Source: Macrostomum lignano (lineage: Eukaryota). Taken from it: a stretch of DNA of 64,000 nucleotides. The translations under genes were made by a program, and so were the position numbers. Below, piece by piece: positions 1-64,000 of this stretch; the stretch's first letter is position 1; every line of letters begins with the position of its first letter. The notes under the pieces were generated by a model that made no database searches, was not told the origin of the DNA, and saw only the letters and a list, made by a program, of their open reading frames with translations. The stretch covers positions 62,001 through 126,000 of the forward strand of contig NIVC01002679.1 of assembly GCA_002269645.1 (NCBI GenBank). Direction: 5' to 3'.

Positions 1-206
1 GCATTATTTAAACAAACAGAAACAAATATTAACTAGTACAAATGGGGGCCGTAATGACACATGAAATAAAATCCCATAGAACTTTTCGTATCCTTCAGTG
101 TAGGACCCAAAGAACTGAAATCCCATCGAACTGAAATCCCCAGAATCACCAAGTCCTTGTGAGTTTGTAACTCAAATCCTCTGATATCTGTTTAGCTCGT
201 AACTCT

Positions 207-495
207 GCCGTAGCCCAGCGGTCTGGCGCGGCGCTCTGATGTGCCAGCGGCCCAGGCTCGATTCCAAGTGCAGTCACATTAATTTGGGGCTGAAATGGAA
301 TCTCGGCTTGGCTCTGCTCTGCTTAAGGCACAGTGGAGTGTACATGCCTAACCATAAATAAAGTTAGGGCCACTGTGCACTCCTGTGTGAGTGTGTGCCT
401 GCTCAGGGGAGTTGGCAATGTGTGACAACGGATATTGTGTGACAATGTCGCTTAAAGTGCGCCAGGGTGCACACAGCCTTACTGACTCTAAAAAA
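207..495 (+). mobile_element. Putative tRNA-derived SINE (family 2) in the SEPSECS intron
   Basis: A-box-like TAGCCCAGCGG at 211 and B-box-like GGCTCGATTCC at 255-265. The body motif aaggcacag..tgtacat is shared with a minus-strand element at about 34090-34310. Confidence 0.5.
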
Positions 496-621
496 GCATA
501 GATTTATTGTGTTTCATGTGTGCAGAACTTTTACTATTGAATTTTTTCGATTAAATGCTCTTAAACAGGTGATTGACTGTTAAAAATTTTTGAATATATA
601 TTTGTTTCTTCAATCTGCCAG

Positions 622-843
622 GGCTACGGCGCTCATCAGACCGCATATCCGTTCGCGCCCTATCTGAACGCTGCCGCAGGCCTGGGCATGTCGGAAACCG
701 AAGTCGACTCATTTCTAGTCGTGTTGGACAGCCTGCTGACTAAGGAGTTTCGCCAGCGCGAGATTGACAGTCGTGTCGCCGATGCTGATGAGCAGGGTGA
801 TAATGATTACAGTAAAGACCAACTGACTGAGGATTTAGGATGA
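622..843 (+). CDS. SEPSECS: Terminal exon of O-phosphoseryl-tRNA(Sec) selenium transferase (SepSecS); upstream exons lie outside the window
   Basis: Acceptor ctgccag|G at 621/622. Translation GYGAHQTAYPFAPYLNAAAGLGMSETEVDSFLVVLDSLL...* matches the SepSecS C-terminal motif (human [28 protein letters not shown]..LD, recalled from memory). Stop TGA at 841-843. Confidence 0.85.
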   Translation, partial: GYGAHQTAYPFAPYLNAAAGLGMSETEVDSFLVVLDSLLTKEFRQREIDSRVADADEQGDNDYSKDQLTEDLG

Positions 844-944
844 CCACCTGTCTTTATTCATAGCCTTCAAAAACATGAACAAATATATTCTCTAAACTTA
901 GTAGACTTTTATCCAAACCATCCTGAGTACCGTCTCTAACTCAT

Positions 945-1918
945 TTACTCACCATGAGAACAGTCTCTAACTCACCATGAGAACAGTCTCTAACTCACCA
1001 TGAGAACAGTCTCTCTGACTCACCATGAGAACAGTCTCTCTAACTCACCATGAGAACAGTCTCTCTAACTCACCATGAGAACAGTCTCTCTAACTCACCA
1101 TGAGAACAGTCTCTCTAACTCACCATGAGAACAGTCTCTCTAACTCACCATGAGAACAGTCTCTCTAACTCACCATGAGAACAGTCTCTCTAACTCACCA
1201 TGAGAACAGTCTCTCTAACTCACCATGAGAACAGTCTCTCTAACTCACCATGAGAACAGTCTCTCTAACTCACCATGAGAACAGTCTCTGACTCACCATG
1301 AGAACAGTCTCTGACTCACCATGAGAACAGTCTCTCTAACTCACCATGAGAACAGTCTGACTCTCCATGAGAACAGTCTCTGACTCACCATGAGAACAGT
1401 CTCTCTAACTCACCATGAGAACAGTCTGACTCACCATGAGAACAGTCTCTCTAACTCGCCATGAGAACAGTCTCTCTAACTCACCATGAGAACAGTCTCT
1501 CTAACTCACCATGAGAACAGTCTCTCTAACTCACCATGAGAACAGTCTCTCTAACTCACCATGAGAACAGTCTCTGACTCACCATGAGAACAGTCTCTGA
1601 CTCACCATGAGAACAGTCTCTCTAACTCACCATGAGAACAGTCTCTCTAACTCACCATGAGAACAGTCTGACTCTCCATGAGAACAGTCTCTGACTCACC
1701 ATGAGAACAGTCTCTCTAACTCGCCATGAGAACAGTCTCTAACTCACCATGAGAACAGTCTCTAACTCACCATGAGAACAGTCTCTCTAACTCACCATGA
1801 GAACAGTCTGACTCACCATGAGAACAGTCTCTGACTCACCATGAGAACAGTCTCTCTAACTCACCATGAGAACAGTCTCTCTAACTCACCATGAGAACAG
1901 TCTCTCTAACTCACCTTG
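945..1918. repeat. Minisatellite, unit about 25 bp (ctcaccatgagaacagtctctctaa) with variable CT number
   Basis: Direct tandem repetition. Confidence 0.95.
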
Positions 1919-2659
1919 AGAATAATCTTAAAAAACTGTGCTCAGATGTACCCCTAAAAGCCCCTAGAATGTCCATGACCTTTTTAGAACATATCATTTA
2001 AGTGTCTTTTACTCTTGTTCATAACCAATTGGTATTTTCCTACCTCTAATCAATGCTCGATCGTTATTTCTCTCTTGTTTTGTATTCAGAAAAATGCTTT
2101 GGTTGGCTACTTGTCAGTAGCGTGTTTAGCTTATTATGAATTCTATAATTAGTTATTAATAAATTGACAAATATAATTGAGAATCTGCATTTGTATTTTA
2201 CTGTCGGGACGTACCATCTATCTATGCAGGTATTCAGGTTTCTACTTTAATAACATCTTTGCAGAAAAAAAACAATGTTGATAGAATATGAATATAGCTC
2301 ATTTGTTTGTTTGTCAACCATTTGTTTTTGATTGAGTTTTTTTAAGCCTACGCGTAATTTCGATTATCCGGCCTAATTGTTTTTTGTTGTAACAGACTGA
2401 TTTCCTAATTTTGAGTAATTAATGTGTTGTTGCTCAAATTGCATTAAAACAAAGTATTGTATGCTCAATGTGTTGGCAAAGGTGTGTGGCGCTTATTGTA
2501 TGAATTCTTTTAACTTTTTGTATCATTATGGTTTGCTTAATTAGGAAATTTTTAGGTCGCCAAAGCTTAATAGATAATTGTATTAGGCCATTAGAGTCTT
2601 GATCCATTTAGGTTACTATATATGGAACCTCGGGTATTTAGGTCGCTATATAGAGCCTA

Positions 2660-2943
2660 GTCGTTGTAGCCTAGTGGTTAGAGCGTCGGACTCACGACTG
2701 GAAGGTCGAGGGTTCGATTCCCGATCCCATTGGAACAATCTGTGTCCTTCAGCAAAGCAACTTTGCATTGCTTCAGTTCACCCAGCTGTAAAATGGGTGC
2801 CAGCATTAGCTGGGGTAATTGAGGGTGTGTGGCGAATAGCCGTACGCAGCCTTCAGATGCGCCGCGCAATAGCTGCGGCTGAGCTGTCGGTTGCACACCT
2901 GGCCCAATTGAGGCAGGTGTAATCAGTTATTATTATTATTTAT
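2660..2943 (+). mobile_element. tRNA-derived SINE (family 1) with a CORE-like central domain and (TTA)n tail
   Basis: A box TAGCCTAGTGG, B box GGTTCGATTCC and central cagttcacccagctgtaaaatgggt (MIR/CORE-like). TTA tail; 11-bp TSD tatagagccta at 2649-2659 and 2944-2954. Confidence 0.85.
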
Positions 2944-3161
2944 TATAGAGCCTAATGGACAGTATAAAGTCACTATATAGAGCTTAAGGGATTTAGATCC
3001 CCTACAGCCTATCAATATATATTCCATGGTGCGTACTGAATACTGGATTAAGCCTAAGATAGAAATTACATGTAGTTGTACGTGTTTAAAAGGCTTTGCA
3101 TTGACTATAAAGTGAACTCTTTGTCGGCCTTTCACCTGATGTAAATCAAACATTGCATGCG

Positions 3162-5771
3162 ATGCCTTCAGAGCGTCAGCCGTCTTCGGCGTCAACAGCA
3201 GCGGATGAATCATCAGCGTCCAAGTCGGCCCCATCGTCTGAAGATTACGGCTACTCCGTGTTCCCCAAACGCGACCCTGGCGCCGATTACAAAGCGCCGG
3301 CCAGGTTTATCGGCTTTCGCGCCTGGCGCCACAATCGATGCTTAAAAAACGTGCTGGACTGCTCGATGACGGATCCGTTTATTCGCTACTTAATTGTGGC
3401 TATTCGAAGTCGCGGCTGCAGTTTTACACTGTCGAGAAATGTCTCCTGCGAACGGTGCCGGTTCAGCTTTAGCGGCGGCTACGATCCTATGAGGAAACAG
3501 GTTGAGTAGTTTGTGTGTTTACTTGTCTGAATTACTTCCCTGAATGTTCCCTGACCGGAAAAAATCACACCTGCGGCATTAAATCGGCGCTTAAGTCACC
3601 TGTGGCGCTAAAGTCTCACCTGTAGCGCTAAATTGGCGCTAAAGTCTCACCTGTGGCGCTAAATTTGCGCTTAAGTCTGACCTGTGGCGCTAAATTGGCG
3701 CTAGAGTCTGACCTGTGGCGCTAAATTGGCGCTAAAGTCTCACCTCTGGCGCTAAATTGGCGCTAAAGTCTCACCTGTGGCGCTAAAGTCTCACCTGTGG
3801 CGCTAAATTTGTGCTGAAGTCTCACCTGTGGCGCTAAATTGGCGCTGAAGTCTCACCTGTGGCGCTTAAGTCTTACCTGAGGCGCTTAAGTCTGACCTGT
3901 GGCGCTAAATTGGCGCTAAAGTCTGACCTGTGGCGCTAAATTGGCGCTAAAGTCTGACCTGAGGCGCTAAATTGGCGCTGAAGTCTCACCTGTGGCGCTA
4001 AATTGGCGCTAGAGTCTCACCTGTGGCGCTAAATTGGCGCTAGAGTCTCACCTGTGGCGCTAAATTGGCGCTAGAGTCTCACCTGTGGCGCTAAATTGGC
4101 GCTAGAGTCTCACCTGTGGCGCTAAATTGGCGCTAGAGTCTCACCTGTGGCGCTAAATTGGCGCTAGAGTCTCACCTGTGGCGCTAAATTGGCGCTGAAG
4201 TCTCACCTGAGGCGCTAAATTGGCGCTAGAGTCTCACCTGTGGCGCTAAATTGGCGCTGAAGTCTCACCTGTGGCGCTTAAGTCTTACCTGAGGCGCTTA
4301 AGTCTGACCTGTGGCGCTAAATTGGCGCTAAAGTCTCAATACATGTAACAATAATAATTGATTACACCTGCCTCAATTGGGCCAGATGCGCAACCGACAG
4401 CTCAGCCGCAGCCATTGCGCGCGCATCTGAAGGCTGCCATGCGTACGGCTGTTCAGTGCTAATTCTGGCACCCATTTTACAGCTGAGTGAACTGAACCAA
4501 TGTAGAGTTAAGTGCCTTGTTCAAGGACAAATTGTTCCGAGTGGGTCGGGAATCGAACCCTCGACCTTTCAGTCTGGAGTCCGACGCTCTAACCTCCTAG
4601 GCTACAACCCCCTCAGGTACAACCCCCTAAAAGTCTCGCACAAATTTTCGTGATGCCAACTGTCAATTGTCACCTAGACTTTTATTTAGCGTCGAGGCTT
4701 TAGGACTAGGATGGCCGAATGGCACCAGGGTTCTGACAAAGAACCTAAAGTGTACCTTGTATTCAAGCTAATTATAGCCGGGCTTTAACATTTTTATAAA
4801 AACCTTCATTTCCAGGTGGCCGTCTGCGAGAACGAATTCTGGGCTAAGCCGGGCATTTGCAGCGTGCTTCGACACGAGTTAATTCACGCTTTCGACGACT
4901 GTCGAGCTGTCATGTTCAAAGGTGCCGACGAGGAAGCTAAGGAGCCAAATGAGTCGCTTGATAGGCTGGCCTGTACTGAGGTGGGTTTTGCTGCCTTTGA
5001 TTCTGGCAAGTGCAGTTAGGCGCAAGTCTGAAGTGCGTGTCTTTTTGCAACAGACCCTAGTCCCATAGACAATGCGGGGTGTCTTCCCGCTAGAGACCCT
5101 AGTCCCATAGACAATGCGGGGTGTCTTCCCGCTAGAGACCCTAGTCCCATAGACAATGCGGGGTGTCTTCCCGCTAGAGACCCTAGTCCCATAGACAATG
5201 CGGGGTGTCTTCCCGCTAGAAACCCTAGTCCCATAGACAATGCGGGGTGTCTTCCCGCTAGAGACCCTAGTCCCATAGACAATGCGGGGTGTCTTCCCGC
5301 TATAGACCCTAGTCCCATAGACAATGCGGGAGTGTCTTCCCCCGACAAACCTACTCTCCAAAATGCTCCTCGCAACCAGCCGCCGCCTCCTCCCCCTCTC
5401 AGATCCGCGCCGCCAGCTTGAACCACTGCATGCTAGGCGCCGCCAAAATGGAAGGCTACACGGGCATGTTCAACTACGCTGGTCAGCATCAGCACTGCGT
5501 AAAATCCAAGGCGCTCATGTCGGTACTGGCGGCCCGTCAGATCAGCCGGCCGGAAGGCGAGGCGGCAATCGAGCGCGTGTTCGATCGTTGCTACGCTGAT
5601 CTGGAGCCATTCGGTCGGATTCCGGCCTCTTTAAAATCTTTCCGCTCGATTGCGATCGCTTTATCATTGACGGCGCTCGGTACGGCTATTCAATTCAGGA
5701 GGCTCGCCAACGGACCGGAAATGCTGCTCCCGGTTCCGCTTCCGGTTCCCCGTCCGCTTCCTGATGCTTAA
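3162..5771 (+). CDS. ATP23: Mitochondrial inner membrane metalloprotease ATP23; exons 3162-3500, 4816-4980, 5403-5771 (true stop possibly 5764 after a 1-nt frame break)
   Basis: GT-AG phase-0 junctions join ...GGYDPMRKQ|VAVCEN...HELIHAFDDCR...RLACTE|IRAASL...CVKSKA..SV...VFDRCYADLEPFGRIP. Contains the HEXXH motif HELIH. Confidence 0.92.
3565..4337. repeat. Minisatellite, about 31-bp unit ggcgctaaattggcgctagagtctcacctgt, in ATP23 intron 1
   Basis: Direct tandem repetition. Confidence 0.95.
4351..4608 (-). mobile_element. SINE family 1 copy
   Basis: Reverse complement of 2660-2943: ggaatcgaacc B box, cccattttacagctg core and taataata tail. Confidence 0.85.
5053..5340. repeat. 42-bp minisatellite (about 7 copies) filling ATP23 intron 2
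   Basis: agaccctagtcccatagacaatgcggggtgtcttcccgctag repeated. Confidence 0.95.
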
Positions 5772-6560
5772 GCAACTGCGTTTCAGTAGCCTAGAATGCT
5801 ATGATGTTTAATACGTCCTTTAATTAAAATGCAACAAATAAATAAAGGTTAGCGATCGAGAATCAAGTCTTTTTGTACAAATAAAGGTGCAATTTGCTCA
5901 TGTTTCTCGTGTCTTCCAATCCAAACCGAAGAGGTCAAAAGCCCTTGCTTAAAGTAACAGACTAGCTAAATCGTTTCGCTAAGGACGTTAGCATTTTAAG
6001 CTACTCGAAATTGTTTTTTCTGTCTGTAGATGATTTTTATTTGTAGATTCAGCGCATTAGACTCGGCATTTTGTGGCTGTCGCATGCTTGCTTGTGTTGC
6101 AATTTATGTTTGAGGAAAAAGACGATTTGTTAGCTAAATTCATAATTGTGCCTGCGTGTCTGTTATCAGTGCTAATGTTAGGACAAATTATTTATACTGC
6201 AATCTTTAGAAATTCTAAAAAAATTATTAATCAATAAAATGCACTGCTTTAATTTTGTCTCGTCTTAAGGCGGACAAACATTTTGCTGAGAACTAACTAT
6301 TATTTTGTCTTCAATTTGCAACATTTTAATACAATAATCCTAGGCACCTTGTGAATGAGAGCCTGTCTGCGTTAGCGGAATGGCTCTGCAGATTTGCCTC
6401 AACGCTAGGAGCTCGCAGTCCTGCAATTATCATATTATAATTACTGTAACTGAAAACACCTTTCTTATCTTTAATGAGCCTTAATTGCGCCAACTATATG
6501 ACTCAGCAATTAGCAATAATTGATTAGTATCGATAATAGCGCATTTTAATTGATCTCAGC

Positions 6561-7677
6561 ATGACGCCCGGGCGGGCCGCTTCGGCTGCGCTGGGTCGGT
6601 TGGCCTCGGCGGCTAAAAATCCGTCTCCAATTAAACTGTCCGCCGCTTTTATCCTGCCGTCGGCGGCTAGCGCTGTATCTGTGTTATCAAATACCCGGCC
6701 GCCGCCTTTGATGTTGCCGCCGATAACGATTGGCGCGTCGTCAATTCGGCGAACTTCTGTACTGCCGGCGGCGGCAAGTGTTGGAAATGCTCTCAACCGG
6801 CTGGCGGCGATGCGGGCGGTCTGTTCTGTGCCGCCTGCGGCGCGATTCAAGCGCCTGACGAGGCCTCCAGTTGCGATCACTATCGGCTGCTGTTTGGCCC
6901 GCAGGCGGAGCCGAAGTATCGCGTGGATTTGACCAAATTGGCTACCGCGATGCGTCAGCTGCAGTGGCAGCTGCATCCCGATAAATTTGCCAGCGCTAGT
7001 GATGAGGTCAGTTCTGCAGCAACTGTTGTCATGGCACCCAGTATCTAAGTAGGGCTACCATGGCAACCAGTATCTAATCGGGGTTACCATGGCAACCATT
7101 ATCTAATCAGGGTTACCATGGCAACCAGTATCTAATCAGGGTTTTCACATAGTGATAACCGCATAACCTGTGTTTAGTATGGCTAATCATTTCATACTAC
7201 CAACCTGATGACCAGTTGTCTCTATGGCAATCAGTCTAGTAGTCTATGAGAATCAGGTCCTCTCACCTTCAAATGCCCCCCCAGGAGCGCAGTCTCGCCC
7301 AGCAACAATCCGCCCGGGTGAACTCAGCCTACCGCTGCCTAGCCGATCCCGTGCTCCGCGCCGTCTACCTGCTCAGCCTTCGCGGCGTTGCCATGCCAAC
7401 GGAGGAGACTGGCAGTGGCCGGTCGGCAGACGGCGGCGACCTGTCCCTGCCGCAGGAGTTCCTGTCCGAAATGCTGGAACTCAACGAGGCTCTGATGGAG
7501 GCCGACCACAGCTCCATTGGCAGCATCGCTGATCGAGTGGAAGCTGACACGGCGTCTCTTACTGAGGAACTGGCCAAGGCATTTGATGACGCTAACGATC
7601 TCTCGCTGGCTAAGGAGCTCACCTATCGTTTAAAGTACTTCACTAACATCAGAGCCAAAGTTCGCGAGCGGACTTGA
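6561..7677 (+). CDS. HSCB: Mitochondrial Fe-S cluster co-chaperone HscB/HSC20; exon 1 about 6561-7006 (5' frame discontinuity), exon 2 7285-7677
   Basis: The frame at 6776-7006 gives KCWKC...FCAACGAIQ (tetracysteine motif) and a J domain with LHPDKF. It is spliced in phase 0 to ERSLAQQQSARVNSAYRCL.DP..RA.YLL and the C-terminal EFL.EMLELNE...RLKYF domain. Confidence 0.9.
7040..7142. repeat. Short 29-bp tandem repeat in the HSCB intron
   Basis: ccatggcaaccagtatctaatcagggtta, about 3.5 copies. Confidence 0.8.
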
Positions 7678-7737
7678 CTTCCAGGCTTGATTTAATAATA
7701 AAAATTTGCATTCATTTATTTGGCATATTCAGTTTCC

Positions 7738-7949
7738 CTACTTTCAGTTCAGTAGTATGGAAGAATGTGTAAGCTATTTTATAAAAATTAAGTCAGTTTT
7801 ATAAAGTGAATTACGACGCCGAGGAAGGGGCATTAAGAATTGGCCAAAGAAAATGCGTAGTCGAAGGTTTAAGACTGCCCAATGGTGTGTCTTGTCGTTA
7901 AATACATTAAAACACTTTTATTTCAACTTACCTACTGAACTGAAAGTAG
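7738..7949. mobile_element. MITE with 18-bp perfect terminal inverted repeats
   Basis: ctactttcagttcagtag (7738-7755) and its exact reverse complement ctactgaactgaaagtag (7932-7949). The TA inside each end could be the TSD. A related left end occurs at about 11500-11590. Confidence 0.75.
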
Positions 7950-8844
7950 TTTATAAGCAAATGCGCTGAGTTCTATGTAGCGAACTTTCTTCAGTTTCCC
8001 GATGCATTACTGTGTACTTGTACAAACAACCTCATTAGTATCATGATTGGTCTATTAATTTTTGCCATCTATTGTTCATTCACCAATTAATAAACTCTTA
8101 AATTGTACACTTTGTAATTTTATTATTCAGATATATTCTATTCTTTCTAATTATTATTGCCTACTTTCATCACTAACCTAAAACCGAATAGAGAAAAGGC
8201 AGGTAGGCAAGTACTATAATTGGCTTACTCATACTTAATTAATGCATTTTTGTTGCTTTACTAAATCCTGAGCTTTCCACTAACTTAAATGTAATTCTGA
8301 TTGAATAGTTTGACTCGGCACTGTTTGTGGCAATAATCAGTTCTATCTCATTGGACCACGTTTTGCACCAAGGACGTTCAAGTTCAACTGCGGCAAGGAC
8401 GGGAATATTCGCTTCTTGGAATTGAAGGCTGACTTGCCTATGCACGAAAGAGTCTAGTTGTTAGTTTCTAAATTTCTAGTATCTTAAATAGAAAAGTCTG
8501 TCTTGAATTTTCACGCGCATAACTACTATTTTGTTGCAACAGTGCGAATCAAATTTTGTGAAGAAATACACTGCTCCATCGTGGCCTGTCATATTGCTTC
8601 TGAGTAGCTGCTACCTTCTATTTGTAGTATTTTCCTGCTAATAAAACCTGCCTTAAACTTATCTTCTTCTGTCATTTATAATGAGATTAACTGTGCGAAA
8701 AAGCAACGCATTTTTCTAGACATTATCCTGAGCACCGCCGCGCACCGGCTGGCTACAAGAATTCTGATTAGAAACTCTGCTCAGTTCGGGAGAGCTCCGA
8801 CGAGATGAACTGCGTGCACTCACGCAGGTCAGCTGTCAGCTACT

Positions 8845-8964
8845 CGTACTACTACTACTAATATTACTGCTGCTGCTACTACTACTACTACCACTACTAC
8901 TACTACTACACTACTAACACTACCTCTACTACCACTACTACTACTACTACTAACACTACCTCTA

Positions 8965-9004
<40 letters not shown>

Positions 9005-9015
9005 CACTACCTCTA

Positions 9016-9049
<34 letters not shown>

Positions 9050-9054
9050 CTCTA

Positions 9055-9094
<40 letters not shown>

Positions 9095-9182
9095 CACTAC
9101 CTCTACTACCACTACTACTACTACTACACTACTAACACTACCTCTACTACCACTACTACTACTACTACTAACACTACCTCTA

Positions 9183-9252
<70 letters not shown>

Positions 9253-9263
9253 CACTACCTCTA

Positions 9264-9326
<63 letters not shown>

Positions 9327-9359
9327 ACACTACCTCTACTACCACTACTACTACTACTA

Positions 9360-9396
<37 letters not shown>

Positions 9397-9484
9397 CACT
9401 ACCTCTACTACCACTACTACTACTACTACACTACTAACACTACCTCTACTACCACTACTACTACTACTACTAACACTACCTCTA

Positions 9485-9524
<40 letters not shown>

Positions 9525-9716
9525 CACTACCTCTACTACCACTACTACTACTACTACTAACACTACCTCTACTACCACTACTACTACTACTACTAACACT
9601 ACCTCTACTACCACTACTACTACTACTACTAACACTACCTCTACTACCACTACTACCACTACTACTACTACTACTACCACTACTACTACTACTACTACCA
9701 CTACTACTACTACTAC
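8845..9716. repeat. Compound (CTA)n/(CCA) microsatellite
   Basis: Direct; it explains the poly-V and poly-S ORFs in the track. Confidence 0.97.
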
Positions 9717-10735
9717 AGTATAACATGTTTGCAGGTTAATAAGACGGTTTGATAGCAGAGATTATCATTGTACCAAAATGCGATGATATCAAATTAGTAT
9801 ATTTCAAAAACTGGCAGTAGCAAATTTATATAAAAACAGAAGCATGTTGCACTAAACGATAAATTAGGCTAAGGGTAACTAAGCTGTTACACTGCAGCAG
9901 TTCTGATTTTAAAAACGGTGTCTTTGCATCGTCGACTCAAGAAAATACGAGCGTCTGAAAAAGCCTTTAGAGTGTTGAAGCCGCTCGCACACCAGCAGGA
10001 CTCAAGACTCGCGCATAAGTTAATATTCAATAACGAGAAATCGGCCGTAAAAAAACTAAAAAAATCAACGTGTGCAAAACTACAAACTAGAAGGAAAATA
10101 AAAAAAAATTGCAAAATATATCAAGCAGGTGTACTGGATAAAATTATCGTAAGCATATATTTGTAAAGTTAGTGTTAAAGATAATAGTGTTAGACGGGGT
10201 TAAAAAGATTGCGTGCGAAAGTAAAGCCGGTTATTGCAGTTCTGTACAGGCTTAACTGGGCAGTGTTAAGCAAGGAGATTTGCGGCGCAGTTCATATTTG
10301 AATTGTTTCAACAGTGCAATATAGTTTCAATCAAATAATTTACATCAGATCAGTTGGGTCAGTTGTATTGCACAGGCGGAGTTCGTAGAGAAAAACAATA
10401 CAATTTCAAGGAAATTTCAGTAAGAAAATTACAAAACTCTGGCCGCCATTGACACCCCGGCATTCGGCCAGCCAATCAGACGCGAGAAAGGGGCAGAAGG
10501 TTAAACGCAGACGCCCTATGACTCATGTTCTAAAAATAGAATGACCAACCAATCAGACACGACGGGGCGGAGGGCAGGAGACGAGATTCGATACAGTTTA
10601 GCTAATCAGGGACTAGGAAGACCAAACGCTGGGGTGAAAATTTAGCAAAGCTATCAAGGCACGCGCAGAAAGTAGCAATTGGAACGAATTATAGTTACAC
10701 AGGTAGCGCTGCACGTTAATCCACGTTGAAACCTG

Positions 10736-39256
<28,521 letters not shown>

Positions 39257-40514
39257 CTTTTTTCACTTTTCGGTAGTGAGTTTTAGAAGAAGGTCTTGGT
39301 CAATGGTTACTTCTTATAAGCACGATATAAGTCTTGATTTTTAGGAGTCCATTCTCCTATCTGTAAGTAGGCTGAGCTGAGATTGAGAGAGAGACCGTGT
39401 TTTTAATTCACAGAGCGGGCGCGCTGGGAACTTTTTATGCGGCCGGTTTGTTCAAAGCTTTTTTATTTTTCTCTGTCTCTATTTTGGGGGGCAAGCTTTC
39501 GGTCGGGTCCTTTTTTCGCCTGCAGCGGCGGGGTCCCTGCTGTAAAATTAGAAGAGGGGCCGGGGGTTGGGGGTGGCCCCGACGGCGCGTTCTGGTTGGC
39601 TGGCTGGCAGAGGGTAAGGGGGGAGAACGGGGGTCGGTTCGGTTGTAGTTTGCAACGTTTTATCATCTGAACTGAACCCAAACTCCCTTCGGCTTGCTAT
39701 CTAAGGCAGTTAAAATTATCTGTACAGGGGACTGGGGGGATGTACATTGCTCACAAACCGTGAGAAAGATTCGGACTTCCCAATCTGACTGTTCTTTTTT
39801 ATTTCGCTCATTCCACTGTCTCAGTCTGTTATCAACTCTATTCATAGTTTGTTTTTACTATTGACGTCAGAAAGATTGTTTAATTCCCTAATTAAGCTAC
39901 GTTTCCCAATTCCTTCAGCCTCAATTACTTTACATTTGTGACTTTGTCGAGCAATCAATTAATATTAGTACGTAGCTGGTGCATTGATTATTGCTTGCTA
40001 AATTTAGATAACTTACGAAACAAGTTCAAAATGAGATGCAAAACTTAAATATCTGGAAATGATCAAATATCCCATTGTAAAAAATCAAAAAAGCCTCCAC
40101 CATCTGAATCAAGTTCGAACTCCAACTCAATTTTCATCAACCCCATTTGGACCATGGGATGGGAAAATGAAAACGAATGCCTTAACAACAACAAAAACGA
40201 CCACAAACACCGTTTTCCGGTTTGCGTTGAAAGAAATCGACAGCAATAAACTTAATTTTTATGCCGTTATCTCATAATTTGCATATTCGATTTTTTTATT
40301 TTTTTCTAATCGTTGCTACGCTCGTATGCTGCATTTTTATATGATTACTTGTCTTCATAAGCAATTAAATTTCAATGACTAAATGAGAAGTCTCAAATTA
40401 TAAATGACACGAAGTCGAAACCTGACTGCCACAAAGGTTATCTTAACTGAGTTCGAATAAGCATTGATAGCATCCGGTTTCGTGTCTCGTGGCATTGATG
40501 AGATTTGTACATGT

Positions 40515-40770
40515 ACTTATGATCGGAGAGATGGGATCTGAACTTATGATCAGATGGAATCTGTACATATTTATGACCAGATGGAATCTGTACTTATGAT
40601 CGGAGAGATGGGATCTGAGCTTATATGATCAACTGGGATCTGAACTTATGATCGGAGAGATGGGATCTGTTTATGATCAGATGGAATCTGAACTTATGAT
40701 CAGATGGAATCTGTGCTTATGATCAGATGGGAACTATAACATAGGATCAGAGAGATGGGATCAGTGCTGC
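40515..40770. repeat. Degenerate repeat, about 23 bp (gatcagatggaatctgaacttat)
   Basis: Direct. Confidence 0.7.
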
Positions 40771-41919
40771 AATTAAAAAGGGATCTGGTCAAGGATAGAA
40801 AGGGATCTGGATAAGATTTAAACCAGGGGGATTGGCTCGATATTAGGATCATGAAAATGGGATTTGTACTGAAACTTAAGGGATTGGATCTATTAAAATG
40901 TATAGATCCTATTCCAGTCCTCAGTTTCTGTTAGTTAGACATTTAAAGAACGGGATTAAATGGGATTAAAAGTGTTTTTTTTTCAAAATTAACAATCGGA
41001 TGGGAAAATATGTGCATGGCAAAAATTGATTGCTATATTACTGTCAGAAACGGAGACTTTCAAAGAATTCGCATACCTTCTTGTGCACCACAGTTCGCCG
41101 TTGGAGTCGGTTGCGGATGAATTTAAAATGGAACGCAAAATGTCGGTTTTAATTTTTTGACATGCCCCCCCCCCTATGATGCAAGCCGTCGTGGAACATA
41201 TGATGCTTCCTTTCCTGCCTCGTCGGGTTCCCATCGCAGCCGGGATACGCAGGTATAGACACGGGGGGTATCGCATAGAACCAGACGGACAGTTGTTGTT
41301 AAGGAGCTACATATACTCGCGGGGGCGAGAGGGCCACGGATGAATACTTAGCGTAAAACATGCCCGACTAGCTGGAGAGGCCGACTATATAGAAGCTAAA
41401 AGAAGACAAGCAAAAGTTGGAACACTTTTCAAATCTGCTTTTTAGTTTTTTGGCGTAAAAATGGTCGATTCACATGGCTTAGCAGAAACTTTAATTAAGC
41501 CTTAAGCTTGACCCATTCATTGGAGGCCTAGAAGCAGAACTTAAGGTAGCAACTCTTTGCCGAACCCCGCATTTTCAGACAAATGAAATCAATCACATGC
41601 CTGCCTGCCTACCTAACATGTAAAGATACAAACCATTTTTAGTATATAGGTGTAGGACTATAGCAATCTGGGAGGAGGGGGAGAACAACAAAGACAACAA
41701 AGAAAGGGATACATTGTTTGAATAAACTACATGTAGGTTTTGACCTTGTACAGTCGATGTTGTTAATATCTCAAGGAAATAATGTTAAAAAAGCAAAAAA
41801 AACATTTATCCAGCATTCCCTGTGAGCTTCGGCATCAAAACCTACCTTTAAATTTAAGCCATGGCTTAATGTTTAAGGGCTTAATCCCATGGCATCTCAG
41901 CAACCCCGCCCCACCCATG

Positions 41920-42830
41920 AGCCACAGAATTTCAGCAATTTCTTCATGAGCCTTAGCATCTAGCAATTCCCCCGTAATCCTTAGCATCTCAGCAATTCCC
42001 CCGTAAGCCTTAGCATCTAGCAATTCCCCCGTAATCCTTAGCATCTCAGCAATTCCCCCGTAAGCCTTAGCATCTTGCAATTCCCCCGTAAGCCTTAGCA
42101 TCTCAGCAATTCCCCCGTAATCCTTAGCATCTCAGCAATTCCCCCGTAAGCCTTAGCATCTCAGCGATTCCCCCGTAATCCTTAGCATCTCAGCGATTCC
42201 CCCGTAAGCCTTAGCATCTAGCAATTCCCCCGTAATCCTTAGCATCTCAGCAATTCCCCCGTAAGCCTTAGCATATAGCAATTCCCCCGTAATCCTTAGC
42301 ATCTCAGCAATTCCCCCGTAATCCTTAGCATCTCAGCAATTCCCCCGTAAGCCTTAGCATCTCAGCAATTCCCCCGTAATCCTTAGCATCTCAGCAATTC
42401 CCCCGTAAGCCTTAGCATCTAGCAATTCCCCCGTAATCCTTAGCATCTCAGCAATTCCCCCGTAAGCCTTAGCATCTAGCAATTCCTCCGTAAGCCTTAA
42501 CATCTAGCAATTCCCCCGTAAGCCTTAGCATCTAGCAATTCCCCCGTAATCCTTAGCATTTCAGCAATTCCTCCGTAAGCCTCAGCATCTCAGTGATTCC
42601 TCTGTAATCCTTAGCATCTCAGTGATGCAATTCCTCCGTAAGCCTTAGCATCTAGCAGTTCTCTCAAGGAAATCCTTAGCATCGCAGCAATTCCCCGGAA
42701 GCCTTAGCATCTCAGCAATTCCTCCGTAATCCTTAGCATCTCAGTGATTCCCCCGCGAGACTTGACATCTCAGCAATTCCCCCAAGAGTTACAGCATTTC
42801 AATAATTCCCCCCAAGCCTTAGCAACTCTA
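41920..42830. repeat. About 29-bp minisatellite (ccttagcatctcagcaattcccccgtaat)
   Basis: Direct. Confidence 0.94.
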
Positions 42831-43477
42831 CACGTTGGCCTTGATGTCTGAAAGATATTCATCTGGGCGAGGTAGAGTCACAATAACCCATAGTCAATGT
42901 AAATTGTATAATATAATCAGGCGCCACAAGATTTTAGCGCCAATTAAGCGCCGCAGGATAGACTTTAGCGCCAAATTATAGCAAATGTCACTCCGTAAAA
43001 AATGGAAAAATGAATCCGATGGAACTGGAAAACTGCAGCCAGTCCTACTACAGTTGTCTTGAAAATTGTCTTGAAAGTTGACCACTGCAGACCCCCGCGA
43101 CCTCCTCCCCCCCCTCAAGTTAGCGGCTTTTAGCATCCCAGCTGCTCTCCTGCATCACCAGGGAAGGGGAGTCAATGGGATTCGCCTGTTCTTTGCCGGC
43201 AAACTTGGCAACTGCATGGCACTTTGTGTCGCTGCGTCGTGAATGCTTTTGAAAAAGCTGCATAGCCGGCACTTAAGAGTTGCCAAGTGATTGAAAAAAT
43301 GCTGTTCGTGGGAGTTTCTTTACACAATTGACCTTCCCTGTCACATTCTCCCGCCGCGGGGAGAACCACAGATGGAAGTACTCGTATGTTAACCTAGTGG
43401 CATGGTTTGCTTTAATTCCGTTAACTGGGTTATTTTGTATTTTGGCTGAGAACTGAATGGGGTGTGTATGGACAGGA

Positions 43478-44058
43478 GTTTTATTGGGTGTTTATTGGGT
43501 TGGAAGTTTATGGACTAGGTGCTTATTGGTTTAGAAGTTTATTTGGTGTGTGTGTATTGGGTTGGAAGTTTATAACCTGGGTGTTTATTGGGTTGGAAGT
43601 TTATGGGCTGGGTGTTTATTGGGTTGGAAGTTTATGGGCTGGGTGTTTATTGGGTTGGATGTTTATGGGCTGGGTATTTATTGGGTTGGAAGTTTATTTG
43701 GTGTGTGTATTGGCTTGGAAGTTTATGGGCTGGGTGATTATTGGCTTGGAAGTTTATAACCTGGGTGTTTATTGGGTTGGAAGTTTATGGGCTGGGTGTT
43801 TATTGGGTTGGAAGTTTATGGGCTGGGTATTTATTGGGTTGGAAGTTTATTTGGTGTGTGTATTGGCTTGGAAGTTTATGGGCTGGGTGATTATTGGATT
43901 GGATGTTTATAACCTGGGTGTTTATTGGGTTGGAAGTTTATGTGCTGGGTGTTTATTGGGTTGGAAGTTTATGGGATAGGTGTTTATTGGGTTGGATGTT
44001 TATTTGGTGTGGGTATTGGCTTGTAATTTTATGGGCTGGGTGATTACTGGGTTGAAGT
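43478..44058. repeat. About 31-bp minisatellite (tttattgggttggaagtttatgggctgggtg)
   Basis: Direct. Confidence 0.92.
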
Positions 44059-45715
44059 TTTTCAGCTAGAATTTTATTATAAGTTTATAGGCCACCTGCG
44101 AAATGAATTTATGCAGTTATGCACAGACCGAGTTTGTAGATTCTTGCCACTAAATTGGCAAAAAATCTGCACAACTGAAATGAGTAAATAACTAACTAAA
44201 TAAACCGACGCATTCCGCGTTTTGAAAAAAAGCAACACTAAAGATGAATTCGAAGCGCTCACATGACGAAATGCTGAAATTCATGAACTTGGCATTGTAT
44301 ACCTCGGTTGACAAATCACCGAAAATTTCAATATTCTGCAGTGTCATACTGCAATCCATTGCGTTTAAACAGTCCGTCCATCGCTCATATGGGACAGGTA
44401 TGTTGCTTTTTTGCTTCATCTAGCCGACCTGACAGAGAAAAATCTGCTTCTGGTAGAAGTTTGATGGCAGGAGCCGGAGGAATTCCAGCCATAGACATCT
44501 GGTCACGAAAGCCCACGCATGGGACACTGCAGGAGGCGAACCAAGTGGAGGCAACCCAAATCCGTTTTTACAACGCCTCTGGACCCCCAGCATGTGTTTT
44601 GTCCCACTTTTTGCTTTGCCCCCCTACTTTTAATTCCCACAGGTCTTTGTTTTTTCAAACGGCGGGGCGGATTTCCTCATGGCTGCTAGTTGCGTATGGG
44701 AATTAAGTCCGGGGGGCTTGTGTTTTTGTCAATCACTCGGCGGGGTCCTGGCCAGAAACAGGAGAAGAAAAACTGTCCCCCTATACACGCGCAGGTTCCC
44801 ACCGCTTTGCCAACACCTAAATCTGTTCTAATACTCCGGCGCCGTCCTCCAGATCCCACTATGGCACCCCCTCCCGCGACAACGTCAGCAAGGCACCCCT
44901 AGCGACTAGATAGGGATTGGCATAGGAGTGACCATTCCTAATCTCCCACGGGTACGAAAATTTCCCAAAACTTCTTCCCAGACTCTTTTCGCCATCCCCC
45001 CTCCCCCCTACTGAGCTGCGTTGTCAAGGCCTGCTGAAGGAGACAGTGGGGGGAACGGACGGTGGAACTTGCCTTGAGACAGACAGGGAGCTTCGCCGCG
45101 TCAGCTTCCGGAAACTCCCGCCGCCGCGCCCCCGCGGAGTCAAAGCCGGGAATTTCTATGCAAGTGGTCTGGCCCGGCGGCTGCAGCGGGGAGCATGCAG
45201 TTCCATCCGTTCCCGTGATTTCAATCGTAGCCGCGGTTAGAATAGCTTTAGTGGTCAACCTGCCTGCAGGTTAGAGTTTAAGTGGCCGCCGCATGCGCCC
45301 CTGGGTCTGGGCCGCATGTTGCTCGGATGACCGATGCCCAATGCATTTTTCCCGGTTACCAAGGCTTCCCGAATGGACTATTCATTGTTCTTAACTACCG
45401 CGCGTTATCATGATGCAGTAGCTGGTTGGGATTCTGTGAGCAGCGGGGGTCCGTATCGATATCACGGCAGTCGCAACCTCCGGAGTGATCGCCATGAAAT
45501 CAGACATTGTTTGCAGGGCTGAAATAATTTTTGCTTCCCAGTACAGTTTTTTTTAATCCGTACCTCCAAAAAGAAATTTATTTGCTCATTAATTTAGTCA
45601 AGTGAAATTTGATCTGGGTGTCAGGCGAACTGGAACCATCATTGTCTTCGTTACGCTCGTAAAGACCAAATTTCGTGTGATCACACAACTTTTACATTAA
45701 ATGTACACACACCCT

Positions 45716-45792
45716 CAATAACTCCAGCTAATGCTGATACCCATTTTACAGCTGTGTGAACTGAAGCAATGCAGAGTTTAGTGTCTTGCTCC
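45716..45792 (-). mobile_element. Internal fragment of SINE family 1 (CORE-like part)
   Basis: ccagctaatgctgatacccattttacagctgtgtgaactgaagcaatgc is the reverse complement of the SINE centre. Confidence 0.7.
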
Positions 45793-45794
45793 TC

Positions 45795-46310
45795 GAGAGA
45801 GGAGAGGAGAGGGAAGAGGAGAGAGGAGAGGGGAGAGAAGAGAGAAGAAGAGAGAGGAGAGGAGGGGAGAGGAGATTAAAAAAATAATTTAGAGATTGGA
45901 GAGAGGAGGAAGAGGAAGAAGAGAGAGGAGAGAAGAGAGAAGAAGAGAGAGGAGAGGAGGGGAGAGGAGATTAAAAAAATAATTTAGAGATTGGAGAGAG
46001 GAGGAAGAGGAAGAAGAGAGAGGAGAGAAGAGAGAAGAAGAGAGAGGAGAGGAAAGGGGAGAGGGCAGGGAAAGGAGAGAGAGGAGAGAGGAGAGAAGAG
46101 AGGAGAGGAGAGGGGGAGGAGATGTGAGATGAGATGAGAAAGAGGAGAGAAAAAGAGAGAGAGGGGAGAGAGGAGAAGAGAGAGGGGAGAGAAGAGAAGA
46201 GAGAGAAGAGAGAGGAGAGAGAGGAGAGGAGAGAGGAGAGGAGAGAGAAGAGGAAGGAGGAGATTAGAGACTAGGTGAGAGAGAATAAATCAAAGAGAAG
46301 AGAGTAGAGA
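45795..46310. repeat. GA-rich polypurine low-complexity tract with an internal duplication of about 85 bp
   Basis: Direct. Confidence 0.9.
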
Positions 46311-46960
46311 AGTGTCAAAACGACCCGAGAATAGAGAGGCTTCGCGGGCCGCCTGTGGCCCGTGGGACGGACTTTGCCGACTCATGGTATTTACTAAAGA
46401 ATCACTTCAAAGCTGGCTTATAGGTTTCTGTAAAAGTTATTGTTCCACCATCAAACGGTAATTTTGAAGCAAGTAAGGTTGAATTTATTTCGTGCTATTT
46501 TTACGGTTTGTTAGATAGATTGATTGGAGTCTAATAGTTGATAAATCTGCTCTTACCATTACAAGCTGTATTCAAACTAAAGAAATTATTTTTTTAATTC
46601 TTTTGAAAGCATGTAAATTTCATGTACATCTATCTAAAGCTATTAGCTAATCATAAAATTATCAGCACAGGAATGTAATTGACAAAATTTAATGTTTATT
46701 AAATCGAATACTGTTGCAGTCAAATACCAGTCACACTCCAGGCTGGCAAATTGGTGAAAACGCCTAGCAAATTATGTATGTAATGTAAATGTAATTTACT
46801 TTAATTTAATGTAATTTAATGTAATTTACATCACATGTATGTAAATGTACTCTTGGCAGCTGTCTCGCATGAAAATACTCGTAATAGAGCTTCGGATCTA
46901 TTAATTTCGAATAAATATTTAGCATAGGTCGTGGATCTAGCTCAAATTGTGCCTACTATT

Positions 46961-47246
46961 GCACGCGAAGGCGTATTCAGCATGCCAGTGAAGTATGAGA
47001 CAGACTAGGCCCATGGGCTAAGGTCTGCGATGCTTCACGCCTGCCCCTATCTTCAGCAGGTCAAGGCTGGTGGGAGGTCTGCACCCTCTATTTGCCTCTG
47101 GCAGCCGCAGACCCCCCCCCACGCTGTCTCGCAAGTCGACCCAGGGTACTCGTCCCCGCGTGTGTTCAAGGCAGTCCCTAGGGCTGCTGGACAGACTGGG
47201 CTCCGGCGCTGGCGACCCTATCCAGTGGCTTCGGCCGAATTTGGGT
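46961..47246 (+). ncRNA. Predicted HDV-like self-cleaving ribozyme at the retrotransposon 5' end
   Basis: P1 GCACGCG (46961-67) pairs with CGCGUGU (47157-63), with a G1.U wobble. P3 GGG/CCC encloses L3 UACUCGU; P1.1 is AC/GU; a P4 hairpin follows. J4/2 and P2 have two possible registers. Confidence 0.7.
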
Positions 47247-47478
47247 ATGCGGGTCTGGCTCGCCAACCTGCAGGCCGTGGTACTGCTCAACGTACTCTCT
47301 AATGCCTAAGGTGTTGACCGTGCCGATGGGCTGGAAGGCCGGGGAGTAGTCCGGTCGCAAGCGGTCCCCCTCCTGGTGTCGGGCCAGCCTTGAGGGTGCT
47401 ATTGGCCTACTGCCCGGTCAGGTGGAGCGGCCGGGTGGGTACCGCGCCCCTTTGAGGGTAGCCCACCAACCTTTTATC

Positions 47479-48999
47479 ATGGCCTTCGAGCCGACTATGG
47501 ATAAACAAGCTATTTCTAGGGACGGGGACCCTTCTAAACCCCAACCTCAGTCCGAAGGACCGGCCGGCCCTGCTGGCAGATCCCAACCGACTGATTCAAC
47601 TGTGGCAAAGGAAGGACCGGCTGGCTCTGCTGGCAGATCCGACCAGAGCTACCAAACTCAAAATACCCTAAGACCTGCCAGCTCCGCTGGTGGATCTAAG
47701 GGAACCGCGAGCTCTGAGCCTAAAGGACCGGCCAAATCTGGCAGATCCGATGAAGCTCAGCGGGCTCGGCTTGAGCGCAAACGCGCTAAACAACGCGCCA
47801 AAAGGCAGGCCAAGAAGGGAGCTGCGGGGGCCAAAGCGGCGGCGTCCACCATGGATGCTGAAGCGACTGGAGTCCCAAGGCAACCAGGCGGGCCGGCCGG
47901 TGGAAGCTCCAGTAGTTCAGCGGCGGCGCTCCCTGGAGCTGCTGCCGCGGCTGCTGAGGCCGAAACCACGGCGCAACAAATGGCCACTGCCAACAAGGAG
48001 GTTCCTTCGGGAGCTACCTTTGCGGCGAAGGCCAAGGCCAAAATCCCGGGAGTGATCATCCAAGGTCGCGACCAGGACTGGACCACTGATCAGCTTCAAA
48101 AAGTGTGGAGTGCTGTTGACTCCTATCTGATTGAGCTGACTGTCGAGGAGGGAATCTCCATCGGCGTTGAGCGGATGGTGCTGCGAAGCACATTCGTTCT
48201 TATTGCTCCTAGCAGCGAGGAGGACGCTCGGCGGCTGCTCCAGCGGCTACCGACGGTCTCCTTGGATGCTGACCTTGGTGGAGCTCTTTTTCTTCGCGAG
48301 GGCCAGCGTCCAAAGACGATACCCTATGTGGTTTTCGTCCCTGCTAAGAGCACCGCAGCTGGACCAGACGTTATTCGCCGGGTCCTACTGCGTCTGAACC
48401 CCGACCTCCCTGCTAGTGGACTGGTGTATCACCGCAAAGTCCGCAGGGGGGAGACGGGCAACTCAATTGTCCTCGGCCTTTCCAGCACTTGGGCGAGTCG
48501 GTACCCTAATGGATCCTCTTTCCAGCTGGGTGCCCTCAAGCTCAAGTTGCGCCGAGGAAAGTCTGCCAAAGGGAAGGCTACTGCCAACCCCGGCATCTCC
48601 GGCAAGAGCGGGGCGCAGTCTAAGGCCCAAGGAAAGGCGCAAGCCGATCCCAAAGCCAAAGCTGCATCTCGCCCCTCTGCTAGCAGCAGTTCGGCGACCG
48701 CGGTAACGGCTCCGGCCGAGCCCCGGGAACCAAACCTGCCAGTCGGAGAAGGAGTTGAGGACGAGGCCGGGTCTTCGGAATCCGAGCTCTCCTCGGCCAC
48801 CTTGGTGGGGTCTGAAGGTAAAGATGCAGGTGAGGAAGCTTCCTCCATCCTGTCATCGGAGCCTGAGGACTCTGCTGGGGGGCCGGTGGGGGTGAGGAGG
48901 CCATGGACGTCGACCAACTCCCATCTCCCAGTCAAGCCCCAGCGGCCTGGGACGAGGACGATCTGTTGTCCAAGTCTCCTTGATGGCCCTGGGCTCTAG
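47479..48999 (+). CDS. Retrotransposon ORF1 (506 aa), no CCHC knuckle; central domain resembles DUF4780-type ORF1
   Basis: Open frame with a basic RKRAKQRAKRQAKK stretch and a VVFVP...VLLRLNPDLP motif. Confidence 0.8.
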   Translation: MAFEPTMDKQAISRDGDPSKPQPQSEGPAGPAGRSQPTDSTVAKEGPAGSAGRSDQSYQTQNTLRPASSAGGSKGTASSEPKGPAKSGRSDEAQRARLERKRAKQRAKRQAKKGAAGAKAAASTMDAEATGVPRQPGGPAGGSSSSSAAALPGAAAAAAEAETTAQQMATANKEVPSGATFAAKAKAKIPGVIIQGRDQDWTTDQLQKVWSAVDSYLIELTVEEGISIGVERMVLRSTFVLIAPSSEEDARRLLQRLPTVSLDADLGGALFLREGQRPKTIPYVVFVPAKSTAAGPDVIRRVLLRLNPDLPASGLVYHRKVRRGETGNSIVLGLSSTWASRYPNGSSFQLGALKLKLRRGKSAKGKATANPGISGKSGAQSKAQGKAQADPKAKAASRPSASSSSATAVTAPAEPREPNLPVGEGVEDEAGSSESELSSATLVGSEGKDAGEEASSILSSEPEDSAGGPVGVRRPWTSTNSHLPVKPQRPGTRTICCPSLLDGPGL

Positions 49000-49022
49000 C
49001 CAGATATTGCATTTAATACAGT

Positions 49023-52000
49023 ATGACTAAGCTCCACGCTGCCAAAGGAGCGACATTCTGTCTGCAAATAAATTTACAGCATTGCGTATCTGCGTCAGTA
49101 AATCTGATGAAGATTGCTGAGCTGTACAGGCCAGGCCTCATCCTGATCCAGGAACCCTGGATGCGCAACGGTAAGTTGCCCAACATTCCCTCTGGCTACT
49201 CTGATTTTTATGTGTGTGGCCCGGGGAACAGCCGCCCTAGAGCGGCTATCCTCGCTGCTAGCCATCTCCAGGCTTGGCTGAGGACTGATCTCTCTGATGG
49301 AGACCTTTGCGTCATCCAATCTAATCATTTCTCTCCGCGTACGTGTCTTGTTGCCTCGGTTTATATCCCAGGCGACAGAGACCCTGCTCCCGAGAGTTTA
49401 CTGCGCCTTGCGCAGTACTGCGAGTCCCAGAACGCTGAGCTGTGCTTAGGGGGCGACCTCAACGCGCACCACAAGCACTGGGGCAGCAAAGATACCAACA
49501 CTAGAGGAGAGGAGCTTCTGGCCCTCATCTCTAACACAAACCTCATGCTCTGCAACCGCGGCAGCACTCCTACCTTTAATAATGGCAGATGGACCGAGGT
49601 CCTCGACGCCACACTCGTTACCCCAAGACTCTTTGACAGAGTCAAGGAGTGGAGAGTCTGGTCTGAGGAGCCCTCCCTGTCTGACCACTGCTTTATCGCC
49701 TTTAATATCGCGGACACTAAAACCCAGTCTCCGATCACTTGGAGACGCAATATCCGCAACACTGATTGGGCGGCCTACAAGGCTGCCCTTGATCTGCACC
49801 TGCAGGAACTCACGGACTTACGTCCGATTGAGACCTGCGAGGATGTGGATCATATGGCTGAGACGCTGACAGGTTGCATTATTGCAGCCTACGAAGCGGC
49901 TTGTCCTGCTCGCGCCTACAGAGGCAAGACCTCGGCGCCGTGGTGGAACCCGGAGCTGGGGAAACTCAGGCGGAAGGCCAAAAGCCTTCATCGCCGTGCC
50001 ATGAAGACCGGAAACCCGGAGGACATGGAGCTTTTCCGGCAAGCCTCCCGCAATTTCAAATCTGAAGTGCGCAAGGCCAAGGAATGTAAGTGGCGCCAAT
50101 TCTGCAATGAATTGGATCAAGACAGACCTACTTCTAGGCTTGTCAAGGCCCTTACAATGGACAAAATGTCCAAATTAGCCATGATAAAAAAGATGATGGC
50201 TCTCTTACTAAAGACCCTGAAGAAGTGCTTCAGCATATGCTTAGCACATTCTTCCCGAGGGTACCTACTGCTAGACCGGAGCCCAACCATTCGATGGATG
50301 GAGCCACCCTAGCGGCGGGCATTGTCACTGAAGACCTAATCGCTCGTGCGGTCAGAACCTTCAAACCCTTCAAATCTCCTGGACCTGATGGTATCTACCC
50401 TGTTCTCCTTCGTGAAGCAGCCAAGATACCCTCGTTCCTGAGACTCACCCGCAATCTTATGCGGGCCTCTATCCAGCTGGGATACGTTCCCAAAAGCTGG
50501 ACTGAAGCTCGAGTAGTCTTTATTCCCAAACCTGGGAAGGGTGACTACCAAAGCGTCAAGGCCTTCCGGCCAATTAGCTTAACGTCAGCAATGCTTAAGC
50601 TCACTGAGAGGCTTATTCTCTGGCGGCTGCTCTCCTGCGAGCTGACAGCGATGCCCCTCAGCAATAATCAGCACGCCTTCCGTACCGGGAGGTCGACTGA
50701 CAGCGCCCTGCATGCGATTGTCGAAAAGATTGAACGGGCGGTACTGGGTGACGGTTACGCCCTGGCTCTCTTTCTTGACATTGTTGGCGCCTTCGACAAC
50801 GTTATCTTTGAAGCGTTTCAGAGGGCCCTTCAAAATCGCAAAGCTCATGCTACCCTCATACGGTGGATCATGTACATGATCTCCAACCGTACGGTCACTG
50901 CCCAACTTCTTGGGCAAACTGCCTCCACCAGAGTCTGTAAGGGTGGACCCCAAGGCGGAGTCCTCACCCCGACGCTCTGGAACCTGGTCATGGACGCTCT
51001 TCTGAGTGACTCCCGACCTGACCCCGTCTTCAAAGTCGGGTATGCTGATGACGTCACGGCCATTGTGGCAGGACCGTCTCCCAGCACGCTCAGGGATCTG
51101 ATGCAGAGCTTTATCCGCAAAGCAGAATCCTGGGCCAATGACAATGGTTTGGAACTCTCTGAGCCCAAAACCGTTGCCATTATGTTTACCAGCAGACTAC
51201 GCTGGAACATACGTCCTCTGCAGCTCTACGGCAGAGATATTGCCTTCGCGCACCAGACCAGATGTCTCGGGGTCACACTTGACCACCGGCTCAACTGGTC
51301 CTTCCACGTGAAAGCAAAAGCTAAGCGTGCCTCAGCCATCCTGGCCCAGCTCCGACGAGCACTTGGCACTTCTTGGGGTCTATCCCCAAAGCGGCTTTGG
51401 TGGATCTATACTTCCGTAGTTAGACCTGCCATTACGTACGCCTCTGTTGTCTGGGTTAGCGCTACCCAGGTCAAAAGCCATGCAGACCTGCTCAACACGA
51501 TCCAAGGCAGAGCGTGTAGGCTCATCTGCAACGCCACCAGGTCCACGCCCTTTGCTGGCATGGGGGCCTTTCTTAATCTTCCGCCTCTTGACCTCTTCAT
51601 CAGGGGTGAGGCGGCTAGAACGACGCGGCGTCTAATTGATGCCGGCGTCAAATTCATTTACATGAGAGCACCTGCTAAGCGGAACCTTGTCCCGCATAGC
51701 GATCTGTGCCTCAACTTTCTCAACGAGTGTCAGGCCAATCGCGTCTTCACCGATGGCATTGCCTCAACGCTCAACCTGAGACAGCGCTACTCCGTAGCTA
51801 TCGACTCGCGCGATAACATCAATGACCATTGGAACCCTGGTGAGCTTCATTGCTACACCGACGGTTCTAAGCAGTCAGCCAACACCGGCTTTGGTGTTGG
51901 AATCTTTCTGAACGGGAGGGTCATCGCTACCCACGCTCAATACACTGGGGTCAACTCCAGTGTTTTCCAAAATGAAGTTCTGGCCATCAGCTCCTGCACT

Positions 52001-52761
52001 GCAGAGCTTCTCGCCACTGGCGTTACTGGTAAGAACATCATTTTCCATTCGGACAGCCAAGCTGCCTTGCACGCCATCAGTGGCTGCAGCACCAACTCTG
52101 CTACAGTCCTTGACTGTATCAAACTCCTCAATGTGTTGGGTTCCGCCAACAAAATTACCCTTAAGTGGGTTCCGGGGCATGTGGGGATCCGAGGAAATGA
52201 GTTGGCTGACACCCTTGCAAAAGTTGGTGCCTCCGGCTCCTCTCTCGGCCCCGAACCTCTTGTCCCGATCCTGGCTGTGTCATCGACTCGCGCATCAAAG
52301 CGTGGATCAGGACTCAGCACCGCTCGACTTGGGCGAACCGCACGAACTGCAGGCAATCCAGAGGCGCTGTCCCTCAGCCCTCTCACCAGCTCCGGAAGCT
52401 CCTCTTGCGCCTCTCGCGCAGAGACATCCGGGCTGCCACCATGACCCTCTCTGGTCACGGCTGCTTCTCCAGGCACCAGTACCTGCAGGGCAACGCCACC
52501 AACGCCACCTGTAGTTTCTGCAACTCAGGTGACGAAACCGCTGAGCATTTCGTCAGCATCTGTCCCGCCTTCACGCGGGCCAGACTCACTTACCTCGGGC
52601 CACACACATCTATTACTGAAGCGTGCAAACCCGAAAACTTTAATCAGCTCATGCGCTACCTTCGGGCCACCCGCAGGGCTGAACTCTCCTTTCCAGAGAG
52701 CACCATAGCTGCTGGCGACACTGGGGGACCTCCCTGGGCGGCGCCAACCCTCCGTCCATAG
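49023..52761 (+). CDS. Retrotransposon ORF2 (APE endonuclease, RT, RNase H, C-terminal Zn knuckle); about 1246 aa if two 1-nt deletions (50186-91, 52270-71) are restored
   Basis: APE: QINLQH, IQEPW, GDLNAHH, SDH. RT: KSPGPDG, FRPISL, QHAFR, GPQGGVL, YADD. RNase H: YTDGS, SDSQAAL, WVPGHVGIRGNELAD. Knuckle: CSFC..ETAEHF..C. Confidence 0.93.
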
Positions 52762-53635
52762 CGACGCGTCGGCCGTTCAGGGACTAGCGGAATGGGCGCC
52801 CGCGCCTTCCCGCTGTGTCCCCTCCGGGACAGCCCTGCAGCTAAGTCAAGTAAGTCAAGTGCCTACTATTAATTTTCATAGATAAAAAATGCTTCTATTC
52901 ATTTTTTCTATCCATCCAATATATCGCGTTCGGTTCCGGGCGTCCAAAAAAATCAGAGTGTCAAAAATTTTGTGTTGTTTCATATATTTCTTAACCGCTA
53001 TGTAGCAAGTTGTCAACAGCTAGCAAGAATTCTCCTGGATAAATACGCCGAATTTGGGGGAACATCAATCAAATCATGTCGGCATAAAACAAAAACGACC
53101 CATTTACCGTAAGAGTTGAATAAGAATAGAAAAAACTTTTTGATAACATTAACTACTTGCAGTAGTGATGCTCGAGGAAGTACGTTTCGCTTTGGCTTTT
53201 GAACAAATGAAGAAACTTCCGGACCTATTAAAAGCGCAAGCCATCAAAAACTGGAAACTTGTCATAATTTCAAAGGGATTTGAGAGCAAGCTAGGTAAGA
53301 CATTAGGATCCGATTGATGCCATGGATACGAGTTAGAAGAATATAGCATTTTGGGTCGGCTCATTGGCCAAATCAATATTGGATGTAATTAATTAGCACA
53401 ATGCTTTCATAAGGCAGAAAGTCTAGCGATTGAGGTCTATTCCAGTAAATTTAGTAGGGCAAAACTTAGAAATGTGGTGTCCAAGGAGAGAATTTCAAAC
53501 TCAGTACAAGTAAATAGCACGAGCGTATAGAGAACACTAATTATTGCTGTCACAAACTTAGGCATTAGGTTTTTCGGTGCTATGTACTATTAATCCCAAT
53601 TCGCAAAAGTATATTCATAAAGTTATCACAATCAG

Positions 53636-55383
53636 TTAAGGCTTGTTCAGATCCTTGCAAAAACGGTTGCACTGGTGCGTGCCAAAGAACTCTTTGATGC
53701 CGTCCGCACCAAGGTTCGTTGGATGGTACCGTGTGACGTCCTTGCAGTGGATTGCCGGGTCAGTCATCCAGATCTGCGGCTTCGAGTTTCCGGACGACTT
53801 TCGGATGCAGCCCTGAAGTAGGATATGTGATGGTTTTGCTATACAGCAAATGCTGAAAAGTGTTATGAACAGATCAGTGCATGGTATAAAAAGAGAACAA
53901 CCTGAAGGTCCACAACGATCAGAAAGCCTTTAGTTGCGTTCCAAGTCCAGTGCGAGAATGCCGTGATGTAATCCAATACCTCGGGCTCAATTCCATACTT
54001 CTTCATCTCGTCAGCGCGCCTCTCCACAGTGTAGTTTAGGTTGTTTGTAAACTTCACAAACAGAGCGTCCTTCCCCATGAACTCTTCGCACGTCATTGTT
54101 CTGCTGGATGGTTGGCTGAGAACAAGCGTCTTTGTTGTAATGAACTTGATCTCGATACCGCTGGGCGTTGACTTACTGAACTCGGTGGCAAGAAAGGCTG
54201 CGATTGTTTGCACCTCGCATGACGAATTGCATCTGTCCAGGATTTTATCGTGCTTATTCATACTTTTTGGCTCTTTTAGTACCATTTGCTGGTCGGAAGA
54301 TGGACTGTCGCCAGAATAGTGCTCCCCAAAATCTGCCAACAGTGCATAAAACGCAAGCCTTTCTGCACCCTGGGCAAAAGGACTTTCGGATATCCTGACT
54401 TTTACGGAGCTGCCGTGCTCCTGTTTAATAGCTTTGTCGTCAATGATACAAGCAATTGAAGATGGAACAACAAACTCCAAAAAGTGGCCTACATTCACAG
54501 GCCTTTTTGACCAGTCTGGAATCTCCGGTTTCAACGCAACTTCAGGCAGATTTTTGGGGCAAGCGACCAACTTGGAATTTTCTACGTTTCGTTCGACTGA
54601 AGTGGCGATCGATTGAATAACCGATCCAGCTATCTGCTCAATTCCTGCCACTTCAAAGTGCTCAATTGTTCTACCGTAGGCGATGGCAAACTTGATCAGC
54701 ATTTGCGCTGTTGACTTGTTGATCTCTCCAAAGTAATAGTCGATTTTCAGTTTTTTTATTTTATCGAACAGATAATGCTCCGTGCGACCCTTTGGGTCCC
54801 CGTTCGGGTGGCTGTCACCGAGCTCGCTTGTATGATATTCATTTCCGTGGCACGGAGCGTCGCAGATGTGAAAAATGATCCGCGTGCCTGCGGTTTCTGA
54901 CCAGTTGAGTTTCGTGGTGGCCTCCAACCCCCCGAACACGTCTTCCGGTGCGTCACCTCCGCCTGTAGCAGCAATTTTTTCCAGAAAGCTGACGCACTGT
55001 TGGCTGTTTTCGCTGAAGTCGAATACTTCAAGCGGAACAGAATCGGTCAAGTCTCGGTAGGCTACAACGGCAAACCGGATCTTCTCAACAGTCGCCTGAT
55101 TTTGCTGGCTGCGAACTAGAGTGTTCACTATCTTCTTTATGCTGTCCTTTGTTCCAGCAATGTGCCCAGCCATACTGCCAGTGGCGTCGAGTAGAAAGCA
55201 CATGTCGACACTCCTCGATTGCTTTATTTGGCTCATGGTCTTTTTAATATTGTCCTGCGTGATGGCCAGCGCCAGCTTGAAGCGTCTGACTTGCTCTTCT
55301 TCATCTGTGGGGTCAAGACCAAACTCCACCCCTCCGTTCTCGCAAATGTTGCGCAGTCTCTTGTTTAGCCGACTTAGGTCCAT
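53636..55383 (-). CDS. vWA domain-alpha-kinase (VwkA/eEF2K-family kinase domain), 552 aa; exons 55383-53902 and 53812-53636
   Basis: vWA: VDMCFLLDATGSM (MIDAS) and GGGDAPEDVFGGL. Kinase: PFAQGAER, VLKE, FVKFTNN, AFSHWTW, VVDLQ|G, TDPAIH, NLG..GI..FF.THQCN.FC. Confidence 0.93.
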
Positions 55384-57412
55384 ATTTTTACTTTTTGGAA
55401 TTAGTTTCCAAAAGCTTGGGGCAAAAAGTCGTGTCCTTTGTCTGCTTTGTGAGTTAAAACTAATGCGATATGAAATTTAAAGGATATACGCTCGTAATAA
55501 CGGACAGGCCATGCTAAGATTTGGATTAAAATTATTTGACTGTACGCTTTGACTTTTTGCTTTAACTGTACTTTCTGACTGTACGTTTTGTTCTAGGAAG
55601 AGTAGGATTTGACTTTATGAGATGAAGAGCGAAAGAGAGGGACCGCACTTTCGTCCCCTTAGCAATTGTACAATCAAGGTAATGAGACTCTGAAGCCGTC
55701 CATTAGGATACAGAGACAGGAATTTAGCAACGCAGAACTTTGCAAAGAATTTCTAGGAAATAGATGAGTCAATTGCTAGAATTTCTTGGAAATAGATGAA
55801 TCAATTGCTAGACTTTCTTGGAAAAAGCTGCTGTACGAGCTGTTGTACGCCATTGTGGGACTTGTGTGCGTTTCGTCCATTCATAGGAAATGACCAATCG
55901 CACATAGAAGGCAAATAATTTTTATAAAATGCGGGAGAAGCGAACTGGAAAGTCCAGTATCTTTGAATTGCACAGCATTGCACACGAAACCAAATTTTAA
56001 CTACGCCAAAAGATTCAAGACGTTTTCCAGGAAAGACGAACCAGTACTAATCGAGTACTTTCGCGACTAGTTTTCCAAAACTGTTATTGACGGTGTTTGG
56101 GCTACATAAATTTATTTGTTTGGGACCATCAAGACTCGGGATAAAACCAGGTATGTCAGTATGTGACTGTAATATTGACGAGTTCAATTCATAAACTGTA
56201 CAGCTATAAATCATATAAAAGTGCATATGTAGCTGCATGCTGTATAGCTATAAGTTTCATGGGCGCATTCAGACGATTCTGGATCGGGATCCAGTTAGGG
56301 GCCAACTAAATACTGGAATCGGGACAAGCTGATGGGAAGTTGCTGAGATGTCAAGGCTCATGGAGGCTATTGCTGAAATGCTGTGGCTCATGAGTTGCGT
56401 CAGATGCTTTGAGCCAAAGCTCATAGGGGATGCTGATATCTTAGGCTAGATAGCTGGCTTTCACTTTCAGGGCTGATGCTTTTTTGGTTTAAAGATCATT
56501 TTTCTTAAGAAACTAACAATAGTGATTGTACAAGGTCATATCCTACGAGCTACATGTAGCTTATTTAATTTTTGTTTCTTCTCAAACGGGCGACGCAGAT
56601 TGCTAGTACCTTGATAAAGTTCGACCATAGACAAAATTTCCTAAACCACACGCACTATATTGATAATTGCATGCATGCTTCGGACAGAGAAGTCTATAGG
56701 CCTAATAAATATAGCATTTCCGGTCGGACATTCATTCCCAGGTCTCTATGGATGCGTCCCTGCTAACTTTCTCTTTTAGTTTTGATTAACACCAATGCAT
56801 AAAGACACGGTGGCCATGTCCAGCATAACAAGATGTACTATACTTTGACTTAGCTGCAAGGGGCTCAGGGTACAGCGGGGAGGCGTTGACGAACATTCTG
56901 CTAACCACTCGCGACCCCTGGCCGCAGCGTCGTACAAGGAGATCCGGTGGGTGCCGGCGTCCGCAGTGCGGTCCACCTCCACGCTCGCCCGTTAGCCCTT
57001 AGGTAGAAATTATCAAGCCTGAAAACGTTGTTGGAAACGTCCGGGTTGGGGCCGAGGTAGGTGAGCCTGTCCTGAATAAAGGCAGGGCATTCACAGTTGA
57101 AGTTACTTTGACTTCATCCCAGCACCTGGGAGGCAGAAGATGTGCTTTAGCTCGTAAGACATAAATCAAAGAGACACGCATAGCTAAATGGGTAAGGGTC
57201 TTGGGTGAGGGAAGGAACTGGATTTTTTAACTGAAACCTTTTGAGTATAGATTTTAAAAATAATTTCCCTCAATTTCATTGACTCCACTTTACTCATGGT
57301 TTATATAGTACATTAAAAATAGCCTCCTCTTTGCTGATAACCAAGCAATTATGCTCGTAATATCAACTCATTACTTCAGCATTCATCCTCATTGCAGACT
57401 TCATCGTATGCT

Positions 57413-59234
57413 ATGTTGTCCATTAATGAACGAATTCGGTGGATCTTCGAGCAGAGCGAGCTGGGATACGGAAGGCCCACCGAGAATGAGGAGGAGCTCG
57501 TCCGCCGCTTCCAAATTGCAATTCAACTGCGAAATCAGAAAGTTCAGCAGCTTTTAAAAGAAGAAGAGCGAAAGGCGAAAGTTCTGACTGATTTCAGGCA
57601 TCGCAACTCAATTCGAAAAGCTATCCTTGCATTGTCGCGGAAAACCAAACACTCTGAGCAAAAAATTTCTACTGCCGTGTTAGTGGCGGCTGTATTTTAT
57701 AGGAAACAGGGCTATCAAGTGATCACCTGTACATCTGACATTCAAGACATTCTGGACCTAGTAGACAGTCCAAGAAGTACTCTTATGCGTGGATGTTCAT
57801 CGGTTTCTTTAGTGGACGAGTTCGAGGGGATGAACTTTTCCGAATGGGTTTGTCAAGAGATGCACGAAGCGATTTCTAGCTTGAAAGCTGTCGTTCACTT
57901 CACGGACAAGTCACAGAATTTCAATCCAGCATCAAAAGCAATTGAGGACAGTGCGTCAATAGTTGGTGACAGCTTCCGTCAGAAGAATCTGAGTTACTAC
58001 TGGGTCCCTATCAGTAGGGATGAAAAAGTTTTAACTGTACTCAAGAAACACTTCGTCGGCATGGAAGCCATTGAATTGAGGAGCAGTGACGCCCTAGTAG
58101 AAAAAATTCTTCAAGATGCGTACAGGCGGTTCCGCAATGCCCAAGTTGAAATCTGCGGTATTCCAAATTTCACCGTAGCGACTGCGACCCCCGATTTGGG
58201 CGCTCCGGATTGGAAGGATGCGGCTGCAGAAGACTTTCAGTACCATGCTATTGGCGTGCCGGCTTCAATACAGAGCATCGTTGACGGTTCCGAACTCAGC
58301 CGAACCGTCTTCAGCGTGCAAGTGAAGAAATCTGCCCGTCCCTTCGCGCTACAAGGACTGGTTGCGGAGTACTTTGCGCTACTCAAAGAGGGAGAAGCGG
58401 CATGGCACAAAGCAACTGTGCGAGAGTTCCTTGTATCCGACTTAAAAAATACGTTCAAGCAGCCTTTCGTTCTTCTCAATACTTGCGAGATTCTTCAGGT
58501 AGCGACGTTTTTATTTCAGGAGTTCAACAGGTTGAATAAAATCGTACGAGTCGTCAAGCCCTTCACGACTGCCGTCATCATTCCAAGGACGCGACGTGCA
58601 GGACTCGATCCAGCACTGCTATGCCCATTTCGATTTGAGAAGAAGCTCGCGGGAGCCAATCAATTTGAAATAATTGACGACGACTGGAATCCAGGTGAAG
58701 TGACGTCAGCTAACCCAGTTGAATCTGATTGCAGAGGTGCCGCTGGTACTGGAAACTCGTCCTCTAAGCAAGCGTCCTCAGGCAACCCTGAAAAGCACTG
58801 TTTCTCCGCTTCTCAACGATTCAAGCTAGTAGATCCAAACATGCCCGTTCTTGACTGTTTTGCGCACTGGACACATGCTATCACTGGCGGCTATTTGCTA
58901 GTGGAAGGTCTTGAGGTCTGTTAACACGCAAACACGCGTCAATTTTTAAGATTCAATAGCATATGTACGAGCTACAAGCGTACTTTTACTTTATATTCCG
59001 AAGCATAGCCTGAAAAACACCTGACTTTTGTAGATATTCACGCGCTGCTCCAAGACGTTGTCGGACGAAGCAAGCGAGGCCCTGATAAAAAGCGCGAAGA
59101 TTCACTGCTCAGACGTCACTCGCTTTTTGCCTTGGAACTTAGGCAAATCCGGCATCCGGAGATACCTTCAGAAGCACGAGTGCAACGACTTGTGCAAGAA
59201 GATGGGACTGCGAAGGGTGTTTATGAGCATGTAA
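57413..59234 (+). CDS. Degenerate vWA-alpha-kinase paralogue (predicted pseudokinase), 567 aa; exons 57413-58915 and 59034-59234
   Basis: Colinear with the gene at 53636-55383 and has the same phase-0 intron position. Keeps FAHWT and IHCSDVTR..WNLG..GI...HECNDLC, but DLQG is replaced by GLEI, TDP by KSA and VLKE by TVRE. Confidence 0.85.
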
Positions 59235-60008
59235 ACCGTTTATGAATGGCTTTTGAGCGACTTCCTGTTTTTTGTAATGCAGATTGATTTAGACACCACT
59301 AATAATAGCAGTAGCAATTTTCGTAGAATCATAAAATATCCCTTATCCAAAGTTGATGGCTTTATTAACGAAACAAATCGGTTGCCGGTTATTACTTTAC
59401 TTTATTTAGTAGCTTAGGTAGTGTTTGCTTGCACGGGAGTCTCTGAAAAAGCGGAGTTTTGGTTTTGGTTTCATTTTTGCATGGTTCGGTTCTAAACCAC
59501 TCCAAAGTTAGAAACTAAAGTCCTAGCGTATGCAAACTAGATGTCGCGATTTTCCATTAATTATTTTCAATTCTAGCGCTAGAGAGAACCGGATGCCGCG
59601 TAAATAATTTTGTTTGATTGACGCACTCGCACTTCTTGTTAAACTTTTATATACTTTCTTCTATCTTTTATTCTAGCAAACAAGGTTTTGGAAACATTTT
59701 TTGAAACCTTAGAACCTTGATTTAGAAAAAAAACCTGCTCGCAAAAAAAATCTGTTCGTAAATTCCAGTTTTTAAAGTTACTTTGGAAGAATATGTTACT
59801 CTACGAACAGACATCAAATTTTATACCCCTACTAGAAGGAGGAGGATCGGGTGTTGTGTCTTCCGTTGAGTATATACTCATATAAATTGATTTCACTAAA
59901 ATATTTTTATCCAATCTTTGCTTCAATCTTCAATAAATGGAAACTACTTTATTCACAATGAGCTGTGCTTAAGAGATGTTTATATGGTTTGGCATCCCGT
60001 GTTTTAAG

Positions 60009-60141
60009 TGATCCAACTGCCGCTAAGAGGTTCCAAGAGGTATCCGAGGCCTATGAGGTCTTGTCTGACGAGTCCAATCGTAAACAGTACGAGTCCCTGC
60101 ACGCAAACTTATTCAGTAACAGTAAAAAGGATTTATATTAA
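60009..60141 (+). pseudogene. Isolated DnaJ J-domain fragment (helices III-IV)
   Basis: DPTAAKRFQEVSEAYEVLSDESNRKQYE. An out-of-frame WHP (tggcatccc) lies just upstream, and no other DnaJ exons were recognised. Confidence 0.6.
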
Positions 60142-60169
60142 AGTACATTTTTGTCAGCGTTATTGTTTT

Positions 60170-61270
60170 TGTGGTTTTTGCTGTAGTTGTTGTTCTTTTT
60201 GCTGTTATTTTTGTTGTTGTTGGCACCAATCAGTTTGCATCAAAAGCAGCAACACCATGTCGCCGAGCGAGAAGAAATCAGACAGGCGCTCAACTCCGTT
60301 GGTCCCACTGAAATTGTCCCGAAAGCTCGCCACAGAGTCAACAGACGTCGCCGATGGCGGTGCCAGTGCGGTTCCGATAGTAGGCCGGTAGACTCCGGGC
60401 AGTGGCCTGCCCTGGTCTGCGAGACCAGGCTTTGCTGTTTGACAGGACCATTGTGGTGTGTCACTGGAGCGCCAAAGACGTCCAGGAGGTGGCCCTAGCT
60501 CTAGAAAGTAGGTTGAAACTTGTGATAGTGCCGCGGATTCTCTCCTTGGCAGCTGCGAGAGTGATGGAAACTTAGTATTGGGGGAGACTGGCAGAGTGCT
60601 TGACTTCGGTGTCGATCAACTTCTGTGCACCCAGAGTGTCCATGCAGGAACCTAATGCAAGGTCATCTTAGTTGAACGCAAAGCTTGAATCAGGAGCAGC
60701 TTGACTTCCTCCAGGAAGGTTTAGTCGTCGGGTGGTCGGAGGGAATGGCTGTCGGTAAAGGATGGTGGCGTTGCTGGGCGCGGTGGTAATGAGATACTGA
60801 AGAGCCATGAGCCAGATGGTGATGAGCTTCGATTTAAAGTAACTGCAACAGCGGCCAGCCGCGGTGTGCCCCCCCCCGGATTATGGAGCAGCCGGAACGG
60901 TCAGTGTGGATCCAGGCCGAGCCGTACCATTCTCCGGGCACCGAGCCGTCAGCCCAACAACCATGCACTGGAGACTAGAAGACAGCATTCTGTTTTGGAC
61001 TGATTGATGTCGATGAGCAGGTGGGAGCTGCCCATTCATTAACCTTGTCGAGAGCTGCTTGGAAACGACCTTAGAGGTCACTCAGGTTGCAGATTGACAG
61101 GACGTCATCATCTGTAGGTCGTCCGCTGTAGTCCACTGAGCGGTCTGGAGCCGGACCAGGCATTACATATACAACAGTAAAAAACCGGCGAGCTTCCGCC
61201 TTCGCAGCCACGTCCACTTCTTCATTACCACTGAGGCCGCAGTGTGCTGCAGGACCCAGCAAATGGTCCG
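60170..61270 (-). mobile_element. Decayed 3' part of an RNase H-containing non-LTR retrotransposon
   Basis: Minus strand gives CWV.AAHCGLSGNEEVDVAAK (RNase H end), SQTRAGHCP and C..C motifs, with frameshifts. A (CAA)-rich tail lies at about 60170-60230. Confidence 0.6.
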
Positions 61271-64000
61271 CGCTCGTACTTAACCCATCTCAATGATAGT
61301 TTGTATTGTTCTGTGTACGATCGTATTTCGTTCGCCAATGGGTAATTAGCTTTCTTACTGTTGATAAGCTGGAGGCTGCTCCGATTGTCGGTTGTGATAC
61401 ATACATATGTATTCTCTAACCTTTAAACTCCAGGTCCATCCTAGCTGGCTGCTATAGAAATGTTACATGCATTTTACTCAAATTACATTTACAGGTGCTT
61501 CAGCTTCGACGAGTATTTCTATGATGGTACATATATGTACATATAAAAGTATATGAGCTAGGTTTAAGCACATGCGCGTACAGGCAATCCGACTTCGGAC
61601 AACGTACTTTTGTATTATGTACTTTTATATTACATCGACAGATAACAAACGTCATCCGTCGCCTGAAAACACTTACAGCAGTATATGTTACGTGTAGCCT
61701 GCAATTCTTTACATCCGGTCCAAGATTCTCTTAGGGCATAAAGAGTTGCAATGATTTTGGCTGGCGTGCGCAAATATCAATAAGAAAGGGCGCCCTCCCC
61801 AAAAGTCCGTCGTCCTAGAAAGAAATGTTTGCTTTGAACCCAATCATGCGATCATATTTTTAAGACTTCGCGCGGCCCAGCACGATGTGATAATCCCTCA
61901 GTTAAAAGGACCTCCTGTTAGCTGCACCACTTCGGTAATCGTTAAATTATGCAGCAGAATATTTATTAACAGTGGTTTACCGTGAGTTAATATAAATATT
62001 ATCTAGATAATGTACGTATGAAGTATGTAGGTAGGAGTACCCTACATAAGATTACCAATCAAATAATTATTAAACAAAGACTAAAACTTTTATAAAAGAC
62101 TAAAATTGCAGAATAAACTATGGTGGATGAGAGGACTGTATTTTTCATCTTTGTTGAAGGTTTACAAAGGTTATAACGGTAAATAACGAGGCTTCGCAAT
62201 TAAAAAAGAAAATATTTTAAATATTTCTTTTATTAGAAGCTCACAGAATTTACTTCGTTCGTTCAGCCAATAAAGTTGTTTTGAATAAGGTATGTATCAC
62301 ACGACACTTACAATACACTTTCACAGCAGAACCATAGAATATGCTACTATTGTTATCAACCTTTTGATTTCATAATTGTTTTACCTCTTGTTTCAATTCA
62401 TTTCAATTTAGTAACTTGAAGATAAAGTTAACTAAATATAGTAAAAATAAGTTCTGAGCTAGTTTTTCTTCAATTAGCACCCAGATCTCTAATTTAATAT
62501 TTGGATTAGATTGATAGGGCATATAAAAAGTAGAAGGAATTATACAAACATTGCTTTGGGGCGATGCAGTTATACAATTTATAAGGTCTTAAGAGTATTT
62601 AATTTAGGTTAAATGCTTTTTTTGGCTTTGCTCAGTTACTGTTATCATCAGAATTTTTAATTAAAATGTGAGTTCGAATAGCATCGTAATAAACTATTTA
62701 AAGTTGTAATGACAAATGATACTATTATTGCTTAATGAAATCATAAATTTGTTGTTCTTTGCCAACTTTGCTATATAGTATAAAGAGCCAGCTAGCTAGG
62801 GGCCTAGAATTTTGACCAATTGAAACAAGCTTTTTAGAATTTATATGAGTTAAATACTACCCTTTATTGTTCTAGATACAGAACAATTTTACCAACATAA
62901 TTTTACAAATCTTTATAGTATAGTGTATACTTGTATATCTCATATCATATATAGTATCAAATGTTTTAAAATCATTAAATGACATTGTATAGTTGATGTA
63001 TCAATTAAATGTAGAATACTAAAAGCATATAGGAATCGAAATCATATATATTATATTAGCCACTAATGTTAAGATTCATAAGATAAAAAAGTGCATTATA
63101 TTTTTTTAGCATGGAATATATATATTTTATTCTATAACCCTAGAAATTATCTTGGCCATTTATGCTTTTTAGCTTTGTGAAATATATTATAAATTTTTAT
63201 AAACTATATAGTAATAGAAATACACAATTAGCTAGGCTAGAAGTTTTTTAGGATATTGGTTGCAGGTTGCCAAAAAGATACTTTTGTTTAATTATATAAT
63301 TGTATTATATATGCTTTTATTTAGTTTAGTTTCCTCAGGTATTCTTATTTTGAACTTAACTATTTAAAAATATGTTCAGATTTTTTGGGATTCCAGTTTT
63401 GTTGGTGGGATCCTAAGTTTTCAAGATTATAGGATTGGGATCCCTATCTATTCCTCTAGCCTATTCAAATAGCATATGTTCAATAGCATTGGCTAGCATC
63501 ATTGATGATAATAATAGTCTCTGTCTTATCTTTAAGCATATATAGAGGTCAGGATCAACATTTTTAGTATTAGGCAGGATTGGGATCCCAATTTTTGCTA
63601 AGATCCCAGAATTTTATGTCCTAGACCTATCTCTAGTCATTACCCTCTTATTCCTTATACTATACTATATATGCGGTTATATAATTATAAAAATCTATAT
63701 TATAAATTTATACGCTGGTTACATTTCTTAAGATTTCAAATCTTAAGATTTTATTTAATGCCAATTGGCAACTATTTATTTGTTAACTGAGAAATTTGGG
63801 CTAAAATGATATCATTGGCATATTTTTAGCTGCAAGTTTTCTATTGGTAAGGGAAACATCTTTACTATAATGAGAACTATTATCTTATACCTTAAAAACC
63901 AATAGCTAATTGCTAGTAGAAACTAGAAAGGCAGCTTAATTTACAAATTGATGTTAAAATACTTTACTTTAAAACTTTCAGTGCACCAATGGCATCCTAA

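Follow-up and report, generated by a model that had tools for sequence, protein, structure and literature searches.

A head-to-head gene pair of Macrostomum lignano encodes a predicted vWA-alpha-kinase and its probable pseudokinase paralog

Structure of the A/B locus

The window analyzed here, a stretch of 64,000 nucleotides from Macrostomum lignano (contig NIVC01002679.1, positions 62,001 to 126,000 of the forward strand), harbors a head-to-head pair of genes, A and B, flanked by a Notch-like gene and by a LINE. Each gene has one intron, and the products are 552 aa (A) and 567 aa (B) long. The gene coordinates given in a preliminary description of this DNA are those of the models rebuilt here, and its two divergent two-exon genes with a 2.0-kb spacer were recovered (2029 bp from ATG to ATG). 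The features of the two genes are as follows.

53636..53812, minus strand: exon 2 of A (codons 495-552 plus stop), with the TDP aspartate, the NLGADG loop and the zinc ligands H540/C542/C546
53813..53901, minus strand: intron of A (89 nt, GT..AG, phase 0), splitting DLQ / G
53902..55383, minus strand: exon 1 of A (codons 1-494, rebuilt model), with the N-terminal helices, the vWA domain with MIDAS DATGS, a linker, the alpha-kinase N-lobe and the catalytic loop to ..VVDLQ
57413..58915, plus strand: exon 1 of B (codons 1-501), with the N-terminal helices, a possible vWA-like remnant without MIDAS, an N-lobe-like region with K to R, a Ser-rich disordered linker and a catalytic loop predicted to be dead, ..LVEGLE
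58646..58831, plus strand: linker of B (residues 412-473), predicted disordered, Ser/Gly-rich, between the kinase lobes
58916..59033, plus strand: intron of B (118 nt, GT..AG, phase 0), after ..VEGLE
59034..59234, plus strand: exon 2 of B (codons 502-567 plus stop), with KSA replacing TDP, IHC kept, the NLGKSG loop and the zinc ligands H549/C551/C555

The end-to-end homology and common intron position proposed earlier for A and B were borne out by BLASTP and the rebuilt models. The two proteins can be aligned end to end, far beyond chance, with an overall identity of ~21%; in BLASTP, identity was 39% for the C-terminal 83 aa (E = 3e-15) and 20% across 427 aa (E = 1e-12), and conservation was highest in the C-lobe (33%) and the N-terminal helices (28%). 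The introns are homologous in position and share phase 0. That of A is ~90% identical to the intron of A', its counterpart at a second locus (L001, see below), and P0005 and P0006 also have an intron at this position.

Gene A encodes a predicted VwkA-type alpha-kinase

The product of gene A matches the Pfam families Alpha_kinase (PF02816; 140.7 bits, 7e-41, profile positions 1-185/185; cut-off 21.3 bits) and VWA_4 (43 bits, 5e-11; cut-off 27 bits). With an N-terminal MIDAS vWA domain and a C-terminal alpha-kinase domain, both above cut-off, A is indeed the VwkA-type vWA-alpha-kinase that it had been taken for. Matches in the PDB were EhAK1, TRPM7, ALPK1, MHCK-A and eEF2K, and the AF2 model has a pLDDT of 88.8. 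In family alignments, A has the MIDAS residues D66/T68/S70 (DATGS, 66-70), GGGDAPED and D175, together with the GxxR loop G339/R342, K370, D492/Q494 and D512. All members of the zinc module (H478, H540, C542 and C546) are present, as are E433, H516 and the Gly-rich loop N527/G529/G532. Judged from its sequence, A is predicted to be a catalytically competent VwkA-type kinase with the alpha-kinase domain at the extreme C-terminus.

Gene B encodes a predicted pseudokinase

Gene B matches Pfam Alpha_kinase with 39.4 bits (9e-10), over positions 119-185/185 only. Its AF2 model has a pLDDT of 72.9 with confident kinase lobes, and Foldseek aligned it with EhAK1 (4kuj, TMt 0.63), MHCK-A (0.62), eEF2K and TRPM7 (alpha-kinase range 0.52-0.63), as well as with vWA/integrin beta-I domains; it should be noted that this fold is partly imposed, the alignment behind the model consisting mostly of active kinases. 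The partial Pfam match, the full-length homology to A and the AF2/Foldseek results together argue for an alpha-kinase fold as modeled. No vWA domain was matched by Pfam in B, which has a deletion in place of the MIDAS segment and lacks the GGGDxPED motif. The corresponding region is modeled as a beta-alpha-beta fold at moderate pLDDT, with weak integrin/vWA Foldseek matches, and is possibly a vWA-like remnant.

In the family alignments (A numbering), B carries G339 to Q and R342 to V in the phosphate-binding loop, and K370 to R, D492 to G, Q494 to E and D512 to S among the catalytic residues, so that every one of the hallmarks of an active alpha-kinase (Lys, Asp, Gln, Asp, phosphate-binding loop) is changed. 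G339, K370, D492 and D512 are invariant in 70/70 of the active-type family members aligned, and Q494 is near-invariant. B', the counterpart of B at L001, shows the same catalytic-residue losses. B keeps E433, H478, H516, N527, G529, G532, H540, C542 and C546, that is, all four zinc ligands and the NLGxxG loop, as well as the PF motif. The preliminary description had read the GxxR loop, Lys, both Asp, zinc site and MIDAS in A, and the loss of the G-loop, Lys, both Asp and MIDAS with retention of the zinc ligands in B; the alignments agree on both counts, and the 567-codon frame and GT..AG splice sites of B are intact in the rebuilt model. As those parts of the C-lobe that determine the fold are present in B without the catalytic residues, it is predicted to be a catalytically dead pseudokinase paralog of A.

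Paralogous loci and selection

A search for other head-to-head A/B pairs, suggested in the preliminary description, found that the linkage recurs at one second locus of M. lignano, the older paralogous locus L001, with A' (PAA66754.1) and B' (PAA66753.1). The B' ORF of 891 codons is intact and has a ~320-aa tandem-repeat expansion at the site of the Ser/Gly-rich linker of B; the indels between B and B' outside this repeat region are in frame. This disordered insertion is tolerated inside the kinase domain of B', which we counted against reading B as a maintained partner. At L003, a near-identical subgenome copy, A is deleted, and B'' lacks codons 1-256 and contains a frameshift; both lesions of B'' arose at only ~3-4% flank divergence. 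The loss of the pair in one subgenome copy was likewise counted against that reading.

Both the A/B and A'/B' pairs are intact, and selection on B is purifying, though relaxed. The dN/dS was 0.19 for A/A' and 0.50 for B/B' (CI 0.38-0.69; Fisher p 1e-5), the omega of B being 2.6 times that of A, with a dS mosaic (0.07-0.42) that suggests gene conversion, which can distort pairwise dN/dS. The vWA remnant and linker of B are fast-evolving (omega 0.59-0.70). The probability of finding no stop codon after ~205 neutral substitutions between B and B' is 5e-4. Lineage-specific changes had a synonymous:nonsynonymous ratio of 8:8 in B' versus 5:13 in the pseudogene B'' (small counts). The earlier claim that B is maintained by selection stands on the omega of 0.50, the ORF intact at two old loci, the kept zinc ligands and the contrast with the decay at L003. 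Because of the omegas, the improbable lack of stop codons and the L003 contrast, we consider it probable that B is a maintained pseudokinase paralog, under weaker constraint than A. No B-like protein was found outside M. lignano among 1.84 billion representatives, so that the case for long-term conservation of B is drawn from one species, which we counted against the same reading.

Spacer and transcription

The following features were annotated between the two start codons.

55384..57412, no strand: A-B spacer (2029 bp from ATG to ATG), including minisatellite-derived sequence
55746..55824, no strand: tandem repeat (32-nt unit, 2.5 copies)
55869..55921, no strand: conserved block, ~78% identical to L001 8748-8799
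57392..57397, plus strand: candidate SL trans-splice acceptor TTGCAG of B; its end lies 15 nt upstream of the start codon

The spacer cannot be aligned with the 1369-bp spacer of L001, except for one 53-nt block and the last ~30 nt. The block, located 486-538 nt from the ATG of A, holds ATGACCAAT (CCAAT box) with A/T-rich TATA-like flanks; its local score of 23 was reached by 0/200 shuffles, the 11-mer not being unusual when taken alone. It is a candidate shared regulatory element of A and B. A bidirectional promoter was defined by divergent start sites less than ~1 kb apart together with shared conserved promoter elements; the two ATGs are separated by 2029 bp (1369 bp in L001) with this one conserved block between them, and the bidirectional promoter and co-expression put forward in the preliminary description are hypothetical.

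The TTGCAG acceptor is kept upstream of B' in L001 and corresponds to the SL trans-splice acceptor motif [T/C]TNCAG (PMC8629364). The UniProt isoforms P0001 and P0003 start (TSSYAM..) exactly after its AG, and B is probably SL trans-spliced, whereas A shows no sign of trans-splicing. Both A' and B' have transcript-based annotation, the GenBank annotation for this assembly having been made from transcripts only (PMC5730564). A segment of 29 aa that contains the first zinc-ligand His is missing from isoform P0001, and residues ~26-200 are absent from P0003.

Discussion

Gene B goes back to an old inverted duplication of an A-like gene; its N-terminal helix motif, domain order and phase-0 intron are the same as those of A. 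Both genes were later duplicated together, giving rise to the second locus (A'/B') before the recent M. lignano genome triplication. The phosphorylating ability of B would have been lost, and B could serve as a non-catalytic partner of an A-type kinase (an allosteric regulator, scaffold or phospho-acceptor) that works by means of the C-lobe and N-terminal helices it has kept. This combination, a maintained pseudokinase acting via an A-type kinase, is our best explanation, and we give it an even chance as a whole. Taken separately, the step in which B acts through A is drawn by analogy and is proposed tentatively. It is rather unlikely that A/B and A'/B' are obligate kinase/pseudokinase heterodimers expressed from co-regulated divergent pairs, with B gating or targeting the vWA-kinase and the Ser-rich linker acting as a phospho-switch; if true, they would be the first modules of this kind among the alpha-kinases.

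The adjacency of A and B may be no more than a leftover from the inverted duplication that produced them. B could then be a maintained pseudokinase with partners of its own, the head-to-head layout being the trace that an inverted tandem duplication left and that was carried along by segmental duplication. The two pairs have almost nothing in common in their spacers, and a conserved shared promoter is not evident; the apparent trans-splicing of B and not of A suggests differently organized transcription units; at ~21% identity, the presumed interaction surfaces of B have diverged; and linkage of two genes at a distance of 1.4-2 kb is expected to persist over dS 0.2-0.4 without any selection acting on it. 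Set against these points are the joint retention of A and B at two loci and their joint loss at L003, the one conserved CCAAT block, and the fact that the best-conserved regions, the N-terminal helices and C-lobe, are plausible homotypic contacts. Such independence has, in our estimate, a minority chance of being correct. We find it improbable that B is redundant, functionless and slowly decaying, with an omega of 0.5 that averages an earlier constrained and a recent neutral phase. B does have a higher omega than A, a repeat expansion in B', a lost pair at L003, isoforms (P0001 and P0003) without conserved segments and no orthologue detected outside M. lignano. However, in two independent copies ~205 substitutions have left the ORFs, the splice sites and the zinc ligands in place (P = 5e-4 under neutrality), and A-B divergence is near saturation, so B has been very long-lived as an ORF. 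The truly dead B'' broke by a large deletion and a frameshift at ~3-4% flank divergence, and the ratios of 8:8 in B' and 5:13 in B'', from small counts, point the same way.

The preliminary description had likened the pair to head-to-head plant NLRs, as an innate-immune sensor/executor module. The head-to-head layout does recur, the family has a patchy distribution with lineage-specific expansions in nematodes, rotifers and other groups, B is fast-evolving, and the wheat kinase-pseudokinase-vWA fusions Lr9 and Pm57 are reported to be resistance genes. ALPK1 is an immune sensor as well, but it senses via an unrelated N-terminal domain, and VwkA, the sole characterized relative, has myosin II and the contractile vacuole as its field of action (PMC2827801). 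No NLR or other sensor domain and no integrated decoy was found in A and B by Pfam, and no immune genes lie nearby, which leaves the analogy very improbable. Paired plant NLRs (RGA4/RGA5, RRS1/RPS4) resemble A/B in being divergent paralogous genes retained together, and differ in their NLR domains and integrated decoy; the A/B spacer, moreover, is not conserved. A non-canonical enzymatic activity of B is extremely improbable: although an Arg in place of K370 preserves the charge, E433 is unaltered, as is the C-lobe, and some 'pseudokinases' have proved active, B has lost the Lys, both Asp, the Gln and the phosphate-binding loop all at once, and G339, K370, D492 and D512 never vary in the 70 aligned active-type relatives.

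Several known systems resemble A, B or the pair. Gene A shares with Dictyostelium VwkA the N-terminal MIDAS vWA domain and the alpha-kinase at the extreme C-terminus (PMC2827801), and is ~31-32% identical to the dictyostelid proteins of VwkA architecture that were aligned, P0073 and P0078 rather than D. discoideum VwkA itself. VwkA differs from the flatworm/nematode subgroup of A, which has an extra conserved N-terminal two-helix motif, and a dead derivative like B has not been described for it. B resembles vertebrate muscle ALPK3, which two reports present as an essential scaffold with an alpha-kinase fold and no catalytic activity (PMC9698156, PMC11358020); unlike B, it has Ig domains, no vWA domain, no adjoining active paralog and an unrelated origin. 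TRPM6 and TRPM7 have alpha-kinase domains that dimerize, need the dimer for activity and can heteromerize as paralogs (PMC2827801), a mechanistic precedent for an A:B heterodimer. In TRPM6/TRPM7, unlike A/B, both partners are active and fused to channels, and neither A nor B has a demonstrated equivalent of the TRPM7 exchange segment. In Fam20C/Fam20A, a further precedent, and in ROP18/ROP5, a dead paralog is kept under selection and allosterically regulates the active enzyme; these are other kinase folds, and the interaction is experimental there and only proposed for A/B.

Paralogous pseudokinases, the alpha-kinase ALPK3 among them, are already known. The earlier statement that no alpha-kinase/pseudokinase pair of this kind was known should be softened in view of ALPK3 and the TRPM6/TRPM7 heteromers; for the vWA type, we found no description of such a pair in the literature. 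A/B would add an alpha-kinase case to the list of paralogous kinase/pseudokinase pairs; being lineage-specific, it is useful for annotation and pseudokinase catalogues and leaves current concepts unchanged. The vWA-alpha-kinases have a wide distribution that takes in invertebrates, protists, mosses and algae, and are, to our knowledge, almost unstudied outside Dictyostelium VwkA. A dead paralog kept beside an active relative at two loci offers a handle on their regulation, and the hypothesis is testable, since M. lignano is amenable to RNAi and transgenesis.

Gene models and domains of A and B

Rebuilt gene models agree with the preliminary description of two divergent genes, each with one intron:

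55383..53902, minus strand: gene A, exon 1
gene A intron, minus strand: 89 nt, GT..AG, phase 0, after ..VVDLQ
53812..53636, minus strand: gene A, exon 2; product of 552 aa
57413..58915, plus strand: gene B, exon 1
gene B intron, plus strand: 118 nt, GT..AG, phase 0, after ..LVEGLE
59034..59234, plus strand: gene B, exon 2; product of 567 aa

The two start codons lie 2029 bp apart. The end-to-end relationship and common intron position described earlier were also recovered, as BLASTP homology spans the whole length (E 3e-15 for the C-terminal 83 residues, which are 39% identical; E 1e-12 for a 427-residue alignment at 20% identity) and the intron site is homologous. The N-terminal helices are 28% identical, the C-lobe 33%, and the vWA domain, linker and kinase N-lobe approximately 17%.

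A Pfam search found both domains in A (Alpha_kinase full-length, 7e-41; VWA_4, 5e-11); in B, the Alpha_kinase match is confined to the last third of the model (9e-10), and there is no match to a vWA domain. We then built an alignment of A and 69 homologues, drawn from nematodes, cnidarians, rotifers, slime moulds, fungi, mosses, and algae. Residues D66 and S70 of the MIDAS, G339, K370, D492, G495, and D512 (gene A numbering) are invariant in this set, and A carries all of them as well as the His/His/Cys/Cys zinc ligands, as had been claimed. Gene A is a genuine kinase gene of the VwkA type and an ordinary new member of that family. The losses attributed to B are likewise seen in the alignment: the MIDAS segment is deleted, and the G-loop, catalytic lysine, and both aspartates are affected by the substitutions G339->Q, R342->V, K370->R, D492->G, Q494->E, G495->I, and D512->S. 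B retains E433, H478, H516, D519, R522, N527/G529/G532, and H540/C542/C546, which include the zinc ligands.

Among the 198 family proteins covering the Lys/Asp/Asp triad, deviations occur only in the B group and in six scattered sequences (P0150, P0154, P0170, P0172, P0229, and P0252). These six, from environmental assemblies or metagenomes and the alga Ostreobium quekettii, are short alpha-kinase-domain proteins without vWA in which the catalytic Lys or Asp is substituted. Alpha-kinase domains that are degenerate, and unstudied, therefore occur sporadically outside the B group.

The AlphaFold2 model of A had a pLDDT of 88.8 and a pTM of 0.86, and that of B a pLDDT of 72.9 and a pTM of 0.69. 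In the B model, the N-terminal helices and kinase lobes are confident, a beta-alpha-beta N-domain is moderately confident, and residues 412-473 are disordered. Its Foldseek matches are EhAK1, eEF2K, TRPM7, and MHCK-A, with integrin beta-I and vWA domains as weaker hits; the predicted fold is partly imposed by the alignment, since this consists mainly of active kinases.

Relatives of A and B

No full-length relative of B was found outside M. lignano in a 5.8-billion-cluster search or when 1.84 billion representatives were searched exhaustively with HMMER. The related proteins are two UniProt models from another assembly (P0001 and P0003, 95-99% identical to B), P0002 (79%), which is the paralog B' described below, and P0124, which is the fragment B''. 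A 41-aa "cluster member" from metagenome contigs (P0257) showed no similarity and was discarded as spurious. The exact A and B proteins of the window, and the exon-1 ORF, are absent from the searched protein collection. P0001 and P0003 model a copy of B that is ~99% identical. In P0001, an alternative donor in the same frame (CTA|GTAGAT) is used 87 nt upstream, so that the model is 29 aa shorter and has neither the first zinc-ligand His nor the dead catalytic loop. Residues ~26-200 are missing from P0003, and canonical splice sites are absent there; another subgenome copy may carry an internal deletion.

B is 18-23% identical to each family member. Placement by neighbor-joining was abandoned, as bootstraps were uninformative (A and B together in 47/300), and B is tied to the flatworm/nematode subgroup only by a common N-terminal motif and the common intron. 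The nearest relatives of A outside Macrostomum are found not in other flatworms but in free-living and plant-parasitic nematodes (Pristionchus, Panagrolaimus, Aphelenchoides, and Ditylenchus; ~35-40% identity), which have the N-terminal helix motif in common with A. The family of A is patchy and locally expanded, for example as neighboring genes in P. entomophagus.

Paralogous loci in M. lignano

A second head-to-head pair lies at locus L001 (NIVC01001533.1). It comprises A' (PAA66754.1, Mlig011109.g1, 556 aa, 94% identical to A) and B' (PAA66753.1, Mlig014766.g1). In B', the genomic ORF reaches 891 aa because approximately eleven tandem 28-aa units (SDRRGAAGFAHSAAGNPSYDRGSSDSYY; L001 11340-12300) have expanded in its inter-lobe linker, a Ser/Tyr-rich, disordered, expandable insert within the kinase fold. 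Part of this array is spliced out in the 775-aa GenBank model. In the window, B (linker at 58646-58831) has a single copy of the unit, as does B''.

Only the two genes are similar between the window and L001, with identities of 94.2% for A (intron included) and 87.6% for B, which drops to 69.9% at its 3' end. The spacers (2029 bp in the window, 1369 bp at L001) and flanks are unalignable, and the neighboring genes differ. The M. lignano genome holds three subgenome copies with ~2% SNP difference and very large indels (PMC10733133). A third locus, L003, has flanks 96-97% identical to those of L001 and is thus its subgenome copy; it follows that the window and L001 separated by a segmental duplication of greater age. 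The head-to-head arrangement is present at two old paralogous loci. We considered whether an unalignable spacer was anomalous at a dS of ~0.2; it is accounted for by the very high indel turnover of this genome (PMC10733133) and a duplication that is probably older, masked by gene conversion (dS up to 0.42).

At L003 (5752-10560), A is deleted; B'' has lost its start codon along with codons 1-256 and contains a frameshift. In this genome, decay of a dead copy has reached this extent at just 3-4% flank divergence. The annotation nevertheless lists B'' as a partial protein (BOX15_Mlig003895g1). The other two vWA-alpha-kinases of M. lignano, P0005 and P0006 (46% and 44% identical to A), are both solitary, with no B-like neighbor at their loci (L002 and L004).

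Selection on B

Pairwise Nei-Gojobori estimates (bootstrap ranges in parentheses) gave dN 0.030, dS 0.158, and dN/dS 0.19 (0.12-0.30) for A/A', and dN 0.110, dS 0.219, and dN/dS 0.50 (0.38-0.69) for B/B', the latter significantly below 1 (Fisher p 1e-5). Within B, the ratio is lowest at 0.35 (kinase N-lobe-like region) and 0.40 (C-lobe) and highest at 0.70 (linker) and 0.59 (vWA remnant). When the ~205 observed substitutions were placed at random, a stop-free B ORF remained in only 0.05% of trials, and B/B' indels outside the repeat region are all multiples of three. These results, with the decayed B'' as a contrast, bear out the proposal that B is selectively maintained. A-B divergence is near saturation and ORFs, splice sites, and zinc ligands are intact in B and B', which together show that B has been under selection during most of its history. 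Judged by its sequence, B is a maintained paralog predicted to be catalytically dead.

Between the window and L001, dS is uneven along both genes, from 0.07 to 0.42, and a three-way comparison with B'' reveals a mosaic history. Together, these suggest gene conversion between the paralogous loci, so that the mean dS probably underestimates the age of the duplication. In A, dS is 0.07 in the N-lobe versus ~0.2 elsewhere; in B, it is 0.12 in the center versus 0.42 in the C-lobe.

Transcription and the intergenic spacer

The GenBank annotation of the NIVC assembly was derived exclusively from assembled transcripts with an RPKM of at least 0.5 (PMC5730564), which provides RNA support for A', B', and even the B'' fragment. 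No expression data for Mlig014766, Mlig011109, or Mlig003895 were found in literature full text or in supplements of four M. lignano papers. The spliced leader of M. lignano ends in ATG; acceptors for trans-splicing conform to the motif [T/C]TNCAG (PMC8629364). A TTGCAG upstream of B ends 15 nt before the ATG, the identical hexamer occurs in B', and the UniProt B isoforms start exactly after its AG, so B is probably trans-spliced. No acceptor of this type was found within 220 nt of the ATG of A.

Conservation in the spacer is limited to one 53-nt block (window 55869-55921; L001 8748-8799) containing a CCAAT box with A/T-rich flanks. Its local alignment score of 23 was reached by 0/200 shuffles; it is a candidate shared regulatory element. 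A strictly bidirectional promoter for A and B, as had been proposed, may or may not be present. Spacer sequence at ~56334-56570 resembles a 29-nt repeat family at 41949-42828.

A possible role for B

We infer, on indirect grounds, that B works with an A-type kinase as a non-catalytic partner. Alpha-kinase domains dimerize, and those of TRPM6 and TRPM7 heteromerize (PMC2827801); the N-terminal helices and C-lobe are the regions best conserved between A and B; the genes have been retained together and lost together; and the Ser-rich linker of B could serve as a phospho-acceptor. Equally compatible is a B that functions alone, its adjacency to A being a historical residue. The partnership reading had earlier been extended by analogy to an immune sensor/executor module. 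This found no support. The neighbors are a Notch-like gene and a LINE, and the known role of VwkA concerns myosin II and the contractile vacuole (PMC2827801).

The claim of novelty holds in part. Pseudokinase paralogs are common, and in the alpha-kinase family ALPK3 is already reported as a pseudokinase (PMC9698156). In our literature search, we encountered neither a vWA-type pseudokinase of the alpha-kinase family nor a kinase and pseudokinase encoded there as a divergent gene pair.

Other features of the window

~18870-34150, minus strand: exons of a Notch-like gene, with LNR repeats (18873-20090) and EGF repeats (23607-24470 and 33446-34144)
47422-52444, plus strand: non-LTR retrotransposon with long open frames, 1.2 kb from the A stop codon; endonuclease 49023-50312, RT and RNase H 50225-52444
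947-1922, 22132-23555, 29816-30979, 31678-33479, and 37277-38546: examples of minisatellite arrays

The upstream 525-aa ORF of the retrotransposon had no Pfam match, and the window had no Rfam match. Several long "ORFs", such as 37212-38636 (474 aa), were rejected as genes, being translated repeats. Minisatellites fill the introns of the Notch-like gene and are very dense throughout the window, with 63 TRF rows, periods of 16-42 nt, and up to 89 copies.
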